A stretch of 63,748 bases of DNA, filler included, from Reticulomyxa filosa (GCA_000512085.1; 13 parts of 13 records of this genome joined end to end with filler, not necessarily neighbours in it); one strand, 5' to 3'; counted from the whole stretch's first letter, positions 1-63,748 are shown. Translations and numbers: made by a program. The notes: generated from the sequence alone by a model not told the origin.

Positions 1-38
<38 letters not shown>

Positions 39-68
39 CAAAATCAAAACAAACAAAAAAAGTGCAAT

Positions 69-588
69 TTACTTGTATGTGGCACCTGACAAATCATTCA
101 ACTCCCCTCCCTCTCCCAAAAAAATAAACAAACAAATAGAGAAAGACAAAACGGTCGTCGTTTGAATGAAAAATCCTTCTTTTTTTGGACACAACACACA
201 GCCGAGATTTGAGTAGCCTTTTTCACAAGCTTGGCATTCCCACTGATCTTTCAATTGCGGTGATCCAATACAAATCTTTTTTTTTTTTTTTAGTAACTCC
301 TTTGTCAATCAAACTGAAAACAAAATTTTTCTCTAAAAAAGGAAAAAAAAAAAAAGAAGCCGCTCGTTTTTCATTCAAACAAATAAATAAATAAATCTAA
401 ACTGGATGCACGTTAACATAACAGCGCTTACACGACACCAAAGGAGAGGTACCTTGGAAACAAATGTCACATATATTACTACCATCAGATAAACTGTTCT
501 TCACATCCCCGAATTGAGTCCATTCCTTTATCATTTCTTTCTTTTTGCTTGCACCTTTGCTTTTTTTTGTAACATCTCCTGGTCTCAT
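69..588 (-). CDS. PHD finger / zinc-knuckle (PZP-like) chromatin protein, 3'-truncated at contig edge
   Basis: Joining 588-~403 to ~274-154 gives CDICFQGTSPLVSCKRCYVNVHP|ICIG...WECQAC (C4HC3 PHD) followed by CVLCPKKEG, the Zn-knuckle start seen in BRPF/JADE/AF10-type PZP modules. Confidence 0.75.
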
Positions 589-1043
589 CTCAATCCTCCT
601 ACCCTTGATACTACTTTCTTTTGATATCTATAATCAGGCCAGAAAACGACACACAAAAAAAATCCCAACATTTTACCTGTAAATTATTGCTTCACATCTC
701 ACTATTCTTCCTGGAGTAACACTACGCCCACGTGTTTCTCCCTTCGCCTCCTTTTGTCCTTGCCAGAAAAACTTACATATGCTATGGATACCACTTGAAT
801 TGCTGAACAAAAAAGAATTTCTTTAAGTTAACGAAAATGAGTATTTCAAAAAAGCTTCAAAACTTTTTTTTTTTAAAAGTCCCTTTCCTTAACACACAAA
901 AAAAAAAGTTTTTGTTCTCGAGCACGGTCTGGGACAAATAGCATTTGTCCCATAGCAAACGGTCTAAAATAGTGATACATTGTTTTGCAACATATACAAA
1001 CAAAGAACAAGACTTTTTTTTAAGTTGGAACTCGTTTCGTTCA

Positions 1044-2782
1044 ATGACCGCATTTGATATATTGTCGGAAATATTGGATTTTTTGGAAAAAAAAACACGA
1101 CCACGCCTGCAAATAGGGGATATAAAAAAGTTTCCAGACAGTTGGCAACAAGCAGCAGATTTGCTTCATTCGGAATGGCCAGAGTTGTTTCCCAAATCAC
1201 TTCCAAGTAAAGTTCGAGAAAGTATCACCTCTTCAGAAGAATTTCCGCAACGAGTCATAGTGGTTGAGAACAATGATAACGGTAATTTCCAAGTAATTGG
1301 TCATGTAAAGATTACAAAAGGAAATGATCTGAGCCACGGAATAGCTGTCAACGTCTGGGACGTGTTAATCGACAAACAGAGGAGAAATCAAGGGATTGGA
1401 TCATTATTAATGAAACATGTGGAAAAAGGTAACCACTTTTTTTAAAAATAAGCCCATTTATGTTTGAATTTTTTTAAATACTCCCCTTTTCTCCATCCTT
1501 CCTTTCTGACTTTCTTTTAAAATGTGGAATGAAAAATCGGGATACGAAATTGAACCTTTGGCAAGTTGTATATGAGAAGGGATATTCTCACATTTATTTG
1601 TGCACGCGAACAGCGAGCAAATTTTACGAGCATTTGGGTTATAAACATTGCAATAAACAGAAGGCTACAGAGTATCGTTTGCGAAGGAACCGCAAACGAC
1701 TGAATGTATCTCAGCTCAGTTCATTGGAATCAATGCTCAATGCAAAAAAAACGAAAAACAATAAAGATCTTGCCAATACAACAGCTAAAAAAGCTGAAAA
1801 AAAGAACAACCAACATTGCACTGTATCTAAAAATGATGGTGGTGGCAATAATGATGATGATGGCAGTGGTGGTGATGACAATGACGGTAATGATTGTGAT
1901 GCTAGACAAATACCGGATACAGATGAAGATATTTGGTATTTTAAAAAATTGAGAATGCTTATGCCTCCGACTTGGAGAAATGCAAGTGCATGGATGGGTT
2001 CAATTCGAAATCAATTTCAACTTTGCTATGGTGGCCGTGGTGAGATGATATACCATACTTACAATATGCCATGGGTGGAACAAATTGGGCCTTGCTGTGG
2101 CTTTGCTGCACTTGCTATGATGGAATATTTTGCAATGCAAGGCAGATCTTCCTTGGCTAGCAAAACATATGATTTGGTATTAACCAATACTGTGATGAAA
2201 TATGCATTGGACAATGGATACACAAAATGTGGTGAATTATTTGATCTCGAGCAATATTTGTGGCTATGCAATTTGTTTTTACTTGAAAGTAAAGTTAATA
2301 TAATGAACATGAGTCTTGAAGACTGTTCTGTGTCCAATCTTACCACATTTGTTCACTCTTGGATGGAAAAGAAGGAAGAGGTTTTGAATATCTTTGATTC
2401 TGACTGTCCTTGCTTGATTGTTCCTTATTGGAAAGATAGTACTGGTAGGCCTACTATCCAAGAGGATTCTCAGATTGGACGTTCAGACATAAATCTTTCT
2501 TCCGATTCCTGTTCTTCGAATCGTGATCATGTGCTCCCTGTGGCCTCAAGAGCACATTATCTTGTTATTTGTGGTGCTATTCGTGTAAGCGCAGCCCAAG
2601 AAGATAATAGCTATGGTTGGCTGATTGGTACACATTCCTCCAAATTTTCTCCTGTTGTCGTTTCTGTAAAGGATTTGGTTCAATCCAACGCCTTGCTTAA
2701 AGGCAAGTGTGTTCCCAAGTGGGCAATGAACAAATACAATTTATGTGGAAAAATGATTTCTGTAAAGTTTTCTTCCAAATAG
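1044..2782 (+). CDS. NAA80-like GNAT acetyltransferase fused to ACTMAP (C19orf54)-like papain-fold cysteine protease; 2 exons (1044-1428, 1566-2782), 533 aa
   Basis: A phase-1 GT-AG intron at 1429-1565 joins the two ORFs in frame. GNAT motifs: AADLLHSEWP, VIGHVKI, VLIDKQRRNQGIGSLLM, GYSHIYLCT..KFYEHLGY, terminal strand IWYFKKL. Protease motifs: EQIGPCCGFAALAM, GYTKCGELF, LIVPYWKD, RAHYLVICG, LVQSNALL. Confidence 0.85.
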
Positions 2783-3329
2783 CTTTTTCAAAACTGGAAC
2801 CGCTTTCCTGATGGTTAATTTGTGATCTTATTGCATATTCTCAACAGGGCTATTTTTTTTCATGGCTCCTGCAGTATATTTACTAATTGCGCTGTGGAAA
2901 TCAAAAAAAGGATGACATCTATTAAATTATTATTTTGTAATTTTTGCACATCAGATGTTGGCTGCTTTCTCTTGCCTTGATGAAAGCACTCAACACTTCG
3001 ACATATCTTTGTCATATGATTTTTCCTGACATTGGTAGCTCTGTTGTATGCATTTTGCTTTAGTTGCAGGACAAACGAATTTTTGTTAATAGATTTTTTT
3101 TTCATGATAATTGTTGGATAAAAAAACCAATCAAAATTTTTAAGCGGATTTTGTTGTAAGCTGTAGATGAAGATACGCTCTTTTCTGGTGAAAGCAAATT
3201 CAAAAAAAATATATTCATTCCCATTTTGGTACACGTTTAACAAAACGTCCAAAATGTTTTTTATTGAAACATGCTCTTTTACATTGTTGATTTGTTTTTT
3301 TTGTCTTTTTTTAGTTGTCAAAACAACTT

Positions 3330-5031
3330 CTAAAACAAATGGAACAATAATCCTAAAATAATCCCTATGTTGATGAAAGACGAAGCATAAAGTGCAGATG
3401 CAGTCGCGTAAGGTAAAGGATAGCTGTCAAGATCCCAATCCTGCGAGGAACATGAAGAATTGTTATCATTTTCTTCAGCACAAGAAAGTTCAGCGCACGC
3501 TTCTTCAAAATCCATATCACCATTTTCATAAAGTAGACATGTACTTGCGGCCCATATCCAATCTGAAAACAAAAACAAAAACATACAAATTCCTTTTTTT
3601 TGCCTATCCTTTAGAAAAAAAAATTCATTTAATGATAATACAGTATATTACCTGAATAATATCCCACTGAAGTATAAACTCCTGGTACATTATCAGCACA
3701 ACTGTGCAAGAAAAAAAGTACAACAAACACACTAAAAAGGAAGACAAAGCCAATGAAAAACAAAAGTTACCCAGATCCCCAGCTCACAATTCCAACTTGT
3801 GGTATGTTCTGCTCTTTTTCTTTAAGCAACGGACCTCCACTGTCACCTTTTTCAAATCGTATGCACCTTTTCTTATGATCGAGTTTGGATTTTTGTCAAA
3901 AAAAAATTGCAACAGATAAATAAACAATGCATCAAACCCTGGCAAGCGTCTTTTGTTGATGAATACGCACAAATCATGCCAGGTTTGATATATTGTCTAT
4001 CAGGATGAACCGTTGTCCAATTTACTTTTGTAAAATCAAATTTAAAGGGATTTTCAGTCCTTGAATTATAATATGCCGTCCATAAATAAAACCATTTGTT
4101 ACATATGTCTACTTGCAATTATGTTTAGTATTGCAATACAATGAGTTTTAAATTGAGTTCTTTAAATTTTTTAAACTTGTGTACCTGCCGGAATGTAAGA
4201 TAAATCAGCATATTCCAAATAACCAGTTATCGCTCGATTCGTTTCTCTAGAGCCATATCCTAAGACTCGCACGGTTTCACTTTCATTGCAGCATGCATCG
4301 TCTAATCACATGTAGTTGGATAAGATGTTGGTAGCTTAAAAAAATTGTTGTTTTTGTTGTAGGCATAAGATTGCAGTAACTTGTGAAAAGATGAATTGAT
4401 GCTATTTGTGACATTTGAATGTTGTAATCCAATATAATTACGCCGATGTCATTTTCAAAAGATGTACTATTGTAATATTTATGATATTTTGCATCTTTCC
4501 AAGGAACGGTAATATATCCTTGCTCCGAGGTATCTTGAACATCGCTTCGGCCAATGGTTGCATAGAATACAAACTCCTATTTTTTTATTTGATTTCTCTC
4601 TAAGTTTTTCAGGTACTTATGAATCAACAAAATAAATAAAGCAAAAGATGAACTTCGCCTGTTTGCGAGTAAAACTCTTCTTTTATTCCCTCTATGCAAT
4701 GAGCAGCGGTCTATTCATTTTTGGCAAAATCACTCCAAACTGAAGTTAGAGTGTAACATTGCAAAAGCAGACATACCAAAACAAGTGGAGGGTTTGCATG
4801 GCGGATCAATGTTCCACCACAAAAAACAAGTGATTCATAGTTTTTGGATTGAGCACTTAATGCCACTATCCATTTGTAATTGCTTGCAGATATCGTTATT
4901 CCATTGACGATGCGATTATCACCTTTTTGTTCAATCTCCGTGGAAAATAGCTTTGAATTAAATAGCGATATATTTTCCCCTGAAATATCATATATCAACA
5001 ACATTAACCACCAAAAACAGTGGACCAACAT
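3330..5031 (-). CDS. Trypsin-family (S1A) serine protease, multi-exon, with signal peptide and C-terminal hydrophobic anchor
   Basis: Hydrophobic N-terminus, R|IVNG activation site, FCGGTLI, TAAHC (exon starting 4710), NDIG (~4445-4465), KDACQ-GDSGGP (~3830-3950), IVSWGSG, PGVYT, hydrophobic C-terminus FINIGIILGLLFHLF. Confidence 0.92.
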
Positions 5032-5561
5032 TACATCACAATTTCGAACTAAAAAACACTTTTTCGGTTAAAAATGAAAACCACACGTTTTTGGACGAGT
5101 CCTTTTTTGAGTACAACCGTCGTAAGCAACATTTTTTAGAGTAAGAAATAACTGCAAAATTTGTTGTTCCTGTTACGTCAGGTCTAGATATCTGCAAGAA
5201 AAATTTGTGGTTGACAAAACTAAAAATTTTGAGGCAAACCCTTGCTAGTTTGGGTACGTTCAGTTTTTTAGCATAAATAAACTAAAGCTCTTGAAAAACA
5301 GCGAAAAACGATTTTTCCTCAATGATAATATGTTTCAGAAGAAATTTTTAAAAAATTCATAAGTGATATTGTTTGTGGCAATAAAAATATATTCGATTGA
5401 ATTTTAGAATCACAACAACAGGACTATTTGCTTGTTTGTTTTTTTCTTTCAATAACGAGCTTAAAGTAAAAGAAAAAAGTCAACAGTACGTGCAAACATC
5501 TTGTACTAACTCCGAACAAGACACAAAATTGCTGTTAAATGAAATGTTTGGTCAATTTATT

Positions 5562-7804
<2,243 letters not shown>

Positions 7805-7904
7805 NNNNNNNNNNNNNNNNNNNNNNNNNNNNNNNNNNNNNNNNNNNNTTAATTAATTAANNNNNNNNNNNNNNNNNNNNNNNNNNNNNNNNNNNNNNNN
7901 NNNN
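7805..7904. other. Artificial contig linker (N44-TTAATTAATTAA-N44). Identical copies at 22081-22180, 25802-25901, 36797-36896, 39604-39703, 42006-42105, 50995-51094, 53319-53418, 54811-54910, 57923-58022, 61425-61524, 62624-62723
   Basis: Same 100-nt structure 12 times; the core places stop codons in all six frames; genes are cut off at these points. Confidence 0.97.
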
Positions 7905-8388
7905 ATTGTTATTGAGCGAAGAAGCAAGTTTATTTTCCGCGAGGTTAATTTTGTCATCTGTCAGATCACTAAAAAATTCGTGCAATATTTGACATTTATT
8001 CAGATCCATAGAAGGCAAGAATGCACGCAAACCTGGTTGCATTTATTTATTTAACGATTTTTTTTATTTTTTTGTCGGAACAATGGTCCAACGATATATA
8101 AAAACTAAAAAAAAAAAACTTTGAGCAAATTTAGCACAGTCCAATGTTCCATTTCCGTGTTGATCTAGTTTCCTCAAAGAAGTATGAATTTCTTTAGTGT
8201 ATAGTTCGACATCTTGAATAAAGCGTTCTCGAGGTACTTGATAAGTGGCATTGGAATTGGATGGACTGGACTCTTCAACGTTGCTTTTGAGAGCATTTTG
8301 TTGAGTGGTCGAAGAACCATTAGGATTGGATGTTGTCAAAATTTTTAGTTTTATTGGTTGATTTTTTTGTGTTTTTTTTTCTTCTTGG

Positions 8389-8438
<50 letters not shown>

Positions 8439-9894
8439 ATTATTGTTTTTATTATTTCTATTGCTATTATTATTTGTGATAATTGTCAAACCATGATTGT
8501 TTTTGGTTGTTTTGGCATTTATCTGATTTGGCCGATTGTTGTTTGCTTTTGGAGACAGCAAATTTCCGTTCACTTTTTTTTCGTCATTGTTATGGTTATC
8601 ATTTGCAGTGGTTTTTGGTTTGATGCGAGTAGGATATTTGTAATTGCGCAGTAAGTAATTAAGTAGCCCTCTTCCTTTGTCTCCGACATACTTGACGTCT
8701 TTTTTGTGATTTTGTGCGTAGCCGATATATTGTTGTTCTGCATATTCAATAAACTTTCGAATCTCCAACCGCGCTTCTTTTTCATTCTCTTTTGTGTCAC
8801 TGTCACTCTTGCCCCTGGTGCACAAACCCCCCCCCCCCCCAAGCAATCATTCCATATTAAAATTGTATACGTATTTACACACTGACTCTCTCCTTTCTCT
8901 TTCTCTCTTTCCTCCTTCCAAAAAAAAAAAAAAAAAAACTTCTGCTTTTCCTTTCCCAAAGGACCCCAGTTTTTTGTCCTTTCATATCGTAAGGAAAAAA
9001 GAGGATGATTATTTGTCTATTCTATGTACAATTTGGAAAGAAATGGAGAGCGGTTAAAAAAAAAAAAAAAAAAAAGAGGGAGAGCAAGATTCATATTCGC
9101 TTGTATATAATATAAATCTTACTATTTCTATTCTTTTGTTTTTGTAGTAAAATGGAATTAGTTTGAACTGATTTGTAATGAAGTCGGAAAAGAAATGTTC
9201 GATCATTGAAATTGTGACATATGGACTATTTGGAATATGCAGAGACTGCAGAAAAGATTTGAATTCGCGGAAACTTAGGCAACCGTCGTTGTCTTTGTCA
9301 AACTCCCTCAATTGTTGAGACAACTCAGTACAAATGGATGGAGTAGTTTCATTATTTTCCTTTAACAATACCGGAGCGTTCGGACTATTGACGTTGTTCT
9401 CATTGTTTATTGGTTTGTGTAATGGAGACAATGATCTCACCACTCGAGGACCAGGATTGTCGTTGTCTTTGGAGCGTTGCTTTTGGTTTTGTTTTGTTTT
9501 ATTTTGTTTTGTTTTGTTTTGTTTTGTTTTGTCAAGACACAAGTCTGCATTTTATTTTAAACATATTTTTTTCCTCTCTCTCTGTCTCTATCTCTTTTTG
9601 ATAAGGTCTTGACGAGAGGGTATTAAACTCTTGTGGTTGTAGGAACTTTATCTTGATTCGGGGTGGCTGATCTTGTGCTGGAGGTAGTTCGTGCTTTTCC
9701 ACCACCAGATGTAGCCATTTGTATTCAAATAAAATTGGTTCAAACAAATTAAATAGGAATAATACTTCAATAGAACTTTTTTTGGAGTTTTTCGTTATCA
9801 ACTTTTTTTCCAAAGATTGCAAAGATAAACTCAAAACATATTTGTCTATGTAATAAGTTTTTTTGACACAAAATAATGATATTATGTTCAACAA
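7905..9894 (-). CDS. EF-hand protein with poly-Asn low-complexity region, multi-exon, 3'-truncated; start uncertain
   Basis: FDKDNDGCLSFREF and LDQHGNGTLDCAKF EF-hand loops in successive minus-strand ORFs separated by A/T-run introns. Confidence 0.6.
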
Positions 9895-10721
9895 GACTCT
9901 AACAACTTCTTGTATTAAAATTTTACTTTTATTTTTTTTTTAGAAAAGCTATTTAAAAAATTAATCAATTGAATCTGTAGCTCACAAAATTGTAATTGCA
10001 CAATACCTTTTGCAATGCTATGAAATAAATGCAAATGTTGGCAACATTAAAGCATTAAATACAATGGATAGAAAAAAGGTCACCTAAAATGATTCCCTAT
10101 AAAATTCACAAGTTTATTCACGAAATCAATATTTTCAAAATTTTGTTAAATAATATCCAGAAAAACAAAATAAACTTGTAATATTTTAGCTTTTAATATT
10201 AAAATTTTTTCATTGTTTTCAACTTTTAAAAAATACATTTTGATTTTCCAGTATACATGTATATCATTTAATAAAAAGAATTTTAAAAAAATTGATTTTT
10301 CATAAATAAACTTATGGTGTCTATATGTTCATTTTCGGTGAATCTTTTCTTTTGTTGTTAATTGTATACCTCAAACCGAACTTAAGCAAGCAGTTAATTG
10401 GCGCAGTTTATCATTTTAATACTCATGACAATCATAATTGAAAGAAAAATTGTTATATCTTTGAATAATATACAAAAAAATAAATATAGTTTATATATTT
10501 CATCAACATGAGTTTTCAATTAATAATATTTTTAGTTAATCTAATAAAATAATTTATACAACCAAATTATTACAATAATTGTTTTCAATATCACAGATTG
10601 CAATCAATTCTAAGTGTATTAAATGTAATTCATTATTCAATAATTTTTTTTTTGCTTCTAACAATAAAATTATCCGTCTATTTGATATTGAGCCAAACTA
10701 TTGCTACTTCTGACTTCCTAA

Positions 10722-10823
10722 GCCATCATATTCAATAAGAATAAAAATACTTTATCGTATTTGATTCTAGTCTCAATACGTGCCGAATCCTTTTGATTCG
10801 GGAACACCCTGAGGTGTCCTTTT
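10722..10823 (-). ncRNA. Candidate structured small RNA (three adjacent hairpins, Sm-site-like U-run, short terminal hairpin)
   Basis: Stems at 10802-10819, 10783-10801 and 10756-10780 form a GC-enriched island in AT-rich intergenic DNA. No family recognised. Confidence 0.35.
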
Positions 10824-11164
10824 CTTTTATTTTTTCTTTCTTTTAGAATGCAGTTTGCGAGTTTTATATAAACTTTAATATCTGCGTCATGTGGCAATAC
10901 AATTTATTTCTGTGACACTAAGATAAACAGTATACATAATACAAGGAAGTTTAAAATTAGATTATCTTGTCTTCAATTCTCAAATTGAAGAGAACACAAT
11001 TGCAATTTTGATTTTGCTTTACTACGGTGCAATCAATAGCAACATTTACATTTTCCCAACAATAACAAAATTTTTAAAAAATTATTTTTTTCTCTGCTTA
11101 AAAAAAAGGTTAAATGGTGAACCGAAGTATTTGAAAGAAATAATTTTAAAAAAATTGTATTAAA

Positions 11165-12195
11165 TCAAAAAGTTGAGGTTAATTGTTCCAAATTTTCAGT
11201 TGGATCTATAAATCCTTCATAAGTGATATCAGCAATATATGGTTTAAATTGATTACGAAATTGATTGACATTAACAGCAATTTTGACATCAACTTCTCCT
11301 CCACCCATCCAAAAATGTCCTAATTCCAAGACTCGATGAGATAAAATGATAGGAATATCTGAATATTTGATACCAATAGGAGTAACTGCATTATGATCAA
11401 ATCCAGTAACTTGTAATGATTCTTCAGGTGAAGCAAGACGAAATTTAAAATTTTTTTTTGAAATTTCATATCCATTAATATATCGAACAAATTTCATTAT
11501 TTTTTCAGAGCAAAGTTTTGTTACATATTGCTATTTTTATTTTTTTTATTTTATTTTAAAATAATAATAATAATAATATATAATATATATTTTTTTTTTT
11601 AACATACAAATACAACAAGATAATACAACGAATTAGTAGGATCTTTCCAATCAATACATATCCCTTTTGTATTTTTCATTAATAATGATTTACATAAATA
11701 TTTAGTATCTGGTGCATTTAAACATTCTTTTCGAAAATCTAAAGATCTTTGATAATAATCATTTGGTACACGAATAATTCGAGCTGAATTAAGTTCTTTT
11801 TCTTTTATTGATTTTATTATTCTTTCTGTTGTTTCATTCATTATTCCTTTTAAATCATTTATATAACGTTGTGTTGTATCTGTTATATTATCATTATAAA
11901 TTTCAATATCTTTTGGTCCTCCAATCTTTGATATATCAATATCACTTCTTCCCATTTGCATTTGAATACGTTTATTTACTTCTTGTTGTTGTTTTTTTTC
12001 TTTCTTTTTTTCTTCTTCTTTTCTTGGTTCATCATTCGTTTTAGTCATCGACACATAAGATCGCTTTAACTGAAATTCCATGTTTGTGGAATTAATTAAC
12101 ACTCTTGTAAAATTCTCAGGTTTTTTTTTTTGGTTAGAGAGCAGAGCAAAATACCGTGAACTCCGAAAGAGTGGAAATGAAGGCAATGACTTCAT
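11165..12195 (-). CDS. YbaK/ProX-family aminoacyl-tRNA deacylase (trans-editing), 2 exons, possible mitochondrial presequence
   Basis: LCKSLLMKNT, YYLVV, FRLASPEESLQVTGFDHNAVTPIG, IPIILS, FWMGGGEVDVKI. N-terminus MKSLPSFPLFRSSRYF is Ser/Arg-rich with no acidic residues. Intron ~11531-11607. Confidence 0.85.
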
Positions 12196-12791
12196 CAAAT
12201 TCAGTAGTAACAGAATTTCGTTTATAAGGATAATATTTTCCAACGTTCATCTTTTGTTTTTTGAAAAAATTTAAAAAAGTCTCCAAGGTTGTAGCTGTTT
12301 TCAAACTTCCTACAGGTTACGCACAAAGTGTGGTACGAAGTAAGTTTACTTTGGTGTTTAACGTTAAGCAAAAATAAAATGAATTTACGAAAACAAAAAC
12401 AAGAAAGGTTTTGGTGAGTGAAAAAGGAAAAGTTTTAGGAACAAAAAGTTTTAAACCTCTTTCAGGATTTAACAGTTGATGAGACATTGCCAATGATTAA
12501 AAAAACATTGAATAATAGTTGATTTAAAAAATACGCTCATAAAACTTAAATACATATAAATTTAGATAATTTCACGAACACAGTGTTTACTTTGCTATCT
12601 TTTTTGAACACTCTTTGCAATGAAATCAATGTTAGGATACCTCAACTAAGGAGTTAATCAATAGTAAAAACAGTCTGAAAGGCAGACTAAAGCAGAGAAA
12701 GTCACCCTAGGAGTTTGACAGCCGCAGATTCACAAAAAAAAACGCTTATTTCCTTGGTGCAATTGAACCAAGCCCTTAAATTCAAAAAACA

Positions 12792-13760
12792 ATGGCAGAG
12801 AGAGGAGGAGGTTTTGGACGAGGCTTTCGTCGAGGCCGTGGTGGCGGTGAAGGAGGAGATCGTGAAAGTGGACGTGGACGTGGCCGAGGCCGTGGCCGCG
12901 GTCGCGGACGAGGCGGGGAACGCGGTGGGCGCGGTGGCCGTGGAGGTGGCCGTGGGGGTGGCCGAGGAGGCTTTGGAGATAAAGAAGAGGAATGGAAACC
13001 AATCACAAAATTAGGAAGATTGGTAAAAGAGGGAAAATTTCCAACCATTGAATCAATTTTTCAACATTCCATCAAAATAAAAGAACCCGAAATTGTGGAT
13101 CTCTTCTTTCCAAAAGGTTTGTGTAGTTTTTTTGTTTTTCTTTCTCATTTTTTTTTAAGAGGTTCGAAAATGCGTCCTAATAAAAAAATCTTTTTAAAAA
13201 TAAATGAATGCATTTGAATAGAGACTAACCCGTTGAAGGATGAAATTATGAAAATCAAACCGGTGCAAAAACAAACTGCTGCCGGTCAAAGAACACGATT
13301 CAAAACATGGGTAGCAATTGGAGATTTCAAAGGCCATGTCGGGTTAGGACAAAAATGTGCAGCAGAAGTAGGTATAGCAATCCGAGGCGCTCATACTTTA
13401 GCCAAATTGTCAATCGTACCAGTACGCAAAGGATATTGGGGCTCTAAATTAGGTGAACCGCACACTGTACCTTGCAAAGTAACAGGAAAATGTGGTTCTG
13501 CTCGTGTGCGTCTCATCCCCGCGCCTCGTGGAACAGGCTTAGTGGCTGCCGCAGTAACGAAAAAAATGCTAAATATGGCAGGCATTGAAGATGTTTATTG
13601 CAAATCTAGAGGACAAACCCGTACCACTGGCAACTTTATCACTGCATGTTTTCTTGCTTTGCGAAAAACGTACAAAATATTGTCTCCTGATTTGTGGGTT
13701 CCAACAAAACTTGTTCAAAATCCTTTGGACAAATATAGTGTGAAAGTGGAAAAAAAATAG
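12792..13760 (+). CDS. RPS2: 40S ribosomal protein S2 (uS5), 2 exons (intron 13117-13221)
   Basis: RGG-rich N-terminus, [31 protein letters not shown]...[23 protein letters not shown]. The intron restores the frame. Confidence 0.98.
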
Positions 13761-15293
13761 CCGCTGTGTTATCTTCCAATTGTGAACAAGTTTTTCTGTG
13801 AGTTATTCTCGTCTTTTTTCCAACAATAACTTTGAGTTGTCACACTTCTTTTTGGAAAATATTATTTTGCATAATCGCATTTCGTTTGTGTCATTATTTT
13901 CCACGATGGAGACTTATTGCTGTATCTTAAATAACTTTTAAACAAAACAGCTGTTTTCGCCATGAACAGCACAATTTTTAAAATTTTGGTCCACAACTTT
14001 TCTAATATTTTTTTTAATAAAAGTAAAAGAAAGACCAATTTTATATTGCCGGACACAATCCAATGGGCAGACATTTATCCAAAAACTACGCAACGAAACT
14101 GAGAAAGAAAAAAATCAACTAAATGAACCACATACAAATAAAGCAACTAATGAAACAGCATAATTAATGAAGCAATAATTAATATTAACTTTTTTTAGAT
14201 TAATTAGCAATTTTGATTTTCTAAAATTTATTTAAATTTCTATTTGTTTAGCAACAACATGATAAATGTATTCAAGTGATTACAACACACATTACAACAA
14301 TTATATCTTGACTGACACAATTACACTTTGAGTTTCAACAAAAGAAAAAATGCGATTTGTTCAAATTTTATCAATTTTTTAGTCAGTTAATTTTTAATTA
14401 TTAAATTTATGATTAGTGCTAGCAGGAATAAAGCTGTTTTCTGTTTGTACGTCCTATTTATAATGATATTGATAAACTTGATTTGAAATTAGCCTGCTTC
14501 TTAAAGAAAAAAGATTGGTTGAATTGTTGCTATTCTGTGAGTACAACACAATTCAAAAGTAACACTTCAATGGAACATTTTCTCCACGAATAAATAACAT
14601 TTAACCAATTTTTTCAAATATGTGATCAACAGCAAAAGAAAAGATTAACCTCTCCGGAATGTGACATATCATTTGAAAAATTTAAATGTTAATTTTTCAT
14701 GTAGAAATTTTAAATGTTCGTAGTGATCTTTTTTTTGCTATTGATTGTACGTATTAAATACTCTCTGAAAATGCTTAAGACACATGAACAGACAACCTTT
14801 AAAAATTAATAATATCATGTTTTTATAGAAAGTCGTATCCGTTATGGTCATGCAATATGCCAGTTTTTAAGTATTTAAGAGAATATTCGTGTTATGTTAC
14901 ATTCGAGTTTTACATTTTTGAGCTAAATAAGTATAATGCAATTCTTCACAATGGTAATCAGAACGAAAATATTAATTTTTTATTTAAGTTTGTGTAAGTG
15001 ACGTAAGCATTTACATTTGAAAAAATATCGCTCTTGTTCAGCAAAATTGTAAATGTTTTAGTCAACAATTTGAAAAAATTCATAACCATTTGTAAACAGC
15101 CTTTTTTGGCTCAAACACAAAAAAAGAAAAATCACTTCTCACAATGCCGCAAAAATTTGAAAGCCTTTATCTTCTAAAAAAAATATGGGGAAAAAAAAAT
15201 CTTTTTGCGGTCGCCAAAGCATATCACACACAACAAACATTTATATCTCCGCCTTTACGTGGTTTATAAACAGGTGGTAGAGAAAAATCGAAA

Positions 15294-16964
15294 CTAGTCA
15301 ACATTTTCGTCTGCTACTCCTCCGCCGACTTGGAAACTGTTTGCATTGAATCCCTTTTTCTCGAGGTCTTCTTTCATTGCATTTCGAAACTCGTCAAGTG
15401 AAATCTTTTGATCGCCATCGACATCGACTTCTTCAATCATCTGAGAAAGATGTTGTAGTTGTTTTCCGATGACTTCAGTGTCTCCATCGTCCTTGTCATC
15501 ACTGTCTTTGTTATCATCCGAGCCAGGCATCAACACATGTTTCAATTCATTAACATCAATTTGTCCATCGCCATTGGCATCAAACACGTTGAATACTCTG
15601 TTGATATATTGGTCATTGGAGCTTAATATTTTCCTGTACCATATGGTCTTAAACTCTTCAAAGTCAATGACTTCGTCATTGTTCTGATCGGCCTGTTTGA
15701 TGATTTCTTTCGCCTCCACCAAAGCATTGCTTTTGGCATAGCCCATATCCAACAGCAAGAATGTCAATTCATCGGCATCCAAGTATCCATCTCCATCTGC
15801 GTCCAAACGCACAAAGTGTTGTCGTACCTGATCAGCGGGCTCACTGGTCATGTTGGCGGCCAAAATGCGTGTGATTTCTTTTTTCAGTTTTGACTGATAA
15901 TTGAACTGTCGCAAGAAGCGAACGACATCGACATTCAAAAGCCAATCTCCCGCATCGATTCCTTGGACCCAAGGATGTCGAATACACTCATCAATCGTCA
16001 AGCGTTGGGATGGGTCTTTGATCAGCACCTTATCCAAAAAGTCTTTAAACGCAGGATTCAATTTCAAAGGCGTTTTATATCGCACGTCGTGTTCAGGATA
16101 GGTGACTTTGTTGGACACAATCGACTCAAAAATTTCCGAATTTGTACGTCCACGGAATGGCGCACGTCCGGTCAACATCACATATGCAATGATGCCAATG
16201 CTCCACACATCACTGGCCTTCAGCACATCCCCCGTTCTCGGTTTCACCATGGGCGCGTATTTGCGTGCAGTTTCGCTGTTGCGCGATTTGCTCAGGGCCA
16301 GATAAGCCAATTCCGGGGCCAAGTAATACGCGGTCCCTACCAAGTTGTCATACGTCTTGTTCTGGTCATTGGGGTCTATTATTGTGCCGCACCCAAAGTC
16401 GATCAACACGACATTCGAATCCACGTCCGAAGATGCAAGCACAAAGTTTTCCGGTTTCAAATCGCGATGGACCACATTGTGTTGATGGCAATATTGCACC
16501 GCTTCGCACATACTACGGATCAATTGTGCCGCTTTCTTTTCCGTTATTATGTATTTCTCTTCTTTGCTCACAATTCGATCAAACAGCTCTCCGCCCTCTA
16601 ACAATCCTGTCAACACATAGTAATTGAACTCGTCTTCTTCGCTTCCCAAAAATTGAACTACGTTCTTGTGTGATGTCTTGCCGCTTTCGCTCAATGCACC
16701 CAGCAATTGGCATTCCAATTTGTACAAACTCTCCGTCACTTTGCGCTCCTTTGACATTATCTTTATCGCCAGTTTTTGACTCCTGTCCGCTTTCGACACC
16801 GCCGCTACCACACGGCAAGAGGCACCCTTGCCCAATGTATTCTTGAACAGGTAACGGCTTTGGATATCCGACTTGCTCTCGGACACAACTATCTTCTTTT
16901 CTTCGCTTGATTGCACCACCTCTCCTGCCTGTTTTTCCGATTGTGACGAAGCACAGCAACCCAT
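15294..16964 (-). CDS. Calcium-dependent protein kinase (kinase + 4 EF-hands), intronless, 556 aa
   Basis: MGCC N-terminus (myristoylation/palmitoylation), GGELFDRI, HRDLKPEN, DFG, YYLAPE, junction region, then EF loops DADGDGYLD, DQNNDEVID, DANGDGQID, DVDGDQKIS. Confidence 0.95.
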   Translation of the reverse strand: MGCCASSQSEKQAGEVVQSSEEKKIVVSESKSDIQSRYLFKNTLGKGASCRVVAAVSKADRSQKLAIKIMSKERKVTESLYKLECQLLGALSESGKTSHKNVVQFLGSEEDEFNYYVLTGLLEGGELFDRIVSKEEKYIITEKKAAQLIRSMCEAVQYCHQHNVVHRDLKPENFVLASSDVDSNVVLIDFGCGTIIDPNDQNKTYDNLVGTAYYLAPELAYLALSKSRNSETARKYAPMVKPRTGDVLKASDVWSIGIIAYVMLTGRAPFRGRTNSEIFESIVSNKVTYPEHDVRYKTPLKLNPAFKDFLDKVLIKDPSQRLTIDECIRHPWVQGIDAGDWLLNVDVVRFLRQFNYQSKLKKEITRILAANMTSEPADQVRQHFVRLDADGDGYLDADELTFLLLDMGYAKSNALVEAKEIIKQADQNNDEVIDFEEFKTIWYRKILSSNDQYINRVFNVFDANGDGQIDVNELKHVLMPGSDDNKDSDDKDDGDTEVIGKQLQHLSQMIEEVDVDGDQKISLDEFRNAMKEDLEKKGFNANSFQVGGGVADENVD

Positions 16965-17314
16965 CTTCTCACTAGTCTTGGGATTGGCAACTCGCAAGTT
17001 TTTTTTTTTGGTTTTTTTCTTTAAAAAAAAGACTAGGTTTTTTACAGTCCCCGCACGCACACGCAGAATCTGCGATATTTCATAAAAGATAATTTTTTTT
17101 AAAAAAAGTTTTTATTCCATCCCCTTTGAAGAAATAGCAATGATAAGACTATCAAAAGTTTTTTGTTTTTTGTTTTTTTTGCAAAAATTTACGCTTGCAA
17201 TAAATTAAATATTTCTACACAAATGGGAAAAAACAACAACAAACAACATTTGTTTTTTTTTTTTTTGAAATAAGACGTGAATTAAATACGAAAGTAAAAA
17301 AAAAAAAAAAAAAT

Positions 17315-18402
17315 TTAAAAATGCGAGAAATCAAAATCTTGTGAGCCGGAGTTGAAGCGCAGACAAAACTCCTCAAAAAGTCGATTGACATTGGGAGGCA
17401 TGGCAATATCAGCAGTTTGAAACAATTGAGCGAGATGGCTGGCCTGCAAGGAGTATTGTTGCAAAGTGACAAAGGGATGTTGTAGAAGAGAGTTGAGCGT
17501 GGGTCTTGATTTCGGGTCTCTGTTCAAGGACTGTTCAATGATGAAGTTGACCCAAGGTTGAGAAGGATGTTTGGCAAGGATGATTTTGTGAGTGGAACAA
17601 GTGATAGCAGAGATTTTGGAAGGGACAGACATGTGAGAAAAGGGCGTGAATCCAAAGTACATTTGATGCAAGATGCAGCCCAAAGACCAAATGTCTGCAC
17701 TTCTGCCGATTTTGTATTCAGGTGCATTACTGTTACTGTTACCGTTACTGTTACTATTACATTGAGCAATATCATTTTTGTCGGGCCTGCCACCACCACC
17801 ACCACCACCACCACTACGGCCATGTTCTAGGATCGCCTCTGGAGACATGTAATTCAAAGTGCCGATTTGCGAGTCGCGATAAATGCTGGTGGTATCATCG
17901 CTTTCAATTCTCTTTGCAATTCCAAAGTCGATGAGTTTCAAGACGCCTTTGACCAATAAGAAGTTGGCAGGCTTTAAATCGCCGTGGACGATCCTCTCTT
18001 TGTGTATGCAGTCGACGCCTCTGAGCATTTGCAAAAAGTAGCTGCGAATGATGACATCGTCTTTCAAGCATCCCCCTTCATTGTTCTTCAGGATATGTGC
18101 CAGGTCGATTTCGCCGCACTCCAGCAGCATGAACACGCGATTCTTGTGTTCGTCCACGCAGTAGTCATGGAGAGATATTATAAACTCTTTGTCCTGCAGT
18201 CGCTTCAGCAGAGCAATCTCATTGCGGTAAAGCATGTGGAAGATCTTGTCGTACTTGTCGTGCTTTTGCGCGACGTACTTGAGCGCCCAGATTTTTTTAT
18301 CTTCCGATATCACCTTGTACACAATGGACGAGCCCCCTCGTCCGAGTTCCTCTAGCATTATAAATGCGCGTTTGTTCACGATAATCTTTCTACTATTCCC
18401 AT

Positions 18403-18436
<34 letters not shown>

Positions 18437-19252
18437 TGTTGTTGTTGCTATTGCTATTGCTGCTGCTGCTGCTGTTGCTGTTGCTGTTGTTGCATTTATG
18501 CCATTGGTCGCCATTATTTCGTCCGTCTTATCTTTTGGACGACTTGGCTTGTCCACATGCATCTCGTTGCCTCGCTGAAACGTAACGCGTTTCTGTGGCT
18601 GGCTCAATCCATTGCTATGATGCATAGAAGATTGAGCGTTGGTCTCCATGCTCGACTCTACGGACGCACACTTGGCTTCCATATCCATTGCTTCTGAACA
18701 AGAAGAAGAAGAAGAAGAAGAAGAAGTAAATGGCTTCGCTCGTAACTTATTACAATCTTTCCACATATGCTGTGCTTCCTCTTCTGTCAGTGCGCCGTGC
18801 TTCACTCCTTTTGTTATAATCTTCTCTGCTGTGTCCACCATATTCTTTTGCACATAGTACTTAGCCAAATTATGATACAACAACGGCTCCTTCCTTCCTA
18901 CTTGCTGACTGCACATTTGCTCCAATACCACTTTCCCCTTCTCGCTCAGCTTCTCGTCACTACACTCCAAATACGTTATTGCGTACATCAACAACAACTT
19001 CACTATCTTCTCATTGTCGTGCCATTGACGCCCTTCGCTCATCACGCTGTCCAAAAATGATCGTCTCGTTCGCTGTGTGTACTCCCAATTATACTCGCTT
19101 CTTCCTCCCATGTGAACAAGCAAATCATACCCCAAATCTATTGTCTCCTGACTATGCTTTCGCTTATTCCCATTGAATATTTTTACCAATTTACTTTCTA
19201 TATGTCGTCCTAGTTCATCTGTTGGATTTGTTATTGGTGAAGATACCAACAT
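17315..19252 (-). CDS. MPS1: Mps1/TTK spindle-checkpoint kinase with N-terminal helical (TPR-like) domain, intronless
   Basis: LGRGGSSIVYKV, LECGEIDL, IVHGDLKPANFLLVKGVLKLIDFGIA, DTTSIYRDSQIGTLNYMSPEA, KIGRSADIWSLGCIL are Mps1-diagnostic. Confidence 0.93.
18403..18493. repeat. Compound trinucleotide microsatellite (GTC/GTT/GCT) encoding poly-Ala/poly-Thr in the Mps1 linker
   Basis: Directly visible tandem triplets. Confidence 0.9.
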
Positions 19253-20424
19253 TGATAATCCAAAGGACGTTTATTAAAGTATGAGGTACCTTTTTTCTAT
19301 CTAAAAAAAAATACATTTTTTTTTGTCCATCTTTTTTGTACTCTTCCAATAGTAATTTTCTTTTAAACTCTTATCCAAATTACAGCTAATATTCTTGTCA
19401 ATCCTGAATCCAGTTGTGAAAGCTTGCCACTGAGATCGTTATCAAACAAATGTCAAACTCTTGCTTAAAACCATTTTCTGTTTGTCGGCTTAGCTTTTTA
19501 ATGTGCTTTGATTATACATTAGCTATTTTTTTATTGTTTGTTGGCACTTTATCTAGTACAAAAATAATACTTCTTTTGAATATGCATCCAAATCTTGTAT
19601 AATATTCTTTTTTTATTGTAGGTCATTTGTTCTAATTTTGTGTCATTTTTATTTTTTTTGAATTTGTTTTTAAAAATGATCCAGTTTTATTCAAACAAAT
19701 AGAAAATGTGATTTTTAATCAAATATTGACTAGTTAAGTCAGTTATTGTGTTATCTATCTGTTTTTATTAAACCAAAAATATATAAATCAATTAAATCAA
19801 CGAGTTACAAGGGGGAACGTAGTCCCATTTTTTTAATTTTTTTCTCTGTAATGTATTGCTTTGTAAACAAGTCCAAAAGAGTTTAAGTTGAATTGTACCA
19901 ACTAATAAATTTTACTTCAGCATTTGTCTTTTCTCAAGTATAGCTTTTTCTTATGTTGTAATGATAAAAAAAGTACGTAGTTAAGTCTTTAACTTTTATT
20001 GTGTATTTGCAAAAACTTCAACGATATAGTACTGACAATTCTCCAGCCATCGAAAATGTTTTTTAATAATATTTGCAATCACGTTGGATTAGAAAGCATA
20101 TTCAATAAATTTTCTCAGAACATAACATATTTAATCTACATATTCTCCACACATACATACATTTGATCATGCTGTGTGATCAAAAGATACTTAATCATTA
20201 TAAACTATAAGTACATGTGAATGCCAAACAAAGAGTACAATCAAAAATATGACAATTTTTCCCAAACAGGCTGTATTCAATTACGCATTTGTGGTAATGA
20301 ATTTGTTAAAAAAACGAACGCATTGTGTTTGAAGGGATGCATTGTCTTTTGATTTTTATTTATAGGATTTCTGCATTGATAAACAGAACATTCGAATTAA
20401 ATTGTCAGTAAAAAGATGGATAAG

Positions 20425-21339
20425 TTATAAAGCTGTATGTCCACCATCAACAAATAAAAAAGAACCATTACAAAAAGTACTTTCATCAGAAGCAAAAAAC
20501 AAAACAGCAAAAGCAATATCTTCAGTAGTTCCGAAACGTTTAATAATTTGTTCTTTAAGTTTAAAATCAGCATATTGTGATTCATTCATCTGATTAAGTT
20601 TCATATCATTAGCAAGTGCAGGAGTAAATATAGTTCCAGGACAAATAGCATTAACACGTATTTTATATTTATTCCATAAATCTAAAGCATTATTTCTAGT
20701 TAAAGATAATAATGCTGTTTTACATAAAGAATATGTAATAAAATTAGGCTGTGCTATTACACTACTTACACTAGCCATATTTATTATTGAACCCTTACCA
20801 GAATGATCCATATGAGGAGATGTATGTTTTATCATATATATATGTCCTTTTATATTTACATTAATTGAATTATCCCAATCTTCATTTGTTGCTTCAATTA
20901 TATTATTAAATACAAATCTTGCTGCATTATTTACTAATACATCAATTTTTTTATTTTTAAATTTTTTTAATATTTCTGTTATTGCTTTTTTTACTTGTGT
21001 TTCATTACTGATATCACATTTTAAACATATTATATCTTCTTCTAATTTTTTATTTTCATTTTTATATCTTTTTATTGATTTTATTTCTTTCCATACATTT
21101 TCAAAGCTTGCTATATCTATCAATGCTAATTTTGCTCCGTGTTCTGCAAATTTTTTTGCTATTCCTTCACCAATTCCTATCAATTTTAATAATAATTATT
21201 ATTATTATGTTAATTTTTTAATCGTTTCATAAACAAATTTTTTACCGCTCGCTGCACCCGTTATTACGCACAGTTTTCCAACTACGCGTCCGGGAAACAC
21301 GTTCGAGTCTGCGCTTGAGCATGAGTCTGAAGATGACAT
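20425..21339 (-). CDS. Classical short-chain dehydrogenase/reductase, 2 exons (intron 21177-21245)
   Basis: Splicing reconstructs ITGAASGIGEGIA; also LVNNAA, INMAS, YSLCK (YxxxK), IRVNAICPG, FVDGG. Confidence 0.93.
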
Positions 21340-22967
21340 CACTTACAAAAGACACTCACTTACAAACAAATATTAACCTACTTCAAAAAATTCAAAACAA
21401 TCAATGCCCTTTTTTTTTCTTCAACAAAAAGGCTAGACTTCGCTGTTGCCCTTCAAACACTTCTTGCTTATTCTGCGACAAATCAATAATTAGATATTTA
21501 GAATAATTTTTCTAGCTTTTACAAGTCACTATATTTTACCACATTGAAAGATAGTATTAGATAGAGGAAAAAAAGCGTTCAAAATGAAGGATACTTCCGA
21601 TGAGCATTGAACAAAATTTTATATAGCTTGGTTGTGTGCCATGTAGCAAGTTTAGATTTTCCTTGAAGTTTTATAATATGAAACTGATATATTGATTGTA
21701 TATTGGTCTAGAATCTGTTAATTCCATTCTGTTCTTATAGTGTTTGCAAAATAAAAGCAACATATTATATTAGTTTATGTATATTTAACGAACAACATGA
21801 ATTGTATTTATTTTTAAAATGTCTTTGCTAAAGATAAAGTCAATTTTCTTATGTTTTTTTACATTCTAATATAATGAAAGCGATTTTATGACAAGTGAAA
21901 TTCATCGATTTATTCTTTATCACAATTTGCATTGCTAGTTTATATTATCATTGTGTTATCTTTTTTTTTCAGAGAATGCAAGCCGTATATTAGCGCTAAA
22001 ATTGCGAAAATCCCGCCTTATCCAAAAAGGACATATTGCGTTAAAATAAAAAGAAATAAATTGTCAAACACACTGACTTANNNNNNNNNNNNNNNNNNNN
22101 NNNNNNNNNNNNNNNNNNNNNNNNTTAATTAATTAANNNNNNNNNNNNNNNNNNNNNNNNNNNNNNNNNNNNNNNNNNNNTTTTATTTTTTTTTCAACGC
22201 AGGTTGTGGCTTCAACCCCAAAATTTGCTTTGGATGGTAGGGGTGGACATTTTTTTTTTTTTGCTGGACGGGCTGCAGCTGTTATTGAAACACAAGCAAT
22301 CGATTAAGTCAAAATAATATATATGTATTATATAACAAACCATGTTTACTCCTTTCGGAGACGGGGGGCCTTGCCCCATTTTTCACTTTTTTTTTTTTCT
22401 TTTGTTGAAGGATGCACAGCATCCAAAGATAAACACCATTTTTTTATTTATTTAGCGAAGTTGACAGTACAGACGACAAAAAAAAAAAAGAAACCCTTTT
22501 TCTCTTCACTAAGACGTAATTTACAGCTCATAGATGTTTATTTCAAAAATGAGTAAGTTTTTGAATATTTTAACATTTTTGACAAAACAGCTTGAAAAAA
22601 GCATTTCATTTGAGCTTGTACAATTATAATTTAAAAAATAACTTAACGACAGATAATTAAAAATTACAATTATTTTTTAAAATGAATCCTTAATCAAGTA
22701 TTATTCATTTTTCTTGAGTAATGATTTTTTCCCAGAAGATAAAAATTTTTTTCCCAAAACTTTTTAAAGAATAAAAAATGTATCATTATCTTTTAAAATG
22801 AACATAGAGATCAAATTATTTATCGTTTGTTTTATTGATCAAATACTTTTTACAAAGCAACACAAATGAAAAACAAACTTAAGTTAATGTTTTTTTGATT
22901 AATTAACAACATAGTTTTCCAATCTTGTGAGATTTGCCTGTTTTAGTTGGTTTTTAAAAATCAAGCA

Positions 22968-25801
22968 TTAGCCTTCAAATTTCAGATTGATAACAGACGT
23001 TGCTTTGCTTGCCTGACTGTTAACACTATGCATACTATTTGGTCGACTAGATGCAACAGAGCCCAATGATTTCTGGGATAATGGTGTTGACTTACGAGAA
23101 GTCTTTGCATCAAAATTAAAGTTGATATGGTTGGATTTCAAAGTATTAGCAACAGATTCGCTTAGTTCAGGAAATTCAGTTGCTAAGAATTGGAGCAATG
23201 ATAAAATTACATTATGCTTTCGTTTTAGCATAGCCACTTTAAGTTCTTTCTGTTTTTAAAGAAACAAATTTTGTAAGACCCGTAAAGACAAAAAGAAAAA
23301 GAGGTTTACCAGATCATTTTGAAGTTGACGTTCATTTGATATATTATTGTTAATTTGAGCCGTCAACTTATCCAATGTTTTTTGTGCTCTAGAAATTTTT
23401 TGATATTGTGCTTGAATAGTGTGATCCAATATATCATTGGTTTGTCGATATTGTGTTAAGTTTTCGTCGAGTGATTCTCTACCCTTGTTTAAAATATCGA
23501 TTTCATTTTTGATTTTATTGACATCTTGGTCCAACTCTAAGTACTTTTTTTTTTGTTGGTAGAGATTGTCCGTTAATATTCTGTATTTATTCTCTAGCTC
23601 ATTTTTCAAATGTCCTTCTGGACTAGTGGAGTCTCCATTATTCATATTTAGTCTGTAATTCTTTTTTTTTCCATTAACATCAAAAGTTAGTGATTGTTGT
23701 ATCTCAAACAAAAAAACACACGATACAAAACTGTATTGCTGTCATTTAAATGCTTCAAAGATTGATGCAAAATAACAATATCTTGTTCAGATTGCTGTAT
23801 GATAGCATCTAGGGAGTCACCTTTTTGTTTTAGCTCTTCGCGCTCTTGTGCCAGTTGAATCATCAATTGTATTGGCGAAGGCGACTCTTCATGTGCCGTT
23901 TCGTCGTGATTGTCAATAACAATAGCGGATTGCTCTTCTTCATGAGTTCGTAGCTTTCCAGCGACAGTGCAATACTTAGACTGCAAAGCGTATAGTTTTG
24001 TCTCACATTTTTTGAGATCCATTTGAGCTTCTTTTCGAGCACTTTCTTTCACCTTAATTGTAGCCATATTTATTTTATTTAGGTTTTCAATTTCATTTTT
24101 GCGCTCTTCCATGATTAATTCCAATTGCATTTTATCATTTTTTGCAGCAAATACTTTTTTTGATAAAACATTTAATTCATCACGCAAATGAATAACACTC
24201 AATTTATTATCATTTTGCACTAATAACAATTCACTTTGTTGTTTCATTAATTGTTTAATTTCAGATTCAATACTTTCATTTATTAATAAATGTTCACTGA
24301 TTTGCGAATTCAATTTTTCTTTATTGTTATTAACAACAGCACGATTTTTGTTTGCTAATCTTAAATCATCTTCAAACCGTTTTACTTGAGTTTGGAGTTC
24401 TGTCTCATGTTTTTTTTGATCTTTCAACTTTGTTTGCAAATCGATTAATTTTTCATTCAGCTCTGCTGTTTCTTCTTGGCTTTTTTTACCTTGTGCTCTA
24501 GAGATCTTTTTTTTTTAATTCAAAAGTATTAAATCAATTCCCAAAAAAAAAAATAATTTTTTTTATTGCTTTACCTTTCTTTCAAGTTGTTGGATTTGAA
24601 ATTCTAAACAGTAAAGTGCTTCCTGTTGTTTCATCGATTTCTGATCACATTCTTGTATTTTACTTTGCAAGTTACGGACAGCTGCTTTGTTTGCATGGAT
24701 ATCATGCTGCAATGAGCTCTCTTGTTCTTTTAGAACGTGTAATTGTGTTGTTGTTTCACAAGTTTTTCTTTCAATTGTTTTCTTTTGCTGTGAATTGTTG
24801 CAGTTGCCATTCATAGTTTTGAACACCTTCATCTGCTTCTTTTGCAGTGTGTTCCATTTGCTTAAAGTTTTTAATTTGATAATCATGTTTCAATTCCAAG
24901 CTTTTTAATTGTTGTTGCTTTTTGGCAAACTTTTGATCAAACACTTCTTGATAAGATTTCATGCGTGAAATGTCATTGGCCATTTTTTTTTGGTCTTCTT
25001 CCAATTTCTCCAATTCGTTTTCCATTAATGCTAATTCATTTGCTTTTTCGGCTGTCATTTCCACTGTTTTTTGATTATATTCGCGTGCCTTTTCCAACTC
25101 GCGTAACAGTTTGGCTAGAGATGTCTGCAATTGCCTTTCATTTTTATTTTAAAATTAAATAAATCTTTAAACAATATTTACATACAATTTAAAATGTGTG
25201 CGAAACTATTACTTGACTGCCAAGTCTTTTTCATTTAAAGATTGATTTTGAGTTTGCAAAAATGTATTTTTTTCATTAGCAATTTTTTGCAGATTAGAGA
25301 CATTATTTGCTATTTGCACAATTATTTCATCTTTGCTGTTAATGGCTCTGACAGCAGAGTCCCATTGATCAATAATTTGGATTCTTTCCTGATGCAAAAT
25401 TTTAAATTCTTCCGCAGCATTGTCAAGCTGCATTTGGAAAGATTTTGTTTCTGTAATTTCCTTTTCTAATGACTTTTTAGCTTCACCACATTGTCTCGAA
25501 GTTTGCTCCAAAATTACATTTAATTGCCGAACTTTTACTTCATCCATCCGTTTATATTTTTCAAGTGCCATTTGGTCTTCCTCTTTTTGCTTACTTGCAA
25601 GCGTCCATTCCTCTAATTCTTCTTCTTTCCAATCCATTCGAGTTTTAAATTCTTCAAGTTTTTCATTAATTCCAAAAATTTCATTGTCAATTCGGTTGCA
25701 CTTTTTTTTTTAAAATTAAAAAAAGTGACTTACCCATCTTCAAATTTTTGTAGAGATCTCTTTTTTTTTTAACTCTGTTTTGATAGTCTTGTATTAATTT
25801 T
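22968..25801 (-). CDS. CCDC39: CCDC39/FAP59 axonemal 96-nm ruler protein, 5'-truncated, multi-exon, one apparent frameshift at ~24780
   Basis: MDWKEEELEEW...KQKEEDQMALEKYKRMDEVKVRQL, LHQERIQIIDQW, KQQEALYCLEFQIQQLERKV, AQEREELKQKGDSLDAII in a long coiled coil. Confidence 0.85.
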
Positions 25802-26036
25802 NNNNNNNNNNNNNNNNNNNNNNNNNNNNNNNNNNNNNNNNNNNNTTAATTAATTAANNNNNNNNNNNNNNNNNNNNNNNNNNNNNNNNNNNNNNNNNNN
25901 NACATTGGTTTGCAAACATATGCAAACTCATATTTGTATATATGTACATATATATATATATATATATACGTATACATATATGTATGTATGTTTATGTTTA
26001 AAAAATTGAACCTCTTTTTTTAATTATTTGTTTTAG

Positions 26037-26059
26037 CTATTGTGCACTAATTTTGTGCC

Positions 26060-26098
<39 letters not shown>

Positions 26099-26223
26099 TA
26101 TGTCCAAATGTTTTTGTGACTCCAGAGGGTGCGGCTAACGTGCAACAACAAGCCAACGACACGAATGATACAATGGCCGTGGAACAATCGGATGTCCTTG
26201 CAGAGGGACAGGACGCGGTTCCC

Positions 26224-26258
<35 letters not shown>

Positions 26259-26721
26259 CGACGAAACGAGCGTGATACAAGAAGGTGAGGGTCAGGAAGG
26301 GGACGTCCACACTGGAGGCACTCGAATGGGAGGCGCTCAAACGGGAGATGTCCAAATGGGGGATATTAGCATTGAAGATGTCCAACACATTGAACGAGAG
26401 CTTGTACGAATAGCACGAACAGGACAAGACCAAGAACAAGAGCAAGGGCAAGAGCAAGGGCAAGAACTAGAGCAAGAGCAAGAAATAGAGCAAGAACGAA
26501 GACAAAAACAAAAACAAGTGCAAGAATTAGAAGACGATGATAACGATATCGTAGATATCATGCAAGTGACTGATCAAGGCCCATCCGATGATGAAGACCA
26601 CGCCACGCACGTTCATAACCAATTTAGCGATATGCTAAAGAGTGTTATTGAAATTAACACCACTTTGGAAGACGACTTGATTCAGGAAATTGAACAGGCA
26701 AAGGTGACTCCAGGTCAATGA
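26037..26721 (+). CDS. Exon of an acidic, Gln/Glu/Asn-rich low-complexity protein of unknown function
   Basis: 222-codon ORF with coding-like GC content and QE repeats. No domain recognised; boundaries uncertain. Confidence 0.45.
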
Positions 26722-29700
26722 TGTCCTCCCTGTTCAAAGCCAACTCTTAAAACATGTACAAATTTTTCTTTTTTTTTAGTGTGGAAAGTTGATTACAACA
26801 CCAACATTGCTATAGCAAAACATACAGAATTTGCAATTTGTTGGAAACACACAACGCTTGACAGAAATGTGGAAAAAAAAAATCTATATTTTATTTGTTT
26901 CCTAGTGTAAAATTCGTAATAGGAGAATTCTTTTTTTTTTTTGTTGTTGAAAATGTTTTATTTCAAGTATTAAATCACGTTACGTCCTGGGTCCAATCCA
27001 AGATTTTTTTACTTGAACTTGTCGCTTTTGATTCTGTTTATTATTCTCTTCTCTGTCACCGAACCAGCCATAGCAAAGCAGACATTTACAAAGTTCATAT
27101 TCCCCCTCTTTGGCTGATTCAAAGCTCTCTTCGAAAGCACATACATGGACAAAAGAAATAAAATTAGTGCTCAAAAATGACATTAAATGTCAGAGGATTT
27201 TAATAAACCTGTTGTCAAACGTACAAAGATATTCATATGTGATTAAATGAAAAACGAAATTGGAAAGACATAGAAGTGATGATTGCTAATGATAAAATAT
27301 TTATATAAAGTTTGAGAAATGTAATGAAAGACGAATAACCGAAGAAATGTTTTGAATACAACGATAATATATCGTTGTGATTGAACAAGTCCTACATTAG
27401 TGTTCAATCAGAAAGTTCAGCTTGCCTGCATTTAACGCGATGGGATACGTCCTTTCAATCGTATGGTTATGTGAAGAACAAGTAATATAATAATTATCAT
27501 AATGAAATTCTGGAAACACAAAAAACAAAACAAAACAACACATTCAGTGATCATCATTTTAAATTAAATAATAGCAATAACATGGCTCCAAATACTATAC
27601 AAAATCAAATACAATTTGTTATAATTATATCAATATAATATAGTCGAATTTCATGGACTGAAACAATTGTATATAATCATTTGAAGTCCAAAATGCAATC
27701 GTTCGGAGCATCACTTTGATAATCATTTGCCACCACATCATTTATTCTTCTTTTCTTTTGCATAAATGTATATATATTTCCAACAAACATTAATTAAGTC
27801 TTGCTATTTGATCGGAGTTCAGTGCAGAACTTTGATTTCCTTTTTCGTGTTCAAGAGTTTCTTCTTTTACTTTGCAGATCGTGTAGAGTGTGCAATCCGC
27901 AACATAGCATATGTAATACAGTCAGACTTGGTAATCCATGCATATTCGGCAGTACAGTCAGAGGGGGCAAGCCTGGAAACGATGCTAATAGCAGTTGCCA
28001 ACAAGCAAAGGCGCTCTTGGAATTAGCGCAAGTACTGTAATAGTTGCGCTACATGTGATCAGGCAGTCATAGCAAATGCCTCCAACAGGAAGAGGAGCAT
28101 CGCCTGGAAGAGTGGACGCCCTGGAGGAAGTGCCGAACCAATACTAGTAAGTGTGCTAGAGATTGCAATATTGCACATACTGTTGTGTCATAAATTTCAA
28201 CATATAACGCATTAGTAAAAACTGATTTTTGTGACTGTTCTTACCTGGCTTTGTGGCCTGGACAGGTAAAAAAGCTTTATGCAAATTCGACTGAACAGGC
28301 AATGGCGCTTGTCATGGTAAAGGTTCTTGTCCAGGTAATGGAACTTATCCTGATAATGTCACTTGGTAGAAAGTGTTTCGGATGTAGTATATTGATGTAT
28401 AAAGATATTGATAATATATATATTATATGCAATAATATATACACAATGTAAGTTACTTGATTTATTGTCAATTGATAGACAATATGATGATCAATCTTTT
28501 TTCGTTTGAGTAGTTTCGAGATTTTTAAAGCAGCTTGTATAGAATTGGATATTTCGGTTTTCCATAATTGCATCGCAACTTATTTGATGTATTTATATTT
28601 ATTTTCATGTTTCTGTTCTTAGATGTCTTTTTTTCTAATCAGCTTTGGATTGTTCCGTTTATTGTGCTTTTTGCAGCAGCGAATAATAGTTCTGGATTTT
28701 CTACGATAGCGCTACATTCGCTTTCCGCAGACAGTAATATAATCGCTTGTTGATCAGCGTTATTTACACTGGCACAACGAGATCTATTTGCGCTGGTGGT
28801 GGCTGAACACGAGGTCGCAGCACTGTTTTTCTTGGCATATGCTGTTACACTGACGCTTTTGTCCAACATCAATATTTCATTTGGTATAGCCCTGGCGATA
28901 ACAGGTTGCTCTTTTCTTTGCATGCCGTCACTGTCGGGTCCGTCGTTCAAAACTGTTCGCACTGTCAATAAATGCTTGTTGCCAGCGACAGAACAATTGG
29001 ATATTTGCGGTGCTGCTGGTGCAGTTGTGCTTTCATCGTCATCTTCGAGCTTTTTATTCTCGTAGGTGACTCCTTTGGCGGCATTACATCAACTGGAGCT
29101 TATAACAAGTTTTTGTCAGATTCAGCATCCAATGCTTCTTTCGTAGCTGGTAACTCACTTTTTTCCACCAATTTCGTTTTATTGTGAACATGTGATTGTT
29201 CTACACTAATACTTCAATTAGACCTTGACTCGAGACTAGTTAGCTTAAGAGACAAAAAAAAAAGGGTGCATGTATAAAAGTATTTACACTTTTTTTTTAC
29301 TGTCGAACAAAAAACATACTTGAAATTTATTACTTTTGCTTTTATATCATTAAATAAAAACATTATCTAAATTTTGCAACCTTCGAAATTGATCGAATAA
29401 TAATTTTTTTTTCTTTTTCTGTAATTGAAAGATTTCAATCTCTTGAACAAAGAAAAGTTATACAAAATTAATTTTTGTACAGTGTAAGGCTACGATTACA
29501 AAAGTTACGTTCTATAGATAATGGGCAAAACAAAACTTGCAGTTAGTTACCAACATGCTTTATATATGTATATATAATGTCGTGAAAGAAAATGCTCCAA
29601 GTATTTAATATTGATTTCGGGACTTCGTCTTGGTGTGTTAGTTGAATATACTGTGTGTAATGTTGCAACATATTCTCCATTTGTGGAACGCAACAAAAAT

Positions 29701-30678
29701 GTATTTATTGCAAAAGCATTTCGAATATGGATTAAGGTGTATTGTTTCCCGGTGGTGCCGAGCACATGCAAAATTGTGATATTGTACTGTCCATCATTTA
29801 TGTATTCGATGAATTTTGTAGCCTTGTGTTATCAAGTGTATGTCATGTTTTTATTCTTTCAATTTTTGATTATGCTTATGGGCAGGCAGTCGTTAACTCG
29901 ATGTAAAATTTGTTTAAGAAGCAAACAAGAGGAGTACCGGATCAGATGCATTTCCAAAAAATACTGACAATTCACGAAACACTAAGTACTTGCAGTCTTG
30001 TTGAATAAATAGATGCACTAACCACTCATAAATAACGGAGACATCATGTCCTTCGATTATTTTTTTTGTAAGATTTGCCATTTCTTTCGATATACTTACA
30101 AAAAAATAAAACTATAAGGCGAAATACCATTGGTCGCTGTCTTGACTGCCTTTTTTAAATCTTATAGTGAATATCATGATCCGCCCCAATTTGCAACACT
30201 ACTTGTTCCTTTTCTGGAGTGCTTGTTGTTGCAATCACCTATACATATTCAATTAACGCTGTGAAATGTTGGCTACCGATAGTTAACAGAAAGCATCAAT
30301 ATTACCTTGGCCTGTAAGGTTTTTGCCACTTGGATCAAGCATTGATTTACACCACATGCCGCTGCATGCACTATTTTTGGCTTGGCACAAGTGAGTATCA
30401 AAATTCATTGTTATTGCTTTTTTTTTTTTGCAAGGTAATGTATATACAATTGGGACGCAAACTTACCAACACACCATTCCCCTTTTTTGCAAAGGATCTT
30501 CAATCTTCAACGTGTGACACTTAAACACAAAATCATTTTTGTGGAGACAGTGACTATTATTTATATCACTCAATTAAAAATAAATATAAATTTATATGGT
30601 GTCTTTCTTTGACTTGATTATCTTTAAATTTATTAAGCAAGATATTCTACCAATTGATAATGACAAAATGATTTAAAA

Positions 30679-31150
30679 ATGGATGTTGCATCAGCAAAAG
30701 AAATCCAGGACTTAAAAGAGCATTTTGATATTGTGAATGATGCGCAATTTTTACCTGATGGAATCATGCTTTGATGATAAAACTATTCAATTATGGAATG
30801 TAAAGTCAGATGTTGAAATAAGAATATTGAAGGGGCACATAGGACAAATAGCAAGTGTGCAGTTTTCGCCAGATGGAAATGTTATTGTATCTGGATCAAG
30901 AGACGAAACAATAAGAATGTGGAATGCACAATCAGGACAAGAGATTCGAATATTATATGAAGATTTGATAAAAGTGATAATATTTTAACCAAATGGTCAA
31001 CAAATTATTGTTATAACAGATGATAATTCTATTATGATTTAAGGTAAAAGAATATGTGTATTTCAAGACTATAAATACGCTATGATGAAAACACAATTCT
31101 TTCCTAATGATTCCTGTCAAATGTAAAGTATTAATATGGGAATTAGTATT
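30679..31150 (+). pseudogene. Degraded WD40-repeat gene
   Basis: KTIQLWNV...LKGHIGQIASVQFSPDGNVIVSGSRDETIRMWN is intact; flanking repeats (HFDIVNDAQFLPDG) are out of frame and broken by stops. Confidence 0.8.
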
Positions 31151-31660
31151 AAGGAAAATTCGATAAAAGTTACATCAGAAAAATATGCTGGGATAAAGAA
31201 GAAAAAATTAATTTCCTTTCTTACAACAATTTAATCCATTATTGAAATTTTTCAATTGCTCTTCTGCACATTTTAATTGTTCGCTTTTTAATTTAGTTAC
31301 TTTCAGAGAAACAATTTTCAACGTCAAATATTTGTCGACCACTGAGAAAAAAACTTCAAAAAAAAAAAAAAAAGACAAAAGTATTACTTTCACGCGATTA
31401 TACCTACAAAAAAAAAAAGCAGAGTTTATCCACACCAAATCAATCAACAAGAACAAATAAAACAGACCTAAACAAAAAAGTACTTATGTTCCAAACTCGA
31501 CCGTGTTCAACACCCCAAACTTATCCGATAAAAAAAAGGATATTGATCATGATCACAAAAAAAAAAAAAAAACACCAATTTTTGCTAGTACGTACTCTTT
31601 GCTTACCAAAAATAAACAACAAACAAGAAAAAACAACAAGATAAAAAAAAAAGATTACAG

Positions 31661-32685
31661 CTATTTCACACATCGACAACATACATTATAATAATTTTTA
31701 GCGAATTGAAAAGATAGCAAAATCGCGGAACAATTCACACCATAATCTACAATAAGAGAAAGAGTAAAAAATTGCCCAAGACGCGGGACTGACATTACGA
31801 AATAAAGAGTTGTGGCAGTAATAAAACAAAATACGTATAACACAAACAGTTTTTTTACAAACTTTTGTATTTGTTTTTGGAGATCGGCACTCAATTTATT
31901 TGGATTTAACTATATGTACACATACATATGTGTACATACATAAGCGTTCATGGTCGAAAAAATTGTATATGTATATTTAGCTGAATATGTACTTTTTTTA
32001 AAAAAAGTAGAAAGGGTTGTATTTTATTTGTCTTATTTTGCTAAACTTTGAAAATAAATAAACAAAATAATCCCATGTTGCACAGCAAGTCCATACTAAT
32101 TGCAGCAATTGAAAAAGGAGCACCAGATGCATCTTGCGCACAATCAAACCATCCATAAATAACATAGACCATAAAACAGATCCAGGTTAATATGAGAAAA
32201 GTGTACAGGAACATACGACGAGATCTTGGTAATTGGTACGCAGTGTTCTCAAAGGCGACAATTATTCTTACCGCATACGTTGAGTACATGGACATACGTG
32301 CAGTAATTGAAAAAATTATAGAATATCCGTCATAAAGACAAAAACGCTTAATATCCAAAGATACATTCAGACAAAGCTCGATTATACAGCTTGTAGTGAA
32401 TACTACGGATATCATTATCGTTATTGTCGCCATAGCTTTAACTCTCATATCAATATTTTGAGGAGTCTCTATTGGATACAATTCATCTATCTCTTTATCA
32501 TCAGGAGTAGCACCGCTATTGCTTGTGTTGGTCCTTGTTGGCTGCAATTCCGGTGGTACATTCCGCCAAAAGTAAAACCAGGCCACGTACAACAGCCAAA
32601 GCTCATACAGTAAAATCAATCCTGCAATCAATATCATTGCTATAAATCCTTCCACAGTTGCAAACCCTATTCTCTGAGGATTCAT
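31661..32685 (-). CDS. Seven-transmembrane (GPCR-like) membrane protein, at least 2 exons
   Basis: Five hydrophobic segments in 32041-32685 and two in 31661-31894, a YAVRI motif after TM3, and a Cys-rich tail YYNVCCRC. Confidence 0.7.
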
Positions 32686-33094
32686 TGTCACAGCTTTTAA
32701 ATTTAATACACGTCTTTTTTGTACAAGGTTCTGGACTAAACTAGTTGAGCGTAGTGGTTTGTGAGGTTTATTTGTTTTCAACAGCTAGTACAATCTTTTT
32801 TAATTTATAAGTCTGCAGTTGATTATCAAAAGATACATGCTCACACTGGTAAGCTTACAATCTGTCATACTGATTTATTTACATCGATTTAATTGACATG
32901 CACTTCAGACTGAATTGTTTTCATAAAGATTCAATAAAGGCTAATAAAATTCAAAAGAATAGAGGAGAAAATTTTGTTTTTTTGATCTGAAATGCAGCAA
33001 AAAAGTTAGTTGATCGAAGAAAATGACCGAAGATTCTTAAAAAAACATGCAAAAAAAAGTACTTTTTTCACTCAAACAAACTCAAAGTTCGAAA

Positions 33095-35280
33095 ATGTCG
33101 TCGTTGGAGATTTTCGTAACACTTAATTCAAACAAGTATCGATTTAAGTCAGACTCTTTAACAATTGAAGGTCTAAAACGACAAATCATTGAGATGAGCG
33201 AAGATTACATGAAAGGAAGCAGATGGATTAAAATAACCAATAGTAATAGTTACAACATTGAAACTTATCAACAACTTCAAAGAGCTGTTGAAGATGGCCA
33301 ACTTGATTTTAATGCTTATTTCCAATCAAGTTTATTTTTATGTTTCATTTAAAACTAATTAAAAATATTATAAACAATAACAACAATAAATACAAAAAGA
33401 AATAATGGAACAAGTATCATCGTTATCATGTACAATAAAACATCCATTAATATTGCTGACAGGAGCAATAAAATATGAACAACAATCATATTTGAAAAAT
33501 GCAAAACAAGATCTTTATTTATTAGAAACATTATTTCAAAATAAGTTTGGTTATCAAATATTTAATACTTATGATTTGCAAAATCCAGTTACTGAATCAC
33601 TTACTTTTAATGGATTGAATGAATTTATTTTGAAGCATTGCTTAAATAAAGGTAATTATATTTCTTATGATGGATTGATATTTGTATGGTATGATTTATG
33701 GCAATTTTGATATTAATGAAGGAGATACAGTGATTACAAGTGATAATAAGATTAAACATATTAAAGACATTTTGTGGGGAAAACCAAATATATTTATAAA
33801 TATTGTAAGAAGATTAAAATAAAAAATATCAAACAAAGTGTGGTATAGTCAAGATAGAGATATATTTAATATATCTGTAGTTTTTGATGATGCAGAAAGT
33901 ATCAACGAAAATCCTTTTGAAATATTTTATCAAGTTATTGAAAACAATATTGACAAAAATTTAGATTTAATAATTAAACAAGTAATTAAAAATGCTTGTG
34001 ATCCTATTCATATTACTCATTTTACCAATATTTATCCATATTAATGAATAATAATGATGATTTTAAAAAATGCAACAGAATCAATAATAAACAATATATT
34101 AGATATTTTAAGTATTAAAAGACACCAGGGAAGTCAATGGAGAAAAGTAAGTGCAGAAGCAATAAAAAAGGTTAAACAAATGAGAAACAAAAATGTTATT
34201 GTTGCAAAAAATACATTTGAATGGAAAACTATTATAAATATTAATTTGGTATACTAATGAATGATAATACTATTGAAAAAAAATTATTTGGAGAATATTG
34301 GTTATATGTAATAAAAAGAAAATTAATAATATTTGATGAAATAAATATTAATGGAAATATATATAAAAAATAATTTTAAAAAATTTACAAAAAATGCTAT
34401 TATTGATCAATAATTAAAAAAATTTATTAAAATTATTCATGATATTCCAATACAACTTCAAGATTTTGAAGATAAAGGAAAAATATAATACAAAAAAAAA
34501 TTTTGATGATAGTCTTATTCATTTACAACTTGCTATTAATATATTTGGATTATAAAAAAAAATTTTACTAATGCAATGAAATTTTATGAAAAATTATTGA
34601 AAATTATGCTTTTGTTCCACAATTGTATCATAATATAGCTATTGTTTATGAAGGTAAAAATGATTTTAATAAAGCACTTGAATATCATGAAAATGCATTA
34701 AATATTAGATCAAACCTTTTTGGGGACAATCATAACGGTGTTGCTGATTCTTATGATTATTATGGAAATGCTTTATGTGATAATGGAAATTATAATAAAG
34801 CCATAAAATTTTGTCAAAAAGCATTAAAAATCAAATTAAATATTTTTGGAATTAATGATGAAAATATTGGTAATTTGTACAATAATTTAGGATTTGCACA
34901 TGAAAATTAACGAAGAATGAAAAAACAATTGAATGTTATGAAACTGCATTAAAAATAATATTAGCCATTTTTGAACTAATCATATTGAAGTTAGAAAGGA
35001 TACAGCAATTTGGGAATATATATGATGAAAAGAGAAATATGAACAATCCATTCGATGCTATGAACAATCATTAAATATAAGAAAATTTTTATTTGGAAAT
35101 ATTAACAGATCAGTTGGAGTCGCATATTAGAATTTGGGATACGCTTTTAAACGGAAAGGTTAAAAGAAAACTGCATGCAAATATTATGAAAATGCGTGGA
35201 AAGTATACACTTTATTACAAGGTGAATGGAATAGCGAAACAATAAGCGCAAAAGAAAATGTGAAGCAATTGCAAGAATGA
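33095..35280 (+). pseudogene. Decayed PB1-like + caspase-like (peptidase C14 fold) + 42-aa TPR repeat gene
   Basis: HPLILLTGAIKY..LKNAKQDLYLLETLF..KFGYQI, YDGLIFVW and GKPNIFI remnants, followed by TPRs (YHNIAIVYEGKNDFNKALEYHENALNIR..FGDNH). Many frameshifts and stops. Confidence 0.75.
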
Positions 35281-37782
35281 TCATAATTTTACAATTTTTG
35301 CTTGTACAAGTCAAATATATGATGCCCGAAAAAGCTTCAGCTGATCTTTTATTTAGTGATTGATAAATTTTCTTGTTCCTTTTTCCAAACATTTTTGTGG
35401 AGACTAAAATAATGATTGCAGTAAAATTAAAGCTTAAACTGCTTCTTGTACATTCGATAAACCAGCAAATCGAAAAAATCTTCGACAAAATATAAATGCA
35501 ACAAGTTTCAAAATAGACACATTAAAAAGTAATCGCTTTGTCATTATTTTTATGAATATTTCAAATGTGATTTGTTTTAAGTCAAAAAGTACAAGCATTT
35601 TGCCTTATACTTGTGATATAATTCCTTCATTCATTTTTAAGATAAACTATCGAAAGCTATCAAAATATAACTTTAAAGTCTTTTTGACTTAGTAAAAAAT
35701 TATAAAAATTATTTAAAAAAAATGTGAAGGAAAATTAGAGATATTGCATTGAGTTCTGACTTGTATGATCCAAAATGGAGAGCTAAAAGCGCTATATGAG
35801 AGCGTGGTAAGTGAAGAGACACAGTGGTCATCCGAATATATGATCGAAACTTGTTGATTTGGTTGGAACGTTATGTCAATGAGAGAAATTTGTGGAAATA
35901 TGCGGTTTCGATACTTGGAAAAAATACTCAATGTTTGTGCTGTCGAAATTGTGAAAACACAATATTTGCAGTTTTTCTTGCAATGGGTCCACTCAATTTT
36001 CTCTTTGCATGGCCCTCATATCAAAACACATTGCTTAACTACCTACGCACCCTACAAAAAATTTAAATTACTGCTACAAAAATTTAAAACCCATTTGCGA
36101 TGGAAACAACAGTCGCTTGGAGTTTTTATCCTCTTTTGCCGAATCCCTCAATGGCGTTAAACGCAAAAAATTAAATATTGATATTATTGAAACCAAACGT
36201 ACTGCTGTTGTTCCGACAGGCAAATTTGAACCATTCCTTTTGAGGGTATCGATACTGATCCCTTTGCAAAATTTCGATGAAATTATTGTTATTTATTTTT
36301 TTTTTTTAAATTGGGTTTATTGGTATTAAATCTACCTGTGCAAAAATTTTCTTCCAGTGTATTTTCTGATCACTGAATTATATCCTCATTTTTTTAAATT
36401 ATAAACAAAAAAGGGGGTAATAGTTTAGAATTTTGCAGCAAAAATTTTCAATAATATTCCTTTTGCAATCTCAATAATTTTTTCCTATATTGTTTATGTG
36501 TTATAATAATAAAATATATGTTGTAAGTTTATTTAAGATGTGAAAAAATGTATTTTGCATTTGACAACACTAAATTGTATTATAAGTGAATAATAGCACA
36601 GTACAAACTTTTTTTTGGATGAATTATGATGAATGTGCGATGGAATGTGTAAATAGATAAATATATTGAATTGTATAATTTGATTATGAGTGGTAATTAT
36701 TTTTGGTTTAAAATTGAATTAGTTTTTTCTGAAAAGAGAATAAGATTAGTTGAGTAACAAATGATGAATAATTGAATAAAAAAGAAATGTATTAAGNNNN
36801 NNNNNNNNNNNNNNNNNNNNNNNNNNNNNNNNNNNNNNNNTTAATTAATTAANNNNNNNNNNNNNNNNNNNNNNNNNNNNNNNNNNNNNNNNNNNNACAT
36901 CCAAGTATTATAACAAGTGAATAGAGAGAACAGTGACAGAACGTAAAAGCGTTAGCGAAAAAATTTCTTTCAGCAAAAACGCAGTTACTACTATCTATGA
37001 ACAAGTGAGATTTATTTTTAAATTCATCATACTTGAAATACTACATTTCACGTATTGGGATAATACTAAAATGATAAATTTCCAATATTATTTGCTTGAA
37101 GCTATTTTTTACCATAAGAAAAGACTTAAATCCAGATGTGCTCCCATAAAGATATCATATTTATATGAAAAAACATGTAGTTAGAAATATGCAGCCGATA
37201 ATGTGCTCAAATAAGTAATAATCCGATTTAATAATATCACCAAAAAATTATAACAAGACTAGATGTTAAAAACATAATCATTTTTATTTCTTTTTTGTGG
37301 CCTTTTTTCAAAGAAATAAATAATTGTAATAGTATTTATATTTTGTTTCGCAAAAGATGCTATTCACTAAAACTCCAAAAGAAATGCTTGTTGAGGAAAA
37401 AAGCCCGTCCCCAACATGTCAACTCAAAAACCATAAAAACCTTGCAAATTACCTAGCACTAGCATCACACATATGTCCAAAATCTCTTCATGTATATTTC
37501 TACAAACACGGTCATGAAAGTTTCACAACTACAAGAGGTAAAACATAAGGGAAAAAGGTTTTTGGACCAAACATGCATTGCACCCCGCCGGGCCAAGCAC
37601 AATGAACGAAGATACCTACGCAAGGTTGATAAATATTGTGGCCCAAACAATTAAATTTTCCTCATTTAAATTGATAAGGGGACAAAGGTATCATTTGCAT
37701 TTTTTTTTTTTTTTTTTTTATGTGATTGCATTACTTTTATGCAGTAGAACATAAAGCTTTGATTTTTTATTTTTTTATTTTT

Positions 37783-38874
37783 TTACAATATGACACAGTC
37801 TATTCACGAACATACAACAAAATTTCCCAATATAAATAATGGTGAAAAAACAAGAAAGTGGATACATCTTTTATGTGTGTGTGTTTTTTTTTTGAATAAC
37901 TGCATCCGTGGTCTTCTCTGCGGGCATATTGCTCTAAATACTCTGCCAAGTTATTGTGATTTGTTTGCTTGGCGTAATCAATGGGCGTTTTGTCCTCGTT
38001 GTCTTTCACTCGAATTTTGGCATTTCTTATTTCCACTAAGTCTTTCACAAAGTCTTCATCCCCTTGAGCAGCTGCGCAGTGTAGAATGGTTCTTCGGGCA
38101 AACTTGCCTTCACTATTAACGTTCGCGTCATGTTGGACTAAGTATTTCGCTGTTTCATAAAATCGTTTGTCTTTCTTATTGACGAAGTCAATGCAATAAC
38201 TCAATGCATTGAATCCTTCACTATCAACAGCCTGAATATTTGCATTATGTTTCAAGAGGACCTTTACTGCTTCCAAACATCCTACTTCTGCTGCGTCCAT
38301 CAATGGGGTTCGTTTCAATTTGTCCAATGCATCCACATCACATTTTTTCTCAATCAAAAATTCACACATTTCCGCTTGAGAATTTGCTTTTCCCCCACAA
38401 AAAAAAAAAAAGGCATTAAAAACAAAACCAAAAAAAACGTATACCAATCTTTTACGATTGATTATTTTCTTGTTTAAGAAAAACATACAAGCAGCATGAT
38501 GAAGAGGCAATGTCGAATCAAAATCCACGTTTTGTCTACATAAGCACCCTTTTTCCATAACACTTCGGCCACATTTTTGTATCCTTTTTGTGCGCATAAG
38601 AAAATCGGTGTTACTTCGCCCAATGCCAATCGAAATTGCAAGTTGGGGTCAGCGCCGAGTTCTAAAGCTGCTGTAACTTCTTCAAGATCTCCTCGTCGAC
38701 AGCCATCACATAACCTTTTTTTCCCCCCCCCCAAAAAAATTTTGTTAATCACGGCATAAAGAGTATACGTATTCCATTTTACCTTTTTTCAGCGTTTGTC
38801 ATTGTAACACTAGAACCAGTTCCCCAGTTCGGTGTGGACCATTCCTTCAATGTCGCTTGCATATTTTGTGCCAT
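37783..38874 (-). CDS. Ankyrin-repeat protein ending in a CaaX box (CVIL), 4 exons, one apparent 1-nt frameshift at ~38531
   Basis: TPIFLCAQKG, LPLHHAA, RTPLMDAAEVG, RTILHCAAAQG, KTPIDYA. Intron 37800-37900 joins a 17-nt last exon giving ...HGCNCVIL*. Confidence 0.85.
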
Positions 38875-39747
38875 TTTCTCTTCGTTGTTCTCTCTCTTTC
38901 CTATTGACAATCAACAAAAATTAACGCTATCAAATACAGTTCGTCATCACTTGTTATTGATTTCAACTTTCCATATTATATACCTGCACAAACAACCTTT
39001 CTTGAAATTATTTGTCACTCCTCGACAAGTTTTTTTGTTAACAAAATCCTTTGGAGTACTGTACACTCAATACGCGTTGAAAATGTTCAAAGGCATGATA
39101 AGCATTCAATGTTTGGCATGCATATTAAAATGATGAATACTTTTTCGCATAATGCACATTTTAAAAAGCGTGACTAGAAATTGGCTTCTGGGATATCACT
39201 TAGATTGCTATTCTCTTTACTCTTGAAACTAAATTTAATAAAATTAAAAAGTGTGAATTTCTAAAGTCCCAAAATTGAAGAGACAACAATTGAATCAAAC
39301 TTGTTAAAATTTGTGTTATTATTCTTTAGCAAATAGATGTAGACGAGACAAATAGTTTTTGAAAACGCTTTGTACATTTTGAATTTTTGTTGAAGCGTTT
39401 CCGTTAATAACACCAACTTAAAGCTTTTGATAAAAATGTTATTATTTGTTATGAGTAAAAAAAGTGTGCATAGATTTTTTATCAACTCTCATAAGAGAGG
39501 AAAAAGCACGAGTCAAACAAACGACAATGAAAAAGGATTGTGAAAGAAGAAAAACCCAAAATCCACTGAAAACGAAAATTTCGAAAACTAACCAAAAAAA
39601 AAANNNNNNNNNNNNNNNNNNNNNNNNNNNNNNNNNNNNNNNNNNNNTTAATTAATTAANNNNNNNNNNNNNNNNNNNNNNNNNNNNNNNNNNNNNNNNN
39701 NNNAACACATTATACAATGATCAAACCATTGTATCAAATGTGAATAG

Positions 39748-40049
39748 AGCAAGTCCGTGAATACTGCCTTCCAATTGGTTGGCTCCGTTTCGTCTCTATT
39801 TTGTCATGGGCACTTGAGATAGCGTTGATATTATGGCCCAATCTTGGGATCGTGATTGTGTCAATGTATATCCACTTTCTTCTTCTTCGTTTATTGCATT
39901 GGCTGCTGTCAAACACGCTTTTGCTTATATCATCATCGTTATCATTTAGATTCAATATATATTGCAAAGCGTGTTGTTGCTGCACCAGCCAAGGCAAATT
40001 AAATATACTTATTATGGACTCGGAATGCACACAAATCACGCGGAAATGA
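39748..40049 (+). CDS. Probable C-terminal exon of a multi-pass (7TM-like) membrane protein
   Basis: Two hydrophobic segments then LSFRFNIYCKACCCC, similar to the tail LSFQFAKNYYNVCCRC of the 7TM gene at 31661. AG acceptor at ~39747. Confidence 0.4.
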
Positions 40050-41049
40050 ATATACAAATTGTGCAATGTTATCCGTCCAATCCCTTCGATAATGAAATAC
40101 GCTGCAACATTGGTTCTTGTTATTTTGTTGTTGTTTTTTTTTTTTTTGCAATTCTCATTGTGTGCTTTGTTATTATCATTGTGACACAAATGATTGTATC
40201 CAATCGTTGTTTTACTGTTTTTCAATATAGTAATATTTTTGAAATAGTTGATTGAAATAAGCAATCCTCTTGCATTCTCTCCATTTCTGCAGTTCAAAAC
40301 ACATCATCTCCAAATGTTTCCTCTTTGGAGAGTTCATTTGTGCATTACTAAACTTTTGAGATGAAGAATATTATTGAGAAAAAAAAGATGCATTCTTTTC
40401 TTTTTAAAAATAATAAAAAGTGACATGAGCTATTCTTTAATGTGATCCAAGAATGAACAAATGGCGCTTACAATAAGTTAACACTAATAATATGACTCAC
40501 TACTGAGATTTTATTTGTGGGTTTTTCATTTCCTAGTTTTAAATTGACATGTACTAGTTTTAACTTTTCAGTTGTACGACTGAACTATATTCAAAAACAC
40601 TGATTTGCCAAAATTAAACAAATAAAAATTATATCCTTTATATTAAATAAAGTAAATATACCTAATCCCTTTCGATGATGCAGTTTAGTTTCAGTGCGTG
40701 AGTTAACCGAGAAAAAAATGACATTGTCAATTCTTGTTTATCTTGATACATTTATATGTTGGTATAAAGAAATCGTGATAAAATATTGCAAAACTCAGTT
40801 TATTCATATGAAACAATATCTTTTAATAGTTTGTATACTTTCAATTGCAAATTCCAAAGCGGTATTTTACGAAAGAATTAGAGAGAAATATCACTGAAAG
40901 AATTGAACAAAGTGAGACGCACAAAAAAAGTTGGTGTTTCAATAAAAAAAATACCATGTCAAGAAAGAGAAGACAATGAAGGAACCACTTGAAATTGAAG
41001 CACATAAGTGCCAAAATAAAACTGAACACGTTCATTTGATTTATTTCCA

Positions 41050-42005
41050 TTTTTCATTATATTTTCTTTGAAGATTGCATTGTAATTTCTTTTTTAAATA
41101 CAAAATTCTTGTATTCTTGGTCTCTAAATCATACCACCCAAACAAATTCGATATCATTGCTATCACTGTCTTTCAATATTGTTGCTTTCATCAAGGTCTG
41201 GACCATTTGATTTGAAATGAGCAACTAAATAGGATTGAATTAATCCATGCTCATTGACTGAATGAGATTTATTAAAAGCAATTGTTTTTATCCATCGATT
41301 ATCTACCCCAATCCAAGTAAATACAATGATCTTCATGATCAACCAAACTCATTTCACAACATTAATTTGATTTCAGATGTATCAATCGATTCACCACATT
41401 GCAACTTCAATCATCCATCAAATCTAGACATTTGTTTAAATTCTTCAACTGTGATATAATCCCAATAAACTGTTAATTGAACTTGTAATTCTTTCACCCC
41501 TTTTTCATATACTTGTTTGAATGTTGAATCTCTTGGTAATCGCATCTAACTTGTTCCCTCCGTCTTATCCAATACATATTCCAAACAACAAGAATATTCG
41601 AAATATCAAAAATGAGAATGGATCCCATTCTTCATCAAATGTTTTTTGCATTTAAATTTTCGATTTTAATTGATATGATACTTTGACCAGCGTCCCAATA
41701 CAATAAATTATTTTCAATTGATATATCTTTTAATTGTTTTTGACTCTTTTTGTGTGTCATAATGAATTTCATAATATTCTTAAAAGGAGTCCTTAAGATG
41801 GGAGAGTCGCCAGCACTCTCTGATATCAATATATGCATCTTGTTGAATGAAATAACGAGCAATATCCCAATGTTGATGATTAATTGCCAAATGCAATGGA
41901 GTTTGTCGATGTTCATTGCATGAATTATTTATGTCAATGTTGGAATGGTTTTGCAACATCAATTTGACTTGTTCATCACAGTATCTGATTTAACTCATTC
42001 AAGGC
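41050..42005 (-). pseudogene. Degraded ankyrin-containing gene-family member
   Basis: NEHRQTPLHLAINHQHWDIARYFIQQDAYIDIRE is an ankyrin repeat; downstream coding-like sequence is broken by frameshifts and stops. Confidence 0.6.
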
Positions 42006-42167
42006 NNNNNNNNNNNNNNNNNNNNNNNNNNNNNNNNNNNNNNNNNNNNTTAATTAATTAANNNNNNNNNNNNNNNNNNNNNNNNNNNNNNNNNNNNNNN
42101 NNNNNTTTTTTTTTTTTTTTTTTAATTTTTAATTTTTTTTTTTTTTTTTCTTAAACCCCCTCCCTTT

Positions 42168-42509
42168 TCACTGAACTTCCCACTTCCGTAAGTCCAATTT
42201 CACTACTGTGTTCTCGGGCGTTTTTAGGTGAAATTCCATAATTGGTGGCTCCTTGCGATCGTGCATTTCGTCCGTTATTTTACATTTGGCTGCAGAGTCT
42301 TCTGTTGTTGGATTAGAAAGTAAAACCCTTCGAAACGCGCGAGCACATTTCACTTTTGGAAGTAATGGGTTCCATCTCAATGTCACTTGCTTTACATACG
42401 TCAGGTCTAGCAAGTGCTTCCTTGCTCTGAACATTTGAGAAGCTTTCGATGAAGCATTATTCCAAACTCGATTCACGTAAGCTTTCTTTTTATTAAAACG
42501 GACTGACAT
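42168..42509 (-). CDS. MRPL53: Mitochondrial ribosomal protein mL53-like, probably 3'-truncated
   Basis: YVKQVTLRWNP...ARAF...CKITDEMHDRKEPPIMEF matches the mL53 pattern; basic N-terminal presequence. Confidence 0.65.
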   Translation of the reverse strand: MSVRFNKKKAYVNRVWNNASSKASQMFRARKHLLDLTYVKQVTLRWNPLLPKVKCARAFRRVLLSNPTTEDSAAKCKITDEMHDRKEPPIMEFHLKTPENTVVKLDLRKWEVQ

Positions 42510-42791
42510 TTTCTCAAGTAAATTATCTGTTTAATTGATTATAGCTTTATCCACCAAGGGACAAAAATTCTTTTTTCCACCAGTGGCCCAAAAGTTTTTA
42601 CAAAACACTTTGTGAAAAAATTACATTCAGTTAAGTGCACTTTTTTCATTTACTTCATTGTTCTTCGATACTAACATAAAAAATGGAGGAAAAAAGAAAT
42701 AACAACAATAATTCAAAGTGTCCAAGCCCACAAAGTCTTTAAATCAAAAATAACTTTTTTGTGTATGTGCTAAAAGAGAGAAAACGGTCGA

Positions 42792-44294
42792 TCATTCGTC
42801 CGACTCGTCGTTGGTGCTGAGTTGCTTTTTTGCATTTTTCTTTGCACTTTTGTTGGGTTTAGCGTTTTTTGTGAAACTTTTTGGAGATTTTGTGTAAGTC
42901 CTTTGTTTTTTGCGTTGAGTGGCAGAAGCACTTCGACTCTTCGCCTTGTCTTGAGGTTTACTGTGGCCATTGGTTTTGTTAGTGCTTTTCTTGTCAGCAA
43001 TCAAAGTGTCGGTGAGTGTGACCTTGTCAGATCCATGTTTCGCTTTGTCCGTTTTTTGCAGCTTAGCCACAAAAAACCCGTCCATGTTATGGGTATGTGG
43101 ATAATAACTATTCCAAAAAAAGCACATATATGTATATATATGTATGTATATATATATACATATATGTATTATGTAGAGAAAAAAAAAACCGCTTAGTGAG
43201 TTTCATGGACGGATGGAATTGAAAATGTTTGAAGCGAGTAAATCCGCTAACGCCGAAAGAGAGACCAGTTTCGATAATCCTAACTGGACGATTAGTTAAG
43301 GCAAACTGGACAACCGACTCATTTTCGTGTATGGAGATGGAGCAAGTGCTATAGACCAAAATGCCTCCCGGTCGTAGACAATCGATGGCAGATAAGATAA
43401 GTTCCTGCTGCAAGGTGCACTGCGTAGTGATATCTTTGAAGGTTTTGTTGTGTTTGATTTGTGGGTCTCTGGAAATGACTCCAATGCATGAGCAAGGGGC
43501 ATCGAGTAGCACGCGATCAAAGACGGCATGGAATCGATGATGCAAGCGACGTCCATCTTCATTGATGATAATGGAATTGTTAATTCCCATTCGATGAATA
43601 TTACCAAACACAGCTTTCAATCGTTCGCGATTGGAGTCATTGCAAACCAACGTACCACTATTTTTCATTAGTTGTCCGATATGCGTCGATTTCCCTCCAG
43701 GGGCTGCAGCCACATCCAACACCATTTGTCCCGGCCTCACGTCCAATGCCATCACCGGCAACAAACTCGCCGCACTTTGCACCATGTAATAGCCTGCAAG
43801 GTATTCCGGAGTGGCTCCGATCGGCACTTGTGTGTCAATGACTGTGAGTCCCTCTTTGGTCCATTCCGCCAACGGGTCCAAGTTCACCCCTCTTTCGATC
43901 AAGTTCTTTGCCAGCTCTCGACGTCGACACTTTAGCGTATTGCACCGGATCGTCAACGGCCTCGTCTTCTCATTGCTTTCCACAAACGCCATGCACTCAT
44001 TCGGCGGGAAGATCGTCAACAGCAGGTTCATCAAGTCCAACGAATACCCATAGTACCGAGCCATCGAATGCGACAGCACCGACATATACTCTTTGCGACT
44101 ATGGTTTCCATCACGTAATTGTTTGAAATTACACAATATCTCGATCAAATCCTTTTTATGTTGAAAAGGAAAAAAAAAATAATTATGTACACACACACAC
44201 ACATGTATGTATATATAATATATATATATATATAATATATATACATGTATATTATATGTGTATGTATATTTATTTATTATTGGGAAACAAATCA

Positions 44295-44338
<44 letters not shown>

Positions 44339-45098
44339 CTTGAATTCTTTTTTTTAAAAGCTTCAAATCCATTGGCGAATTTTTTTCTTCGATTAATTTT
44401 TTTTTTGAGGGGAAAATGAAATAGGTTTTCTTTCGTGCACTGTGAGTGTCGATCATGTATTTCCAGTCTTCTTTCACGTCGCTTTTGATTTGCTCTTGCA
44501 ACATGTCTTCTTCTTTTGCTTGCTTCTCAATGTCCAACAGCTCTTCTTCTTCTTCTTCTTCTTCTTCTTCTTCTTTGTCATTGTCCATTCCTTGCTCTTT
44601 CCTTTTTGCCTTTCTGTATTCTGCGTTTTCATTGTCATGCTCGCTGTCTTCGCTGTCACTTAAATGAAATTTGTCGTCCTTTCTGGTCTTGGAACTTTCT
44701 TTCTTTTTCTCTCCCCCTTTACCCGTTGCGTCTCTTTTGGGCTGTAACAATAACTCAAATTCGTCCGTTTCTGCTTCAAATGAACCCATTCTCATTTGGT
44801 CTTCATCTTCTTCTTCTTCTTTTTCTTCCAATCCTTCGTTTATTTCCTCTTCTTCTTCTTCTTCGTTTTTGTGCGAATTGCCGTTACTTTCTTTTTCTAG
44901 TGACTGCTGGATCATGTCGTCAATGTCATTGTCCATCGCTGGTATGTCTTGCTCCTTTACGTCCGTTCCAACCTCCTCAAAGCCTTCGTCGTCGGATAAA
45001 AATGAATCTACTGCGGTACTTGCTTGTACTTTACTTTTTTTCGATGGTGGTACTGTTGGATTGGAGAGCGTTCGTTTGACTGCCTTTTTTGCGAGCAT
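42792..45098 (-). CDS. NOP2: NOP2/Nol1 25S/28S rRNA m5C methyltransferase, 3 exons
   Basis: RPLTIRCNTLK, RGVNLDP, PIGATPEYLAGYY, LDVAAAPGGKS, FDRVLLDAPCS, VYSTCS, YYPHTHNMDGFFVAKL; acidic N-terminus. Confidence 0.96.
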
Positions 45099-45425
45099 TA
45101 TTATATTTTCGACAATTTTTTTTTTTTTTGACCCCCGTTGATGTGTTTGGGTCTATTTAAAAAAACAAAAAAACATTAAATTATGGAAAAGACAGAAATA
45201 TAGACTAGTTTGGTAAGATAAAACAATTCAACGATTGAATGCAGATATCATTCAAAAAGCTGTTGTATAACTATACAAGGAAGAAAAGTGGGATGAAAAA
45301 TGAAAACATTAAGAGCAAAAAATTTTGTTTGAGTTTATTGATAAGCTGCAATTACTATTTTACTTTTAATTATTTGGATATTTTTATAACAATAAGCACA
45401 AAAAAATGAGTTCCGTCAAAGTATA

Positions 45426-46437
45426 TTACGTTTTAGAATCTTTAGCATTTGTTTGGTCAGAAGGTGTACTATTGACCTTATTGGAAAGAAAGGAACAAAT
45501 GTGATCGACGATGACATCGTCATATGCACTGCCCTCCAATTCAAAGTGTCCAATCCCTCCTTCGACAATAACAACTTCACTATTGCAAGAGGACACAGTT
45601 TTTTTAAGAGTTTGCGGACTTGTAAAGCCATCACTGTCGCCTTGGATAAACAGTTTGGGCAAGTCTTTTAAGCCGATGATATTTTTGTAATGACCTCCAA
45701 ATATTACGGACGCCATTACGCCAAATGGATAGCCAATGCCAATATAAGCAACAACATTGGCTATTTCTTGTGTGACCAGCTCATGCACTGCTGACCCTGC
45801 AATCGGGGCCCCCGCTGAAGAACCAATCACCACTATCTTACATTTGTCCTCATTGACTTGTGCTTTTTCGCTCTTTTCTTCGTGTTTTTCCTCACTCTGA
45901 TCTTTGTCCTTATCTTTATCTTTCAATGATCCTTCTTCAGTGCGCAAATGCGCTTGCACATAGCGTGCAACGCTGCAGACATCTTCCACTTCATCGTGGC
46001 CTGTCCATGAACATTGTCCACTTGATTTATTCACGCCACGCATGTCAAAGGTTACCGTGATATAATTTAATGACGCAAACATTCGAGCCATCCCTGGTTT
46101 TGTTTATCATCTTTTTTTTTTTTTTTAGCGTTGTGCCATGGGGTGTTATTTATTGCTTTTTTTTTTAACGTGCCCCCTTTTCTTCTTCCCCGGTTTCCGG
46201 GTCATCTTCCCCAAAAAAAGTTTTTTTTTTGCCTTCCATGAGTTGTCCTGCTCCACCCATTTTTGACCATTGGTGCACAAACAGTAATACCGGATTTGAA
46301 CTTTTGGGGATCGGCTGCTTCTTCGTGTCGCGGTTTCGGGGCTCGGTAACACCATACCAAATCTTCCCGTGCAACTTCGCTTTATCTTTTGTAAGCACTT
46401 CAAAGCGTTGAAAGGCACATTGTAAAGCTTTACTCAT
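45426..46437 (-). CDS. Alpha/beta-fold hydrolase, 2 exons
   Basis: LFVHQWSKMGG, TFDMRGVNKSSG, nucleophile elbow GSSAG, QGDSDGF (Asp), GIGHFE (His). Confidence 0.9.
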
Positions 46438-47801
46438 CTTTTATTTTTTTAAAGGTAGTGACGCAATATTACAGCCAATTTCACAAAAAAAAACTTGGCT
46501 CAGTTTTTTTCATAAACAGTAGCGTTGTAGAAAAAAACAGAAGAGTGAAAATATACTTTGTTTAAACACTGTTGCAGAACAACTTCGTTCTACTTGCAAA
46601 AAAACAAGCAAATTCAGTGTATATAGGCCCGCTTTTATTGCTGTCGTTGGTTTTGGTAATTTAGCAACTAACGTTACTAAAATATTTTTTTGATAAAAAT
46701 ATTGAAGGATAAGCAACGTAACAATTACTAGACAGTATTATCTAGGTTTTGGCTATTATGTGTATAACTACAAATATGTCTGCGTTAGTGTGTATTACTA
46801 CAAACTGAAAATCACTTGATGTTATTTAATTTTTTAATCTATAGTTAAGATTTATCGTTTTGCTTTTTGTGAAAGGCAAAAAAAACAATATCAAATGTTG
46901 AATATTACATCAAATTAATAAGTTATAACATTAAAAAAATTTATAAAAAGTGTAACTCATGTGATTATTTTTGGGGGGACCCTGATATATATTTAAATTT
47001 CAAAATTTAGTTTATTATATTGTATTTAGAAAATGATTTTGCTGAAATCATAGTGACTTTAGTTATGAATTTATTTTTCTTTATTATTATATACAAATAT
47101 AATAATATATAATAGTACATGAACAACACTTCTTTTTGGAAATTTTTACAATATTTTATTATTTATTAAATCATTTTTTGACAAAAATGTATTTTAATTT
47201 CAGGATAAATGTGTTTTATCTGTCAATGCAATGCGCAATTTCTATTTTCATTACAATGCAACTGCATTTTCTATCATATAAAGTTGATGGTTAAATTGCT
47301 GTATACTTGAAAACAGGTATAAATCATACGAAAGTAACAGAACTTCGGCATTAGTAATTTTTTTGTGAAACAAGAAATGACAACTTGTATTTCATCATTA
47401 TATCTCGATACTTGAATTTTTCTTGGTAAAATATCTGTTTGAAAGGCAGATAAATATGATAACTGCCGTTTATGTACTACATTACAACCACATATACTTC
47501 AGTCGTTATACACTTTGAGTTGGTTAATGTTATGTCAGCGTTTAATAAATTTATTATAGAGGAGCCTTTATATTAAAGAATGGTGAGCAAACAAAATGAT
47601 CAAGAGAAATAGCCCTCAAGGTATAATTTGAGGATTATAAAATGTCTCTAAGTCCTCCATTGCTTGTAAAGAAGCAACGAGCATTTTTTAAAAAAAAATC
47701 TCCACAAATCGATCAATTTCAAAGCAATACAAATGCCAAACGAAACGAAATGAACAAAGATAATGATAGGAAGGTTGAGAGTATAAGAATTAAAAATAAG
47801 T

Positions 47802-49379
47802 TTATGTTTTTTTCGCGACACATCCAACGTAGTAAACTTCTGGTATCGCCTGCAAGGTTTGGATGCATTTGGGTGATGGTTTTTCATCCACTTCAATTTT
47901 GCAACAACAACTTTCGGCACCTTTGAAGACCGAGTTGTTCATTTCTTGCACATTGATTCGCTCCAAAGAAATAATGTCCAAGCACTTGGCCAAAACACCA
48001 AATTTATCTTGATGGCGAATTGTCAGCGAATACTTGGCAGGGCTTTGATCTTCCAAATTGACACAGTTTGGAACATGTGCTTTTTTGGTGTAGTCACGAA
48101 CAATGTTGAGCACCTCTTCACCTATTTACATTTATACAAATAATGATAATACATTATTATTATTATTATTATTGTTATTGTTATCGTCATTATATTATTA
48201 AATTGAAGCCAAAAAAAAAACAGCAAAAAAAAATAAAAAATTCACTAACGCTAACCTACAGCCTCTTCGGCTTGTTCAGTGGAAGCTCCAATGTGATGAG
48301 TGACATAAATGTTCGGGTTGGAAGAAATGGCAGTATCTTTGAACTCCTTTGAAGTGGCCTCGGGTTCGTTGTTCATGACATCCAGACCAAAGCGCAGATG
48401 CTTTTTTTGGATCATTTCGATCATGTCCTTTTCATTAAGTATCCCACCACGCGCGGTGTTGATTACCAAAGCGCCATCTTTCAACACGCTTAACGCATCT
48501 TTGTTGATCATATCCTTTGTGTCGGGACACAAGGCCAAATGGATCGTCAATGCATCCGCCCCACGGCAAGCATCGACAATGGTATCCGCTGAACATTGTC
48601 ATTTATATTTGGGTTTCATTTAAGCAAAGTTTACAAAAAAAAAAAAAAAAAAGTGTGCACACAACGTAAGCATATAAATGTATATATTTTTTTACACATA
48701 TACGTATACGTATGCACGATAAAGGTGATGAAGACAAAAAAAAAATAATAATAATAATTTATTAACCATAAATGACACCCATTTTTTGGGCTTTTTGAGG
48801 GGAAAAATCTCTGTTCCACCCAACTACGTCCATTCCAAAGGATAAGGCACGGGTGACAACTTCAGTCCCAATTGCACCTAATCCGATTACGGCTAATCGC
48901 CTACTACACAAACCATTCGCTTTTCCATATTCTTTTTTGTTCCATTTCCCTTCTCGGATATCTTTCACATTGTCTGCGATTCTTCGGTCCAAGTTGATCA
49001 AATGTCCAATTGTCAATTCGGCCACTGCAATCGAATTTTTTCCTGGACAGTTGGCCACGAATATTCCTCGACGACTCGCCTCTGCCACATCGATCGTGTT
49101 TACTCCGGCCCCAGCTCGGATCACCAATGACAAATCGTGGCCTGCTTTTAAGTGCTCTTTTGTCACTTCCGTCGATCGGACTATCAATATCGATGGCTGC
49201 ACCTTTTCCAGCGCTGCCACGAGTGCAGGGCCTTTCAAACCTGGATCGCTTACCACTTTGCAGTACTTTGCCAGACTTGATTCCACTGCGGGAGACAATT
49301 TATCTGCAATCAACACCACCAACTTTTCTTCTGGTGCTGGCTCTGGGCTGAATTCTCTTTCGTTTTTGTTTTCGGACAT
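47802..49379 (-). CDS. serA: D-3-phosphoglycerate dehydrogenase with C-terminal ACT domain, 3 exons
   Basis: LIVRST, IRAGAGVNTIDV, NCPGKNSIAVAEL, IGLGAIG, INTARGG, EPE, THHIGASTEQAEEAV, ACT HQDKFGVLA. Confidence 0.9.
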
Positions 49380-50379
49380 TCTTTCTTTGGTTTTCTTTTT
49401 CTTTTTTTTCTTTGCTCTTTTGGCACTTTAAACCAAAAAAGTTTTTTGTTTCACGCAAAAAAAATAAAATACAAGCCAATTTTTGAGAAGCACTATCATG
49501 TGTTTTCAAATCCACAGAAATAACTGTTGTTGCTTGAAATTTTAACAGTTTACACTTGCTTTAAAATCGTTTATTTTTGTTCTGAAAAACATAAAAGAAG
49601 TACATGTTATAGGAGTACGTTACCAAAACAGTAAGAAAACTAACTTTAGTTTAAAAATATTGGTTTTCTAGAGGTTTTTTAAGCTAATCAATTGTGGGTT
49701 TTGTTTTCTAATAATAGAGAAACGGATTGCATTTAATATATATTTATACTGTGAAATGTGAATTTATCTTGTTTAATAGGTTGTTGTAACATATTATACG
49801 TTTTTTAAAATCAAATATACATTGTAGTGCAAAGTTTAACGTACTATATTATTTAAAAAAAGTTTGGTATCAATTCATCAATGACTCAAAATAAAGAATA
49901 TATTCAAAAGGACTTAACATAATAAAATATAATTAACTTAGATATAAAATCCAATCATAAAACTAAACCGACGCATTAATGCTAAGCGAATCTTCGTACA
50001 ACTATGCGAGAAATGTAATATTCAAAAACATGAAAACGAAAAACAAAGCAAAACTAATAGCTGCTCTTTTCATTGATTTATTGAAAAATTTTTGTTACTG
50101 CAGAATAGAACTTGCCGCTGCCAAGTTTATTCAAATACTATCATATAGGTGGGCATAGTACTTTCCAAAGTTGTAAAAAAAACATTTTCTCATTTTACAA
50201 ACACATTTTTTAAAATATTAATTTAAGGCACAGTAAATTGTCACAACAGTTGAATCTCTAATAAGGAAAAAGTTGTCCTATTGATGTTGATGAAATACAG
50301 AGCAAAGAGATTTTACTTTGCCGTTGTCTTGGTTAACTCTTTGGAGGGGAATCTTAAAAAATTCATATCAAAAAATATC

Positions 50380-50860
50380 ATGGCCGCCAATTTTCCACGA
50401 ACGAAGTTGAGTGTCCTAGGAAAGAAGCAGCGGCTTGATTCGGCAGGAGATGGGAGTATATCAGGGAATGATATAAATGGAGAAGGAAGAGCAATACAAC
50501 CCCCTCGAAAGAAGTTGCGTTTGAGTACGAATCCGTCAATCCCTTCTCGTTTTGGCAGCTCGGACATTCCAGTGTACGATCCGGTTCAAAGTCAATTGGA
50601 AGTTGAAAAAAATCGAGTGGTGCAATTGAGACGGTCGGTGAATGGGATAACACAATGTGCCTTTTCTTTGTGTTTTCTTTGACTTTTCGTGTCCGTTGCT
50701 GAAAGTGCTTTTCTCTCATACACACATTGACTAGTTTTTTTTTTTTTTTTTTTTGTTCCATCCCTCAAGACAACTACAAGAGACGTTGGACATGAAAAAA
50801 AAATATGAAACGGACCTGAACACGCTGCATAAAGAATTGCAATCGGCCCTTAAAATGTTA
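50380..50860 (+). CDS. 5' part of an unknown, probably nuclear, coiled-coil protein (3'-truncated)
   Basis: ATG at 50380, NLS-like PPRKKLRL, heptad-like second exon (QLQETLDMKKKYETDLNTLHKELQSALK). Confidence 0.5.
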
Positions 50861-51175
50861 AAAAAAGATATTTTTATTTATTCTTTAAAATCAATGAACA
50901 ATGCTCCCCCCTTTGGGGGCTTCGCATTTTCGAACAAATTCAAAAAAAAATTTTTTGCCCCCATATTTTCCCCTCCCTTTTTTTTTATAAATATNNNNNN
51001 NNNNNNNNNNNNNNNNNNNNNNNNNNNNNNNNNNNNNNTTAATTAATTAANNNNNNNNNNNNNNNNNNNNNNNNNNNNNNNNNNNNNNNNNNNNTATTTA
51101 TTTATTTATTTATTTATTTCATTTGTTTCATTTATTTATTTAATGCTCTTGTTGCTTATGTAATCGAAAAATAGG

Positions 51176-51812
51176 TGAACACTTTCTATCCACAATGTAT
51201 TTGCTGAATTCATTGGCAGGCGTCTCTTGCGTGGCCTCTGCAACGAACAGCAACAGCTGTAGCACCCAGTTTCGCAGCTATGTTCCGTGGGCCACGAACG
51301 GAGAAGAGGCCACGGGCTACTGGCACACGCTGCAATCGCTGCATGCCAACTTTTGGCTGGCCGCACATGCGCTGATCATTGCCAGCTCTGTCGTGCTCAC
51401 AATTACCTCGCACTTGGCCTGCTTGGTGTGGCCAAAGCACGTCCAAAAAGGCGGCATCTTTTTCATCATTTTTTGGGATAGCTTTATGCTCAGCAATATC
51501 TGTTTCCGATTGGAGTACAAACTGCTCTCGTTCTTGTTCTTTGTCATGGGCACCCTTCATGTTCATATCGCCATGGACTTTATGATCGAGGCTTTGCCCA
51601 TCTTTTGGTTTTTCCCAGACGACGAAATCGCCATCATTGATCCGCAAAACTTGACCATCCGAGATTGGATCGTTGTGAGATATAAAATGTTCTTCTTGCC
51701 CCATTTTCAAAAGGCGCAAGTGCAATACGAAATTGATAGTCCTGACGTGTCCCGCAATGGTGGTCGTAGTAGTCTTCATAACACCAAAACTAAAGTCGTG
51801 TTCCGAGTTTAA
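51176..51812 (+). CDS. Multi-pass membrane protein, last exon(s), unknown family
   Basis: GC-richer 205-codon ORF with a Cys-pair loop and about three hydrophobic segments. AG acceptor near 51174. Confidence 0.55.
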
Positions 51813-52853
51813 AAAAAAAAAAAAAAAAAAAAGGGGGAAGCACAATATATAATATATTAAGTCATGACTTTCATTTTTGTTTATTTGTTTATAATTTACA
51901 AGACGAATCATACAAACAACGAAAATAAAAAAAAAAGATTGTTTTTTTTTTTGGTGTGGATTTGTGGGGGTTAATTGTTTTCATGTCCCCCCTAGCTTCA
52001 GCAAATCAAGGTGTTTGCTGTTTTCTTATTCTTTTCTCCATTTTTTTTTTGGTCGCTGAGACCCTTTTTTTTTTTCGAGCACTTTTCTTTGGGACTGACC
52101 CAGGAAAAAGCTTTCCGTCTTGGGTACAAACTGTGTTTTTTAATTGTTTTGGTTTTGTTCGGCTCTGTTTTGTTGTTCTGTTCTGTTTTGTTTCATCGGC
52201 GTATGACAATAAGGACCAATTTACAAGTAAATATAACTAGCTTCAAAACATAGCAGTTTGCTGACTTAATCGCCGACTGACTTTTGTGACATTCTAAAAA
52301 TTGATAGTTCACAGCTTTTCTTGTAGTTATAATTTTAAAAAAATGCAGTTATGTAAAAAAAATAAAATAAAACAGATTGTCGTTTTCAAGAGTTGTTTCT
52401 TGAACAAATGTTTGAAGGCTCTTTCTTTCCGACCAAAAGTTAACACACGAAACAGATAAGACATAAAAATTGGCTCGTGCTTTCTTTTGTGACACCGTTT
52501 TGGCAACTTACTTGTTTTCTTTTGAAATGAAGAAAGAACAAAATTCCGAACAAATGAAAAGACGAGTAAACTTTCACAGTCAAGACGAAACAAAATTAGC
52601 AGTGTTGTTGTTATGCGTGCTTTCCTTCATGCTGTCGTGTAGAAAAGACACGTGAGTTGCAAGAAAAAAAGAACAAATATGTAATCACAATAAAACTTCG
52701 CGCAATCTGTTTATAAGCTGAAAATTTGCAATACGTTTTAGTTTTCGAAAGTTTTGAAAAAGAGCCAACGATTTTGAAGTAAAATCTGTCAGCAGGGTTG
52801 CTTGTGTGATTGTTAAAAGAGTTTTGTAATCCAAAATATTATCTTTGCAGGAA

Positions 52854-53247
52854 ATGTTTGCAGATCGGTTTCAAAAATTGGACAAGATAGGCGAAGGAAC
52901 GTACGGGATTGTGTACAAAGCCAAAGACAAGTTAACGGGAGACGTTTTGGCACTGAAAAAAATTCGCTTGGAAGCAGAAGACGAAGGGATCCCTTCGACA
53001 GCTATTCGTGAAATTGCACTACTTAAGCAGCTACAGCATGGAAACATTGTCAAGTGAGAAGAATGATGTTTTTGTTTACTTCCAACCGGCGACAGTCTTA
53101 CAAAACAATACAAACAAAACGAACAGATTATACGATGTTGTGCACACCGAAAAAAGACTAACACTTGTATTCGAGTACTTGGATAAGGACTTGAAGAAGC
53201 ATTTGGATATGTGTGGCGACAAAGGATTGAAAATACAACAATGCAAG
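52854..53247 (+). CDS. PSTAIRE cyclin-dependent kinase (CDK1/2-like), 3'-truncated, intron ~53054-53126
   Basis: [45 protein letters not shown]. Confidence 0.95.
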
Positions 53248-54103
53248 GTTTTTTTTTACAAACAACCTACAAAAAAAAAAAAAAACAATTTTTTTAAAAA
53301 AAATGCAAACTAATAAATNNNNNNNNNNNNNNNNNNNNNNNNNNNNNNNNNNNNNNNNNNNNTTAATTAATTAANNNNNNNNNNNNNNNNNNNNNNNNNN
53401 NNNNNNNNNNNNNNNNNNATCCTAATCTTACATTGAAAATACGAATCCAATTTTGGATTATCAATTCTATTTCTTGTTCTGTTTTTTCTTTTTGTTGACA
53501 GAGCAAAAAAAAGTTGAAAAAAAAGGTATTAAGCAAATATTATAGCTTACCGGCTGTCCTTTTGTATTCTTCTTTTCGTTGATATTATGTCTATTTTTTC
53601 ATTTGATTCCATTTCAAGACTTCAATATCTTTAAAACAACTGGTGGGTCCCTTTTTACAAAAACGACTTAAAACAAACTTTGAACTTGTATATTTCATTA
53701 AATTCAATTAACAATATCATTCACTAAAATCATTTTTATAGTTGTTTTGCTTTTCGATTTACTGTTTTCAATGAATCACCTTTTCAATCCTTAATATTTT
53801 TCTTTCTGCTGTCTGTGTGAACTTTTAGCACATTTTTCAACATATATCACAACAGACTTTGCTCCGTAATTTCTTCCACTTTCAAAAACAAAACAAAAAA
53901 AGAAAATTCTGTACAACATGATTTTTGCTCTTTCCAGTATTATTCGTTTGACCAGATAACATAAAAAATGTATTTGATCATATTTAGATGACATCCTTGT
54001 CACATTTAATCCTCCTAACAACCAAAACGGATTTATATTTCAAATTTAAATTCACTTTGCTTTATTTTTGTTTTCAACTATGCATTTAACAAATCAAACA
54101 CAA

Positions 54104-54810
54104 TTACAAATTTTCCAATTTTGACATGACTTTTTCTGTATCTTGATGATCTTTACCAAATTTCTGAGTATAAATCGATAATGCATTTTCATAACACTTC
54201 TTTGCCTCTATTTTGTCACCTTTTTTATAATTGATATCCCCTAAAATATTATATGTATTACCAACATTTGGATGATTAGAATCCAACTTATTCAGTTTCA
54301 AATTCAATGCTTTCTTTCCAAATTCCATTGCTTCGTCATATTCTTTTTTATTATAATAAGTATATGATAAATTATTGTATAAAGTAGCAATACTGGGATG
54401 ATCAGATCCTAAATAATTTTTAAACTTTTTTCATAATATTTAATTGCTTTGTCGTATTCTCCTTTGCTATTACAAGCAAGTCCCAAATTGTTGTATGTAG
54501 AAGCAACATCAGAATGACCAGGTCCCAATTTATTCAATAGAATTTTTAATAATTTTTCATGATATTCAATTGCTTCGTCATATTCTCCTTTGCTTTTATA
54601 AACATTTCCCAAATCGTCGTATAAATTAGCAACATCAGGATGATCAGGTCCCAATTTATTCACTCTAATTTTTAAACTTGTTTCATAATATTTAATTGCT
54701 TTGTTGTATTCTCTTTTGCTTTTATAAACAGATCCCAAATTTTCGTATGTAGTAGCGACATCAGGGTGATCAGGTCCCAATTTATTCAATCTAATTTTTA
54801 ATGATTTTTC
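54104..54810 (-). pseudogene. 3' end of a 42-aa TPR-repeat gene with a frameshifting deletion at ~54413
   Basis: Tandem 126-nt units (NKLGPDHPDVATTYENLGSVYKSKREYNKAIKYYETSLKIR). At ~54413 only 2 of the 12 nt expected between KI and LG remain, and the repeat resumes in another frame (LGSDHPSIATLYNNL). Confidence 0.8.
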
Positions 54811-55029
54811 NNNNNNNNNNNNNNNNNNNNNNNNNNNNNNNNNNNNNNNNNNNNTTAATTAATTAANNNNNNNNNNNNNNNNNNNNNNNNNNNNNNNNNN
54901 NNNNNNNNNNCAAAATATGCAAACACATTTCTCGATTTATTTTTAATTCATTTCCTTCTTTAAACCTATTCAACATTTTTTTTTTTTTTACTTTACAGTA
55001 ATGATATTTTATACGTATTTAACTCATTT

Positions 55030-55900
55030 AAATTCGATGTTGCACAAATTTCTCTTAATTTCACGAGTGTATCAACAAAAATTCGATTGCAATTTCTCCA
55101 TGTTTGTGATATTGTTGTTTTTTCAAGCTGATTGCTAACTTCTTTGAATAATTGCATCAAATGTTGTTGTTGTCGTAAATTTGTGCTATATTAAGATATT
55201 GAAGCAATATTTGATGTTTTTATATATTAAAAAAAAGAAAAAAAATTTGTTGTTACGTATTTTCAGTTAGCCACGTTAAAACACTTTTTGTTTTTTCAAC
55301 ATCTTGCTTAAACGCTTTCCATACATCTGAAATGATCTCTTCATCTATCTTAGGGAACGTTTGTTGAAGTTGTACCAGCATGATAATGATGAAGTTAATT
55401 TCAAAGCAATCCTTTTTTTAATTTTAAAGATTCAAAAACTTGATTTAAATTATTAAGCGAATTTCATTGTAAATTTGTAATCTTATGAATTTTTGATTTT
55501 ACTTGAAATAATCCAAATCTATTGCAATGATTTCTTAAGTGAAAAAATGAATTAATTTATTTAAGCAACAAGAATCGAGGAAAAACAAATTGAATGAAAA
55601 TAAAAGGAATTAGAAATAGTGTAAGAAAAGTATTGCCATAAGTTTATGAATATTGTTAAATTTTTATCATTTGATATTATCACTTCATGAAATAGTATTT
55701 GCAATGAATTGCTTCTTGTTATCTTTGTAAATGTTATGCAATAATACATCTTTACCATTCATTTGTAATATTTTTGATATATTCATCACTTCATCTTTTG
55801 CATATTGTATTCCTTGGTCCAAAGTAATTAAATATGGATTTAATGATTCTTTTGAGTATTCTATTATCAAAATTGCTTAAATGATTGGAAAGAGTTGAGT
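55030..55900 (-). pseudogene. Degraded CUE-like-domain gene-family member
   Basis: MLVQLQQTFPKIDEEIISDVWKAFKQDVEKTKSVLTWL (~55270-55381) has the CUE FP...I...L pattern; surrounding frames are broken. Confidence 0.55.
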
Positions 55901-58091
55901 CTATGTGTAGTTGAAATCTAATTTTATTATTTAAAAGAGATTGAGCTGCACAATTGATAATAATAAACAAAGGATCACTTGATGAATATCAGAAGAAAAA
56001 CAAGAACACAAAAATCAATCAAATTGAGATTCAAAACTAATGCAGTTATAAAAAAAAAGAAAGATTATTTGAACAAGTTATGTCAATTAATCAAGTTATT
56101 TCATTGATTAATTTGTGTTATCATTTAATCAAAAGTTTAATTTGTGTTGATCCTGTTTTTCAATTTAATTGCATTAAAATGTGAATTTTTTTTAATGATA
56201 TTTGCTTTTTTATAAAAAGAAATAATACTTTTGATAAGATAATACAATCTATTTTATCTAATTTTATTCAAAATTCGAATTTGTATTATTTTTATTAAAA
56301 TATAAGTATAATTTATGGTTCATACAATTATTCTATAAAAAGAAGTCCAAAATAAAATTAAATTTATCAATAATTCAAAAATTAATTTCAGATTTAGTAT
56401 TTTATAAAAAAGTAAAATGACAAATACATGACATAAAGAGAATTTTCAATTTACAATCAATCCTAAAAAAAGGGATAGAGTTTTATTATGCACATTCATA
56501 TTTATTGTTCTATTTTTGACAGAATATGGAATTCCTTTTTTTTAAGTATTTTAAACTACATAACAGAATGACGAATTAATATCATAAAAAGATTCCACTC
56601 CAATCTATAAAATTATTTGCAAGATTAAAATTTACTCTTTTGAGTATAAATAATTTGTAGTTTTTATTTTTTAAAAAAATCAATAAGTTTTATATTTTAA
56701 TCATGTTAAAAAAATTGAACAACTGTTTTCAAAGTTTTGTTGAAAATCTTTTTTAAAAAATTGTGATGTACGTGCGTACTCAGTTTTGGAACACGTTCTT
56801 TTTAAAAAAATTTTTATCTTAATTGAAAAAAAAAATCACATATACTATTAAAATTCATTTTTCATATTGCCCAAAATATTTTTGAAAACCTCTTTCATTG
56901 CCCGGAAAAAAGTTCAATATCTTCCATTTTACATTATCAAACGTGGTCTTAGAAAAAAAACAAAATGACAACTCTTAGCAATAAGAAGCGAACTTCAAAC
57001 AACTAGCGTTGATTGTTGTATTGAATTAGTTATTCTTTTAGCACTTTTTTAGGAGATGTAAAGGAAAAAAAAAGTGTTAAAAATTGAATATATCACGTAA
57101 ATTACGAATTACATTCCATTGTAAGTATATGTCACATGCTCAATAGTTCTAAAAATTATAAAATGCATTCCATAAATTGCAAAAGCTATTGTATTCAACA
57201 AAAAAATTATAGTAAACTACAACATAGACTTTATTACTGAATTAGCACTACTAACAAATTGCAAATAAAATTTAAAACAAACGATTCAAGCAAAAATATT
57301 TTAAAAGACTATTTTCTTTCTTCTATATCAAATTGTCCACTATTACGTCGCAATTGCACAACATTATCGATATCGACCCGCAATTCCGGTATTACATTTG
57401 CGTCGAGTTCCGCGTCCCTGTGGAAGTTTCCTTGATTCTGCACTATTCACATTCAAAGACTTTACAAAGTTTTTTTTGTTGGCACTTTTCAAAAGGCTGT
57501 TGTTTTTTTTTTTGAAACAGTTGATGGATTGTAATGCGCAGAAACATCAACACAATAAAGACAAGAAGAATGAAAAGGAAGAAAAAGAAACAAAAAACAA
57601 GTAGTGATGATGACTGATGTTTGAAAAAAAAAGCAATAAAAAAGCAAATGAATACAAGAATTGTATTTCTATTACCAGTGTTGTTAATGTTGTTTTAACT
57701 TTTTTGAAAAAAAATAAAATATAATCCATAAAAACAACAAATTCAAGGTTGAATTGATGTCTTTTTGTTTTTTGTAAGGAGGCGAACTTATTTACTTATT
57801 ATTCAACGAATTAAATAAAATTGATAAAAATAACTTTAATTACGGGTTATGTAATCATCTAAAGAAATATCAATCCACAGCTTGTGAATCAAATTTCTTT
57901 ACAATAAAGCAATTAAACTATTNNNNNNNNNNNNNNNNNNNNNNNNNNNNNNNNNNNNNNNNNNNNTTAATTAATTAANNNNNNNNNNNNNNNNNNNNNN
58001 NNNNNNNNNNNNNNNNNNNNNNAAAAGTAGAATCCACAAAATATCAGCATGTACAAATTATCCCCTCCTTGTCCAACCAAATATACTTTTT

Positions 58092-59122
58092 AACTTGATC
58101 TTTGAATCCTCTTGAAAGCATTTCGTCAGCTTCATCTAACACAAACAGTTTTAATTTGTCCAAACGCAATGCACCACGTTCAATCATGTCGTTCACACGT
58201 CCAGGGGTTCCTACCACAATTTGAACTCCTTGTTTCAACATGTCAATGTCTTCTCGAACTGCAGTGCCTCCTACGCATGCGTGCGTTGTTATCTTCAAAT
58301 ATTTGCCCAAATCACTCATTACCTTTTTTTTTTTTTTTTTGTGTGTGCGTTAATGTGTTCTCTGATAACAATTTTAAAAGTTAAGAAGAAGATAAAACAG
58401 AAAATAAAAATTATAAAAAAAAGCGCACCCTAAAAAAAAGTTTTTTTTCCCTTTTTCACCGCAAAAGCGCATGTTAAAATTTCCTCCCCTCCCCCCCCTT
58501 TCTCTCGCATCTCTTAGTGTTGGGTATGATTTGCTTTTAAAAAATTATAAAGGATGCTCCTTTCCCCTTCTTCACTCTTCTTTTGTACCCTAAACTTTGT
58601 GGATTTGTTGGGCCAATTCTCGTGTTGGGGCCAAAATTAACACTTGGCAACTTGGTTCATCAACATTCAACAATTGCAGTGCCGCGATACAAAATGTCGC
58701 AGTTTTACCAGTTCCACTTTGCGCTTGGGCGATCGTGTCATGTCCTTGGATGATTGGCATAATACCTCTTTGTTGAATTCCGGACGGTTTTTCGAAACCA
58801 ATACCGTAAATACCTCGTAATAAACTCTCATGCAAATTCATATCATCAAATGACTTTCAAAGTTTCCCCCCCAATGCCCGTTTCACACACATATCATTTT
58901 ACAATTGGATTTAGCCCTCCAATCTTCAAAAACACTTATTGCATCTCGGAAATTATAAAAAAAAAAAAGGTCGCACTGAACATCAACAATCTTTTCCCAA
59001 TTGGTTTTGAATTCTCTGTCTTCTTTCAAATTCTCGTCATTGGCGTTTGAATCTTTTGTCACACTGAAATCTTCTTCTTCTTCAGTGGTTGGTTTGGCAC
59101 GTTCTTCTGTTTTTTGCGCCAT
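58092..59122 (-). CDS. EIF4A: Translation initiation factor eIF4A (DEAD-box), 3'-truncated, at least 3 exons
   Basis: [69 protein letters not shown]. Confidence 0.95.
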
Positions 59123-60330
59123 AATATCAAATATGAGTACTTTTTTTTTCTGTTTAACTCCTTTGACAGACAACACCCCAGAAATTATGCAGCAAAATCA
59201 ATCGGTTATTTGGAGAGTTGAATTATTTTTAAATGTCTCCGTTGCAAAGTTTTGCGCTAATCATGTAAAGTCAGTATGGTACATTGCAAAGCTTGCTTCG
59301 TTCAAGGAAATATAGGTGTACTATGTCTCTTGTAGATGGTAAACCCACCCACAAAATTAAGTTTGCAGATACTTAAACAAAAAAAGCATCAACATAATTT
59401 GAATTTTTTTACAGAGGTATCAAACTTATTATAAGTTTTGTTATATTATATTCAAGTTTTTTTTGTCTTCTTTTTTAAGAAAAACTTTTTTTATAACAAC
59501 TATAAAGAAATTGATCTTTTAAGTTATTAAGTTCAAAGATTTTTTTTTATGGAAAATTGATCATCTTCATAAGGTGGCACTTTAAGTGTTCAGTTTTTTC
59601 TACAACATAATGTAGTATACTTAAATGTCGTAATTGTTAAGCCATGTATTTGTGATATAATCACATCTTTACTTGAACAAGATCAAGCAAAATCTATAAA
59701 AATTGATAAATCACATCAAATACCAAAAACTATTGTTTTCTAATGTAAATTTAGCGTGTTTGTGCCAAGTTTTAAGCATTTTTTTCATATCATGCTCGAA
59801 CGATCTTTATTTTTCTAAAATTTAGAAAAAAACATTAAAAATTTTTTCATGTTTTTCTACACTTTTATTAAAATCAAATATACTTTTGGAATCACCAGAT
59901 GTCTAGAAATCATTTTTAAAAAATGCTAATTTTTTAAATCAAATACGATGATTGTAGGGGTTCACTTTAGTATATCTTTTTTTATTGATGATTTTAAATT
60001 TGGGAGATGCTTTTTAAAACAGAATAACCACTTCGCAAATGTTGAGTATTTTTGGATTTTGTTTAGAATTTGAACAGTTTAACATCGTATTTATGAATCG
60101 ACAAACAAAACAAAAAAAGGTGAAATGTAAAGTTAAAATTGTAGTATAAAAAAGGGAGTAACGAAACAAGAAAGTAAAAGCAAAAAGATAGATTGTATAC
60201 TAAAAACTATTCAAAAAATAACCAAAAAAAATAGGAGATAGCATTTTATGTTTATTTTTCTTTTTTGAACATATTGGACGAAAAATACATTCACAATATT
60301 ACCACCAATAGCTGTATTTGTATGCAGCTT

Positions 60331-61400
60331 TTACAATGACCCCCACAGTATGACAGTTCCATCTTTCGAAGAAGATACGATCGTATTACCGTCTGGAGAA
60401 ATATCACATCCTGTTATATCATCAGAATGTTCGTCCAGCGTTTGTTTTTCCTGTTTAAGTTGCCAATCCCATACATGAATTGTTTTATCCCATGAACATG
60501 TAATGACAGTCTGCTCCTCTGGAAAGTTTGGAAAGAATATGAAATCGCTTATTGTTTTTAAAGATTCTAATTTTTTCACTTGTAGTTCTGACGTTACATC
60601 CCATAGTCGAATAGTCCCATCCGCTGCACACGAAACAATTAGACTATCTGACAAAAACATTGCTCTGAATACACTACCAAAATGTCCGTTTAATGTCTTT
60701 ACTCTTTCGCCTGATCTTACATCCCAAATTCTAATTGTTTCATCACGTGATGCTGACACAATGTATTGACCATCAGGTGAAAAATTTACATCATTTATCC
60801 AATGTAAGTGTTCCTCCATTTTTTTAATCTCTTGTCCAGATTTTACATCCCATATTCGAACTGTTGCATCCCATGATCCAGATGCAATACTTTTTTCATC
60901 TGGAGAGAATCGCACACTTGTTACAACGTTGACATGGCCTTCGAATAGTCTAATCCCTATCAATGAGTCCAAATGCCATAATCCAATTTTATTGTCATCT
61001 GAGCACGATATCATTGTTTTGCCATCTGCAGAAAATTGTACAGCATTAACACGAGCTTCATGTCCTTTCAGCACTCCGACTTCTTTTTCCGATTGTGCGT
61101 CCCATATTCGAATTGTTTCATCTTTGGAGGATATTGCAATCTTGGTGCCATCCGGAGAGAATTTTACGTTGGTCACATCTCCAAAATGTTTTTGAAAAGT
61201 TTTTAAGGGTTTAAGATATTTCATCTATATAAGATGAATTAATCTTTTGAAATATGTTACTTCAAAAAAAAAAAACTCACAAACAAGCAAACAAATATAA
61301 TATACCAGAAGATAGCGTAAAATAATGGTATTAAAATCTTTAACCCATCCAAAATTGACCAATGATGAGCGTACCCAATGTTCGGTTATCATTGCAATTT
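60331..61400 (-). CDS. Seven-bladed WD40-repeat protein, 5'-truncated
   Basis: Seven GH...FSPDG...SxDxTxRxWD repeats in 60331-61224, plus an upstream exon EHWVRSSLVNFGWVKDFNTIILRY. Confidence 0.93.
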
Positions 61401-61524
61401 TTTTTGTTTTCTTTTTTTTTTTTTNNNNNNNNNNNNNNNNNNNNNNNNNNNNNNNNNNNNNNNNNNNNTTAATTAATTAANNNNNNNNNNNNNNNNNNNN
61501 NNNNNNNNNNNNNNNNNNNNNNNN

Positions 61525-62433
61525 AGCACAAAATATTCGTCATATTATTGATAAAGATGAAGATATTGGTAAACATTTTGATTCAATTATGCGTGATACG
61601 TTATTACCATTATTCAAAGATCTTGGATGGGAAGGACCTAAAGATGAAGACGCCGATATCGAATCTTTATTACGACCATTAGCATTGAGTTCGATTGCAA
61701 AATATGGATATCAACCTGTTATTAATGAAGCATTAAATCGATTTCGAACATTTATGAATTTGAGGTAAACTTAACTTGTTCTTTTCAATTTATTAAATTA
61801 TATCAATATCAAGATGATGTTTGTTGTATGCTTGTTGTGTGTGTTTGTAAAATTAGCAACGAAGAGAAACAAAGTGGTGATAACAAGTCCAATATTCCAT
61901 CGTCTTTACGAAGTGTTGTATACGCTATCGCAGTAAAAAATGGAGGAAAAGATGAATTTTACGCTCTAAAAAAATATTATTTAACAGTTCAAGACTCAAC
62001 AGAAAAACAATGGGCGTTAAGATCATTAGGTGCTGTCAAAGATCCTGAATTGATTCAATCTTTGCTTGAATGGTTAAAAGAATCTGATGATGTTAGAATT
62101 CAAGACAAGGTGTTCCCATTTCGTGTTGTTGCAAATAGCCAAATTGGTAGAGAAATTTCATGGAATTATTTACAAAAAACGTTTGAACAATGGTACAAAA
62201 TATTTGAAGGTGGATTTTTGGTTCAACATTTAGCCAAAATTCCTTCAGAGTTTATTTCATTTCAAAAAGCTGCTGAAGTTGAAAAATTTTACAGTACTTT
62301 AGATTTTCCTGCTTGTAAGCGATCAATGGACCAGTGCGTAGAGAACATAAAAAAGAACGCAAAATGGAGAGAGCAGGAAATTGGAACAATTGAAAAATGG
62401 GTTAATGCCCAAATAAAATTTATGGCATCGTGA
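61525..62433 (+). CDS. M1-family (puromycin-sensitive-like) aminopeptidase, C-terminal ERAP1_C-type domain, 5'-truncated
   Basis: LGWEGPKDE..LLRP, IPSSLRSVVY, ALRSLG, DVRIQD, GREISWNYL, RSMDQCVENIKKNAKW. Confidence 0.85.
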
Positions 62434-62723
62434 TCATAAAAAAACTAATTATTTGTCAAAAAATCAAAGCATTTTTTTAAATTTTGTGTTTCCTTTCTTG
62501 AAATAAGACGTTCGAAATTAACCAAAAATTTGTCATTTTATGCAAAATATTGTGGTTTATACTTTGTGATATTTTTGCTAACTATGTCAAAAAAATTTCA
62601 AAATTTGCAAAATACCAAAAAATNNNNNNNNNNNNNNNNNNNNNNNNNNNNNNNNNNNNNNNNNNNNTTAATTAATTAANNNNNNNNNNNNNNNNNNNNN
62701 NNNNNNNNNNNNNNNNNNNNNNN

Positions 62724-63748
62724 TTATTATTATTATTATTATTATTATTATTGTTATTGCTATTATTATTGTTATTGTTGTTATTATTGCTAACAGTTGG
62801 ACTTGTAACTCTACGTCTTCTGCTAACAACAATTTTGCCATTGCTTTTGTTGTACACATGCCTTGTAAAACTGGGTGGCGAGTGAACGTTGTCGGTATCG
62901 GTGGTAGGAGTGTGATGAGAATACTGATCGAAGGCCATTTGGGAAGGGAAGCTCACCTGCGGCGGCGACGTATCCTTGGTACTAATCGCATTGAGTTGGC
63001 GAGCGGGAGGGGTAGAAAGTTCCGTGTTTTGAGCTGCTTTTGAAGAAAAAGAATCTAGAAGAGGAAGAGGAGGAGGAGGTGGAGGAGGTGCAGGCCGAGT
63101 TTTCCGTGTGGATCGCGAAGGAGGAGGAGGAAGAGGAAGAGGTAAAGGAGGTCCACCACCACCACCACCAGCAGCAGCAGCATGAGAAGGATGTGAAGAA
63201 TAGGGTGATGGTGAAGAAGACTTGGGAAGCATTTGAGGAGAGTAGTAGCCACTCTCTTGCAACTTACGATGTCTTTGAATGATCTTGCGATCGTTGTCCG
63301 TGTCGGTGTGCACATGATTTCCATCGGTGCAATCGGCACTGAATACACTCAAGTTTTCAGGACAATGTTCTTCTTTTTCATTATCATCATCATCATCATC
63401 ATTATCATCCTCATCATCATCCTCATCATCCTCATCATCATCATTATCATTTTTATTTGTATGATGATCACCATCACTGCAAGCATTGTATTCGCTTTTC
63501 GGAGAATATCTGCGTTCTTTCTTCAACTCGAGTCTATTCATCTTTTCTTCATTGACATTGACATTGACATGGACAGGTAGAGTAGGATCATATTCTCTAT
63601 CTTTGTGCTTAGTACTTCTTTTCTTGATATTGTTATATTCACTTTTATCTTTGATTCGGACTTTATGTTTGTTCTTCTGTTTCAATTTAATCTTATCTCT
63701 ATCTCTATCTCTATCTCTATCTTCATCTTTGCTCTTCTTGTTCTTCTT
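62724..63748 (-). CDS. Fragment of a low-complexity protein (poly-Asp, poly-Pro, poly-Asn)
   Basis: Open frame of more than 300 codons with PPPPPPPPLP tracts. No folded domain recognised. Confidence 0.5.

Follow-up and report, generated by a model that had tools for sequence, protein, structure and literature searches.

The window, that is, the whole stretch of 63,748 nucleotides (filler included) that was analysed, was joined from 13 parts of 13 records of the Reticulomyxa filosa genome (GCA_000512085.1). This organism is a foraminiferan (Rhizaria), in agreement with the non-animal protist host named in a preliminary description of the sequence. Positions 1044-2782 hold a gene whose predicted product consists of an acetyltransferase domain of the GNAT type followed by a cysteine protease-like domain. 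The following features were distinguished in this region:

1044-2782, plus strand: gene of two exons with a 533-codon frame.
1044-1428, plus strand: exon 1, 128 codons and one base in length; it encodes the GNAT domain except for its C-terminal third.
1176-1178, plus strand: Trp codon of SEWP, equivalent to W36 of Drosophila NAA80 (DmNAA80) in the alignment with 5wjd; Trp in 99% of the family.
1380-1400, plus strand: acetyl-CoA binding motif RRNQGIG (R/Q-x-x-G-x-G), assigned from the sequence motif and alignments.
1429-1565, plus strand: intron of 137 nt with GT (1429-1430) and AG (1564-1565) at its ends and stop codons in all three frames.
1566-2782, plus strand: exon 2 with the stop codon (2780-2782); it completes the GNAT domain and adds the linker and the protease domain.
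1580-1651, plus strand: C-terminal part of the GNAT core, GYSHIYLCT...FYEHLGYKHC, which aligns to G-Y-x-Y-x-Y-L-W-T...F-Y-x-K-x-G-Y of the family and NAA80.
1700-1750, plus strand: motif between the domains, L-x(7)-L-E-x-x-L, with a conservation of 88-98% among relatives.
1751-1927, plus strand: linker of low complexity with abundant N, D, G and K, found in the window copy only.
1928-1951, plus strand: DIWYFKKL, the family motif D-[VI]-W-[LM]-R-K-R-L with its Trp conserved in 96-99%; it may be the last GNAT strand.
2072-2101, plus strand: WVEQIGPCCG with the putative oxyanion-hole Gln (2081-2083) and the predicted nucleophile Cys (2096-2098), inside the PF21646 match.
2216-2242, plus strand: GYTKCGELF, containing the G-E-x-F motif; the family Asp before G-E is Cys here.
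2417-2437, plus strand: IVPYWKD, the family P-Y-D motif; its invariant Asp is Trp here (2429-2431).
2438-2551, plus strand: 38-residue insertion before the His strand, seen in the alignment; pLDDT is below 50 for domain residues 178-194.
2552-2560, plus strand: AHY with the predicted catalytic His (2555-2557), which is invariant.
2681-2698, plus strand: QSNALL with the invariant Ser-Asn pair (2684-2689).

The start codon (ATG, 1044-1046) is the first ATG of the upstream open reading frame, with an in-frame stop 32 codons 5' of it. The exons of 385 and 1214 nt make up 533 codons, and the GNAT domain is formed by exon 1 together with the first 28 codons of exon 2. The GC content of the intron is 0.31 versus 0.38-0.39 in the flanking exons. 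Two further introns of the Reticulomyxa filosa genome, one in an actin gene and one in a neighbouring helicase gene, are also of the GT...AG type. When the gene was placed in a multiple alignment with uninterrupted relatives, the end of exon 1 and the start of exon 2 fell in adjacent columns, and the spliced product reproduced the exact spacing of the family between the conserved L-E and G-Y. In pairwise comparison with the uninterrupted 424-aa relative P0005, residues 2-86 are covered by exon 1 and residues 92-394 by exon 2; allowing for the codon divided between the exons and for end residues left out of the alignments, the exons are contiguous on P0005, with no gap at the junction. The pairwise match of exon 1 to relatives is weak (E 0.03). 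All searches and folding described here were performed per exon or on natural relatives rather than on the joined 533-residue protein. The intron and the 533-aa frame proposed in the preliminary description are thus borne out by the GT...AG ends, the stops in all frames and a junction consistent with homology, and the codons that it gave for the catalytic Cys and His are both correct.

It had also been claimed that a long open reading frame, 1529-2782, already holds the C-terminal part of the GNAT domain and the whole protease. This frame is indeed uninterrupted and contains GYSHIYLCT...FYEHLGY, then DIWYFKKL and then the complete protease domain. It corresponds to a deposited 417-aa protein, whose sequence is identical in NCBI, UniRef and EukProt; the deposited model therefore begins at an ATG internal to the intron and is devoid of two thirds of the GNAT domain. 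Such a deposit would fit two adjacent genes, a truncated GNAT frame at 945-1445 and a protease gene starting from Met 1529, or an assembly artefact. We regard this as hardly credible: the final third of a GNAT domain stands at the start of the deposited frame itself, and exon 1 supplies the other two thirds at the exact spacing; the segment in between has a high AT content, many stops and GT...AG at its ends; and about 80 relatives contain both domains in one open reading frame or transcript. The two-exon structure corrects the deposited gene model for the locus.

A word-indexed protein search with exon 2 alone returned only the window's own protein, and relatives could be found only by exhaustive HMMER and profile searches. 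Exhaustive phmmer revealed proteins between 424 and 591 aa long whose C-terminal half carries the protease match; Pfam confirmed both a GNAT domain and PF21646 in these proteins. Profile searches raised the number of relatives to about 100, approximately four-fifths of them with both domains; most single-domain relatives come from short contigs, start at or just before the inter-domain motif and look truncated. Two of these proteins are encoded by single uninterrupted open reading frames, one on an 81-kb and one on a 12-kb eukaryotic contig, among neighbours that include genes for N-myristoyltransferase, a DEAH helicase and IFT122. Three of the diatom members named below are complete MMETSP or EukProt transcripts, and the fusion is therefore transcribed as one mRNA in other species. 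Since the frame 1529-2782 spans the GNAT end and the protease, and single open reading frames and complete transcripts recur elsewhere, the fusion holds irrespective of the splice, as was originally proposed.

All named members are diatoms (Cylindrotheca closterium, C. fusiformis, Epithemia, Nitzschia, Mayamaea and a Bacillariaceae MAG), and the C. closterium protein P0060 bears the automatic UniRef name "Actin maturation protease". Most relatives are metagenome- or Logan-derived, with no source taxonomy attached. The window protein shares with this family of GNAT-ACTMAP-like fusions the domain order, the L-E-x-x-L and D-V-W-L-R-K-R-L motifs and the catalytic motifs; both its domains, inter-domain motifs included, are colinear with those of uninterrupted members. 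It differs in a low identity (22-29%), a long branch, the presence of one intron, the low-complexity linker and an Asp-to-Trp change. By its alignment and architecture, the window gene belongs, as a fast-evolving member, to a large two-domain family with the same domain order in diatoms and many uncultured protists. Synteny with the P0005 locus was considered and rejected: a DEAH helicase gene lies near both genes, but its orientation and position differ, and an identity of 55% across the DEAH core cannot show orthology.

We also looked for the family in prokaryotes. When prokaryotic species genomes (bacteria and archaea) were scanned for the family signature, none was found with tblastn support; a recent bacterial origin or contamination was therefore rejected, as the scan provided no confirmed prokaryotic relative. 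A language-model feature search gave as top matches bacterial fusions of GNAT with a C39-like (DUF3335) domain, which are many and of unknown role, and some proteins from Myxococcota carry PF21646. The bacterial GNAT/peptidase C39 fusions (DUF3335, PF11814) likewise consist of an acetyltransferase followed by a papain-like peptidase of the C39 type. However, PF11814 had no match at E values up to 5 in the 18 family members scanned, and the Peptidase_C39 model gave weak matches in five of 18 relatives (best E 1e-3) and none in the window. The two groups of fusions would thus be related at the superfamily level at most.

To the GNAT half, the preliminary description had ascribed the motif order of animal NAA80 (NatH). 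Exon 1 matches positions 1-86 of 116 of Pfam Acetyltransf_1 (E 4e-8), and in a PDB search with exon 1 alone the best match was Drosophila NAA80 (5wjd, E 7e-6), with human NAA80 also among the matches. With the complete GNAT domain of P0005 as query, human NAA80 ranked highest (E 8e-8), followed by Drosophila NAA80. When the search of PDB sequences was made with just the GNAT tail of exon 2, there was no match. A family profile built from 11 GNAT domains of the fusion family and the two window pieces was run against the PDB, and in this comparison, which covers solved structures, DmNAA80 (2.3e-21) and human NAA80 (1.4e-19) were followed by the next GNAT at 2.6e-11, making animal NAA80 the best match by ten orders of magnitude; NAA50, NAA60 and NAA20 scored between 6e-7 and 1e-3. 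In the language-model feature search of the Atlas, arthropod clusters were at the top, one of them named N-alpha-acetyltransferase 80. Whether this half would fall with NAA80 or with another GNAT or NAT family had been fixed beforehand as the deciding point, and exon 1, P0005, the family profile and the feature search all agree on NAA80.

Animal NAA80 (PDB 5wjd, 6nas) and the window protein have the GNAT fold and the acetyl-CoA motif in common. In DmNAA80, W36 contacts residue D2 of actin and the W36A substitution abolishes activity; for binding of the acidic actin peptide W36 and R43 are essential (they bind D2), while K73 and S88 contribute (they bind D3) (PMC5924903). According to the 5wjd alignment, the window protein contains Trp, Lys, Lys and Asp at the positions of W36, R43, K73 and S88, respectively. 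The Trp and the basic residues for actin residues 2 and 3 appear to be retained (with Lys in place of R43), whereas the E87/S88 positions are occupied by Trp/Asp; across the family, the K73 position is Arg in 86%. Unlike animal NAA80, which stands alone, the window GNAT makes up the N-terminal half of a longer polypeptide. The proline-rich profilin-binding insert of vertebrate NAA80 is absent from the window linker 1751-1927, which contains no polyproline. The insert is not a defining trait of the family, as Drosophila NAA80 is without it too.

The second half was found to be close to the animal actin maturation protease ACTMAP (C19orf54). Exon 2 matched Pfam PF21646 (ACTMAP-like_C) with 38.3 bits, above the curated cut-off of 27, and all 18 aligned relatives match this model. 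The protease domain was modelled with AlphaFold (AF2) from an 18-sequence alignment (pLDDT 76, pTM 0.79), and the best ESM Atlas cluster for the predicted fold was a chordate "Actin maturation protease" (TM 0.65/0.59 over 215 residues, rmsd 3.3), followed by a Myxococcota PF21646 cluster and then by bacterial C39-like peptidases. Structural neighbours in the PDB were weak papain-like folds (Lpg2622, C39-like peptidases, staphopain, UfSP). Neither the protease domain nor its profile had a real match among PDB sequences, so there is no solved ACTMAP structure. Here, too, the choice between ACTMAP and C39-like families had been set in advance, and the PF21646 score above the cut-off and the fold nearest to chordate ACTMAP decided for the former.

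The window protein has in common with animal ACTMAP the membership in PF21646, the nucleophile motif Q-x-G-P-x-C-G and the His. Its predicted nucleophile is the second Cys of GPCCG, the family-invariant one. The nucleophile of human ACTMAP is C132 (PMC13367750), and we infer the equivalence of the two residues through the Pfam model rather than from a direct alignment. Unlike animal ACTMAP, the window protease is fused behind a GNAT domain, and the likeness between the two was established through the Pfam model and the predicted fold; the lack of the fusion-family P-Y-D Asp and the 38-residue insert before the His are listed as further differences.

Comparison with 119 relatives revealed that the window protein keeps all of the following invariant positions: the Gln, G-P-x-C-G, the Gly of G-E-x-F, the Tyr of P-Y-D, the His and S-N; it also keeps the Glu (99%) and Phe (95%) of G-E-x-F. 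At the same time, (i) the Asp of P-Y-D, found in 119 of 119 relatives, is replaced by Trp; (ii) the Gly before AHY, equally invariant (119 of 119), is Ala; and (iii) the Asp before G-E-x-F, conserved in 97%, is Cys. In the tree, the window protein is sister to P0005, P0003 and P0002, and its terminal branch measures 3.66 substitutions per site, about eight times the median of 0.47. The AlphaFold model places the P-Y-D Asp at the end of the strand preceding the His strand, where it could serve as the third catalytic residue. Because of the replacement of this Asp, the change of Gly to Ala and the branch of about eight times the median, the protease activity of the window copy may be weakened or altered.

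The same data can be carried further, to a fusion that is real but degenerate, with a protease that is inactive or only binds its substrate and an acetyltransferase that is the working half. The three substitutions, the long branch and the plausible catalytic role of the lost Asp would all be in keeping with such decay. Nevertheless, we consider it rather unlikely. None of the Gln, Cys, His and Ser-Asn residues has been lost, and the frame is long and free of stops. Cys-His dyads are enough in some cysteine proteases, which also counts against a loss of activity. The gene is the sole ACTMAP-like one in a genome whose actins have processable N-termini, and foraminiferan proteins are described as generally fast-evolving (PMC3079666).

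On the substrate side, PF21646 has only one match in the Reticulomyxa filosa genome, and only one GNAT there is of the NAA80-like kind; the window gene holds both. The genome also gave more than 100 actin matches. Every actin gene is split by an intron, and the readable N-termini are MDEDT, MDGEE, MDETN, MDEEE, MDEK, MEE and MSED; judging by sequence, the animal pathway acts on N-termini of this sort. In Dictyostelium, processing of the same kind was reportedly shown for actin in the 1980s. Closer to the host studied here, actin with an acetylated third residue (Ac-Glu3) was found by mass spectrometry in the rhizarian Paulinella, from which the authors inferred "NatH in Cercozoa" (PMC9237673). 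The fusion described in this work is a candidate for that postulated enzyme.

The reading as NAA80 and ACTMAP has the support of homology and domain architecture, and a function on actin is probable. It seems likely that the locus is one two-exon gene encoding a bifunctional protein of 533 residues, an NAA80-like GNAT joined to an ACTMAP-family protease, which would complete the two-step maturation of actin in one polypeptide. According to the mechanism that we propose, actin would be acetylated co-translationally by NatB or NatA. The protease half, with its Gln, Cys and His, would then remove the acetylated first residue, Ac-Met, or Ac-Ser/Ac-Ala once Met is gone. Finally, the tethered GNAT half, which appears to keep the Trp and to carry Lys at the two basic positions, R43 and K73, through which DmNAA80 binds the acidic N-terminus of actin, would acetylate the exposed Asp or Glu. 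Animal NAA80 and ACTMAP both associate with profilin-actin (PMC11735805), and the fusion would provide covalently the proximity that animals obtain in this way.

The two halves could also trim and re-acetylate the N-terminus of another protein or peptide, their likeness to NAA80 and ACTMAP then reflecting common ancestry and not a common substrate. An activity on actin is deduced for members of the fusion family from their sequences, NAA80 accepts many acidic N-termini in vitro (PMC5924903), and the numerous bacterial GNAT and C39-like (DUF3335) fusions and the PF21646 proteins of Myxococcota are in line with a wider range of roles. We nonetheless judge another substrate improbable, since the DmNAA80 residues that bind D2 and D3 of actin appear to be either conserved or exchanged for similar ones throughout the family, both halves are nearest to the actin-specific animal enzymes, a rhizarian actin is acetylated at its third residue and the actins of Reticulomyxa filosa have the required acidic N-termini.

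With actin as the probable substrate, the fusion challenges the current view of the pathway. NatH/NAA80, ACTMAP and two-step actin maturation are presented in reviews as exclusive to animals, with NatH described as metazoan-only (PMC11735805), and the pathway was again called animal-specific in a 2026 paper (PMC13557074). Actin maturation, supposedly confined to animals, is probably much more widespread. In the searchable literature on ACTMAP, outside of which the original ACTMAP paper lies, we found no paper on non-animal homologues or fusions. The architecture thus appears to be visible in public databases yet undescribed, and the earlier statement that no such fusion was known holds in this respect; the window protein is, however, not a lone case and belongs to a large protist family whose members are already in the databases.

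The conserved fusion is a Rosetta-stone link that independently ties ACTMAP and NAA80 to one pathway. It bears on the questions of when actin processing arose and whether cleavage and acetylation are physically coupled, as well as on the role of processed actin in cells with extreme cytoskeletal dynamics. As a tentative and rather doubtful extension, it can be hypothesized that actin maturation is an old eukaryotic pathway, in which a bifunctional enzyme of the SAR group hands the actin N-terminus from the protease to the acetyltransferase, and that the separate animal genes arose by a split of an ancestral single enzyme.

An analogous order of reactions is known from plants, where AMPP2 and GNAT7 carry out the maturation of the Rubisco subunit RbcL, also by trimming and then acetylating one very abundant protein (PMC13557074). 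Unlike the fusion protein, the plant enzymes are unrelated and separate, and they act in the plastid on a different substrate.

The uninterrupted ORF of 417 aa at window 1529-2782 corresponds to the protein deposited for this locus in NCBI, UniRef and EukProt. Its start ATG falls within the intron of the fusion gene (1429-1565). Two thirds of the GNAT domain, on its N-terminal side, are missing from this ORF, so the public gene model is likely to be incorrect.

The ACTMAP-like protease family also has a second architecture. In P0097 (557 aa), a relative revealed by profile searches, a PDZ_6 domain (PF17820) lies ahead of the ACTMAP-like domain and replaces the GNAT. Among bacteria, GNAT + DUF3335/peptidase-C39 fusion proteins are numerous in Pseudomonadota, and PF21646 itself is present in some proteins of Myxococcota (Atlas clusters). 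It is possible that the eukaryotic GNAT/ACTMAP-like pair has a deep origin in such bacterial proteins; a sequence-level tie was looked for and none was found.

More than 100 actin-family matches were detected in the R. filosa genome, spread over many contigs (e.g., L002-L034). Their N-termini are highly varied (MDEDT, MDGEE, MDEEEYEEYEE, MSEDKE, MEELQI, MDFSRV). Should actin be a target of the fusion enzyme, its substrates would be limited to a subset of these paralogues.

The following features were found near the fusion gene:

69-588, minus strand: two short Cys-rich ORFs with a C-x2-C ... C-x2-C pattern
4711-5031, minus strand: ORF with the motifs IVNG...W-x-V-x-L...F-C-G-G-T-L-I
5562-7783, minus strand: DEAH-box RNA helicase gene (DEAD, Helicase_C, HA2_N/HA2_C and OB_NTP_bind domains)
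about 6915-6950, minus strand: (TG)n microsatellite within a helicase intron

One of the two Cys-rich ORFs gave a weak match to PHD_2 (E 0.002), and both probably represent exons of a PHD-finger gene extending past the left edge. The motifs of the ORF at 4711-5031 make it look like the N-terminal end of a serine protease of the trypsin-like (S1) type; a Pfam search with it gave no match at E ≤0.01.

The helicase gene is composed of at least four exons, with GT..AG introns, and is cut off by the edge of the piece. A DEAH helicase also adjoins the fusion gene on the contig of P0005 (L035:3361-5870), an uninterrupted 424-aa relative; its orientation differs from that in the window, so orthology of the helicases is not established. 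The 'VCVCVCV' runs in two overlapping ORFs are spurious and derive from the (TG)n microsatellite.
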